Shown here: piece by piece, positions 1-64,000 of the stretch
Position numbering within the stretch: position 1 is the stretch's first letter
Layout: every line of letters starts with the position of its first letter
Source: Heptranchias perlo
Lineage: Eukaryota
Length of the DNA: 64,000 bases
Assembly (NCBI RefSeq): GCF_035084215.1
Contig: NC_090333.1
Location: forward strand, 69,502,001-69,566,000
Direction: 5' to 3'
Program-made: the position numbers and the translations under genes
Notes under the pieces: model-generated
What the model was told of the DNA's origin: nothing
What the model saw: only the letters and a program-made list of their open reading frames with translations
Database searches by the model: none

Positions 1-937
1 TCCTACATTGTCCAGCTCAGAGAGACTACCTATCCAATCGTACCCACAGCATCTCCAGCAATGGCTTCACTTCCCGCCCCATTATCTCTGGAGTGCCCCA
101 AAGATCTATAATCGGCCTCCTCCTTTTCCACATCTACATGCTGCCCCATGGCAACATCGTCTAAAGGCATAGGGTTCAGCTCCCATATGTACGCAGAAGA
201 CACCCAGCTCTACCTCTCCACTATCTGTGCTATCAGACTGCTTGTCTGACATCCAGTCTTCGGTGAGCCATAATTTCCTCCAGCTGAATGTTAGGAAGAC
301 TGAAGCCAATGTCTTCAGCACCTGCCATAAACTCCCTAACCTTGTAGCCAATTCCATCTCCCTCCCCGGCCACTGTCAGGTTGAACTAGACTGTTAATCT
401 CAACCCCATATCCTCTCAATCATAAAGGCTGTCACCTTCCACCTCGGTAACATCGCCCATCTGCTGCTGAACCTCAACACCTTTGTCACCGACTATTCGA
501 AATACTTTCCTAACGATCCTCCACCCTGTGTAAACCTCAGCTCATTCAAAATTCTGCTGCCTGTATTCTATTCTGCACAAATTTAAAAACCTCATCCTCG
601 TTTAAATCCTTTCATGACTGTGTCCCTCCCTATTTCAGTAACCTCCTACAGCTCCCCCAAAAATCTGTTTCTCCGACTCTGACCTCTTGTGCATCATCCT
701 CCACCCACCCCCCCCACCCTTCGGTGGCCATGCTTTCAGCAGTCTAGGCCTCACACACTGGAATTCCCTCCCTAAACCTTACTACCTCTCGATGTCCCTC
801 TCCTCTAAGACCCTCCTTAAAATCCACATCTTTGGCCAAGCATTTGGTCACTCCTCCTAATATCTCCTTCTCTGGTTCAGTGCCCATTTGTGAAGCACCT
901 CAACAATAAATGCTGTATAAATCCAAGTTGTTGTTGA
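1..937 (+). mobile_element. Degenerate L2-clade LINE, 3' portion
   Basis: ATGTACGCAGAAGACACCCAGCTCTAC (MYAeDTQLY, decayed YADD RT motif) near 188-215. L2-type 3' tail ...gctgtataaatccaagttgttgttg. Confidence 0.8.
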
Positions 938-3019
938 TGTTGGAGTGTAATCTTCGCACACAAGCTTTTATCTACCCTGAGCATGGACACGAATAAGGTT
1001 TAGAAAATCTGGTTAGCTGTCAGCCAGGTGTCCAACCTGCCCCTATACCCATTACCATGCTGAAGTCTCTCTGAATCAAGCTACAGCTGCTCTACTTCGG
1101 TAGAATTTCTTTGTTCATCCATATCCAGAGAAATTGAGTTTCAGACTTTTGCTCCTTTCTCCCCCCACCAAAGTATGCACAGGAGTACTGCTGGAATTTA
1201 ACCAACCAAAACCAATCTGCTTACCAGCAGAGCATTGGTAGGCTTTCTGCCTAGAGAATTACCTGACTTGTTCAGGAATTGGCTTGTACAGTTACCTGGA
1301 GCCAAGTGGGAAGAATCCTAACTCCCAGCAACAGGTCTACCCCTCTTCAATTCCCATCAACACAGCAGGATGGCTGATGAATCAGCCGTGCTCCTGAGTA
1401 TTGCCAATCGGCCTGGCTCAGGCCGTGGAATATAGAGTCAGACATGGATAGTTGACGTGGTTCCAAATTTTCCAGTCGTGTCATCCTAAAGCCCACTCAA
1501 TGCCAAAGACACCCCACTTAACGTAACCCTGCCCCACCCCCCTCCCAATGTGAATAATCACCTCACGAGCAGTCTGCTGAGCAACACAACTCACTATAAA
1601 ATATGCAACCATATTGCTATCATGCTTCATTCATACAGCATGAAGGCACCATACTCCACTAGTTGGAGTCACAGAGCTTCAGTGGCAACTGCCAGCCTCT
1701 CTGCAATCCATAATAGGCACCAAACCCTAGATATACAAGTGTATGGTATCATATCCAGCCTTCAGCTCAGGTCTTTCTGCAGCTGTTGTGCAAGTATTCT
1801 AGTTAGTAAGCAAGCCGGTACTCCTTACGACTCAACTGATGTTCTACTTTGTTAATCATCACAATGAGTGCAAACATCCAACACTTAGTGCTCAGGTTTG
1901 CTTGCAGTACTGAGTGGTGCTTGGTTAGACTGTTGAAGGCTTTTTGTAACTAGTCCTGCCCCGAAATATCATAGAAGGCCTCCGGTATAGTTCAAAGTTC
2001 AAGGGAGGTCATTCCTCGGACTTGGGAGTCCTGAGACACTGACAGCTGTGCCCAGACACATGTGGCCTTTTGACAAATGATGGTGGATATTGCATGCAAC
2101 GCCTGTTACATGGCTGACACGGGTATACAGCACAGCATACCAAACATTCCAAGACATAGAAACAGATGGCAAAGATTTCCAGTCACCATATAAACAAGCC
2201 AAATAGGCACACTTGCTTCAGAAATTGCTAGTATTAAGGAAGTCCCTTGCTTCATGTTAAAAGCAACAGGAAAAAGAGATTAATTTCAAATTCCATTCTG
2301 TTGCGGATGATTTTGCCGAATCTTGAATGCAGACAGGATTACAAAAGCTGTCATCACCTAATCTCGACTCTATTAAGTAGTCTTTATCATTGATTGTTAG
2401 ACAATGTGATGGTCACCAACTCATTAACAAGATCGAAAAACAAATTTTGAATTTCCTAATTCAGTCAGGTTACTTTAATGAAGTATTTGAGCCAGTACAA
2501 CATTATTACAGCCCCTTAAGGCATTACAGAATTTGAAAGGAAACAGTTTGTGTGGGCAGGGGAGGCGAAAAGAGAAGGGAAGACTTAAACAGTGGAGGTA
2601 TTATTCCCAACTATAATCCTCCCATGCAAAGTAAACATGTCCACATCATGAGAGAAAATTCAATGCCTTGAATAAGTGTGCCAAGTGAAATAATTGGTCT
2701 ATAGCTTACGAGATGAACGATAATCAAGCCTCAAGTCAGGTTGGTTTCATCTCATTTTGCAGTGGACGGTTTTCAACAAACATTACCTTGTAAATGAAAC
2801 AACTGGAGAGAGAAAAGGAGAACCACACAGAGAAAGGGGGGGGACGGTAACGACCCACACACAAAGGGGGGAGGGGGAGGCGGGGGGAGGGACAAAGATC
2901 ATACTAACAAAAGGAAACAAGGTTGCAACACTACTTTCATTATATAGTTTTGCTAATGCACATTCTATTGCAGTTTATTTATAGTTTTTTTTTAAAAAGT
3001 TACGATTTACATTCATTCA

Positions 3020-3600
3020 ATGGGCAAAATTACAGCGGGTTTAATGCACAGTTATTAATATGTAAATCATTCAGCAAGGAAGAGATGCCCCATGAGTTGC
3101 AAATCGCCACAAGTTACTGGACCATATGTGCCGCACTGCTGTTAGCCTTGCGAAAATGGCAGCTCGCCCTCAACCTCAGAGTTTCAGAAAATTGCTGCAT
3201 TTGTGCTGTTAAAACAAATTAAATTCGCCGCTGAAAATTAGGGCTGGTACTCACAGCATAAGGATCCCATTAACGATGAGATTTATGTTCCTGTAATGTC
3301 ACTCAACCTCTCTGGCCCTGAAAGGGAACAATTTAAACTGTGGAGTCTCATTCCTATAAGTAGTGAATTATGATGAGATTTAAATTTTCTTTTAATTTTC
3401 CAATATTTTTCTAGCTTTTCTGTTGTCTCTCTCTCTCTCTCTATCCAATCTTTCTTTCCCTCTATTTCTCTTTCTGCACCTGATTTGACTAATTCACCCC
3501 ATTATCTTCTCTGTCGTTTGCGCTGAATGATGAGGGGAAGATCCAACGGGGCATGTCACAAGATGCCCTGCTCCAGCAAACTCTGGGGCCAATCTTTTGT
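3020..3600 (+). repeat. Old interspersed non-coding repeat (family A)
   Basis: Shares the motifs tgtggagtctcattcct and ctg(c/t)acctgatttgac with copies at ~43695-44190 (-), ~58015-58400 and ~61215-61530. Confidence 0.6.
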
Positions 3601-4204
3601 TTTGTTGAAATGACAAATCTCACCATTTTTTCCCCCTCAGTCCCAGCTCTCCCTGGGTCACGACCCAACTGCAATGGAGAGTAGACAACTATCACCAGTG
3701 CTCTCAACAGGATAATCCTTGCAAAACTACTTGATGCCAGTTGCTACTGGCACATCACAACATGTGACACCATGGTGCTGTCCCTGCTCAACCAGCACTC
3801 AAAGTGGGAGTCATTCTGCTGTATGGGAAAGGTATTTTTTTTAATACAAGTGGGAGTTTAATACAAATGGGTCCACGCCAGTCTGAACAAAATTTCTTGT
3901 CATTCCCAATAATAAGTTAGTGATACTAAAAAAACCTGGCGGGCACAGATAAGGCAAATTTTGATCTTATAAATTCAAAGTAAATAAATTAACAGATTAT
4001 TGGTTCTCTATTCTTCAAATAATTGATTGCTCTTAATGATGTTTTCCCCCCCAAAAATAACTTCAAGGACAGATAACTGCAGGAGCAGGAAATGAAAATG
4101 GGAAAATGAAATGGAGCACTTGCCACAGGCCCCTCAATACATTCCTCCAGTATATTAAGCAAAAAAAGTGTCTTGTAACGATAGCATGGCAAGCTCAGCC
4201 AAAC

Positions 4205-4320
4205 GACAGAATTTACAGCACAGAAACAGGCCATTCGACCCAAATGGTCCAGGCCAGTGTTGATGCACTGTATGGGCCTCCTCCCACCCTACTTCATCTA
4301 ACCCCATCAGCATAACCTTC
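4205..4320 (-). mobile_element. CR1 LINE 3' UTR fragment
   Basis: tacagcacagaaacaggccattcg is the reverse complement of the CR1 tail seen at 61165-61190. Confidence 0.7.
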
Positions 4321-5138
4321 CAACGAAGACACCAACAGGAGCTACAGCAGAGGAGGCACAGCGTTAATACGGATAAATCTCAATCTTTTAGCTGGCTGAG
4401 GCGCCCAAAGGATCGCAGCTGCCAAAATCACAAGCAGGGCTGCCCTTCACTCCAAGTCCGATTCTCATTCAGAGCAGCAGTCTGAACTTGGTATTGAAAA
4501 ATTCCATATTTTGTTTCTTTAGGCAGGTCTAATTAACTAGAGACGTGTGTCCGGTCACATTTATTCAATGCTTTGTATCGGGTTTTGAGGGGTTATTAGC
4601 TCCAGCCTGTCAACTCAACTACCTATACAGTCAAAGTAATGCTTCCTTAAAAATTGAAAAATGATCGCATTTTATGTTTCACCCACCTACAAAACAAAAG
4701 CACATACCCAGATAGAAACCATATTAATATTTGATTGGGAGACAGTTTCTTCCACAAAATGTTATCAATGCCCGTTAAAGATCAGCCAAAAGGAGATTAG
4801 GTTAGAGTGGGGGGAAAATGGTCAAGCAAGATCGCTTTTTCAATAAGGGCATCACACTAGTCTACCAGGGAGGAGAACGCCAAGTCACAAGAAATACAGC
4901 TCCACATCCCCTTTTCCACCTACCCCTCCCCCTCCCCCCCCTCCTCCCAACACAATCAACACTGGATGCTCGACATTTGACTACCAGCTAATATATAAAA
5001 CCTTTAGATCATGTTAAATCACCGGTTGGATGCCAAAACCAGAGTTTCCTCAGCTGTTACAAAGAGTCAAAAGAGCAACTTCTACTGACTATATCTACAG
5101 CTACAATTTTTAAAAATTCTAAAATATCAAGTAGCAGA

Positions 5139-5570
5139 GTGTGTCAGCTGTGGCTCAGTTGGTAGCACTCATCTGAGTCAGAAGGTCATGGGATCAAGTC
5201 CCACTTCAGAGACTTGAGAATAAAACCTATGCAGACAGTACATTGCAGTACTGAGTGAGCGCTGCACGATCGGAGGTGCAGTTTTTCAGATGAGACATTG
5301 AACAAGGCCCGGTCTGCTCTCAAGTTGATATAAAAGATCCCATGGCACTATTTCCAAGAACAGCAGGGGAGTTCTCCCTGGTGTCCTGGCCAACATTTGT
5401 CCCTCAACTATCACCACTAAAAAACAGACGATCTTGCCATTATCTTATTGCAGTTTGTGGGACCTTGCTTTGCGCAAATTGGCTGCCAAGTTTATAACAG
5501 CGATTACACTTCAAAAGTACTTTTGGACATCCCGAGATAGTGAAAGGTTCTATATAAATGAGTCTTTCTT
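5139..5570 (+). mobile_element. tRNA-derived SINE, SacSINE1/DeuSINE type
   Basis: A box tggctcagttgg, B box ggatcaagtccc, Deu-like central domain (ggaggtgc...agatgagac...aaaagatcccatggcactatt) and an L2-like tail. Confidence 0.85.
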
Positions 5571-6874
5571 TCCATAGTGACTGCACCACTTGGAGGAGGA
5601 AACAGAAGCTGGAGTTACCCAAGGCACCATACACAGTGTGCCTCTGCCTCCTTCATCATAGAACAATGAGAACATGGGCACATGGAGGAAATCTGGGATT
5701 TGCAATATGGCAAAACACATTTGCATCACAAAATGCAGGCAATTTAGGAACATAGGAATAGTAAGCCATTCAGCCCCTCAAGCCTGTTCTGCCCTTCAAT
5801 TAGTTCATGGCTGAACTGTTTGATACCAGGAAATGTTCCAAGTGGAATTCAGGCTCAAGACAAAGCTTCAATCATTTTTACCAAAGGCTAGATATGGAAC
5901 ATGTTTAAAGATGGAATGTTTCACACCAATTTAGTGTGCGAGTTAAGAACTTTGGAGCAATATACATACACAAGATCTTCTCAGCTATGTAAGGATACAG
6001 TACCAAATCAACTGTCGAACAGTTAACACCGGCTTGTTTTCTAATGAAAATGAAAGTGTGAAGGTGACTAGGCTTCAACACCTTTTGTTCTGCTTTTAGA
6101 TTTTTAAAACATTTCTGACTTGAGCTTGATTTTTCCACTTTTAGATTCTGTCCAGAAAGGTACTTGTATATAAAGTACTTAACCACATCAACTGTGGGGA
6201 GAGGGGAGGCGGGACCCACATCATGCAGGCCTACAGAAAAGGGCTCAACACAGGCTGGTACTTGGAATTCCAGGTGGAGTTCACATGTGACACATGCAGA
6301 TGGACAGCAGGCATATGAGGCAAAAAATAACTCATTTGGTCAATCAATATAAAGATACACCCACCTTGCAATTTTATATATTTATTTGCTTGCATTAGTT
6401 CAAAATGATGGACAACTGCCAGGTTATAAAACATTTTTCTCTTGTACAACCTTCAGCATTAATCACCCCAAGGTAAAGTAGAATCTGGGACATGGTAGAG
6501 GCCCCTCTATTCTGGCTCCAGCCTCATCCATCCTTACTCAACTAGTGGGAACTTTTGCTAGTTCTTACACTGGCCATACTTATCGCTACTCCAAGATTCC
6601 TATTGCTACATTTTTGCTTGGCAGCTAGCAGAGGAGGCTTTCAACCGATCAACACCAGTTGTATTCAAACACAGTTGAGTGGATGAAGGGACCCCACTGC
6701 AGCACCTATGCCCTTTCCACTTTGCTATTCGTACATGCTGTACTTACCACAGTGTACTGCACCAAAGTGAACTTCTGAACAAACAGTTCCCTAAACATGC
6801 AGGAATGATCTATATTATTCATTTTTTTTTAAATCCTAATACAAAGCAATAACTATTTTTCCAAACATATGAAA

Positions 6875-7290
6875 ATGACAGAACGGAAAAGACCTACTGG
6901 TCCATCCAGTCTGTCCTACACAGCTGTGATACCTTGTGCTTCACAATACATACATTCTTCACCCCACCCAGGTGCTCTCCTGTGGGAGGCAAAAAAACTA
7001 AAACACCCAGGCCAATTAGAGAAAAAAAACCCTGGAAAATTCCTCTGATCCTCTCGGGCAATCAAAACTAGTCCAGGAGGTCACATAGGAATCCTTCAAG
7101 GTAAATCAGGGCCAACCTCTTGTACGAGGAGATCGCCACCCCAGCCAGAAACAGGTCCAGCATTCTCTGGGAAAGTTAGAACCATCGAACATCTAACTTA
7201 GTTCTACCCGTACATAATCCCTGGTCCTCTCTAACCTATTGAGAAATAATTGGCCTACATAAACTCTATCTAATCCCTTCATTATTTTGT
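6875..7290 (-). mobile_element. Degenerate CR1-like LINE 3' fragment
   Basis: aaaagacctactggtccatccagtctg-type 3' end, and ...tctatctaatcccttcattattttg, which is the antisense of the CR1 ORF2 C-terminus. Confidence 0.45.
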
Positions 7291-8034
7291 TCCTATTGGT
7301 TATGGAAAAGGCCTTCTGTAGTGAGGAACATTTGATTTCTGCTAGCTGGAGATTTATCTAGTTAGTAACATGAAAAACTGGTTGTATATAAAAATGAATT
7401 GCCAACATACCTTCTTTCTTTACAGTATTTTTCAGTGTAAACATTCCGATATCTGTTGGAATGAATTCCACAGGAAAAGCTATCACCACCTACTTTCAAA
7501 CTGATAATTCAGACAGGCGTTTACCTTAATAGTCTATAAACACAAAGTAACACATTGAGAAAGTGACCTCAAAATTCCTTTCTTCATCAAACGATTGATG
7601 AAAGTGAGTACACTATTGCAACAGGTGTTTAAATATCATTAGGATAAATGCTTTCTGTATTTCCTTCTTCGGGTAAAGGGCTTAGTCATGGAAATAACAT
7701 GAATTATAAAAAGACTAAGATAACTAGCTTTCCCTGATGGGATTTACTCTATACTGGCTGATCCCTAAACTTGTTTGGATCTTAGAGCCAGAATGTTTAA
7801 TATTCTAATAGTAGGACGTGTCATGGACTCCACTGACCTCATTGCCAGCATGGTCAACTAGAAAAGCGGCGATAGGAAGAATTGTTGGGCTCTAAACCTC
7901 CAATGGAGTTCAATGTCCATCGTGGGAGTCACTTATCAGAGCTGGATATTTTATTGAGCAAACTCTAGTCAACGGCCAAGTTCCAAAGTGCCTAATTAAG
8001 CTTGAAGAGTGCAGAGTTAAGTGAGGAATGGGGA

Positions 8035-8220
8035 ACAAAAAGACTTGCATTTCTATAGCGCTTTTCACAACTTCGGGATGTCCCAAAGCGTTTTACAGCC
8101 AATGAAGTACTTTTGAAGTGCAGTTACTGTTGTAATGTAAGAAATGTGGCACCCAATTTGTTAACAGCAAGGTCCCACAAAGAGAAATGTAATAATGATC
8201 AGTTAATCTGTTTTAGTAAT
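8035..8220 (-). mobile_element. SacSINE1-type SINE 3' fragment
   Basis: Reverse complement of the SINE tail (gacttgcatttctatagcgcttttcacaac...gaagtacttttgaagtg). Confidence 0.75.
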
Positions 8221-9006
8221 AGAGTACCTGATATGATTTTAAATGCCTGTCGAATGTAAGAGGAAGGGAAGATTGAGGGACATAAAAAGATCCATAGCTT
8301 AGAGACCTGCCACAGTGAGATTGAGTAAGAGATGGTGCGATGAATCTTCATCAGGTTCCAAAGTGATGGCTTTGAAGGATATGATTTGACTTTTATTTTT
8401 AATGGGAGTTCAAGAAAAAACTCCCAGTCAAGAAAACATGTAGACAGGCACACACAGACACACTGATACCTCCAGTAGGGTTTGCCATCTGCTCACCTTT
8501 GACCTGGCAGTATGGATTTTGAATGGACTCTCCAGGTATGGAAACCACACACGGAAGTCCACTCTAAGTGCTAGTCAACCTCTGCCTGACAACATAGAGG
8601 ACCTGATCCTATCCTGCCCTTAACTTCAGCAAACTCACTAATATCACCTATGGAAACAAGTTGTGTGCCCTGGAGAAAAAAAAGTGTTTCTTCAAAAATG
8701 CTGAAAGCAGCTAGTTCTTGTAAAGTCCTGTATAGTTGATCAAAATCAATACAGTACTCAATAATCACAAGATCAATGGTTACAGTAGAGCAAAAATCTC
8801 AACAGGTATCAAAGCTCAAACTCTAAGCACAAGAATGCACTCCCATAATTACAATATACCTGAACTTCCTTCATTTATTTGAAAATCAGACCGGGGTTTA
8901 ACAATATTTTAAATGGAAGCCTTTTTCTTGGAAAAATATTGGTTTTCATCAACCACCTATTAACAAGGGAGGCAAGAAAAAAAAAGAAAAAAAAGAGAAA
9001 GAATTT

Positions 9007-9372
9007 AAGTCTATAAAATAATGAGGGGCATAGATAAGGTAGATAGTCAAAATCTTTTCCCAAAGGTAGGGGAGTCTATAACGAGGGGGCATAGATTTAA
9101 GGTGAGTGGGGAGAGATACAAAAGGGTTCAGAGGGGCAATTTTTTCACTCAATGGGTGGTGAGTGTCTGGAACGAGCTGCCAGAGGCAGTAGTAGAGGCG
9201 GGTACAATTTTGTCTTTTAAAAAGCATTTGGACAGTTACATGGGTAAGATGGGTATAGAGGGATATGGGCCAAGTGCAGGCAATTGGGACTAGCTTAGTG
9301 GTATAAACTGGGCGACATGGACATGTTGGGCCGAAGGGCCTGTTTCCATGTTGTAAACTTCTATGATTCTAT
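9007..9372 (+). mobile_element. Young 5'-truncated CR1 LINE (3' ~370 bp)
   Basis: Nearly identical (about 9 differences by eye) to 27183-27547. Ends in a ctatgattctat tail. Confidence 0.93.
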
Positions 9373-9759
9373 AATACCAGCAGGAGGAAAGAAAAATAGA
9401 ACAATTTACTTAGTAGCGAGTACCCCCAGGAACTTGATCTGGGTCCTCAAGAATTGGAAGATATCTCACGGCCAATGTGATTGAATGCAGGAGCTTGGTG
9501 AGAATATTTATAAAGGTGCCATTCTGATCAGAGCCCCCATAGCATTCATCCATTGTAGAAGGGTGGAACTTGTTTGGGCTGTATAATGTACACTGTACAA
9601 CCTTGAGTTAGTCCTTGTACATTTTGTGCTGACGATATGTCACTATATTTCTTGCCCTTGCTCTCATTTCCAGGTCGGTCAGAGTTTCTGGGTCTTTTAC
9701 AATTCAGTGTCGCTGGTCACGTCCCCTGCTGTGCAAATGGATTGGAGACACCACCTCAA

Positions 9760-9885
9760 CCAGGGGTTCCCAAACTTTTTTTTTTGCTGAGCGCGCCATT
9801 GGAGATTCATGTCCCCTGCGCGCCCTCCTTTTTCTAACAGTATTTTTGTATAATTAATGTTGGTGTAGACATAGCTGGCAACCCA
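9760..9885. mobile_element. hAT-like DNA transposon end (fragment)
   Basis: CAGGGGTTCCCAAACT at 9761 resembles a hAT-Charlie-type TIR. No partner TIR was found. Confidence 0.4.
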
Positions 9886-10984
9886 GAATAATTCAGCAGT
9901 TTTGTCACTTTAGCTGTTTTCCATCACATTTCTGCCAAAATGACGCCAGTGAAGTGGGAGCAGATCTGAGGAATTTCCTGGCCATCATGACAGTGTAAGC
10001 AACTTCGCTGAAAAGGAAACAAGCAGCACAAACACTTACGCCCGGCTCTGAATACCCTCAAAGCAAGTGTCCTTGGGAACCTGCCATCATACCGAATCAG
10101 GGAGATGGCAGACAGGCCTGCAGGCTTTGGGGGGGGTGGCTGGGTCAAACTCTAGATTTGACTAGAAGGGGGCCGAGCTGGCAAGTGAAGAATGCAGACA
10201 TATCCAGTCCGAAGGCTCGGAACTGCCTGGAGGCCGAAGACTGGTGACACAAGGTTCCTGAGAGTGAAATGGAGGCGATCCTCCAAAAGCCACATTGACC
10301 GCCTCAAAATATTGTTTTTGGGAGGGGGAACATGACACCCCCCCCCCCCCTCACCCCAATCGCTACACCACTTGCCTGTAAGTGCAAGTTTCTTTTCAGA
10401 TTGGGAGGATAAGTGCAAATAAACCCCTAATCTTCAAAGGTTTTTACTGAGTAGGCAAAGACATAATATGGTTGATTTAAATCTCAGTCTATGTGGCAGT
10501 GTAACTTCATTGAAGACAAAGATTTCACTGGCATTAAGCAGCCTATTTAATATTGGCTGCCATGGCACAGTACCTTGGTCGCCTGCAAATACTAGAGCAC
10601 AATGTCTGGAATAACAATTCTCAAGAGTTGCTGTGTTCCCGAAGGCTTACCACTGAAATCTTTCATTGTTACGCCGCCTTTTGTAAAAGAGTGATATATG
10701 TAGCAAACGACACACTTTTTAAAAAAAAAGAGGGGTTAGGCCAAGTAACACACAATGAGTGAAACAGTATTTTTACTACTGTTTTCTGGAATTTTTAACC
10801 AGTATTTATGGGATTAAATTCCATGAATATGCATTTTTCTACAAAAACTATAAGTCAGTGGACTTAGTGATTACTTGATGGCCCCTCACGTGTACTCAAT
10901 TTTTAGCTCACTTTTGGTAAAGCACTGGATATGGAGAGCTGATAAGGAAGATTACCAGATTGGAGGTAGCTACCTGCTGTTTAG

Positions 10985-11038
10985 GAAGGAGCGGAGGAAA
11001 GGAGGGAGGGAAGGAGGGAGGGAAGGAGGGAGGGAGGA
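10985..11038 (+). repeat. Purine-rich (GGAG/GGAA)n simple repeat
   Basis: ggaaggagggagggaaggagggaggg... read directly from the sequence. Confidence 0.85.
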
Positions 11039-11094
11039 TTTGCTCAGGCATTGGTAGCACTAAGGGTGGGAGTCACTAAAGATTGACTGAACTG

Positions 11095-13752
11095 CGTGGA
11101 GGTATTGAGGTTTCACCAACACAGGAATGGAGGGGCGGCTGATAAGGGATGAGATAAAGGCAGTAACAAGAAAAGGACCTTAGCTCAAAAAAACAAAATC
11201 AGGATGTAGAATCAGTATGGGTGAAGCAAAGAAATAACAAGGGGCAGAAAACACTGGTCAGAGTAGTTTATAGGCCCCCCTAACAGTATTTAGTGTTGGA
11301 CAGAGTATAAAATCAGCAAATTAAAGAAGCATGTAATAGGGGTAATGCAATAATCATGGGGGACTTTAATCTTCATAGACTGGGCAAACCAAATTGGCAA
11401 AACTAGTTTGGAGGACAAGTTCATGGAATGCATTAGAGTATTTTTTTTCCTAACAGTGTCGGGGAACCAACTAAGGAACATGCTATTTTGGATCTAGTGT
11501 TGTGTAATGAGACAGGGTTAATTAGTAATCTTATGGTAAAGGATCCTCTGGGGAAGAGTGATCATAATATGATGAAATTCATACGGAGTTCGAGAATGAT
11601 GTCGTGAAGTCCGAAACTAGGGTCTTAAATTCAAACAAAGCTAATTCCGTAGGGGTATGAGGTGCGAGTTGGCTAAGGTTGATTGAGAAATTAGATTAAA
11701 AGGTATGACGGTAGATAAGCAATGGTGAACATTTCAAGAAATAATTCAAAATTCTCAACAAATGTACATTGCCTTGTGGGATAAAAACTCCACAGGAAAA
11801 AAGTGATCCAGCCGTGGCTAAATGGAGAAGTTAAGGATACTATTAGATTAAAAGAAAAGGCTTACAATGTTGCCAGAGTAGTAAGCCTGAGGATTGGGAT
11901 TGTTTTAGAAATCAGCAAAGGCTGATCAAGAAACTGAGGGAGAAAATTGAATACGAGTGTAAACTAGCAAGCAACATAAAAACAGATTGTAAGAGCTTCT
12001 ACAATTATGTAAAAAGGAAGAGATTAGCAAAAGCAAACGCAAACATGGTTCCCTTAGGAGGCAGAGATAGGAGAAATTATAATGAGGAATAAAGAAATGG
12101 CAGAAACGTTAAACCAGTATTTTGTATCTGTCTTCACAGTAGAAGACACAAAAATCATACCGGAAATAGTGGGGATCAAAGGGATCAATGGAGAGTGAGG
12201 AACTTAAGTAATTAATATTAGTAAAGAAAAAGTACTGGAGAAATTAAAGGGGCTAAAAGCCAATAAATCCCTTGGACCTGATGGCCTACATCCTAGGGTT
12301 CTATAAGAGGCGGCTGCATTGGTTGTGATCTTCCAGAATTCCCTAGATTCTAGAACAGTGCCCATGGATAGGAAGGTAGAAAAGGTAAGACCGCTATTCA
12401 AGAAAGGAGAGGGGAAACAGGGAACGACAGGCCAGTTAGCCTGACACCAATAGTAGAGAAAATGCTAGAATCTATTATTAAGGACACAGTAACAGGCACT
12501 TAGAAAATCATATGATTGGGCAGAATTAACACAGCTTTATGAAAGGGAAATAGTGTTTACAAATCTATTAGAGTTTTTTTGAGGGTGTAACTAGCAGAGT
12601 AGATAAGGAGGAAACCAGTGGATGTAGTATATTTGGATTTTCAAAAGGCATTTGATAAAGTGCCATAGGAGAGGTTGTTACACAAGATTGGGACTCATGG
12701 AATTAGGGGTAATATATTAGCATGGATTAAGGATTGGTTAACAGGCAGAAAATAGAGTAGGAATAAATGGATCATTTTTGGGTTGGCAGTTTATAACTAG
12801 TAGAGTACTGCAAGGATCAATGCCTGGGCCTCAGCTGTTTAATATATAGCAAAGACTTAGATGAGGGGACCTAGTGTAATGTATCCAAGTTTGCTGACGA
12901 TACAAAGCTAGGTGGGACAGTAAGCTGTGAGGAGAATGCAAAGAGGCCGCAGAGGGGATATAGACAGGTTAAGTGAGTGAGCGAGCAGGTGGTAGATTGA
13001 GTGTAATGTGGGGAAATATGAGATTATCCACTTTTGTAGGAATAGAAAAGCAGAATTTTTTTTTAAGAAAGGTGAGACACTAAGAAATGTTGGTACTCAA
13101 ATGATTTGGGTGCTCTTGTACACAAATCACAGACAGTTAACATGCAAGCAATTAGGAAGGAAAATGGTATGTTGGCCTTTATTGCAAGGGGTATGGAGTG
13201 CAAGAGTAAGGAGGTCTTGCTACAATTATACAGGGCTCTGGTGAGATTAGACCTGGTGTACTGTGTATAGTTTTAGTCTCTATCTAAAGACTGTTTTATA
13301 CTTGCCTTAGAGGGAATGGAACAAAGGTTCACGAGATTTGATTCATGGAATGAGAGGGTTGTCCTTTGAGAGATTGAGTAGAATGGGCCTATACTCGAGT
13401 TAAGAATGAAAGGTGATCTCACTGAAACATGAAATTCTGAGCCAAGAGGCTCTTTCCCCTGGATGGAGTCTAGAACTAGGGGTCATAGTCTCAAGATAAG
13501 GGGTCGGCCATTTAGGACTAAGAAAAATTTCTTCACTCAGAGGGTAATGAATGTTTGAAATACTCTACCCCAGAGGGCTGTGGATACTCAGTTATTGAAT
13601 ATATTCAAGACTGAGATCGACAGAGTTTTGGACATTAAGGGAATCAAGGGGTCTGCAGCTAAGGCAGGAAAGTGGAGTTGAGGTAGAAGATATCCATGAT
13701 ATTGAATGGCAGAGCAGGCTCGAGTATGGCCTACTCCTATTTCTTATCTTCT
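11095..13752 (+). mobile_element. Degenerate CR1 LINE ORF2 (endonuclease + RT) with 3' UTR
   Basis: Disrupted motifs YRPP (~11270), MGDFN (~11356), PGPDGLHP (~12270), YLDFQKAFDKV (~12628) and FADDTKL (~12890). Many stops and frameshifts. Confidence 0.92.
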
Positions 13753-14642
13753 TGTGTCCTGGATGTTATGAACATACAGGGTATGATCCTGAAGTTGGCA
13801 GATCATTGGGGGGGGCATTGAAATATGGGGGAGGGGAGGGTCAGGGGATTAACAAGGAGGGGGGGAATTCTAGGCTTTGGAAATATTGAGGGAACAGTCC
13901 TCGGGTTAGCATCTACTTAACACACCTGACATTGCTCAACAGTGCGGGAGTGGGGTGCAGGGATATCTAAGGTTTCACAGAACCATGTTTTGAAATGTGG
14001 GTTAGTGAACTGGTGAGGTTTCTGCAGGATCCTGGGGTGCAGTACAGCTGGGTGCAGAGGAATGAGTATGGCAGCACTGCAGTGGGATCCCAGGTTATGG
14101 CATCATCATACGGTGGGACCCCGTTGGTCAATCAGTGGGAATGCATGCCGTGGTGGGGGGAACCTCAGGATCTGGTAGCATTGGAGGGGGTCCTGATGTG
14201 ACAGAATTAGGAGGGCAGGTCTCAAGATCTGGATAACCTGGAAGGAGGTGTTTGGCTGGGCCTTAAACCCACAACCTTCTGACTCAAGGTGAGAATACTA
14301 GCAACTGAACCAGGCTGACAACATTTACCTAGAATACAAAACCAGTTATAAAAAGAACTAATTACAATTAATTTATGCAGGAAACTGCTCAATAAAAATC
14401 TGATAAATGATTACACCTAATAAGCAAGATAAGTTTTCCATAAAATTACAGTAACCTAAAGGGAATACGGTCATCACAGTCAGTCAGACTGTCTTGCTTA
14501 CATAAAGTTATCATGTTCTAACTCAGTTCTCAAGAGGCTGTGCAGAGTGCACGGATCGTACCTCCAAACTACTAGTTTCCAATTCAATGAATTTAGAATA
14601 TTGGGTACAATGCGATCAAGGCAGCTCCAATGCTGCAACCAA

Positions 14643-17600
14643 TAGGAACATAGGAACAGGAGTAGGCCATTCAGCCCCTCGTGTCTGCTCTGCCATTTGA
14701 TAAGATCGTGGCTGATCTGTGATCTAACTCCATATACCTGCCTTTGGCCCATATCCCTGAATACCTTTGATTGCCAAAAAGCTATCCATCTCAGATTTAA
14801 ATTTAGCAATTGAGCTAGTATCAATTGCCGTTTGTGGAAGAGAGTTCCAAACTTCTACCACCCTTTGTGTGTAGAAATGTTTTCTAATCTCGCTCCTGAA
14901 AGGTCTGGCTCTAATTTTTAGACTGTGCTCCCGACTCCTAAAATCACCAAACAGCGGAAATAGTTTCTCTCTATCCACCCTATCCGTTCCCCTTAATATC
15001 TTATAAACTTCGATCAGATCACCCCTGAACCTTCGAAACTCTAGAGAATACAACCCCAATTTGTGTAATCTCTCCTCGTAACTTAACCCTTGAAGTCCGG
15101 GTATCATTCTAGTAAACCTACGCTGCACTCCCTCCAAGGCCAATATGTCCTTCCCAAGGTGCGATGCCCAGAACTGCTCACAGTACTCCAGGTGCGGTCT
15201 AACCAGGGTTTTGTATAGCTGCAGCATAACTTCTGCCCCCTTGTACTCTAGTCCTCTCGATATAAAGGCCAGCGTTCCATTAGCCTTATTGATTATTTTC
15301 TGCACCTGTTCATGACACTTCAATGATCCATGTACCTGAAACCCCTAAGTCCCTTTGGACATCCACTGATTTTAACTTTTTACCATTTAGAAAGTACCCT
15401 GTTCTATCCTTTTTTGATCCAAAGTGGATGACCTCACATTTGTCTATGTTGAACTCCATTTGCCACAATTTTGCCCATTCACCTAATCTGTCAATATCCC
15501 TTTGTAATTTTATGTTTTCATCTACACTGTTTACAATGCCACCAATCTTTGTGTCATTGGCAAACTTAGATATGAGACTTGCTATGCCTTCATCTAAGTT
15601 GTTAATAATTGTGAATAATTGAGGCCCCAAGACAGATCCCTGCAGGAATCCACTAGTCACATCCTGCCAACGTGAGTACCTACCCATTATCCTTACTCTC
15701 TGTCGCCTTTCGCTCAGCCAACTTCCTAACCAAGTCCGTACTTCTCCCTCGATTCCATGGGCTTCTATCTTAGCTAACAGTCTCTTATGTTGGACCTTAT
15801 CAAATGCCTTCCGGAAGTCCATATAAATAACATCCATTGACATTCCCCTGTCCACTACTTTAGTCACCTCTTCAAAAAATTCAATCAGGTTTGTCAGGCA
15901 CGACCTACCTTTCACAAATCCATGCTGGCTCTCTCTGATCAACTGAAAATTCTCGAGGTGTTCAGTCACCCTATCCTTAATTATAGACTCCAGCAATTTC
16001 TCCACAACAGATGTTAGGCTAACTGGTCTATAATTCCCCGGTTTCCCTCTCTCTCTCCTTTCTTAAAAAGCAGAGTGACATGTGCAATTTTCCAATCTAG
16101 AGGGACAGTTCCTGAATCTAGAGATCTTCGAAAGATTATAGTTCGGGCATCTGCAATCTGCTCACCTGCTTCCTTTAAAACCCTGGGATGGAAACCATCT
16201 GGTCCTGGGGATTTGTCACTCTTTCGTGCTATTATTTTCTTCATTACTATTGCTTTACCTATGTTAATTTTATCGAGTCCCTGTCCCCGATTCAATACAA
16301 GTTTTCTTGGGATTTCCGGCATGCTATCCTCTTTTTCTACCGTAAATACTGACGCAAAGTAATTGTTCAACATGTCCGCCATTTCCCCATCGTCAATGAC
16401 AATATCCCCACTTTCAGTTTTTAAGGGCCAACACTGCTCCTGACCACCCTCTTTTTCCTAATATAACTATAAAAGTTCTTTGTATTGGTTTTGATATCCC
16501 TTGCGAGTTTCTTTTCATACTCTCTTTTTGTAGCTCTTACTATCTGTTTTATGACCTTTTGTATCTTTGTATCTTTCCCATTCGCCAGGATCTGTGCCAT
16601 TTTTTGCCTTTTTGTATGCCCTTTCCTTATGTCTTGTACTGTCCCTTACCTCTAGTTGTCCATGGCTGTTTTTTTTGGCAAGTAGAGTTCTTGCCCCTCA
16701 GGGGTATAAACCGATTCTGTATCACGTTAAATGTTTCTTTAAACATTACCCACAGATCATCAGTCGTTTTACCCATTAACAGATTTGCCCAGTTTACTGT
16801 GGACAGTCTCTGTCTCATCCCATTGAAGTCGGCCTTACCCAAGTCTAGAATCTTAGCAGCTGATTCACTTTTTTCCCTTTCAAACACTACATTGAACTCG
16901 ATCATGCTATGATCGCTATTGGATAGATGTTCACGCACAGTTAAGCCGTTAACTAAATCTGGTTCATTACTCATTACTAAATCTAATATGGCTTGCCCCC
17001 TTGTTGCTTGTAGGACATACTGCTGTAGAAAACTATCCCGGACACATTCAAGAAATTCACTACCTTTCTGACAGTTGCTAGTCTGCTTTTCCCAATCTAT
17101 GTGAAGGTTAAAGTCCCCCATTAAGACCACTATGCCTTTCTTACACGCTTGTCTAATCTCTGCATTTATACAATCTAGCACTTCAGAGCTACTGCCAGGG
17201 GTCCTGTACACAACACTCACTATAGTCTTAGATCCTTTCCTATTTCTCAATTCAACCCATAAGGTCTCTGTTGGCTGCTTACCTCTCGTTATCATTGAAG
17301 TTATCCCTTTATCATTGAAGTGATTTCATCTCTAATCATTAAGGCTACTTCTCCCATTCTTCCATTTTCCCGATCTCTCCTGTAGACCTTATAACCCAGT
17401 ATATTTAGTTCCCAATCCTGACCATCCTGCAGCTATGGCTCAGTAATAGCTATCATGTCTTCCCCTCCAATTTGAATTTGAACCTGTAGTTCATTTAATT
17501 TATTCCTTATACTCCGTGCATTTGTATATAGAACTCTTAGTTGGGCCACACACCCTAGCCTGACCTTCAGCTTTGATGCTGGGTTAATCGCCTTACGCCT

Positions 17601-17805
17601 TCTAGTTTTTATTTTATCTGTCGTGCCTAAAGTACACTTTCTTTCAGCTGCTCTACGCTTTTCCCTTTCACTTGTTCTTGAACAACTGTTTGTACTATTT
17701 GTATTGTAAATTTCCCCTGGGTCTTCCCCTCTCTTGCTGCTCTCAACTTTAATCCCTTCTGACTCCCCGCTCAGGTTCCCATCCCCACCGCCACTCTAGT
17801 TTAAA
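14643..17805 (-). mobile_element. CR1 LINE covering nearly all of ORF2, frameshifted
   Basis: ORF pieces 16627-17295 (APE: VYRTP, MGDFN, SDH), 16014-16382, 15310-16005 (RT: QHGF, YMDFRKAFDKV, QGSVLGP, FAND) and 14724-15323. (TTCCTATG)n tail at ~14643; possible CAATA TSD (14640-14644 / 17806-17810). Confidence 0.95.
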
Positions 17806-17929
17806 CAATATACTAACTCCCAAATGTGTTTCACTTTGATGAAACAGGAAGGGGTTCTTATCTATATTCGCCAGATCATGTCGAACCATGAGACACAATC
17901 TACACGCTGAAGAGCGTTTTATGGGTAAT

Positions 17930-18150
17930 TAGCTATGCAAACCTACAACCTAACAATGTCCAAGGAGATATACCAGGACTAATGGACATCAAACAAGGAG
18001 GAGGAAAGTTAGGAGAGATGACTGAAGGCACGATCAAAGGAGCAAGTTTTGAGAAGGTTTCTGAAAGACAGGAGGGAGAAAAGGTAGCAAGGCAAGGAGA
18101 TTGGAGAAATGGACAGGGAGCTAGTGGAAGTCCACAAGAACCAGGAGCTT
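17930..18150 (-). mobile_element. L2 LINE 3' fragment
   Basis: Antisense similarity to the 3' end of the L2 at 1-937 and to 27995-28215. Confidence 0.5.
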
Positions 18151-19624
18151 AGTTGTCACTCTGCCTCTAACAGCAGAAGTATAATGTTTATCTTCAAGGT
18201 TGTCACCAATGGTGCTCTTGCCATCAGAGGAAACCCTATGGTATACAGAGGGCACACAGACTGCAAACCTTTTGTAATATCTGGGGAAGCTCTGTATAGA
18301 GCCACATTTACAGTCCTTCCCACCACCCCAAAAAGAATAAATGGGATCTAGGGGTGCCTTGGACTGTTGGGGGCACCCAGTCGCAAATGGGGACACTAGA
18401 TAAACTGAAGATTAGGACAGCAGGCAGCTGCTTCAGGTTGGTAAAGAACATTTGAATAATTGGGCAGTTAAAATAATTGCTGACCTTTTCAAGAGGGAAG
18501 TGGGAAAAGAGTATGTCATCACTTTTAAATTTAATGACTTGGGCTAAAAACTGTTTAAGGCAACAAAGGAAGACACTAAATTGCAAATAAACTGCACAAG
18601 TAATAATTTGACAAAGATGTTTTTTTTTGTTGCTTGCTACATCATAAAGTTGACTTTTAATGATGCTTTAACTCATTTATTTGCTGAGAAAAGACATTAA
18701 CAGAGGGGAGTAAGGTCATGTCAAAGTCTGGTGTATTGCGTGGAAATCAAAGACCTCTAAACAGTAAAACCCTGAAGTTGCAAAGTACTGAATTTGCACA
18801 ATTCAACTACAGGTCAGCTTTTTTTTTTACAGCTTAGAGCATTTTCCAACAGAGATAAAAGATGATTCACATCGACTGTTCATAGGATTGACAGTCTAAT
18901 AGATGTAAACATTAACTGGTGTTCCTGGCACTGACCTCTCTTTACTGTACGGGGGCGGGAGGGGGTAAAGTTCAATCCTTTGCGCAAGGTATATCAATTA
19001 CTGATTTGAAATATATTTTGTTCCTATGGCGCATTTCAAAAGTAGATATTGGAAAAATACTCACAGCTGAAGATATTTTTCCTCCCTTCTTTTTGTCCAA
19101 TTTCTCTGTCCACTGATAGTCACATGAATGCTCAATTGCCTGAACTATTTCAAAAGACCACAACTACTAATCTCGACTTCATCAAACTCCCCCTCTGCTT
19201 GTTACTATATCCAGAGGAACACAAACATACACAGTGATAACACTGCTACGATGTTGAGATGGGAGAGACACATTGGACAGCAAGTAAAGTGACTACTGGC
19301 AACTACATCCAATAATAGTTTGGAGATTGGATTAGAAAGCAGGACTGTAGAAAATAAACAACTATATTCTGGTGGTACAGTTCATTTTATGCATGTATTG
19401 AGGGGGGAAACTGCAGAGGGAATTTTGTGCACCTGGTTCAGAGCAGCAAATGGTTATGATCTGGGAAAAGGTGTCTCTCTCTCTCTACCAACCACAGTTA
19501 ATGAACACACCAGAAGGGGAAAAGACGACCCCAGAATCTGAATAAAGCAGGGTTGTATCCTCACTTAAAAAACAGTAATGTACAACTGGATGAAAACAAT
19601 ACATTTATTGCCTAGAATTTAGCA

Positions 19625-19639
19625 TTATAATTTTATATT

Positions 19640-19672
<33 letters not shown>

Positions 19673-19685
19673 TATTATATATACA
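19625..19685. repeat. (TA)n microsatellite in an AT-only, near-palindromic tract
   Basis: Read directly from the sequence. Confidence 0.9.
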
Positions 19686-20856
19686 CACATGTAAAAAAGT
19701 TGCTTCATGTATAATGTCAGCACTTGACAAGTGTTTAAGTCATGAGAAGATTAAAAGGAACCAGATGAAAAAGCAAATTGATGCTTATGAGCACATGCAT
19801 ATGCCACAAGTTTGAACACAACTGGCACCACGTCAAAAGGTGTCATGACTCTAACAAATGCCTGCTCCCAGAAAGAGTTCACCAAGATCATTTTACAGAA
19901 CACTCACTAACTTCAAGGGACTGATTTAAGAGATACCACACCATCAGCAACAACTCCATTATAATTACTTTCTGCAGAATGCAGTGTAACTAACACACAC
20001 GAAAAAATGACAGTTCACCTTACTAGAACATCCAAAAAATATGGAAGTACAACATTTCCACCAGCTGGACCAGAATTAAGTGAATAATGAGGTGCCCAAC
20101 CGACTTAAACAAATACTCATTTTTGCTTTCGCCCCCCCAATGTGGTCTCGTAGCCTAAAGTTTAGTGATTTACTTTTGCAGCAAGTTCCTGAGAACAACC
20201 AGCATTGATCATTGTAGCAAGTGGACAGATCCCACTTTGGGTTCAGCATTTCCAAAGGCGTGTGACAGTTTAGACACCTGACATCTCAAAATCCACATCG
20301 AACACACTGGCCACACTCCCAGGCAATTGATTATTTATTATTCAATAAACCTGGGGTAATTAGGTCACAAAATCACTGATGCTTCAGTAGGAATGTTTCA
20401 AATCCACACACAGCACATGGACAAAAAAAAACAAACTGCATGCAGGGGCTCCTCTGATGGGACCCATTGGTGCTGTACTTAGCCAGGTTCAATCCCCGGC
20501 TCAGAGCTAGGACATCATATTAATAACCTGGACTTGGGTGTACAGGGCATTATTTCAAAGTCTGCAAATGGCACGAAACTTGGAAAGTAGCAAACAGGGA
20601 GGATAGAACCAGACTTCAGGGGGACATAGACATGTGAAATTTGCAGACAAATGGCAGATAAAATTCAACACAAAAATCTGAAGTGATTCATTTTAGTAGG
20701 AAGAACGAGGAGTGGCAATATAAACTAAATGGTACAATTTTAAAGGGGATGCAGGAACAGAGACAGCTGAGGGTGTACGCACACCGGTCTTTGAAGGTGG
20801 CACGACAACTTGAGAAGGCTGCTAATAAGGCATATGGGATCCTTGGCTTTATAAAT

Positions 20857-22134
20857 CGATGTAAGGAATCTTACAACACCAGGTTATAGTCCAACAGTTT
20901 TATTTGAAAATCACAAGCTTTCGGAGGCTCTCTCCCTAGTCAGGCGAGTGTGAGATTCCTTGAAGGTTACTGCATATATATAGTCAGAGAACAATGCCTG
21001 GTGATTACAGACAATCTTTCCAACCGCCCGTTGTCAAGGCAATCAGACAGAGACACAGACTTTTCCAGCTTCCACCCTAACCACGTCAAAGAGGCCATCC
21101 CCTATGGACAGGCCCTGCGAATACACAGGATCTGTTCAGATGAGGAGGAACGCGATAGACACCTACAGACGCTGAAAGACGCCCTCGTAAGAACGGGATA
21201 TGACGCTCGACTTGTCAATCGACAGTTCCAACGGGTCACAGCGAAAAATCGCATGGACCTCTTCAGAAGACTTACACGTGACGCAAACAGAGTACCCTTC
21301 GTCGTCCAGTACTTCCCCGGAGCAGAGAACCTGCGCCATGTTCTCCGCAGCCTTCAACATGTCATCGATGACTACGAACACCTCGCTATGGCCATCCCCA
21401 CGCCTCCACTGCTCTCCTTCAAACAGCCACCCAACCTCAAGCAGACCATCGTTCGCAGCAAATTGTCCAGCTTTCAGGAGAATAGCGTCCATGGCGGCCT
21501 CTGCAAGACATGCCAGATCATCGACACAGATACCACCATCACACGAGAGGACACCACCCACCAGGTGCATGGTTCATACTCCTGTGACTCGGCCAACATC
21601 GTCTACCTCATACGTTGCAGGAAAGGATGCCCCGGAGCGTGGTACATTGGCGAGACCATGCAGACACTGACAATGGATGAACGGACACCGCGCAACAATC
21701 GCCAGACAGGAGGGTTCCCTCCCAGTCGGGAAACACTTCAGCAGTCAAGGACATTCAGCCACCGACCTTCGGGTAAGCATACTCCAAGGCGGCCTTAGAG
21801 ACACACGACAACGCAAAATCGTCGAGCAGAAATTGATAGCCACGTTCCGCACCCATGAGGACGGCCTCAACCGGGATCTTGGGTTCATGTCACACTACAC
21901 GTAACCCCACCAGCGAAGGAGGAGTGTTCTCTCTCTCTCAAAGATTGTCTGTAATCACCAGACATTGTTCTCTGACTATAATGCGGTAACCTTCAAGGAC
22001 TCCCACACTCACCTGACAAAGGAGGAAGCCTCCGAAAGCTTGTGATTTTCAAATAAAACTGTTGGACTATAACCTGGTGTTGTAAGATTCCTTACATTTG
22101 TCCACCCCAGTCCATCACCAGCATCTCCACATCA
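20857..22134 (+). mobile_element. Penelope-like retroelement, 5'-truncated: RT thumb, GIY-YIG endonuclease, inverted pLTRs, 9-bp TSD
   Basis: ORF 20950-21798 contains SFHPNHVKEAIPYGQALRIHRICS, CKTC and VYLIRC...WYIGET (GIY-YIG). A frameshifted continuation lies at 21677-21904. 20860-21018 is an inverted copy of ~21941-22096. TSD TTTATAAAT at 20848-20856 and 22135-22143. Confidence 0.94.
22009..22045 (+). ncRNA. Minimal type I hammerhead ribozyme motif in the Penelope 3' pLTR (core G8>A)
   Basis: TCAC-CTGACAA-A-GGAGG-AAG-CCTCC-GAAAGCTT-GTGA. The core deviates from CUGAnGA at one position. Confidence 0.65.
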
Positions 22135-24532
22135 TTTATAAATTGAGGCAGAGTGTACAAAAGCAAGGAAGTTACGATAAACCTTTAAAACATTGGTTTG
22201 ACCCCAGTTGGAGTATTGTGGCCAATTCTGGGCAACACACTTCAGGAAGGACGTCAAGGTCTTCGAGATGCAGTGGAGATTTACTCGAATGCCAGGGACG
22301 GAAGACTTCAGTTACATGGAGAGGCTGGAGAAACTGGGGTTATTCTCCTTAGAACAGAGAAGTTGAAGGCGAATTGGAGATTTGATAGAGGTGTTCAAAA
22401 TCACGAAGGATTTTGATAGAGTAGAGTAAATATGGAGAAACTGTCCCAGTGGCAGAAGGGTCAGTGACCAGAGGACACAGATTTAAGGTAATTGGCAAAA
22501 AGCATGTTATTCAGTGAGTTATGATCTGGAATGTACTGCCTGAAAGGGTGGTGGAAGCAGGTTCAGCAATAACTTTCAAAAAGTAACTGGATAAATACTT
22601 GGAGAAAAATATGTAGGGCTATGGGGAATGAGCAGGGGAATGGGAATAATTGGATAGCTCTTTCAAAGAACTGGCACAGGCACAATGGGTCAAACTGCCT
22701 CTTCCTGTGCTGTATCATTCCATGATTCTATGAACAGCTGGGCAGCTGCAAGAGGCATCACTGTTCTGGACTCGGGGGATAAAGTTCAGAAACAAAAAAG
22801 CTAGTCAGCATTTTTGCTTCCAACCATTGTCACTTGAGCCTTTCTGGAATTGTACCAGAGCGGACAAGATTAAACTTGGCTGTGCCGTACTTCCCCACCA
22901 TGATGGAAGAGCCTGCAAGCATTCACCTTCCATTCTCAAACCTGAAAAGTAGCTACTTGGGCAAGGTACCAGAAGGCTGTGCCAATACTCCTGGAACCTT
23001 GTGCCAAACAAGGAGAAAACTGCAAAAGGTAAACTGAACAGACCTCGAGAACACCATAGCATGTACAAGTGTCAAGTGACTTCATGATTCAGATGAAGGC
23101 TTCTAAACTCAGTATTTTGCAACATCATAGGCTGTCATTCGGCCCAGTGTACCTGTGCAGGTCCTCTGACAGCCACTCACAGTCCCGTTCCCATCTTTCG
23201 AGCTTCGCTTTTGAAGTTTGGATTTAACGCGCACATCGACAACCTTGCAATCACTCCTACCGATTCTTTAACGACAAACATATATGCAAAGTGTCCTTTT
23301 AATGATTTCGGAGAATTTGAAGCAGGTTTCGATAGGCGGCAGGTTTCTGTTACTGCGTCACATTTGCAGTGGTAACAGGCTGTTCTGCTGAATGTGAAAT
23401 GTCAGTGACATACTTTGAATGGAATACAACTCATGCAACTTATGTAACACCATCCAAAAGGAATCGTACATATGTTTTACATCTTGTAGTTATCAGAACT
23501 TCCAATGGCACCGTAAGCTGTTCAAAATACGCATTATGAGCAATGTAACTGATCAGTTTCAAAAAATATATTCTTCCAACAGGATACTTCCATTTCCCTT
23601 AGCAACTTTACTAGTTAAAAGGCAGAGTTCTGCACTTTACCCAAATGCAATAGGTCTTTAACTGAAGTTTGTTTTGGTTCAAAGCTTTTTTCCCTTTTAA
23701 AAAGAAAAAAAGTGGACAAGAAACAGAGCACCAAGTAAAATACCACTAATGATTTCCAACTGTGGCATTCATGCGAGCAGTGCAGTAAATGACAGTACAG
23801 CTAAAACCAACCAATATACTTATTTAACTCTTTGGACAATTTGCTTCCTTTGTAACACATGGAATCATAGTTTAAGATCTAAAAACATTATACAGCAAAA
23901 CCACATTACAACAAAACTTTCTTGGGTCCCATCTTGGGCTACATTCTACTAAAGTAGAGGAGCTCAAATTTCAGCAAGATGAAGCAGCCCTAAAATAGTT
24001 GCTCTTTCGGGAACATAAGTTTGCTTATATTCCGTGCCATTATGTAATGAATTCAGAGATATTAGGTCAAAGATTCCCAAACGTTCATGTGGAACACAAA
24101 TAAATGAGTTGCAGAGTTTAATGCGGCAGATACACGCTGTTGCAGTCTGTAAGAGTAACAGCATCATGAATCATTAAATAAAAACCATCTGCTGAAAGTT
24201 GGCCCAACCTCATCTGCCTTCAGCAGTGCAAACAGTCACAGAATGGAAGAATATGACACTCTCGCAAAATAGTGCTCATTCACAACTTAGTGTTCCTTAA
24301 AAAGTGTTCCATGCAATGGACTAGGTCAACTGACATCTTTACACTGCAGACTGCATACGAACTACAGGCACAACTGACGACATTTCAAAGGATTTAAGTC
24401 ACGCAATTCAGTCACGACATTCTTAATGCCTGATCCATTTTGTAACTAAATATTAACATACTACTTGGAATGGTTCAACATGAACTTTAAACTTTAGAAG
24501 GCTGTTGTTTCTGGATACCATGCAGCATATGC

Positions 24533-25062
24533 ATTAATTCATTAGGGCAGAGCGCTCTTAATTTGGCCAGTTGCACATCAGCCACATTCCAGTGAACTCC
24601 ATCCCATTCCGTCCTGCACAACATGCTGGAAAAGGGGGCTTGGTCTGCATAGGGCAGAGATGAGGAGCTGCAGGAGATTGTAGCTGAGAAGTTGGAGCAA
24701 TCTGTCATAATCCTTTCGCAGCCTTTCAAATGCACTATAATTGAGCTTTTAATGTTTTAAGTAATTACAACATCAGCATTAAGGCAAACAACATGTATTA
24801 AAAAGGAGCAGTATGCCCTGATTAACTGTATCGTCACTAATTTATTGATCATGCAACCAACACCTTTTAGAATTGAAACTATTGGATTATGACAGTGCTC
24901 CAACTTCTCAGCTACAATCTCCTGCAGCTCCTCATCTCTGCCCTATGCAGGCCAAGCCCCCTTTTCCAGCATGTTGTGCAGGATGGAGTGGGATGGAGTT
25001 CACTGGAACGTGGCTGATGTGCAACTGGCCAAATTAAGAGCACTCGGCCCTAATGAATTAAT
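24533..25062. repeat. Long inverted repeat: arms 24533-24713 and 24884-25062, 170-bp spacer
   Basis: The arms are reverse complements with about 6 substitutions and one 2-nt indel, counted by eye. Confidence 0.95.
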
Positions 25063-25104
25063 TTACGCACATCTCCAGCCACCCTCAGAAGATGTTGAGG
25101 CAAG

Positions 25105-27655
25105 CATAAGAACATAACAAACAGGAGCGGGAGTAGGCCATACGGCCCCTCGAGCCTGCTCCGCCATTCAATAAAATCATGGCTGATGATCTACCCAACT
25201 GCACTTTCCTGCCCGATCCCCATGTCCCTCGATTCCCCTAGAGTCCAAAAATCTCTCGGCCTTCAATATACTCAACGACTCAGCATCCACAGCCCTCTGG
25301 GTAGAGAATTGCAAAGATTCACAACCCTCAGTGAAGAAATTCCTCATCAGTCTTAAATGGCCGACCCCTTATCCTGCGACTATGCCCCCTAGTTCTAGAC
25401 TCTCCAGCCAGGGGAAACAACCTCTCAGCCTCTGCCCGGTCAAGCCCCCTCAGAATCTTGTTTCAATGAGATCACCTCTCATTCTTCTAAACTCCAGAGA
25501 GTATAGGTCCATTCTACTCAATCTCTCCTCATAGGACAACCCTCTAATTCCAGGAAACAATTTAGTGAACCTTCATTGCACCCCCTCTAAGGCAAATATA
25601 TCCTTCCTTAGATAAGGAGACCAAAATTGTACACTGTACTCCAGGTACAGTCTCACCAAAGCCCTGTACAACTGTAGCAAGACTTCCTTGCTCTTGTACT
25701 CCAACCCCCTTGCAATAAAGGCCACCATGCTATCCGCCTTCATAAAGGGCAAAAGGGTAACTAGGGAGAGAGTAGGGCCTCTTAAGGATCAAGAAGGTCA
25801 TCTATGTGCGGAACCACAAGAGATGGGTGAGATCCTGAATGAATATTTCACATCGGTATTTACGGTTGAGAAAGGCATGGATGTTAGGGAACTTGGGGAA
25901 ATAAATAGTGATGTCTTGAGGAGTGTACATATTACAGAGAGGGAGGTGCTGGAAGTCTTAACGCGCATCAAGGTAGATAAATCTCCGGGACCTGATGAAA
26001 TGTATCCCAGGACGTTATGGGAGGTTAGGGAGGAAATTGCGGGTCCCCTAGCAGAGATATTTGAATCATCCACCGCTACAGGTGAGGTGCCTGAAGATTG
26101 GAGGGTAGCAAATGTTGTGCCTTTGTTTAAGAAGGGCGGCAGGGAAAAGCCTGGGAACTACAGACCAGTGAGCCTGACATCTGTAGTGGGTAAGTTGTTA
26201 GAGGGTATTCTGAGGGACAGGATCTACAGGCATTTGGAGAGGCAGGGACTAATTAGGAACAGTCAGCATGGTTTTGTGAGAGGAAAATCATGTCTCACGA
26301 ATTTGATTGAGTTTTTTGAAGGGGTAACCAAGAAGATAGATGAGGGCTGTGCAGTAGACGTGGTCTACATGGACTTCAGCAAAGCATTTGACAAGGTACC
26401 GCATGGTAGGTTGTTACATAAGGTTAAATCTCATGGGATCCAAGGTGAGGTAGCCAATTGGATACAAAATTGGCTTGACGACAGAAGACAGAGGGTGGTT
26501 GTCGAGGGTTGTTTTTCAAACTGGATGCCTGTGTCCAGCGGTGTGCCTCAGGGATCGGTGCTCGGTCCGCTGTTATTTGTTATTTATATTAATGATTTGG
26601 ATGAGAATTTAGGAGGCATGGTTAGTAAGTTTGCAGATGACACCAAGATTGGTGGCATTGTGGACAGTGAAGAAGGTTATCTAGGATTGCAACGGGATCT
26701 TGATAAATTGGGCCAGTGGGCCGATGAATGGCAGATGGAGTTTAATTTAGATAAATGTGAGGTGATGCATTTTGGTAGATCGAATCGGGCCAGGACCTAC
26801 TCCGTTAATGGTAGGGCGTTGGGGAGAGTTATAGAACAAAGAGATCTAGGAGTACAGATTCATAGCTCCTTGAAAGTGGAGTCACAGGTGGATAGGGTGG
26901 TGAAGAAGGCATTCAGCATGCTTGGTTTCATTGGTCAGAACATTGAATGCAGGAGTTGGGATGTCTTGTTGAAGTTGTACAGGGCATTGGTGAGGCCACA
27001 CTTGGAGTACTGTGTACAGTTCTGGTCACCCTATTATAGAAAGGATATTATTAAACTAGAAAGAGTGCAGAAAAGATTTACTAGGATGCTACCGGGACTT
27101 GATGGTTTGACTTACAGGGAGAGGTTAGACAGACTGGGACTTTATTCCCTGGAGAGTAGGAGGTTAAGGGGTGATCTTATAGAAGTCTATAAAATAATGA
27201 GGGGCATAGATAAGGTCGATAGTCAAAATCTTTTCCCAAAGGTAGGGGAGTCTATAACGAGGGGGCACAGATTTAAGGTGAGAGGGGAGAGATACAAAAG
27301 GATCCAGAGGGGCAATTTTTTCACTCAAAGGGTGGTGAGTGTCTGGAACGAGCTGCCAGAGGCAGTAGTAGAGGCGGGTACAATTTTGTCTTTTAAAAAG
27401 CATTTGGACAGTTACATGGGGAAGATGGGTATCGAGGGATATGGGCCAAGTGCAGGCAATTGGGACTAGCTTAGTGGTATAAACTGGGCGACATGGACAT
27501 GTTGGGCCGAAGGGCCTGTTTCCATGTTGTAACTTCTATGATTCTATAATTGCTTGCTGTACCTGCATGCTAACTTTGTTTCTTGTATGAGGACACCCAA
27601 GTCTCTGAACATTTAATAGTTTCTCACCATTTAAAAAATATTCTGCTTTCCTGCA
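25105..27655 (-). mobile_element. Older CR1 3' end (25105-25741 and 27550-27655), split by a younger CR1
   Basis: Tail cataagaacataa...ggagtaggcc at ~25106. The antisense ORF2 C-terminus resumes after the insertion (gccttc-ataa / ataa-ttgcttgctgtacctgc). Confidence 0.88.
25742..27547 (+). mobile_element. Young 5'-truncated CR1 LINE with an uninterrupted RT reading frame
   Basis: Open frame to the stop at 27469: SPGPD, NYRPVSL, QHGF, YMDFSKAFDKV, PQGSVLGP, FADD, RPHLEY. The first ~18 aa of the called 593-aa ORF come from the flanking antisense CR1. Confidence 0.96.
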
Positions 27656-27742
27656 ATTTATAATTTATAAAAATAAGGCTTACTATTTTTTTTAAAATCC
27701 ACCAATGTTGCAACTTAATACAAAGCATCACGACAAAAAAAA

Positions 27743-27863
27743 CATGATGTGGAGATGCCGGTGATGGACTGGGGTGGACAAATGTAAGGAGTCTTACAAC
27801 ACCAGGTTATAGTCCAACAGCTTTATTGGAATCACAAGCTTTCGGAGCTTTCCTCCTTCATCA
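27743..27863 (-). mobile_element. Short Penelope pLTR-derived insertion with a 5'-clipped hammerhead motif
   Basis: The minus strand reads TGATGA-A-GGAG-GAAAG-CTCC-GAAAGCTT-GTGA...ccatcaccggcatctccacatcatg, homologous to 22014-22134. Confidence 0.88.
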
Positions 27864-27869
27864 ACAGTA

Positions 27870-28400
27870 GCTCAACCATACAGACCCTTAAGTGCCAGAT
27901 TCAATCCTTAGTCTAGGCTGAGTTAGCTGATCTTAGTCAGGGCAGTGGTAGGAGTGCTGCAATTGATCAGGGCAACTCTGGATTAAGAGGAAAAACAACT
28001 TACATTTATATCGCGTCTTTAATGTACAAAAAGATCCCAAGACATTTCAGAGTCAAAAATGGTCACCGAGCCAAAGGAGTAGATATTCGGAGGGGCGACC
28101 AAAAGCTTGGTCAAACTGGTGGGTCTTAAAAGGAGGAAAGAGCGGGAATTTCAGAGCAATAGGCCTAGATAGCTGCCAATGGTGGGGCAAAGGAAGGGGG
28201 CACACAAGAGGCCAGAAAGGAAAAAGGCCTGGAGTTCAACTGTCATCCATCAAATCCTACTTTAAATGTGTGGATGTTGGTTGAGGATCAGGCTCAGGCT
28301 CAACAGTGATGCTCCTCACAATCAAACAGCTTCCCAACACTGTCTGGGGCCCAAACATGACGAAAGGGCAAGGTAATGGACAGCAGCCAGGACTCATGGA
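27870..28400 (+). mobile_element. Second SINE-like family (family B), interrupted by an L2 tail (27995-28215, -)
   Basis: Motifs ctgagttagctgatct...caattg and gaggatcaggctc...gtgatgc recur at ~22740-23000, 38000-38290 (-), 49330-49510 (-), 49960-50090 (-) and 56500-56790. Confidence 0.55.
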
Positions 28401-29053
28401 ATCTTACTTCAATAAGCCACCTTCAGGAAGAAGTAAAACATTCACAGACTTTTAAAAACTTGGCTTTACACCAGGTTGCAGTTATACTATTAACTTTTTT
28501 CTGAACAAAACTCTCACATTGGATAGATAGCTTGGTTGAAACCAAGGTGGTTATTAATGGAAGTGAATCATCCTGGGCCCTAGTCACAAGAGGAGTACCA
28601 CAAGATACCATTGCAACTATTATTCATCATTTTAATTAGAGTCACATCAGGACAGAAGGAGGACAGACTTGCATTTTGAGCTCTCACAACCTCAGGACAT
28701 CCCACAGCCAATGAAGTACTTTTGATGTGCAGTCACTTTCAATGTAGGAAACAAGGCAGTCAATTTGTACACAGCAAGGCCAAACAGCAATTAGATAAAT
28801 GGCCAGATAATCTGTTTTAGTGATGTTTGTGAGGGATAAACGTTGGCCAGGACACCGGGATAACTCCCAAGCTCTTCTTCGAATACTGCCATGGGATCTT
28901 TTATCTCGAACCAAGAGGACAGGCAGGGTGTCAGTTTAACCTCTCATCCGAAAGACTGCACCTCCGACAATGCAGCACTCAGTGCTGCACTGAAGTGTTA
29001 GTCTAGATTATGTGCTCAAATCTCTGGAGTGAGGCTTGAAGCCATGACCTTCT

Positions 29054-29184
29054 CACACCACCTGAGGAAGGGGAAAGCCCCCGAAAGCTTGTGGGATTAA
29101 AAATAAAATTGTTGGACTATAACTTGGTGTTGTAAAATTGTTTACAATTGTCAACCCCAGTCCATCACTGGCATCTCCACATCA
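29054..29184 (+). mobile_element. 131-nt Penelope pLTR-derived insertion with a 5-bp TSD
   Basis: Homologous to 22005-22134. CTTCT is duplicated at 29049-29053 and 29185-29189. Confidence 0.88.
29058..29094 (+). ncRNA. Minimal type I hammerhead ribozyme motif with an intact core
   Basis: CCAC-CTGAGGA-A-GGGG-AAAGC-CCCC-GAAAGCTT-GTGG: stem I CCAC/GTGG, core CUGAnGA...GAAA, stem II GGGG/CCCC, palindromic helix III AGCT. Confidence 0.75.
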
Positions 29185-30554
29185 CTTCTGACTCAGAGTG
29201 GAGTATACTACAACAGAGCCACAGCTGAGAAAAATCTATAGATGCAGGCTGACAGACAAGTTAGGGGAAATCAGCCTGTGTAGAAGTTGTGGACAAATGC
29301 AGGTCATGCAATTGGGGTTAGGAAACTCCAGGCATGTTTATACCATGTAGGCTTACCTGTTCAGGTAAGAGATCAGGAAAAAGTCCTGAGAAGGAATAAC
29401 TAATCATTCAATGAATCTTTTAGATCATCTCAGTGCAATTTTTAAGCTGGGAAGAGACTCGTATGGAATAGAGACCTGTTGGGCTGAATGGCATGTGTCT
29501 GTGCTGTATAATTCTATGGAACTTAGGAGTAGCTTTTTATTGAGGGACACCAATTCCAAAACTTGTGTTTTAAGTGGCATTTGAAAGTGTACATATTACA
29601 TCACACCCCATCCATCCCACAATTTCAAGGGGATAAATAATTTTCTTGTTCCTTTTCAGTATCAGTTCAAGCACCAAAAAATCTAATCTCCACCTAGCAC
29701 TTAACTAATGCTCTTAAGGGATTTCATTTGTCTTCAATCTCATGCAGACACACTAAAACAACAGCTTTACTCCTTCACTGCAGGTGGTTTAAGTGGACGA
29801 TGAACTCGAATTCTGAGCAAGGATTAATGCTTTAGGATTCTCTAATGGTCGCACGCAGTACACCTGGGACTTTGCCTTTTGAAAACAGCTGTCACCTGTA
29901 CAGAAATCATCTGTTGCATAACTACCCGGGGACTTTTACAAAACCTTGGCTTACAACGTGGCCTTGCTCTCGCGCACTGCTCAGGGTCAAAATAAGCAGA
30001 TTACGTAATAGTAATCTGTCGGAAAACCACATTCCCTCACTATACTAAGAGACTCATTAAATGCACACAGGCAGTATTCCATGCTCATTTTTTCAAACAT
30101 TTTTGGCATCGCAGAGCAGAACGGGGTTCAAAGACCCCATCCTTTCCCCACCCTTCTCAAGATCTTTGAGTGGCATCCATGCCAACATAGAAAACAAGCA
30201 AAAGGTGTCCAACAGCTTCAAACATAAACAGCCCTGAATATAAGCAGATGACGTGTGACAGCAATGCATTGCACTGAAAGTGCAGCGGGACCTGGATTTG
30301 TAACCCAATATTTCATTTATTCTTATTGGAGGAAATAAAAAAAAGTACATGAGAGCCTGAATGATGAGATAGCAATCTCTTCTGCCAGTGGTAATAATCT
30401 GAAGTGGAATGAACTGAGGCAGTATCAACTTGGTTTTTCTTATGCATCAGCCCACAGCACAAAGCTGCCAATGATGGGAATAAATTCACAATATGTTCAC
30501 AATTTCACTCATACCATATACAAACCAAACCGTACTCTGTGCCTGGCCTATATG

Positions 30555-30715
30555 CTATAGAATCATATCTCCTTTCGGCCCATCGTGTCTGTGCCAGCTC
30601 TTTGAAAGAGCTATCCAATTAGTCCCACTCCCCTACTCTTCCCCCATAGCCCTGCAAATATTTCCTTTTCAAGTATATATCCAACTCCCTTTGGAAAGTT
30701 ACTATTGAATCTGGT
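30555..30715 (-). mobile_element. CR1 3' tail fragment
   Basis: Reverse complement of the tail at 22570-22730 and 42215-42375. Confidence 0.75.
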
Positions 30716-30894
30716 TGATGCTAGGTGACTGAAGTGGAAATATACTCTTGTCCCTCACACTGTCGCCCCTTACTTCAAAGGGAGAAAATTTCACCTTCAG
30801 TCCAGTTATTCTCCATGCGCAATACCACTATAGATTTGGATGCTGGGAAGTACTCTACAGGAAGCTCCTAGCCTTTTTAATGGCTTTCCCTCCA

Positions 30895-31025
30895 CTCACT
30901 TCTCCTCCTCCTCCTCTCCTTCCCTCCCCGACCAAACTCACCCCTCCCCACCAAACTCACCCCTCCCCCCCACCCCGCCCCGTAAACTCACCCTTCCTCT
31001 CCCACCGCCCCCCCCCCCCCCCATC
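30895..31025. repeat. C-rich low-complexity tract with three AAACTCACCC units
   Basis: Read directly; the G-runs lie on the minus strand. Confidence 0.8.
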
Positions 31026-32699
31026 CAACATTGCCGCTATCCACCAGTTGGGCACACCTGATCACCACTTACTGCCTGCTCTTAACTAACCTCACTATGT
31101 GGAAAATAGTGGGTGGAAAACCATTCTCCTACACACCAACTACCTCTGACCCCTCAATATTTCATTAGAAAACCCTCATTACATGAACCCTATTCATTGG
31201 AACAGTCTATCCAGGTCAAAAACTTGACCCTGCATAATCAGGGCAAGGCTTCTTAACCTCCTAGTCTGATTTAAAACGTGTATGGTTGTAATTCCACTTT
31301 AACTGATGTTTGGCTGGGGCACCAATCAAGACAGCAAACATGAGCAGTAAAGATACAATAGGGTTGGGAAGTGACTATGGGAAAAACATGCCAATGCAGT
31401 CAAGTAAACTGCATCTCCCATGTACTTATACATAACCAGCATGACAGTGTCTCAGTACAGTTCTCATGAACCAGGGACCATGAGAAAAGCACAAATCCTC
31501 TGTATATGATTTCACTGCAAAGTGCATCAACTTGTAGAAAGAACAGCTACACAGCTGAGTTAAGTTAACCAGCTGTCACCTACATTGCTGATTATCATTC
31601 AATTGGAGTTTCTCACGGGTTTAGATATTTCTCTCTGGCCTTGCTGAATTTCCACAGTACATATTTCAGCATACCTGCTCCTCCAGACCTCCGAAGAAAT
31701 TTGCGGCAATGAATATTTGAAATGGTGCTGAGAATAGAACCCATCGTAATCATTCCAACAACATTTTGGAAGAGTGGGATAATGAGGTTGTATTAAAAGA
31801 AATTTTGAAAGAGTCATAAAATGCCCATTGTAAGAGGTTCACATTAAAGCTGTTAGTGGTAGCCATAAAAGTGCTCCCTCTCTGATCTGCACTAGTTCTA
31901 TTCAGTATGAAGCACACCTCCCAACAACTTTCAATCCTATATGAACATCAAGTTATGTCCAAGACTTCAGTACTGTTCAAGAATCTAAAAAGAGGTTCTC
32001 CTAACAGAGAAAAGGTCATCAGCTAGATGATGCTTCTCATCGCTAGCCTCCAGCCATTTTTGCATCAATACTGTTAGGGTCATTGCTCCACTAAACGTTC
32101 CACTCTTTCTTCAAAACTCCAGGTACATCATCCTGCACTTTTGTCTTTCCTCACTGTTAAAAGCTCGAGACTGATCACACCATCTCAACTTAAATTCGTA
32201 CCTCAAAACTGTTTGACTGCAGGAAGGAGAGGAGTCCAAGATTTTTTTAAAATATAAAAAGCTAAGCTTGGCATTACCTAATCAGTGCTCGATTTACCCA
32301 GTCTTTTCTCCTGCTCTTTTCAACCTTGGCCATATCCTGCATTACAGGTCTTGGCTGTTCGTCTAAGTTTCCTGATTTAAAAAAAGTATTTTACAACAGT
32401 GGTCCCACAGAGCAGCAGAGGGTCAGAAAGCTGCTTTTCCTGACAATTGCTGGCATATTTTAAATACATTGACAAAATGGTTTAACAAGTCAAAATATGA
32501 TGAGGTCAGCTTCATCACATTCTCCAACACATGTGGAGACTCGACTGTTTATTTTTTATTAAAATCTAGCTGGAGTACAATAATTTCAAATGAAATATTC
32601 TAGAGAAACTAAAGACACTACAGTAGGAGAAATATCGATCAAGCCACTGATATGGATATCTGAATATTAAATTCTTCAATTACCTTAAAATATGCACAA

Positions 32700-33295
32700 A
32701 AAGCAAAAACAGCATGCAGTTTATATAGTGCCTTTCGTCAAGCTCAGGAAATAAAAACAGAAAATACATGAAAACGCTCAGCAAGTCAGGCAGCATCTGT
32801 GGAAAGAATGTTTCAGGTCTGATGACCCTATCCTGCTCTCCACAGATACTGCCTGACCTGCTGGGTGTTTCCAGCATTTTCTACTTTATTTCAGCTTTCC
32901 AGCGGTAATTTGGAAGTACTTTTGAAGTGTAGGCACCATTCCAGAGGCATATGCTGCAGCCAATTTGCACACAGCAAGGTCTCTCAAACAGCAATGAGAT
33001 AAGTGACTAGTTAATCTGTTTTGGCTGTGTTGGTTGAGGGATAAATGTTGGTCAGGACACAGAACTTCTCTGCTCCTCTTCAATTGGTGCCATGGAATCT
33101 TTTACATCCACCTGCACAGGCAAAAGATAATTCACGTTTAATGTCTCACCTGAAAAACAGCACCTCAGACAGTGCAGCACTCCCTCAGTACTGTAGAAGT
33201 GTCAGCTTAGATAACATGCTCAAGTCCTGGAATGGAACTTGAGCCTGCAACCTGCTGACTCAGAAGCAAGAGTGCTTTCACCAAGCCGAGCTAAC
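32700..33295 (-). mobile_element. SacSINE1-type SINE, interrupted by a hairpin element
   Basis: Antisense tail, Deu domain and tRNA head. Insertion at ~32749-32905. Confidence 0.82.
32749..32905. mobile_element. Small fold-back (MITE-like) element
   Basis: Imperfect ~55-bp inverted arms at 32749-32803 and 32839-32891. Decayed relatives at ~53095-53250 and ~62605-62715. Confidence 0.75.
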
Positions 33296-34375
33296 ACCAT
33301 CATTTAAAGCATGAAGGAGGGGACTTTGTATGGTGAAACAGTTAGATTTCCCACTGAAAATTTCCAAAGCCTTAGGCTTGCTCATTTTCTCCCCCACAAT
33401 TAATATTTACAATTACATTCAAAATCACTAAAAATGTATTCAACTGCAATTGAGCCTTCTCAAATTTCTCCAAGGCCCACGGCAGCCTGTCACACGTTGA
33501 GACATCCAGATGACGACTAACATTTCCCAAGATGTTTCAAATTGTCTCCAATATAAATACTATTATGTGACTCAGAAGCCACCTTTAGTTTAATTGAATT
33601 CATGTTGAAGATGTTCAACTAATAGAGTTTAGAGACTGAACTCTGCAAGTCACTGTGCAACCAGCTGGATGTCTGCCCATTGCCATTAAGTTTGTTCTTT
33701 CTGGCTCTCGCTGTCCTGCTCAAACTCCAATTCTGCTCTTTAGGGAAATTGGGCAATTCCTAAAGGAGGAAATTGTAACTGCCTGGTACAAGGTGGAGCG
33801 TCTCGCTCTCTTCTTGCATTGGGAAGCTTTTAAAGGTAGGTTAAATTTCTAGGAACAGTGTGTCTTAAAAATTCTGTTCGACTGGTGAAATATGATTGAA
33901 CTGTAACAGATTGCGATCTGACAATCCGACAATCCATGAACTTCTGTATTGTTTCATTTTTTTTTTCTTCCGAGCGAGAACTAAATTGAAAAGGTATGAG
34001 AATAACACCACGGTACTGCTCAGGTCTCTGCACATACTTTACAAAAGTGTTAAGTATCTTGCAGGATTTTTTCCAATAGGCCACAATGTACCTTCCACAG
34101 TCAACGCAAGAACTGTTCTTACCATAAGATGTATAATCTTATGCTGGACAAATAAAAACTGGTATATCTCGGTAATATCTAGTTTACACAAATTCCTAAT
34201 CGCAGGATAAGAGTTTTGAGTTTGTTTTGCCAGCGTACGAGTTTACAATTCCCATTAAGCAAACAAAAAATGCTCATGGCTTCCTTAATAGTAGGGGCAT
34301 TACACTGCTGGCATTTTGCAGACTTCAGTTTTTGGGCACAGGTCTTCCTAGCTGTTGGAGGGAAGTCAGTACAGC

Positions 34376-35242
34376 TGAGCAGGCTCAGGACGTCCCGTCC
34401 AGCTGGACCGTTCCACTCCCCCCCCATCCATCCCAGGTGAAGAAGTTCCTGGGGAGGAACTCCTTCGACCACAAGGCCATCAGACAGTGATCGACACAAA
34501 ACGTTCCAGAAGTCCTGCAAGGAACGGAGAGGGTGGACTCGATCGGTTTCTTCGCCGACTAGACGGTCAATACTATTTGGCGGAACATCTTGTCGCTGGA
34601 ATTAACAAACAGGCACCAGGATGTAACCAGGAGAGGCCCTCCCAGTGCGGGTCCTTCCAACGCGCACAGAACCTCAGCGCCACCGCGAGCTGCCCTCGGG
34701 GAGGAGACCGTCTTCCACCTCCTGATGGGCTGCCCCTTTGCGCAGAGGGTGTGGAGAGAGATGCGTCGGTATCTGTCCCAGTTCATCCCAAACAGTTCGG
34801 TAACACAGGACGCTGTGCCCTACGGACTGTTCCCCAGGAAGCACACAGACAGATATCACCTGTTGATGGTCTTCCAGCCACTCAGTGAAGGAGGCCCTTT
34901 GGTCCACCCGAAACCTGCTGGTCTTCCAATTGAAGGAGCTGTCCACGACCGAGCGTTGCCGACTGGCACACTCAAAGGTCAAGGAGTACATGCTGAAGAG
35001 GTGCGGTCTCGCAAAGGCTCTATGGGGAAAGGCCACCGTGTAAAGCCACCCCACCCTGTATTGTACAGAATATATTAGAAAATATATACTATGTTTTAAA
35101 AATTGTAATACGATCAGAATATACAATCTGTACTGCATTGCTTTGAACTGCTGTGCTGCATTTTGTGCCTTTTATTTGAACTGTGTGTAGACTGCATGTA
35201 TCTTTAAATATTATGGAATAAAGTATATTTTGAAATAAAAAA
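34376..35242 (+). mobile_element. L1/Tx1-clade LINE 3' end with poly(A) and a 13-bp TSD
   Basis: Frameshifted C-terminal zinc finger (SCPRG / ETVFHLLMGCPFAQRVW), AATAAA and an A-tail at 35216-35244. TSD AAGTCAGTACAGC at 34363-34375 and 35243-35255. Confidence 0.88.
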
Positions 35243-36789
35243 AAGTCAGTACAGCCCAGCAATGGACTTTTACCATTGCTGCCTTTAGAACGGTGTACCA
35301 ACAGCTCAGGTGGTGTCAGCAGCAGCAAACGTTCACCGTCGTTGCCAAGGGCATTTTACTAGCAGATGTAGAATGACATCTTCACACTCGTGCCACGTTG
35401 TTTGCATTGTCGGAGCCAACCTTGGTGGAGGAGCATCTGTAGACACCTGGGAACGGGTGACGGCAACAATCCCGAGGAAGTTAGAGAACAGTACACACCT
35501 TGACAAGGGAGAAAGTAGACGCACAGAACCGGGAAACAAAAGGGTGAGGAAAATGGTGATGCTCCTAATGGACTAAACACAACACGTACAGGTTAGTACC
35601 TCGGCTTAATGATTCACACACCTCAAAAAATGGACAATTTGATTTTTTTTTAAACTGTCCTGCTAAATTCAGAGTCCTCAATCTCAAATCATTCACATTA
35701 TAAATCGGTCTAATAGTGAAGTATAGAACTTCCATGCACACAACAGAAAATGGACTAATTTCAAAATTACACAATTGAAATAAATAATTCTTGTACACTG
35801 CATTTTGAAATCTCATTTGAAAGCTCCCAAGATGCACTTATTTCAAGTTAGGATTTTTTTTTAAAAAGTATTACATAACGGGCTGGTAGAATCTGGGTCT
35901 GGTCCTGCATCTCTCCAAGTTGCCGAGTTCTCAATCACTGTCAAATTGCTGAACAGAGGCTACACACATTCCCTCAGGGAGGAAGGGAGAATGAGAGAGA
36001 GATTCCTGAGCTGCTTATGCACACCTTCTAGCCGTTGAGTTCACAGCAGTGTTAGCAGAAGCCTGGGAGAAGAGTCATCTGCCAGCTGGATCAGTAATGA
36101 ATGCCATGTGGCACTCGATTGTGGAAAAGGGAGAAGATAGGTTTACAAAAGTGCTCTCAATAAAATACAAAGGGCTCCTGATACCAAGGCTCACTTCTAA
36201 AGGCAAAAATCCAGACCAACCTTTTATTTTGCACCATAAAAGTAAGTTTTTAAAAAAAAGACATTTACGTAATAGGCAAACTTTTTAAAAAGACAGAGGG
36301 AAAGGCAGTCAACAGCAGTTTAATAGTGAAGGGTCACAAATACAAGCATGTTCCTAAAACAACTTAAAAGATTGGAGAAGCAGAGCCCTAGTTTGAAGGG
36401 AATGATATTGCATCAGATTTTACTGGTAGAAATAACGTAGGGCACGAATCAGGACAAGCTCCCAGCAGGTCTGTCACAGTTTGTAAAGAGCACCACCCGC
36501 AGTCTGGAGAAAGAAGTGCATTCCCTGTCAAGGAAAGATGGTCTGTGGACAGCTCAAGGACAGTGACTTGTGGCCATTTGAAGGCCAATGGAATAATAGA
36601 TTGAAGTTAACCAAAATATTTAATTTGCAGTTACCAATCATGCAACAGATCTCACAAAACACACAGTATTACATTCAGAACAATGCGTTACTGTCTTTAA
36701 TGAGTGCAGCAAAACCATAGTTCACGAGTACTATGCCCACATTTTCACTATTAGGCTTCGCTGCAATATTAAAAAAATCCACTATTGCT

Positions 36790-37235
36790 AAACCACTCGT
36801 GTGCAGGAAGGCTTTGTAAAACACACAGTGCCAAGCAGGAGAGAAAATGGGGAGAAAAGAGAGAAAAGCTGGAAGGGGAGGGGGTGAAAGGAGAAAGAAA
36901 AATGAGGCCCAAGTCATGGTCGAAGCAGTGAGTTTTGAGGAGATTCCTAAAAGCAGCATTGGCGGTGGCGAGGGGGAGAGCTGGGCAGGCGGTTCCAGAG
37001 GGCAGGAGTGCAGTGACTGAACAAATGCCCATCAAATGGTAGAGCAGAGAAAGCAACTCCAAGCCCATTGGTAGAAGAGGAGGATATGGACACGGAGATG
37101 AGACAGAAGGGAATGACCAATGTAGTGTGGGCAAGGCCACAGGAGGAACAGGAGTAGGCCATTCAGCCCTCGAACCTTTTCAGTTAGTTCGTGGCTGATC
37201 TGTATCTGAACTCCATTTACCCGCCTTTGATCCAC
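36790..37235 (-). mobile_element. L2 3' fragment followed by a short CR1 tail (37140-37235)
   Basis: Antisense L2-type PALWNRLP...FRNLLKTHCF; CR1 tail ggaacaggagtaggccattcagccc. Confidence 0.7.
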
Positions 37236-37999
37236 ATTTATTTCAAGCAAAATAAGTGCACCATTATTTGCTGAACCAGGGTCAATTGAGCAGGCAGAAA
37301 GCTTTGGGAAATCTGTGCAACTCGCTGATATATTTTTCTTCAAGTCTGTCTCTTCAGCAATTACTAGAGTCAACGTCAAGAGGTATTTGTCCCTGTTGAA
37401 CAGTCACCTCAGACTGCCTCTTAACCAAGAGGAGAAAACAAATCATTTTAACTGCAGCTGCTGCTATTGCAATGTTGTGGTGACTTAAAGTGCACTTCCC
37501 ATTTATAGGGCATGAGATTTACTCACTTGCACTGAACACGAAAATATTGTCATGAAAAAGTTCACAGACTAAACTAACAGGTGATCTGTTTCGATGCACA
37601 GAATCAACTAGTTTTTCACAAAAAAAGCTCAGATTAGAGACGACAAAATAATTTGATAAAACAGATTTACATTGACAGAAGATAAATAAATAAAATCTTT
37701 AATACACCTAGCTGCTACTTTTTGGAAAAGAAAATCATCCTTTTATACTTATGGTTTATAGATTGAAACATTAGACACCCTCAACAACAGTGATTTCAAA
37801 AAAGTTTGTTCACAAATGAGAAAAAACTCAAGTCAAGCATTTACAGGTCATGAGAACTTTTAATACTGGTTAGGTGTGTGCGTGTGTCTGGAACTTGAGT
37901 GGCCAGGTGTTTTGCTTATTCAATGGATGCTCTACTCAGAAGAACCTGAAGACCTTCGACTCTTGCTGGGATCCAGTTCTACAGGTGAGCTGCAAGATC

Positions 38000-38290
38000 T
38001 TGCCAAAGTGGCTGTCATTTGCCTGCAAGCCTCAACATCGAGTGTTAACATGATCTACCACCAAATACCCAATCCTATCCTCACTTAACATACATGTGCA
38101 GATTCTCAGCAGGGGATATCGGATGGTAAGGCAGCAGCAGGAACCCCAGTAAAATGTCCCCTTCCTAATCTGGGGCACTGAAGTCAAACTCCTGTTGCTG
38201 CGCTGGCTGAAACCAACTAAGCAGAGACTGGGGATTGAACCCAGGACCTCCCTAGTCTGTGCGACTCAGCTACTCATGGGATAGCCTTGC
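38000..38290 (-). mobile_element. SINE family B copy
   Basis: Antisense B box (gggattgaacccagg) and the shared family motifs. Confidence 0.55.
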
Positions 38291-41087
38291 TCAGCCACGG
38301 AGGGAGTTAAAAACAATGTTAAATTCCCCATCCTGCTATACAACATTTCGCATATTAATTCTTGTACTTTTTTTGGAAAATCAAACCAACTCAACTTTTC
38401 AGCTGGATAAACTATGCTGAACTGGGAAACAAAATCTTACTGCACCATTTAATCAGATTCGCACATCAGGGGACAATAGACGTTAGCTGCTAAACATATT
38501 CATCAAATGTCAGTTTAAGGGCTTTGACTGTTTAGTCTAAGTCAGACAGAATTTACTTCACCAGCTTTGATTCCAGCATGTACATTTGGTGCATATGTAC
38601 TAATTCCACTCATTCCCATATAAATGTCGAGACTAGATGTCACTTATTGTAAAGGATCAAAGGTCTTCCATTTGTACGTCATATTACACATGAAAAGGTC
38701 TTGTATATGTTGCCAATACTTCTACATAAAGGATTTTATTTTTGTTATTCCAGACTCAGTTATAACTATTCAACAGAAGTGCAACAAGTACACACAGATG
38801 TTTGCTGGTATTTTGTGTTTGATGCACCAGAATGGAATGAGCATTCAACGTGGGTCAGCTTAATGAGGCACTCATAAATCTCTATTTTAGATTCAAAATA
38901 TCTCAGGTAGAATCTAAAATCCAAATGAGTGGCTGGTTAAGGTTGGCGTCTAATCAGCTTTTCAGAAATCTGCTGTCACGTGGGTCTGGAATGCTCTGAG
39001 GATTGATTGTATAGCTCTTTGCGTCACAGGCTGGTCTCTACGGGTCAAGAGCTGCATTAGAAGAGCTTATTCCCCACAGATTAAAAGGGCTTCAAGAAAT
39101 TGCGCCAAGTTGGAACAGTTTGTGATTATTCACACAAGGGGACTGAATGCCAAAATCGTACACACAAAGTTCTGTCAGAAATACCCGACTGATTAGATAC
39201 ATTTTGGAGTAGGTGATTAACATTTACATTTTAAGCCTGCAAAAAGCCATTTCACAGGAAACACTGCAAGAGAGTCAGCACAAACCAGGACACGGTTCAG
39301 TTCACCAGACAAGAATAAGCACATGTTCAGAATTTCCTAAAATATTGAACTGTGGACTATTTGAAGTTGAATTCCACCCCCCCACCCCGAATATTTGAAA
39401 GAGGGGAAAAAAAATGCCACTTTCAATTCTTGAAGAATGACTGGCGGCACTTAAATAGAAATGAACTTAAAGTGCAAGAAGGAAATCCTTTTCTCCAGGT
39501 CACACCATGACAACAGACACAAATCTACAACGCAATAGTTAGTTCAAACTCCAGCCTCCTAAAAAGGAATCTATTAATTGTAACCTCATCATAGGCAGGT
39601 TGCCCAAACCAAAGTTAGAATAGTCAAAACAAAAAGTGAACAAAATATTTGGCTTTCATGGATATCGTTCCATCATTTTTCAACATGCCTCATTAGTGCA
39701 GAACAGTTGAGCATCATCCAGTTAACAGGTCTTGATGCATCTTTTTCATGTTAACTTCATAGGGGTAGATTTTCAATTGGTCACCCATGGCATACAATTG
39801 GCATTGCAGATCAGGTGCCAGTTATAGAAATCACCCAATTTCTATTGCTTTCAATATAACGAGTGGCTTATGCACAATGCCAGTTGAATGCCCAGGCAGG
39901 AAGTTTTATACACTACCACACAGTGTACATACATCATCTACATTGATCTCCTGATACTACAGGGGGCTGGTTAGGAGTTTATGTTTGCAATACATGTACA
40001 CTTATGCAGAAAATACAAAATATGAACATCAAGAGTCATAAAGGTCTTAAACTCTAAGGGCTATTGTTATAATCCTGGTACTATTTCGAGGTACTTGTTT
40101 AGAGAAACATGCCAATGACAGACCAAGCTATCCTGTCAACTCAAAATTCTGCACACGGTCAGTTAAATTTTAAAAATTTAACTAAATTCCAAAGTTACCA
40201 GGTGGCCCATTACATACTTGCAGCCCACATGAAACAGGAGTGATGAGAGTTAACTCCTCGACTCGCTCCCACACTATTTCCCTAAATGCAGTTTGGGCGA
40301 TTTCACACCCAAATGACAATACACACTTCGCATTGATGTGAAGCAATTATGGCTGTGCATCAATTCAAATTCCATGGTATAGCCAGCCTGTAAAAGTTAT
40401 ACATTGCATTTACTCCCATCAAATCCCAGGAGTCCTGCTGCAAGACTATGAAACACATCAACCATTTAACGCCAGAGTGAACTTGCTTTAAAAGTCACTG
40501 AACACCTTGTGCACAATGTAACGAGTTGATTACTTGCCACAGAATGGTAAACAGGGTAAAAACATGCCCTTCATTATCTAAGCCTGCATTTACGCTACAA
40601 CTTACTGGCAGTGTGAAGTGGTTTCTGCTCCGAATTGACACCAAGTTTGTCAACGAGGTCAGAATCAGGACCTGACCTGGCTCCATAGCCAAGTCGTCCG
40701 AGACTTCCCTCCTCCAGGGAGTCTCACTTCGCTTCGGAGTCAAGTCAGCCCGATGCTGAATTTCCACAGTACCTTCTTAGTGTCGATGCCACTGACATTA
40801 TAGTTGAAGTGTAAATGCAGCCGTAAACAGGTATTAAATAAAAGGCAAAACAATTTTTTTTAAATTTAGAATACACACGATTCCAGGTTTAAATAATGAC
40901 ATTTACCAGAAATTTCGTGAATAAATATCACTTCAAAAATGTAAATATATCAGCACTCCTAGTTATAACAAACCTCATTAAATATTTTCCAACATTAAAA
41001 TGCATTGCCCATTTCAAAAGTTATCAAAACAAATCACTTTTTTTAACACCATATTTCCCCCCTCTATCTAAGCCAAGATATACTCAC

Positions 41088-41132
41088 CAACAAAGGAAAA
41101 TAAGCCATTCTTTTGGAACATATTTTGCGCAT
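41088..41132 (-). other. Candidate alternative first coding exon of the presumed antisense host gene (RGL1): MRKICSKRMAYFPLL, phase-0 donor
   Basis: On the minus strand, ATG...CCT TTG TTG|GTGAGT (donor 41087-41082). An ETS-type CGGAAGTG lies near 41380 in the upstream unique sequence. The host-gene identity is inferred from synteny only. Confidence 0.35.
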
Positions 41133-41931
41133 TTGCCTCAACACAAACCATGTTGAGAAGCAAATACAGTGGGTTTTGTGTAAGTCATCCTACAGTCGCA
41201 GTTGAGATTCTCCAGATATTCCAGTCTCCCTATTCAAACCAAACTCTATTTGGACTTCAGAAGTAACCAGTGCGCACAGGGTGCTTGTGAAATGCCTGTC
41301 GTTGGATTAGGTAAGCTGTGAAGCTCCAGAAAAGATGAACTCCCTTTCCGACCTCAACTAGATGTTCAGAAACAATTGACGGAAGTGAGCTGCTGAGCTG
41401 GTTTAATCTGCATCATGCTCCCACACAGACTGTGTGACTCCTGCTCTGAAGGGGGGGGGGAGCAGCTAACTCTGCAGTGCCAAGAAACTACTTCATATTT
41501 CAACCAGTCTTCTCTCAAATTTGACACAAGTACTTCTTTGTTGCTATAGCTTTGTCTGAGGCATCCAATTAATCCTTAAGCCAAAAAGTCTATATTCAAT
41601 AGATGTCTAGTAGACATCTTCCACTTTTTTTTTTAAAAAGTTCGTAAATTGTAAACATTTAATTCTTAACATCTTGTCACAGACTTCAGGAAAAAAAGAC
41701 AATCTCAAAATATGAAAGCATTCCTAAGTGTTGGTGTCATTTTCCAAATGTAAAAACAAAGCCTCAGGATTTGTAATGGTGACTTTTGGGAGTGTATTGA
41801 TGCTTCAAAAATAAAAAAGTTAGATTAATTAGTGTTTAGAGTTTGGCAACAGTCGAATCCCATTTAAACTTAATGTAAAGTAACAACTGTCTTACAGAAT
41901 CTGTACAGTCTGTCAAATACTATCTCTAATA

Positions 41932-41962
41932 TACACACACACACACACACAGACAGACAGAC
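41932..41962 (+). repeat. (CA)n(GACA)n microsatellite
   Basis: Read directly from the sequence. Confidence 0.9.
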
Positions 41963-42019
41963 GCACGACCTTGTTTAATTTACTCAGTCAGTTGTTTTTA
42001 TTTCCACCCATTCCAGAAC

Positions 42020-42801
42020 AAAGGAGGAAAAAGTACAAACACTGATCAAGTTACAAAAAATTGTACAGGCATCATTGCATGAAGGCAACATTCAAAGCAC
42101 TGCTGTACTATGAACTGTAGATCCAATATTCCTTAAGCACTGCTCATTTAGCATGCCAAAGTTTCTAAAGTACCTATCTTGAGAGTTTGAATATAACACA
42201 AATGGATTTAAAACAATTACTTTCAAAGTGGAATTGGATATATACTTGAAAAAGAAAAATCTTCAGGGCTATGGGGAAAGAGCAGGGGAGTGGGATAAAT
42301 TGGATTGCTCTTTCAAAGAGCCGGCAAAGGCACGATGGGCTGAAGGGCCTCCTTCTGTGCTACATGATTCTATGAACACTTTTAAACTCTCAGAATGCAA
42401 CAATCTTCAGAGGCTCCACAATCTGAAGATGCTCAATGCCTCACCAAGCAAATGGAATCCCTCATTTCTTCATCTAGTTACCAATGAATTAGAAAAAGGC
42501 ATTTAACCAATGCAAACAAAGGCAAGTGTCAGGAAACCTTTGCCTTCAAACTGTACATCACATGGTTCAGAATTGAGCACTAACAAGTCCCGAACATTTT
42601 AAGTGTTGGCATTCTCCTAGCGCCAATGTCGGGGTGTGATGGATTTGAAACTGGCAGAGCTTAAAGCAGAATCTGGAAGGGTCAGAAGTCGGACATGCTC
42701 TCAAACCAACGTACTCTTGAATCACAGCAGCATTGTGTGATAGACGGTCTGGATGTGCTTTTTGTTGTAACTTGATCAGTGTTTGTACTTTTTCCTCCTT
42801 T
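42020..42801. repeat. Perfect 37-bp inverted repeat (42020-42056 / 42765-42801)
   Basis: AAAGGAGGAAAAAGTACAAACACTGATCAAGTTACAA and its exact reverse complement. Confidence 0.93.
42215..42375 (+). mobile_element. CR1 3' tail fragment
   Basis: ...LDIYLK...GYGERAGEWD followed by a catgattctatga tail. Confidence 0.8.
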
Positions 42802-43694
42802 AAAAAAGGACTATATTGTTTATCCACACAGGCCCACTCTGTTGTCAGCACAGTAAAAAAAACAATTGTTAACATTTTAATCATCTAAATGAATTCTTTT
42901 GATAAATGCAGCAAGCCCATGTTATGACCATGGATGGTAGGAAGTGGAAATGCTTCGTGTTGCAAAACTAAAACCGCACTGGATTTAACTCCACTTCAAG
43001 TAAACGTCGTGGTCCTTGAACAAGAAAAAAAAGCAAGGTGTTTAGAAAGGTAGGCAGCTCCTGATTTTCCACTCCAGTAGTGAATGGAGGAAAAGGGAAG
43101 GGGGAGGAACTGCAATCCAGCTTCATTCAAGACATCAACTCAAATTTACACCAATACTGCAGTGGGAGGAAACCATTAACAGCAGCACTAGCGAAGCAGC
43201 ATTAACTTTTTAATAGTGTTTTCAAAGAGCCATCAGAACTGGTGCAAGTTATCAACATGGATGGCAAATAGCAAACATCAATCTCCTCCTCTTGCAGCAG
43301 GAGGACAGGCGATTAAAAAGTCTAAGTCAATGAAGGAAAAAAAAGAAAGCAAACAAAGCTAAATGACTACATTTGTAATCTTCTCGATCTGTTTCAGTTC
43401 TGGGGATACGCGAAAACCAGCCGCAACGTCCAAATTAAACATTTCAGTGCCCCATTTGGAAAATAAAAGATTTCAGAGCAGAATATTTATTCCAATTCAT
43501 TTCCCAAATGGTAGTTACCTACAGTCACAAAACACGTGTTAAGTTTGCTGCAGGCACAAACATTTCTACTGCTGTATCACGTTCAATTTGAACTTAGTGA
43601 ACCTCACGACTCACCAATGTCTCAACTCAGCTTTAAATCCCACAAATCTCTTAGTGGCTTAATCCGACAGATAAAAATTACTGAAAGTACAATG

Positions 43695-44190
43695 GGCCAG
43701 GATTGACTGCAGCTGTCAAACAAACGGCACCCACTGTTTATTAGACTTGCCCATTTTATTTCCATGAGATTTTGGACAGCAAATTACTGAGATATGGAAA
43801 CAGGGCAGCACCCTCTTCAGGGCATCTGGGACCTGAATGAACAGGGCAAGCAACTGTCTATCTCCTTAACCCGATTGAAGCATTGTTAATGAACAGTGCA
43901 GAGTCTGAACTAGGAAGTACAGGTTAGAATAGTGAATTCAATGTCAAATCAGGTACAGAGAGAGGGAAAGAAAGATTGGGTTAAGAGAGAAAAAACATTA
44001 AAAAATTAGATTTAGAAGAAAATTTAAATTACATCAAAACCTGAAGGAATGAGACTGTACATTCATAAGTTAATTTTCAGTGCCAGAGGGGTTGTTCGGC
44101 AGTAATTAAAACTTATCACACCATTAAAAAGGGTACTTAAATTGAAATGGACTAGCCCTAACTTTCTGTGGCGAGTTTAGTTTGTATCTA
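43695..44190 (-). repeat. Family A repeat copy
   Basis: Antisense to the 3020-3600 and 61215-61530 motifs (gaattcaatgtcaaatcaggtacag; gaaggaatgagact). Confidence 0.6.
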
Positions 44191-44289
44191 CTACTTTATA
44201 AAGAAATTGAAGATAGAAAAGGGGAAGGGGGAAAAAAAAATAAACTGATCAAACTTAGAGGATAAACCCCTGGATTACATCCACATATA

Positions 44290-46190
44290 GACAGAGCTAA
44301 GCAGTTCCACAACCAACGGATCAGATCAAAGCTCTGCAGTCCTGCCACATCCAGTCATGAATGGTGGTGGACAATTAAACAACTAACGGGAGGAGGAGGC
44401 TCTGCAAACATTCCCATCCTCAATGATGGTGGAGTCCAGCACGTGAGTGCAAAAGACAAGGCTGAAGCGTTTGCAACCACCTTCAGCCAGAAGTGCCAAG
44501 TGGATGATCCATCTCGGCCTCCTCCTGATATCCCTACCATCACAGAAGCCAGTCTTCAGCCAATTCGATTCACTCCACGGGATATCAAGAAACAGCTGAG
44601 TGCACTGGATACAGCAAAGGCTATGGGCCCTGACAACATGTAGTGCTGAAGACTTGTGCTTCAGAACTAGCTGCGCCTCGAGCCAAGCTGTTCCAGTACA
44701 GCTACAACACTGGCATCTACCCGACAATGTGGAAAATTGCCCAGGTATGTCCTGTCCACAAAAAGCAGGACAAATCCAATCCGGCCAATTACCACCCCAT
44801 CAGTCTGCTCTCAATCAGCAAAGTGATGGAAGGTGTCGCTGACAGCGCTATCAAGCAGGACTTACTCACCAATAACCTGCTCACCGATGCTCAGTTTGGG
44901 TTCCGCCAGGACCACTCGGCTCCAGACCTCATTACAGCCTTGATCCAAACATGGACAAAAGAGCTGAATTCCAGAGGTGAGGTGAGAGTGACTGCCCTTG
45001 ACATCAAGGCAGCATTTGACAGAGTGTGGCACCAAGGAGCCCTAGTAAAATTGAAGTCAATGGGAATCGGGGGGGGGGGGGGGAACTCTCCAGTGGCTGG
45101 AGTTATACCTAGCGCAAAGGAAGATGGTAGTGGTTGTTGGAGGCCAATCATCTCAGCCCAAGGACATTGCTGCAGGAGTTCCTCAGGGCAGTGTCCTTGT
45201 TCCTCAGGGCAGTGTCCTTGGCCCAACCATCTTCAGCTGCTTCATCAATGACCTTCCCTCCATCAAAAGGTCAGAAATGGGGATGTTCGCTGATGATTGC
45301 ATAGTGTTCAGTTGCATTGGCAACCCCTCAGATAATGAAGCAGTCCGAGCCCGCATGCAGCAAGACCTGGACAACATCCAGGCTTGGGCTCATAAGTGGC
45401 AAGTAACATTCGCACCAGATAAGTGCCAGGCAATGACCATCTCCAACAAGAGAGAGTCTAACCACCTCCCCTTGACATTCAACGGTATTACCATCGCCGA
45501 ATCCCCCACCATCAAGATCCTGGGGGTCACCATTGACCAGAAACTTAACTGGACCAGCCATATAAATACCGTGGCTACGAGAGCAGGTCAGAGGCTGGGT
45601 ATTCTGCAGCGAGTGACTCACCTCCTGACTCCCCAAAGCCTTTCCACCATCTACAAGGCACAAGTCAGGAGTGTGATGGAATACTCTCCACTTGCTTGGA
45701 TGAGTGCAGCTCCAACAACACTCAAGAAGCTCGACACCATCCAAGATAAAGCAGCCCGCTTGATTGGCACCCCATCCACCACCCTAAACATTCACTCCCT
45801 TCACCACCGGCACACTGTGGCTGCAGTGTGTACCATCCACAGGATGCACTGCAGCAACTCGCCAAGGCTTCTTCGACAGCACCTCCCAAACCCGCGACCT
45901 CTACCACCTAGAAGGACAAGAGCAGCAGGTACATGGGAACACCACCACCTGCACGTTCCCCTCCAAGTCTCACACCATCCCGACTTGGAAATAAAACGCC
46001 GTTCCTTCATAGTCACTGGGTCAAAATCCTGGAACTCCCTTCCTAACAGCACTGTGGGAGAACCTTCACCACACGGACTGCAGCGGTTCAAGAAGGTGGC
46101 TCACCACTACCTTCTCAAGGGCAATTAGGGATGGGCAATAAATGCCAGCCTCGCTAGCGACACCCACATCCCATGAACGAATAAAAAAAA
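44290..46190 (+). mobile_element. Jockey-group (CR1/L2-related, distinct family) LINE, 5'-truncated, nested in a CR1
   Basis: ORF pieces with KAMGPD, NYHPISLL, QFGFR, ALDIKAAFDRVWH, PQGSVLGP and FADD. 3' UTR gggcaattagggatgggcaataaatg...aataaaaaaaa. Confidence 0.9.
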
Positions 46191-47700
46191 TTATAAATAT
46201 AGTGAGGGAAAAGTTGGCAGAGACACTTACATATATATAAAAATTCATTAGAAAAGGGATTAGTGCCAGAGGACTAGCAGACAGCTAATGAGGTTCCTAT
46301 ATTTGGAAAGGGAGATCAAACCAGTCCAGGGAACTATAGGCCAATTAGTTTAACGTCAGTGGTAGGAAAGATAATGGAATCTTCTCAAAAATGTAACCGA
46401 AAGTGTCTCGAATCTGAAAATATAATAAAGAATAGTCAGCATGGATTTCAAAAAGGGACAGTCATACTTGACCAACCTTAGAGTTCTTTGAACTAACAAA
46501 GGGTAGACAAGGGCAATGCAGTAGATGTAATATATCTGGATTTTCAAAAGGCCTATGATAAAGGTACTGCATAGTAGACTCATGACTACGGTCAGTATGT
46601 GGAGTCAGGGAACAGATAGCAGAACGGACAGCAAGCTGGCTACAAAACAGAAAACAGAGTGGATGTTAAAGTTAGTTATTCAGACTGGCAAAACGTGGGA
46701 AGTGGTGTTCCACAAAAGGTCGGTGCTGGGAACACTATTAATCACTAGTTACATCAATGATTTGGACTCTGGAATCAGAAGTACAATTTCAAACTTTACG
46801 GACAACACCAATTTGAGGGGTGCAGTTAATACAAAAGGAAGAATGGGTCAAAATGCAGGAGGACATTAATAAACTTGTAGAATGGGCGTGTAATTGGCAA
46901 ACTGAATTTCAATATAGATAAGTGTGAGGTACTACATTTTGGTAGGAAGAATAAGGAGGTCACATACTGCTTAGATAATAAGAGTCTAATCAAGGTAGAG
47001 GAGCAGAGGGATCTAGGGGTAAAGATACACAAATCACTAAACGCAACGATGCAGGTTAATAAGGCCATTAAAAAATGCAAACGAAGCACTGGGGTTCATT
47101 TCTAGAGGGACAGAATTGAAAAGCAGAGAAGTTATGTTAAACTTGTATAGAACCTTGGTTGAACTGCATTTGGAGTACTGTGAACAGTTCTGGTTTCCAT
47201 ATTATAAAAAGAGGCACTGGAGAAGATGCAACAAAAATTCACAAGATTGGATACCATAACTGAGAGGTTACAACTATCAGGAAAGACTGAACAGGCTGGG
47301 GCTCTTTTCTCTAGAAAAAGAGGGGTGACCTGATAGAGGTCTTCAAAATTATGAAAGGGTTTGATAGGGCAAACGTGGAGAGGATTTTTCCACTTGGATT
47401 TATAAGTGACTTATCTTATTTATGGCTCCTAGTTCTGGTAGTCTCCAATAGAGAATTCAGGAGAAACTTCTTGACCCAGAGAGTGGTTAGAACGTGGAAT
47501 TCGCTACCACAAGGAGTAGTCGAGGCAACTAGCATCAATGCATTTAAGGGAAGCTAGATAAACGAGAGGGAGAAAGGAATAGAAGGGCATCCTGATACAG
47601 TTAGATGAAGTAGGGAGGGAGGAGGCTCGTGTGGAGCATAAACAATGGCATGGACCTGTTGGGCCCAACGGCCTGTTCCTATGCAATTCAATATATCTAC
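46191..47700 (+). mobile_element. Degenerate CR1 (RT and 3' UTR); its upstream piece lies at ~44195-44289
   Basis: PGNYRPISL, YLDFQKA and LEYCEQFW remnants. Same subfamily as 58480-61212. Confidence 0.9.
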
Positions 47701-48756
47701 CTTGCAAGTACCACAACTTCACACCATTCAATGAATTTGAATGGCGAGTCAGATGGCGAGATGCTGTTTTTTGCAAAGCGGCGCATCTCAGAGCAACTTT
47801 CGGATTTTCAGGTGTAACCGCGCATCTGCCCTCACATGAAGTTGCTGCCCGATTTGCACATAAATAATGGTGAGCACCATTAGGCTCACTGTTATTTTGA
47901 CAGTAAATTCTGCCTCAATGAGATTACAGAAGTGTAATTTTTTTTTGTTGTTCACAATCATACACCGGTCCAGTTTTCCTGATACCATGCTTTAATGGAC
48001 TCATTATCAGTATGTGCCAGCTGGAACACTTAGCTCTCTGCTGTATCACGAGGGGCTACTCCAGCTGAGACGCTTCCTGTGCATGTGCTGCCTAATGTGT
48101 TCAGCACATGGTCTGCAGGCATTCGAGTCCCCCAGGAGCCAGCAAGACCCATAATTGACTGAGCAAATCTACTTTTTTTTTTGTTTTAACAAGCAAACTA
48201 CCACTGGAATACAAAGCATGAATTGCACAGATCCACTTGACAACTTCACCATTCCCGTTAGCTGCTGTTAAAACCAGTAATGATTGCACAACTTTCCTGC
48301 ACTTGCCCACGCACCAAGTCAATGCACTACAAAAACAATTCATCGCTTTGAGACATGTCAATTATGGGATTTAAATGAATGCTGAGTTATGACAGATTTT
48401 CAAAGCAGCAGGCTCGTATACTGTACACTACTTTGGTGCACTCAAAAGGAAATCTCCAACAGGCTTAAAGCCAGCATAGGAATTTAAGCATTTTACAACA
48501 TTGAGGTCCCCTAATGGGTATGGAAGAACTGAAGTTAAAAAGTCTGAAATTCCCTCTCTCCCTTTAGAGGTCACAGTTCAGACCCACTCCCATCGAAAAA
48601 TAGAGCAAGTTTTCACTTACTATTATGACCGAGGCACGATACATTTTCTTAATCCCAAAAAAAAACTGCTTTTTATACACCACTAAATGACCTTTTAAAT
48701 GTTAGTACGATATTAGATTCTCAGGCAAGACAGGCAGACATCTGTCTGCTCCCAGA

Positions 48757-49190
48757 CTTGGCTCAGTTGGTAGCACTCTCTCCTCAATCAGTTTTGTGGG
48801 TTCAAGCCCCTTCCAGAGACTGGAGCACAAAATCTAGGCTGACGCTCCAGCGCGGTACTGAGGGAGTGTTGCACTGCCGGAGGTGCCGTCTTTCAGATGA
48901 GATGTTAAACCAGCTTCTGCCCTCTTAGGTGAACATAAAAGATCCCATGGCACAATTTGGAGTAGAGCAGGGGAGTTCTTCCCAATGTCCCGGCCAATAT
49001 TTATCCTTCAACCAACACCTGAAAACAGATTAACTGGTCGTTGGTCTTCTTGCTGTGCACAAATTGGCTGTCACGTTTCCTATATTACAGGCGTGACGAC
49101 ACTTCAAAAATGTACTTAATTGGCTGTGAAACGCTTTGGGTTGTCCTGAGGATGTGAAAGGCACTATATAAATGTAAATCCTTTTCTTTC
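48757..49190 (+). mobile_element. SacSINE1-type SINE
   Basis: A box, B box gggttcaagccc, Deu domain ggaggtgccgtctttcagatgag, tail. Confidence 0.87.
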
Positions 49191-49534
49191 CCCCTTTTAG
49201 ACCTTTCTGCCAAAAGTCAGATTGGTCATTAAGATGAATTCATCTTACTGTGAAGTGTGCTTGGCTTTGGGTTTGGCTTTTGAGGCAGTCAAAAGTTAAT
49301 TTTCTTTTTAATCTGGTCAATTCCTCTCCTCCTTCACCTGGCCAAGACAGGAATGGTGACTACCTCGCTGGGATACGATTCTGCAGACACCAATCACTTT
49401 GCAGGGCACCGTCCAAACAACCATCCCAACTGCATCGATCAGGATATTCAATTACAGGGGCATCACAGCCAAGCCTGATGTATCCTGACCAAACATTCAC
49501 ACACATGCATTTCGAGGAAGAGGGTCATCGGATC

Positions 49535-49952
49535 TGAAGGAGATGCTTAAAATGTTGAAAGGATTTGATAGTTTCTCCACATCTACCTTATTTCCTCTGG
49601 TGGAGGGGGAAAAAAAATGAGGGAGTCTTAATCTTAAAATTAGAGCTCGGCCATTCAGGAAGCACTTCTTCACACAAAGGTTAGTAGAAATTTGGAACTC
49701 TTTCTCTCCCCCCCCATTGACCCCCAGCGGTGGATGCTGGGGGTCAATGGAAGCTTTCAAGACCAAGATATAGATTTGTGTTAGGTAAGGGTATCAAGGA
49801 ATTTGGAGCGAAGGTGGGGGGGGTATCAAGGAATTTGGAGCGGGGTGGGGGGGGGTGGGGTAAATAAAGTTGAGGCACAGATCAGCCATGATCCAATTGA
49901 ATGACGGAGCAAGCCCGAGGGGATAAATGGCCGTCGCCAGGTCCTTATGTTA
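49535..49952 (+). mobile_element. CR1 3' fragment with an internal micro-inversion and a tandem duplication
   Basis: KIRARPF/RKHFFTQR remnants; 3' UTR similar to the antisense 14643-14760. Confidence 0.8.
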
Positions 49953-50321
49953 CGAGTTATCAGAAGCAGGTACCCAGACTAATTTTCCCCTCTTTAACCC
50001 AAAAGCACAGGTCAGTTGGCGTGCTTTTTCTACCCCTCAGATCAACTAACTCAGCATAGCTCAGGAACTTCCTGCTCTGAACAACCTACGTACTCACAAC
50101 ATAACCAGCTCAGCTCCAACCTTAATAGTGCGGCTTAAGACTTCAGGGAACACTGATGTTGTTTCCCACCCTCACTCTAACCCTAACTTGAGTACTGAAG
50201 ATACATTTGTCTCCATTGAGCCACCAGAGATTAGTCAAATATTCAAAAATATAGATTTCCCCACTCAGACCATCAGAGCATGGACTCATCCTCTGGTCTC
50301 CCACTTAAAAACACTAGTGGC

Positions 50322-50738
50322 TTGTGTCAGCTGTGGTTCAGTGGGTAGCCCTCTCACCTCAAAGTCAGAAGGTTATGGGTTGGAGTCCCGCTCCAGGGAT
50401 TTGAGCACAAAATTAAGGCCAACACTCCTGTGCAGTAATTGAGGGAGTGCTGCACTGTCGGAGGTGCCGTCTAGCAAATGAGATGTTAAACCATGTAAAA
50501 GATCCCATGGCACTATTCAAAGAGCAGATGAGTTCTCCCTGGTGTCCTGGTCAATATTTACCCCTCAACCAACACCAAACTGATTATCTGAACCTTGCTG
50601 TGCGCAAATTGGCTGCCGTGTTTCCTGCATTACAACAGTAACTACACTTCAAAGAACAAAGTACTTAGTCGGTTGTAGAGCGCTTTGGGACATCCTGAAG
50701 TTGTGAAAGGTGCTATATAAAAGGCAAGTTTTTTTTTA
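50322..50738 (+). mobile_element. SacSINE1-type SINE
   Basis: tRNA head, Deu domain and tail as in the other copies. Confidence 0.86.
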
Positions 50739-51149
50739 AACTATAAAAGTAATTCCCTTCCTCTTTAAAGAAAACTTTTCATGGTTCTAGCCACAGGCAC
50801 CATAGACAGAAAATATTTGAAAGCAACCACACAAGTCAACACATATGTTGCTCCATTATCCATTCATACATGAAAATCAAGACACACAAACCCCAACACC
50901 TTCTCCACAGAAAGGGAACATGAGTTTTTAATCCTAGTAGTCCAAAGGGGAAAATATGTATACTCATTCCTGTTTGTCACAGTACTGACGCAGTGAGGTC
51001 ACACTAATGATACCAGACAACAATGCAACTCTTTAAAGATAGACACCAAAAAAATAGTTGTGTCGGCATTTTAAATTATTTTAATTATATTTCCACATCA
51101 GATATAATGTTCTGGTACATAGGAAAGTTCCAATAATCTGCTCCTGCGC

Positions 51150-52100
51150 CAGGCCTTAACTTCAAGGGCACCCTTTTACTTAACCATTTTTCCACATCAA
51201 CAGAGTTTAGCTCACAAATTTACAACCTTTGTACCATGGACATAGAGAAAAGGGGTGTGCGTAAATTAATGATCGATGATGGAAGCAACAAGGATGGAGC
51301 TCTGCAGTATACCACAGATGAACAAGTGGGTATGGATGAAGCCAATGGGGATGATGTGTTTACAACGTGACAGGTAGGACTGGGAACCAGGACAGGACGT
51401 TGTTTGTGACTTTGAGCAGGGTGAAAGCATAATAATTCGGGGATTCTGCACAGGGAATGCTTCGAGAGTTGCTGCGAAACACTACGTTGCAGGATTTTGG
51501 AAAGAAATGATTGGATGGTCTTAGAGCTTTGATCTTTAGGGGAAAGGTGACAGCATTTTTGGAAGACATAGGGACCATGCCATAGAATAACACTGGCAAG
51601 CATGGGCTGTGGAAGGTAAGTTGGGAGGTCAGGAATTGGGGTCAAGGAAACAGGTAGTGGGCATCATGAGCATGAATGAGACTATTTTAATGAGGGATGG
51701 GGGGGGGTGGGGGGGAAAGATATACAAAAGTTTTGAGGAAAAGGAGTCGAGTTTGGTCAGCAGCAGGCAGAGGCCCCAAATTTAGCGTCTGTGCTGGAGA
51801 GGTTAATGAGTTCCCTGCATTTGCTATGTGGTGGGGGGGGGGGGGGGGGGTACAGTGGTCAGCGGAATCAGCTGATTGTGAAGGAAGAGGATTTTGCAGT
51901 TGTCCCTTTTCTCCAGGACAATCTTAAAAGATGAGGATTTGGCCACATTAAGGTACAATGGTAGAGCTTGAGGTGATCAAACCATAATTGCCTACGGAAA
52001 GAGAGGCCTAATGCGTTCCAGCTTGCTGCCAGCAGGTGTGAAGAAGTGGGAGGTGGTGGGAACTTTAGTTGAGAGGGGAGAAAGAGGAATCTCAACTCAT
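51150..52100 (-). mobile_element. Highly decayed L2-like LINE ORF2 fragment
   Basis: The antisense translation resembles the L2 inter-domain region (RKLER...RQLWFDHLKLY...AK...ILEKRDN). Confidence 0.5.
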
Positions 52101-53299
52101 TAAAAGAAAGTTGAAGGAAGCAACGAATCTAGACTCCCCTTCCATTGTATTGATTTTAATTTCTGACTTATACTTTGGTTTCTCACTTCATAACTCAGGG
52201 AAAATAAAAATCAACCTTGCCCAAAGATGTGAGACACACTGTTTTGGACAGTCTTTGCAGCTTTTTGTTTTGACAAGTACCTGGTGTTAAAACTAAAAAA
52301 AACTTCAAAATGCACTGCAGCTTTAAGTAGAGTATTTTGCAGCAGTGCTAATTGATTTGTAGGTACCATCAGAACAATTATCTTGATTATTCATCAGTTA
52401 ATGCTAACACTGGAGATGGCTATTTTTTGTTGCTTCATGTCATTAGCAGTCTGTTTACCAGATGGTAAACAGAAAAGTAACTACCACCAGCTTTTTGGCA
52501 TTTGACTGAAATACCTAACAGTTTAGTAATGCCGACTGGGATTGAGATAATCTTAAACTGTATTTGAAGAGGAGATATTTATTTAAAGCCAATACAATCT
52601 CTCTGGCACATCCATGTAAAATCTCATCTCCTTTCTTACTTCTGCCCCCTCCTCCCGTTTTAGAAGTCTGTACACATTCCTTGCCTCCTGGTTAGGTTTT
52701 GTGTTAAACAAATGTCAAGCTACATGTGCAATAAATATGATTACAGGCTTCGCCCATCATGGAAAACTCCACAGCAGACTCAATGTAGATGTGAAATAAG
52801 CAGAGATGGAAAGTCCAGATTCCAGACACGTTAGAACCTAAAAGTAAAAGTCTTCATGGACCTATAGCGAATACATAATAGGGCAACGTGACGTTCCTTA
52901 GAACCAATTTAAAATGCTGCAGCTTCATTCAGTTTTTTCCTGCTGAAATTATTACCAAAGTTGTACATTCACACATTTTTGTTTTTTTTCCCGTCCCAAA
53001 AATACAATCTTTAAACCAGTGCTTTTGCAATATTGAAGATACGCTTCTCACGGAATCAAATATTTTGGTTTTTCCAAACAGCAAACGATATTTGCATACA
53101 CAAACAAAAACAGAAGACAGTGTACAATCGGCCTGTCAGCATCGGTAAAGAGAAGAGAAAGGACAAGTTACCTGTCAGGTGTATCCCTTTGTCAGAGCGA
53201 AGCCGATAGGTCAGTCAAATGCATTCTTGGTAATTTCTGTTTCTTTCCTTGTTTACAGTCTGGACAGTGCCTTGTTATATTAGTTGTCTTCCATTTAAT

Positions 53300-54640
53300 T
53301 GGAGGGAATGCACTGGATATGGTGCGTATGGATTTTCAGAAGGCACTCAATGAGGTGTCAAGAGGTTCTCACAAAAATTCAGGTGTATGGTATGAGAGAA
53401 AATGTAGCAGCATCAATAAAAAAAGTCAGTTGACAACCAGGAAGGAGAGTTAGAGTAAATGGGTGTTGCTAGGATTGGAAGTGGTGTGCCCTCTGGGTCA
53501 GCGCTGGGTGCACATTTGTTCTCTGTATATATAGGTGACTTGGGCACAGGGAACATAATTTTGAAATCTGCTGACAATACAAAAGTGGAGAGTTTGACAA
53601 ACAGCGAGAAGAACAATAAAAGGCTTCAGGAGGAGACACAGGTTAGTGAAATGGGCAGATAGATGCCACGTGCAATTTCATGTGGAGAAATGGGAGGTAA
53701 TACATTTTGGGAAAAAACATACACAATGGAAAGATACTGGAGGTGAATGAACAGACACCAGGGTGGTTCAAATACAGAATTCATAAAGTGCAAATGAGGG
53801 TAGATAAAGCCATAACAAAAGGGCCATAGCATTTTGGAATTTATAAGTGGGACAGAGTACAAAGGTACCAATAAATTTATACAAAACAAATGTAGGCCAT
53901 AGCTAGAGTACTGTGTGCAGTTTCAGGTGCCTTATTACAGTAAGTACATTACAGCCATTGAGAATATACAGTGTAGATTGACCAGGATACCACAAATGTG
54001 AAATTAGTTACAAGGAGAAAACTGGAGATACATCGCCGTTCCTTCATTGTCGCTGGCTCAAAATCCTGGAACTCCCTAACAGCACTGTGGGAGAACCTTC
54101 ACCACACAGACTGCAGTGGTTCAAGAAGGTGGCTCATCACCACCTTCTCAAGGGCAATTAGGGATGGGCAATAAATGCTGGCCTCGCCAGCGATGCCCAC
54201 ATCCCATGAACGAATAAAAAAATACTGGGACTATTTCCAATGGAGAAGGCGAAGAGGAAATTTGATAAATTTTAAAGATTTTTAAAATTATGAGGGGCTT
54301 TGATCGAGTGAATGGGGAAAGTCTATTTCCTCTGGTTAGGGAGTCAGAGGAGGGAGGATCACCTATTTAAATAGTTACAAAGAAAGTAAGGAGAGGGGTT
54401 AGAAGAAATTTCTTCACTCATGGGGTTACTAGAGCATGAAATTCTTTGCCACATGGAGAGGCTGAGGCAGAGATCATTGCATCTTTTAAGGGAAATTTAG
54501 ATACACATTTGAAGCAGAGGAAGAAATAGGGCTATGGGGAAAGAGCAGGACAGTGGAATTATTTTTGATTGCTCTGGCAAAGAGCTAGCACAGACATGAT
54601 GGGCTGAACGTTCTCCTTCTGTTTTATAATCGTTCTATGG
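53300..54640 (+). mobile_element. Degenerate CR1 RT and 3' end, with a nested 3' tail (54025-54222) of the 44290-46190 LINE family
   Basis: MDFQKA, GVPSGSALG, SADNTK and LEYCVQF remnants. The nested piece matches ~45990-46190. Confidence 0.85.
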
Positions 54641-55439
54641 TGGTGGAATGAGTAGTGTATTACCGGAGGCAATGGAATATGAAATTTACTTCCACTTGTC
54701 AGTCAGGTCATAAGTTACTTCTAACTAAACCATTCTATAGTTATCCAATCTGGTTTACTTGCGGAAATAAATCTTAATTTGTCGTGTATCCCCTATATAG
54801 TACCAATATCGCCCTGTACTCTTACCATGCAGTATTACTTGATATTGCACACCTTCAGGTCCAACACCGCTCATTACTTCATTAATTATATTAGCAAGAT
54901 ACACTCCCGAGCAATTGAACATTGCCACCAACCAGCAAGCAATTCAAAACTAGCTGTGGTAATGATATATCTATAATGTTAAAATTCTTGCAAATGGCAA
55001 CACATTTCTTGTAAGTGCATCACTTTGTGTCACACTTTAGCAAATCCTCTGACTCATTATGAGCAAAGCGACAGGAGACCGGCTGGTACATTCTTAAAAC
55101 CAAAGGCCTGGCAGGGAAACAATGTAGGAATTGAAATCTTCAATTTCGAGATGAAACCCACTCAAACCTTTGTTCTCATTGTTTCTCAATCCCTTAATTC
55201 GATTAGTCCTTCGTAACTGGCAGTCAGTCAGCCAGCTCTCCATAACATATAAAAACACATTATTCAGTCAACTTAGTTGAATAGAATGCAGCATTTGGCT
55301 TGTCATTCTAGTTTCCAAATATTCAATGATTCAAACATTTACAACACTGTGGTCTTATGATGATTAAGTTTATTATATTAAAAGAAAAGCTGCCAAAAAC
55401 ATAGGGAATCCGAGCACTGTACTTATGAAGGACTGTATC

Positions 55440-55683
55440 CTAGCACAAACTATTGCCATGGAGTCAGTTATTCATTCCCTTTGCTTGTAAGAAACAAAGC
55501 TGCCCTACCCTCACTAACAAAAACTCCCCAACCAAAAGGGCAGAATCACGGTTGAAAGAAAGTAAGTTCTTCAGATCTATTGCAGATTTACATGAACAGA
55601 AGACCAGCATTCGGAATAAATTTCATATTTCAGATAAACTAAGCCAGGAAAGGATTGCTGGGTCTCCCGGTAACAGGTAAACA
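55440..55683 (+). promoter_or_regulatory. Candidate APOBEC4 promoter / non-coding exon 1 (RFX X-box-like and forkhead motifs, splice donor)
   Basis: X-box-like ATTGCCATGGAGTC (55452-55465) and GTCTCCCGGTAAC (55662-55674), then CAG|GTAAAC with the donor GT at 55677, overlapping the forkhead motif GTAAACA. Apparently unique sequence about 7 kb upstream of the CDS. Confidence 0.3.
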
Positions 55684-56114
55684 TTTAAAAATACTACACA
55701 TGCTGGTGAATTTATAGTTTCACCTCCAAGTCTAAGTGTTTCATTCTAACTCTGTTCAACTGTTTTATATTCAGATCACAATGAATTTCACAAGAACTCA
55801 TTTATAAAAGACTCCAGGCTTCACAGCTGCACTTTGGAAATTCAAAATGCAGAGAAATATTAGTAATTCACAATTTTGCAATATGAATTGTGAAACTGAA
55901 GCGTGATTATTTACATTTGTTTTGTAACAGATTTGTTTTTCATTTTATATTTCAATGCTGCAGCACTGCAACATTATAATCAGAAATTTCAGTTGATAAA
56001 ACTCTCTCCTCTTACTACAGCAAGTAAAACCTATGCATTTGTGGATGAGAGTCTGCATTTAAAAATGACAGTCACTGATCACTTATTAATTCTCTTCCTC
56101 AATGGAGGTGAACC

Positions 56115-56362
56115 CAGGGTCGCCAACTCTGATGTGACCGCCCACCTCCAAACATCTCGCCCGCTCAAATAGCCTTCACTCACCCCCCCCAACAATCTTG
56201 ACTATTTTTAGTAACTAACAAAAGTGATCAAGAAAATTAGAACACAATTTTTTCTAATAACCCTATGATTTTTCTTCTGGGCTTTTGCTCTCAGCAGTGC
56301 CCCAGAGATTAATCATTAATTCCTGAGGACTCCAGGACAATCCTAGAAGGTTGGCAATCGTA
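56115..56362. mobile_element. MITE with hAT-Tip100-like TIRs
   Basis: cagggtcgccaac ... gttggcaatcgta, a decayed TAGGGTTGCCAAC-type terminal inverted repeat. Confidence 0.5.
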
Positions 56363-57059
56363 AGTGAACTGGGCATTCATATTCAGTCATTTCAAAACTG
56401 CTAATCAGACCAATCCAACAGCTTTTGCACATTAGCACAATTCAGCATCACAACCCAACTCTCAAATGATTGCAGCCTAGCTCCCCTAATGTCCAAGTTT
56501 ATCCAGAAGTAGCTGAGTCACACAAGATAGCACGTTTGACAGCTGGTCTGCACAAAATCAAATGATCTCAGCCAGTGTGTCAGTAGGATCGCTACAACTG
56601 ACTTCAGTGCCCTTTGTGCCAGGGAGAGCACAAATCAGAGGAGATCGAATACCTGAAATGGTTTAATAGTCCACTGAAATTCATTGTGAAGGCTCACAGA
56701 TCAATAATTGGTCACTTGGGCAGAGTGTGACTGGCACACATGGAAGCTTAACCTCGCAAAAGGAGCCAGCCAGAGGGAAGGGGAGAAAATTGTTAAGAAT
56801 AAATTTGCAACTCATTTAAATAGGTAGTCAGATTGAAATCATGGAGACATTTAATAGTAACATTTTATCGCAATCTAAATCATATGTGAAGTACAAAAGC
56901 TGTAATGGGTTTATTAGATTTACCCATGTCATTTATCTGTTTATAGTGCAGAAAGTGTAATAAGTACTAACAGTGGTGTCTCTGGCGAGGTTCTATCCTC
57001 AGCCCCCTATTTCTCAAAAACGTTTGCCCTTGACTGCATTATCTGTAAGCATAGGATTA

Positions 57060-57770
57060 GCTTCCATATATAACATTAACCAGCTTTACCCCTCCACCAC
57101 CTCCCTCGACTCCATGACCGTTATAGTGCAGTCATCGATGAGCCAGAACTTACTCCAACGAAACAATTGCAAGATTTAAGCCATCTTGTTTAGCTCCCAC
57201 CACAAACTCTCCCCTCACTCCAATTCCATCTCTCTGCCCAGACAGGCTGTATCCAATCTGTGTCCTGCTCGACCCTGAGCTGAGCTTCAAACTCCACATT
57301 TAGTCCATTACTGAGACAGTCCATTTCCACCTCCGAAGCAGTCGACCATTTTTGTCCTTACCTCACTTCCAACACCACTGAAACCTTCATGCAGGTTTTT
57401 GTAACTGCCAGGATCTACTATTCTAATAGTCTGCTAGCTAGCCTCCCAAAATCCACCTTATAGAAACTCCAACTGATCTAGAACTGTACTGGCCACATCC
57501 TATCCTATCCCACCACTCACCCATCGTACCCAACCTCCATAAATTTTCTATAACCCAACACATTATTTGCAGAATTATTTTCCAATCAATCCTTTGTCTC
57601 TCTCCATCCTACTTTTGCAGTCTTGGGTCCCAACTCACATCCTCTACTCAATCCTTGGTGGAAAAGCCTTTAGCCATCATGGGCACATACTCTAGAACTA
57701 TCTCCCTAGGCTCATCAGTCCCCACCTTCAAAAGCTTCCTCAAAACCTGTACAAGTAGTTGTTAAGCATT
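57060..57770 (+). mobile_element. Decayed L2 3' region
   Basis: Similar to 200-900 (agctttacccctccaccacc; gagccagaacttactccaa; aaactccaactgatctagaac). Confidence 0.7.
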
Positions 57771-58014
57771 GCGAGTGGCATAAAAACAATGTCCATGTTT
57801 TTAAAAAGAGGGATACTCCAGATGTTTTGGATTTGAGATTAAACAAAGCCTTACCCTGCAATTAGAAGAGATAGCAGCAATTTCCCTCAACACGCTTTTT
57901 AAAAAAAAGTCCATTATAAACAATAGACAAGCTAAGAGTTAAAGTCCAGATATCTTTTAAAATTTAAAAAGTTTGAAATGAAACATACAAAGTCTCCACT
58001 AGATAAACACATTG

Positions 58015-58400
58015 GACCGGATTTTGCTGTGAAAATAGCGGTGAGACTAATAATGCTCACTGTTATTTATGTGCAAATCGGACAGCAATTTCCAGCAACC
58101 GCACATTCAGTCGCAATTGTCAGTTGCGACACTCCCCCATAAGCTTCCTGAAATCAGCATCTTGTCGTCTGGCTCCCCATTTAAATGTATTGAACAGCAC
58201 GAAGATCATGTACTTACCTCATAGGTACAGATTAAATGCGTCAAAAAAAAGTTAGGGCTTGTCCATTCCAGTATAAGTATCCTTTTAATGGCGTGGCAAG
58301 TCTTAATTACTGAACCACCCCACTGACACTGAAAATTCATTTTCATAAGTGTGGAGTCTCATTCCTTCAGCTTTTAATTATTGTTGGAGATTTTTTTTAA
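58015..58400 (+). repeat. Family A repeat copy; an antisense relative lies at ~47700-47935
   Basis: Shared motifs (attttgctgtgaaaata...taatgctcactgttatttatgtgcaaatcgg; gtggagtctcattcc). Confidence 0.6.
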
Positions 58401-58479
58401 AATTTAAATAGGGAACAAATACAGTTTATAGAACATAAGTACAATATGACTTAAAAACAAAGGGAGGGCATCAATTACT

Positions 58480-61212
58480 AAAAACAAATTAAATTGCCTG
58501 TGAATTGCAGTGTGCACAGCATCTGAAAAATGGTGGAAACAGGAAGCAATAATTCATAGCTAGGAGCCAGATGTGGTGGGGATAACTGGAACAGTTACAT
58601 AAGGAACAGGACTGGCAGTTAAATATCACAGGATATAATGTATTTAGAAAGGATAGGGAAGGAAGGGAGGTGGGGTTGCTGTACTAATTAGAGACAACAT
58701 AATAGTAATACAAAAAAGGGACATAAGTAACTAAGATAGAAACAGAGTCCATAGGGATTGAGACAAAGGATAAGAAGGGATCGATCACATTAATAAGCAT
58801 ATTCTACAGACCACTTAATAGTGGAAGGGAAGTGGAGGATGAAATAAGACAAATCTATGAAATGGGTAAAAATCAAATAATCATGGGAGATTTTGACTAC
58901 CCCCAAATAAACTGGCAAAAAAAGGTAGGGAAAGGAGGAAAGTGAATGGAGTTTTACACTGTGTACATGACTCCCTTTTTACCCAGTATGTGAGAAGCCC
59001 AAGAGAGGAATCACTGTTGGATCCAGTAATGGGAAATTAACCAGAGCAGATAAGTAAGTGTAGGGGAACATCTAGGCAACAGCCATCGTAAATTAATAAG
59101 GTTTAAAATAATGATTAAGACATAAGACAGACAAAAACCAATGTAATAGATTGGAAAAAAGCTACTTTTGAGGGGTTAGAATGGAACTAGGGCAAGTAAA
59201 CGGGAAAAGAATTTTGACAAAGAAATAGAACAAACGTGGGTAATATTTAAAACAGTGATCAAAAGAGCTCAAGAGGAATATATTCCTCTAAAAAGCAAGG
59301 ACAAACTAGCCAATAACGAAACATCATGGATGAATAAAGAGATGAGTCAAATTGAAACTAAAGAAAAAGGCATAATCTAAGTATCTAGACAATAAAAGGA
59401 GGGGATGACAAAAGGGAACATGAAGAGGTTAGGAAAGAAGCCGAAAAAATTAGGAAAGCGAAGAACGACAAGATTAAATTATCAAGGAATATAAAAATAG
59501 TAAAGTATTCTACAGACAAATAAATAACAAAAGAAAAATCAGAATAGGGATAGGGCCACTAAGGGATGTACATAATAAATTCACAGGTAAAGATAGTGAA
59601 ATGGCAGAAATATTAAATAGTTACTTTGCCTCCGTATTTACCAGGGAGTCTAACAAGGTGGGCAGGACACAAAAGATAGAAAAAGATATTAAAACATTTA
59701 AGATAGAAAAAGTTGGGGTGGGGGGTGGGAGCAGAAGATAACTGATAAACTAATCAAACCTGGGGAGTCTAAGACCCCTGATCCGGAGGTATTGCATCTG
59801 CAAATATTAAATCACACTCGCACAGTTGATCTCTCTCCCTTTATAAATATAGGAACAAGTCCAGGGAACTATAGACCCATTAGCTTTAATGTCGGTGGTA
59901 GGAAAGTTAATGGAATCTTTACTCAGATGTAATAGAAAAACATTTAGAGAACGAAATACAAGAATAGTCAGCATGGCTTTCCAAAGGGAAAGTCATAGTT
60001 GACCAACCTTATTGAATTCTTTGAAGTAACAGGAAGAGTAGACAAGGGTAATGTAGAAGATGTAATATATTTGGATTTTCAAAGGGCCTTCGATAAGGTT
60101 CTGTATTGTAGACTTATGACTAAGGTCAGAGCATGTGGAGTCAGGGGACAGGTAGCAGACTGGATAGCAAGCTGGCTACAAAACCAGAAAGTAAGGGTTA
60201 AGGGAAGCTACTCAGACTGGCAAAAGGTGGAAAGTGGTGTTTCACAGGGATCGGTGCTGGGACCACTGTTGTTCACAATTTAAATTAACGATTTGGATTC
60301 GGAAGTATAATTTCAAAATTTGCAAACACCAAATTGGGGGGAGTTAATAAAGGAAGAACGCATCAAAATGCAAGAGGGCATTAATAAACTTGCAGAATGG
60401 GTGTGTAATTGGCAAATGAATTTCAATATAGGCAAGTATGAAATGGTGCACTTTGGTAGGAAGAATAAGGAGGCCACATATTGCTTGAATAATAAGAGCC
60501 TAAACAGGATAGAGGAGCAAAGGGATCTAGGGGTACAGATACACAAGTCACTAAAAGTAGCGACACAGGTTAATAAAGCCATAAAAAAGGCAAACCAAGC
60601 TCTAGGTTTCATTTCTAGAGTGTGAGAATCGAAAAGCAAAGTTATGTTAAATTTGTACAGAACCTTGGTTAGACCACAAGGAGTATTGTGAACAGTTCTG
60701 GTCTCCATATTATAGAAGATAGAGGCATTGGAGAGGGTGCAAAAAAGATTCACAAGGATGATACCAGAACTGAGAGGATATCCTTATAAGGAAAGGCAGA
60801 CAGGCTGGAGCTCTTCTCCACAAAAGAGAAGGCCGAGGGGTGATCTGATAGAGGTCTTTAAGATAATAAGGTAAATGTAGAGAAAATGTTTCCACTTGTG
60901 GGGGAGTCCAAAACTAGAGGTCACAAATATAAAATAATCGCTAATAAATTACATAGGGAATTCAGGAGAAACTTCTTTACCCAAAGAGTGGTAAGAATGT
61001 GGAACACGCTACCACAAGGATTAGTTGAGGTGAATAGCATAGATGCATTTAGAGGGAAGCTAGATCAGCACATGAGGGAGAAAAGAATAGAAGGATATCC
61101 TGATAGGGTTAGATGAACTAGGGAGGAGGCACGTGTCCAGCATAAATGTTGGCATAGACCAGTTGGGCCGAATGGCCTGTTTCTGTGCTATAGTTTCAAT
61201 GTAACGATGTAA
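58480..61212 (+). mobile_element. Long degenerate CR1 ORF2 (endonuclease + RT) with 3' UTR
   Basis: FRKDR, FYRP, MGDF, YLDFQRAFDKV, QGSVLGP and RRNFFTQRVV remnants; tail ggccgaatggcctgtttctgtgct. Confidence 0.92.
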
Positions 61213-61214
61213 TT

Positions 61215-61530
61215 GTCAAAAACTTTTTCTGTGTCTCTTAATCCAATCTTTTTCCTTCTTTCGTTTTCTGTACCTGATTTGACATTGAATTCATTATTCC
61301 AGCTTACACTTCCTGATTCAGACTCATTAACAATTCCTCAATCTGATTGGTTAAGGAGATACACCGTTGCTTGCCCTGTTCACACAGGTCCCAGATGCCC
61401 TGTAGAGGGCAACGGGCCGAGCAGCTGTTTGGCTGACAGCAACTTGCCGTGCAAAACTCCACGGGCAAGTGCAAGTCTAATGAAAGGCTGGCTCCGTTCA
61501 TTCGATGCTCAGGGCAAAATCCGGACCATT
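61215..61530 (+). repeat. Family A repeat copy
   Basis: ctgtacctgatttgacattgaattc and other motifs shared with ~3475 and ~43930. Confidence 0.6.
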
Positions 61531-62357
61531 ATGAAGCCATTTGGAAACAGTTTACAACAATCAGAAACTTGGTGAAAGTGCCAGAAAAACTGTGCAAGGC
61601 ATGGACACCGTTCCAGAGATCCATCACTTGTGAAGTATCAGAACGTTCAATGAGGGTATGACTGATCAGGAACATAGACAAGTGTTATTTTTCCATTCGT
61701 TAACTTAAAAAATTATCTAGAATTCTGTATGAGACGCATCATGAGGGGTTTTTTTTAAACGTAAAATTTTAGAAATACTCCTTGAATGCCAAGGAAAATA
61801 CATATTTAAAGGCTTAAATTATTAAAATAAATTCTTGTAATTTTTAATGTGGAAACAAACACTAGTACTGCAATTTCAATCTTGTTGCATTATTCCAGAG
61901 AATACAGGTTGCAATATAGTCTAAAAAGATTGAGTTAGTAAAGCTAGCTGGAATCAAACATCACCTCCACTTAACCAGTGAAGAGACAAATTAATAAGTT
62001 CTAAAAGCTTGCTCCATCTACAAACTAAAGTTAACTTTGACTAAGACCCCCCTGATGAAGGGTATACCCACAAAATGACATAATCCATTGTAATATTTTG
62101 GGACATTTACCTATATGGCCTGGAGGGGATCTTATTTTACTTCAGGTTATCAGACTGCTATAAAAGGTTAGATTTATCTTACAAATCATCAACTCCCAAA
62201 AAAGGCACAACTTCTCGACACAAGGGGTTGATATTATGATCGGTCATGTTACCATTTAACTAGATATTGGACAGTAAAAAGGTGTACTCCAAATCACAAG
62301 TGTTAGGTGGGCAACTTATAGGAGTGATCAATGATGCTGAGCCTGAGAGAATATCTA

Positions 62358-62597
62358 CGAACATAAAAACATTAGAAATAGGAGCAGGAGTAGGCCATAC
62401 GGCCCCTCGAGCCTGCTCTGCCATTCAACAAGATCATGGCTCATCTTCGACCTCAACTCCACTTTCCTGCCCGATCCCCTCATCCCTCAATTCTCCAAGA
62501 GTCCAAAAATCTATCTATCGCAGCCTTGAATATACTCAATGACTCAGCATCCACAGCCCTCTGGGGTAGAGAATTCCAAAGAAGATTCATAACCCTG
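62358..62597 (-). mobile_element. CR1 3' fragment
   Basis: Near-match to 25105-25330. Confidence 0.85.
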
Positions 62598-62754
62598 CAG
62601 ACTATATTTGTAACACCTGTCTTTTCTCTTCACAGATGTCAATTAAACTGCTGTGTACTTGTACCATTTTCTGTTTTTATTTCGGATTTTCAACATTTTC
62701 AGTTTTTCCTTTTTAATTGATCCCTTATATACCATCTTTCTGTGTATACTCGAC

Positions 62755-62858
62755 TTTGTTTTAACTTCTCTTTCAGGGATTCATCAAGGATTTAAGAATT
62801 ATGTTGCTGCAATGAAATTGTTCCTCCAAAACGGACATGGAGAGATGAACTGACCATC
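62755..62858 (+). other. APOBEC4: Splice acceptor and 5' UTR part of the APOBEC4 coding exon
   Basis: Polypyrimidine tract ttttaacttctctttcAG (AG at 62775-62776), 82 nt before the ATG. Consistent with a non-coding exon 1 plus a coding exon 2, as in mammalian APOBEC4. Confidence 0.7.
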
Positions 62859-63959
62859 ATGGCTACTACTTATGAAGAATATATTGCTCCTCGGGGAACA
62901 CTGGTGAAGCCTTACTATTGGTTGCCTTTCAGTGAAAGGTGTCCAAAATGCCCATATCACATCAAAACTGGGGAAGAAGCCCGTGTTTCTTACGTGGAAT
63001 TTTATGAAACTTTTGGGTTTCCCTATGCTCAGCCACAGTCTGGCAGGCATCTGGTCTTCTATGAACTGAAGTTGTCATCTGGTACTTTAGTGCAGAAAGG
63101 ACACATAACTAACTGTACTTTATACCACCTTCATCCAGAATCCATGTTCTTCGAAATAGATGGCTATCTGGATACACTCATGGACTCCTACGATAACATT
63201 GCTTATATTACCCTCTACTCCAATTACACCCCGTGTAATGAAAGAGCCCACTACTGCATAAACAAACTGCAGGACTTCTTAGTAAATTATCCCAGCACTA
63301 GGTTGGATATTTATTTCTCTGCACTCTATCATATTGATGATTACTTTTCTGAATCTGGATGGAATAAAGAAGCTCTCCACAATTTGGCAGCACTTTGGCC
63401 TAGGGTGACCCTTAATCCCATCAGTAGTGGGACATGGCTGACTATTTTGCACAGGTTTGTGAATGGTGTGCCTCGGACAACACTTTACAACCCAGTTTCA
63501 CCTGAAAGAGCTTTCGCGGACTTGAGCAATGCCGATCAGATAGTTGCCATCACTGGAGTTAACCCTTCTTACCTAGACGTCGTGCCCCAGGTAAAACAAC
63601 ATCAAAAGCAACATTTCAAACCAGAAATCGTGAACTTATATCCCTTTTCACAAGCACTGCCTCCAATTCTGAATGGAATGGCATTAATATCTCCACATCA
63701 ACCATACATGAATCTTCCAAACATGCTGGCATTGCCTTTGTCTATGTACCCATTTCAAACACAGAACATTAAACCGAAGAATGTTGTGAGACATCTGAAT
63801 ATGCCCGATGCATCCAAATGGAAAAAACCAGCAACCCCATTACCACGCAACGTACAACTAACTGAAATAGTCGAAGTTTTTGAAGTTCCTGTGAAAAGAT
63901 CAACCAATTCAAAGAAACCAAGGAAGACAGGGAAAAAGAAAAAATCTACAAGGGATTAG
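62859..63959 (+). CDS. APOBEC4: APOBEC4, AID/APOBEC-family zinc-dependent deaminase-like protein (366 aa, single coding exon)
   Basis: Intact ORF with a strong start context (ATCATGG). It has the Zn motif HPE (H92/E94) ... SNYTPCNERAHYC (PCx6C spacing typical of APOBEC4), the N-terminal CPYHIKTGEEARV, the C-terminal VRHLNMP and a Lys-rich tail, all matching recalled APOBEC4 sequences. Confidence 0.96.
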   Translation: MATTYEEYIAPRGTLVKPYYWLPFSERCPKCPYHIKTGEEARVSYVEFYETFGFPYAQPQSGRHLVFYELKLSSGTLVQKGHITNCTLYHLHPESMFFEIDGYLDTLMDSYDNIAYITLYSNYTPCNERAHYCINKLQDFLVNYPSTRLDIYFSALYHIDDYFSESGWNKEALHNLAALWPRVTLNPISSGTWLTILHRFVNGVPRTTLYNPVSPERAFADLSNADQIVAITGVNPSYLDVVPQVKQHQKQHFKPEIVNLYPFSQALPPILNGMALISPHQPYMNLPNMLALPLSMYPFQTQNIKPKNVVRHLNMPDASKWKKPATPLPRNVQLTEIVEVFEVPVKRSTNSKKPRKTGKKKKSTRD

Positions 63960-64000
63960 CTGACAAAAACAGCTCTTTTAAACTGGGATAAACTTCAAAC

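Follow-up and report, generated by a model that had tools for sequence, protein, structure and literature searches.

A 131-nt insert in the DNA of Heptranchias perlo is probably, at a rough probability of three in four, a run-off product copied from the initial ~135 bases of a young Penelope-like element's own mRNA. The insert lies in a window of 64,000 nt (contig NC_090333.1, positions 69,502,001 to 69,566,000), which is the whole stretch of DNA that was analysed. It is predicted to run from just after the transcription start of the parent element to the A of the ATG that opens the parent's open reading frame (ORF). Positions within the insert are numbered from 1 (29054) to 131 (29184), such that C3 of the ribozyme is position 9 and the predicted cut falls between positions 37 and 38. 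The features of the insert, its surroundings, and its relatives are as follows.

28714..29235, minus strand: older, dispersed host repeat, split by the insert (right end approximate)
29049..29053, plus strand: left target-site duplication CTTCT, exact repeat
29054..29184, plus strand: the insert, 131 nt, pLTR end of a Penelope-like element, predicted 5' UTR
29058..29094, plus strand: minimal type I hammerhead motif (descriptor search, fold, covariation)
29058-61/29091-94, plus strand: stem I, CCAC/GTGG
29062-68, plus strand: core CTGAGGA
29069, plus strand: bulged A
29070-73/29079-82, plus strand: stem II, GGGG/CCCC
29083-86, plus strand: GAAA
29086-89, plus strand: palindrome AGCT, helix III remnant; predicted cut after T29090
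29149..29184, plus strand: ~36-nt "tail" between two putative RT start sites (placed from the inverted arms of sibling copies and the model in the available part of PMC11167929)
29185..29189, plus strand: right target-site duplication CTTCT, exact repeat
20860..21045, minus strand: inverted arm, without tail, of the older insertion at 21059..22134
21059..22134, plus strand: older-subfamily copy, 5'-truncated, with ORF end and pLTR; its hammerhead (22009-22045) is broken
27745..27863, minus strand: second short stub, of older type, insert positions 10-131, without stem I and C3
L121:2258-4963, minus strand: ORF of 901 aa at a full-length sibling locus, RVT_1 E 4.5e-10

When the insert and one CTTCT are removed, the host repeat, which we take to be SINE-like, is collinear with a copy at 5144-5385. 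Thus, the CTTCT duplication is real and the insertion is a true one, and both the 131-nt insert and its duplication lie where a preliminary description of this DNA had placed them. The duplication is 5 bp long, compared with a median of 12 bp in short copies of the family (58 copies, and again in 61 copies). A loose scan for duplications yields 4-5 bp by chance (control median 4), so what counts in favor of the 5-bp duplication is where exactly it lies, together with the collinearity of the host repeat. Its atypical length probably reflects trimming at the 5' join.

What is the insert derived from? The idea that it is a distinct sequence was considered and rejected: the insert is the 3' end of a long Penelope-like subfamily, which bears out the earlier claim of a Penelope-derived retro-insertion. 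In the 3.25 Gb of genome searched, the last 45 nt of the insert have 383 exact matches in the window's variant and 20,676 in the common variant, and a 56-mer of an older subfamily is matched exactly 6,369 times. Of 787 candidates, 40 were scored, and all of these are 98-100% identical to the insert; the 29 nearest siblings among the matches listed comprise 14 long and 15 short copies. The closest sibling among the matches listed (L002) differs by one CpG-type base; it is long and ORF-bearing, with 1 kb of element and a 2.6-kb inverted arm. The family looks to have been active recently. A full-length, intact partial tandem is found at locus L121, where 826-nt pLTRs that are 98% alike lie around the 901-aa ORF. 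Both L121 pLTR ends are 93% identical to the insert, and the ATG of the ORF begins at insert position 131. With its single RT ORF and its pLTR repeat, L121 has the make-up of a partial-tandem Penelope-like element. By eye, its protein has a GIY-YIG-like motif (VYLI...WYIG), with no GIY-YIG match in Pfam at E<=0.05, and a C-x4-C-x2-C linker motif before the endonuclease region. In the available text of PMC8557442, this linker is common to Neptune and Nematis; the linker motif, which is the sole basis of the clade label, points to an L121 element of Neptune/Nematis type. L121 sits in a minisatellite. Contigs from four runs of a single sample, possibly of RNA origin, were aligned to L121, one contig showing a 130-nt back-joint; since contigs reveal neither a start nor a level, they were left out of the interpretation.

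One indication of how the short copies arise is the position of their 5' ends. Copies were selected on the last 45 nt only, by taking the first 100 of the 383 matches and the first 90 of the 20,676; one duplicate was removed and six copies were reclassed as long by eye, giving a sample of 189. The 5' position of a copy is the most 5' point reached by its forward or its inverted arm. Stops at -11 to +11, a span of 23 nt, account for 92 of the 171 copies at risk, where the upstream rate would lead one to expect 6.8% (P about 2e-60), and the edge is seen in both sample sets (49/100 and 44/89). When positions are counted from a TATA-like box, which lies outside the insert, the starts of 55 of 121 short copies fall at +27 to +32; 4/121 start at +21 to +26, 16/121 at +26 or earlier, and 32/121 at +33 to +46. 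This is a sharp edge followed by a trimmed tail, and it lies at the distance from TATA box to start that is usual for polymerase II. The copy in the window starts at +32, within the +24 to +32 range of the 16 short copies in its close group. In the window's own subfamily the box is degenerate, and short copies there start slightly earlier. Counted from the ribozyme, starts spread over -9 to +3; the TATA-anchored peak is tighter because the spacing between box and ribozyme differs among subfamilies. The edge follows the TATA-like box, not the ribozyme cut site, and we infer that it is the transcription start in the upstream pLTR. As far as the available parts of the sources go, transcripts of Penelope-like elements begin in the upstream pLTR (PMC2377424, PMC8557442), and rotifer pLTRs have a TATA box with an Inr (PMC3846280). 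A search of the open literature found no report of short copies that start at the transcription start. The coverage plots in Fig. S2 of PMC11167929 may show the same edge.

The 3' ends of the copies are informative about the template. Among the 120 short copies, 90 carry an inverted arm. In 81 of the 90 this arm begins between insert positions 89 and 101 (~93-95 in sibling copies), which is ~36 nt short of where the forward arm ends. For PAc in vitro, the accessible text of PMC11167929 explains such a tail by two RT start sites and the cutting of both strands. Copies that end 4-30 nt inside the ORF start make up 38 of 189, compared with 1 of 189 in the control; hence, ORF-start sequence followed the pLTR on the template. 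These endings occur in both classes (25/120 short, 13/69 long), so they do not separate short from long. PMC11167929 describes a requirement of the RNA for ORF sequence 3' of the RT start. The cut site is passed by 108 of 120 short copies, meaning that the usual template was uncut; uncleaved RNA is also the dominant substrate in vitro (PMC11167929, in the part available). Starts downstream of the edge are found in 11/189 copies at positions 38-60 and in 6/189 at positions 12-37. Eight of these 17 starts fall at 38-45 (P 0.003, for a window chosen post hoc), a hint that such copies were made from cleaved templates. Genome-wide hairpin searches (745 and 1,103 sites, with 50 of each viewed) revealed many joins at short palindromes within this AT-rich stretch; since joins at short palindromes are common there, the cleaved-template group is unproven.

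How might such a stub be made? Transcription would start at the 5' edge in the upstream pLTR, and the RT/endonuclease would load where pLTR and ORF meet, close to the mRNA's 5' end. Both DNA strands would be nicked about 12 bp apart, cDNA would be initiated at two sites (insert positions ~131-145 and 95), and the RT would run off the 5' end of the uncut RNA after ~135 nt. One arm would yield a plain stub like the insert in the window, and two arms would yield the head-to-head hairpin that three in four short copies show. Such a stub is predicted to be a dead end because it has neither the TATA-like box nor the ORF-start sequence behind the RT start. The Drosophila Penelope promoter is described in the available part of PMC2377424 as internal, so transcription of a stub beginning at the start site is conceivable in principle. 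Several points weigh against the run-off reading: the transcription start is deduced from DNA, the TATA-like box is degenerate in the window's own subfamily, 16 of 121 short copies start at +26 or earlier, and the duplication in the window is 5 bp rather than 12. In the parent element, the hammerhead would perhaps serve regulatory cleavage of part of the mRNA rather than template making; control of translation by a ribozyme is a lead taken from the accessible part of a paper on viral ribozymes (PMC13725137). A bolder proposal, which we regard as tentative and on the whole doubtful, is that the stubs record a Penelope "strong-stop" cDNA. Synthesis would always start at the 5' pLTR/ORF junction and run off at the capped end, and template jumps from there would build the partial tandems as well as the first retrozyme-like arrays. 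The starts just after the cut site would then be copies of ribozyme-cleaved RNA, and would be the first in vivo sign of a minimal Penelope hammerhead cutting.

Could the 5' edge be set by something other than the end of the RNA? The RT, copying a long read-through RNA, might stall or resolve just past stem I owing to the ribozyme fold or to a bound protein. In all subfamilies the edge is at most ~15 nt upstream of stem I, close enough for a structure effect to be possible, and the PAc ribozyme requires bound protein to cleave, according to the available text of PMC11167929. However, one would expect a polymerase arriving from the 3' side to stall ahead of a hairpin rather than after unwinding it. 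The ribozyme fold is also weak (z -0.98), and the ribozyme is a looser anchor for the edge than the TATA-like box, which places 55 of 121 starts within 6 nt. We consider this explanation unlikely. It is very improbable that the insert is simply a full-length Penelope-like copy truncated at random from the 5' end. Penelope-like copies are often 5'-truncated (PMC8557442, in the part available), and 69 of the 189 sampled copies are indeed long with scattered 5' ends, but the clustering of 92 of 171 stops in 23 nt, replicated in two samples, is far from random. The preliminary description had named the 5'-end distribution of the short copies as a check, and the outcome refutes random truncation for the family; for the copy in the window taken alone, truncation is the less likely origin.

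The preliminary description had suggested a non-autonomous, ribozyme-headed family resembling SINEs or retrozymes and mobilized by the Penelope RT. On such a reading the stubs would be an independent family, with transcription from an internal promoter of its own and mobilization in trans through the Penelope protein. The high copy number and the non-random 5' ends would fit such a family, as would the internal promoter of Drosophila Penelope (PMC2377424) and the proposal that non-LTR retrozymes derive from pLTRs (bioRxiv 10.64898/2026.07.22.740005), both as given in the available parts of those sources. However, the 5' ends of the stubs are ragged over ~20 nt rather than fixed, and the stubs do not carry the ORF-start sequence that the related enzyme requires on its RNA (PMC11167929, in the portion seen). 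A family with short masters should have diagnostic variants of its own, but 13 of the 16 young shared ribozyme haplotypes are present in both long and short copies. For example, the window's own haplotype occurs in four short and four long copies, and a single base separates the window's copy from a long one. Three haplotypes, all with C at N7, are found in short copies only (16 copies). The lineage with C at N7 is short-biased (30/37 compared with 66/123; Fisher P 0.004, post hoc), but it has long members, and the bias may reflect some source copies that are defective downstream. One locus, L288 (G000:C13, ~53.555 Mb), has an inverted arm and four head-to-tail 143-nt units within a single duplication, each unit beginning at the predicted start and ending slightly beyond the ATG; it is possibly the seed of a retrozyme-like array. 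Genome-wide, however, head-to-tail short units amount to 9 matches at 7 loci, compared with 20,676 3' ends. With haplotypes shared, the nearest sibling long, and tandems rare, the proposal of a separate family is not supported, and we consider it quite unlikely.

The ribozyme itself is a minimal type I hammerhead. A descriptor for minimal hammerheads found one intact motif in the window (at 29058) and gave 0 matches in 100 doublet shuffles. The motif has the CUGANGA core, GAAA, U16.1-H17, stems I and II, and the palindromic helix III that define the class. Both stems are recovered in the minimum free energy fold of the insert, the stability of which is ordinary. An Rfam scan of the window returned no hammerhead match at E<=1, probably because the minimal motif is below the reach of the models. 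The hammerhead was thus correctly recognized at 29058-29094 in the preliminary description, which had omitted the bulged A29069; in the accessible part of PMC4209133, a bulge is typical of minimal hammerheads in Penelope-like pLTRs. Self-cleavage of the motif is a prediction from its sequence. Related minimal motifs cleave poorly or not at all as monomers (PMC4209133 and PMC11167929, as far as their available text goes), and the related PAc ribozyme, as mentioned above, cleaves only with its bound protein.

Is the ribozyme under selection? Compensatory double substitutions had been claimed for both stems relative to the copy at 22009-22045. This holds only in part: stem II has one compensatory pair and one lost pair, and the core of the comparison copy is broken by G8>A at 22018. 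A wider comparison used 190 forward arms spanning the ribozyme, which fall into 60 haplotypes, 20 of them shared by at least two copies. The older subfamily, with 30 of its 6,369 matches sampled, was used for ribozyme variants only, the reference panel being a poor fit to it. Pairing is seen in 98.9% of the 180 cells of the 20 shared haplotypes, four of the nine pairs change on both sides, and G-U intermediates connect the paired states. The covariation score is 0.311, compared with 0.224 when shuffled (0/500), and slid controls pair at 35-49%; the haplotype sequences are related, so this result counts as support and carries no probability. None of 11 core positions varies, compared with 14 of 26 others (P 0.002), but the 3' half of the core is the extraction anchor, which leaves just the six 5' core positions as a free test; none of the six varies, whereas N7 does. 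Loci with C at N7, for example L105, L114, L228, and L274, are mostly short copies. These patterns point to a hammerhead under selection in the parent Penelope-like element. Long copies carry the same ribozyme variants, so selection acts in parent or source elements. Hence, the earlier suggestion of selection on RNA structure stands insofar as both stems covary across subfamilies, but the selection belongs to the parent element and not to a separate family.

How does the insert compare with known systems? The comparisons that follow extend as far as the available portions of the cited papers. The minimal hammerheads of metazoan Penelope-like pLTRs described by Cervera and de la Pena (2014, PMC4209133) share the short stem I, the bulge after A9, the G10.1-C11.1 pair, and the palindromic helix III remnant. 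They, too, form families with a covarying consensus, and occur mostly as single motifs, which were attributed to truncated elements; the start positions of single-motif copies are unmapped in that portion, whereas a TATA-anchored edge is found here. Endonuclease-bearing elements of Neptune/Nematis type (PMC8557442; PMC3846280) share the partial tandem of pLTRs, an RT followed by a C-terminus that here is GIY-YIG-like by eye, and the cysteine motif in the linker, together with the inverted 5' arm, the 30-40-nt tail, the pLTR TATA and Inr, and duplications of ~8-12 bp. The family described here differs in that its ORF begins precisely where the tail ends, with the ribozyme wholly in the predicted 5' UTR, and in that about six in ten sampled copies are stubs of the pLTR end.

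Poseidon PAc of Anolis (Frangieh et al. 2024, PMC11167929) is similar in having two RT start sites that bound the tail, cutting of both strands, an uncleaved RNA template, and an RNA element at the pLTR/ORF junction. In contrast, the PAc ORF starts in stem II, and the RT starts lie 111-118 nt within the ORF. For genomic copies, the consulted part of that paper describes 3' ends but not run-off 5' ends. Non-LTR retrozymes (Cervera and de la Pena 2020, PMC7229834; bioRxiv 10.64898/2026.07.22.740005) share the type I hammerhead and a short, non-coding, pLTR-related unit, and one four-unit array is present here. They differ in forming tandem arrays with mostly canonical ribozymes that are expressed as circles. 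Unlike them, the insert in the window is a monomer with a minimal motif, and the ends of the unit are not at the cut site. Assignment of the insert as a tandem non-LTR retrozyme was considered and rejected, given that it is a monomer and that head-to-tail units are rare genome-wide. A review (PMC6765202) served, in the part available, as general background only. Published work already covers this class of element, along with the motif, the tail, and the inverted arms; the additions made here are the TATA-anchored edge, the ORF-start extensions, and the sharing of haplotypes between long and short copies.

What are the implications of the stubs? They bear on how pLTRs are rebuilt and on the role of the hammerhead in Penelope-like elements. 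Should the edge be the transcription start, a single step of the reaction would be recorded thousands of times in the genome, and the ribozyme would lie at the very 5' end of the mRNA and be copied uncut nine times in ten. A ribozyme that is copied mostly uncut would not define the template. Reading the edge in this way also leads directly to predictions for the in vitro system that already exists. As a caution, such stubs should not be filed as a new SINE family.

The window contains three further pieces related to the insert, at 22004-22134, 20860-20952 (inverted), and 27745-27863. The older insertion to which the first two belong, an inverted arm plus a forward copy (20860-22134), is flanked as a whole unit by a 9-bp duplication. 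Elsewhere in the window, a 387-aa stop-to-stop frame (62796-63959, plus strand) contains an AID/APOBEC-like deaminase domain (Pfam NAD1 E 4e-24, APOBEC4 E 4e-20) and is probably an exon of a host gene. A hairpin at 32770-32871 (minus strand) has a weak match to an Rfam microRNA family, at 35 bits compared with a cut-off of 100, and is probably a plain inverted repeat. A ~530-bp element at 24533-25062 has long imperfect inverted arms that are 81% alike, and is MITE-like by appearance. LINE-like reverse-transcriptase frames are found at 25616-27469 (plus), 45055-46128 (plus), and 15310-16062 (minus), and the stretches 9007-9375 and 27183-27550 are 97.6% alike, representing a young 3' end.
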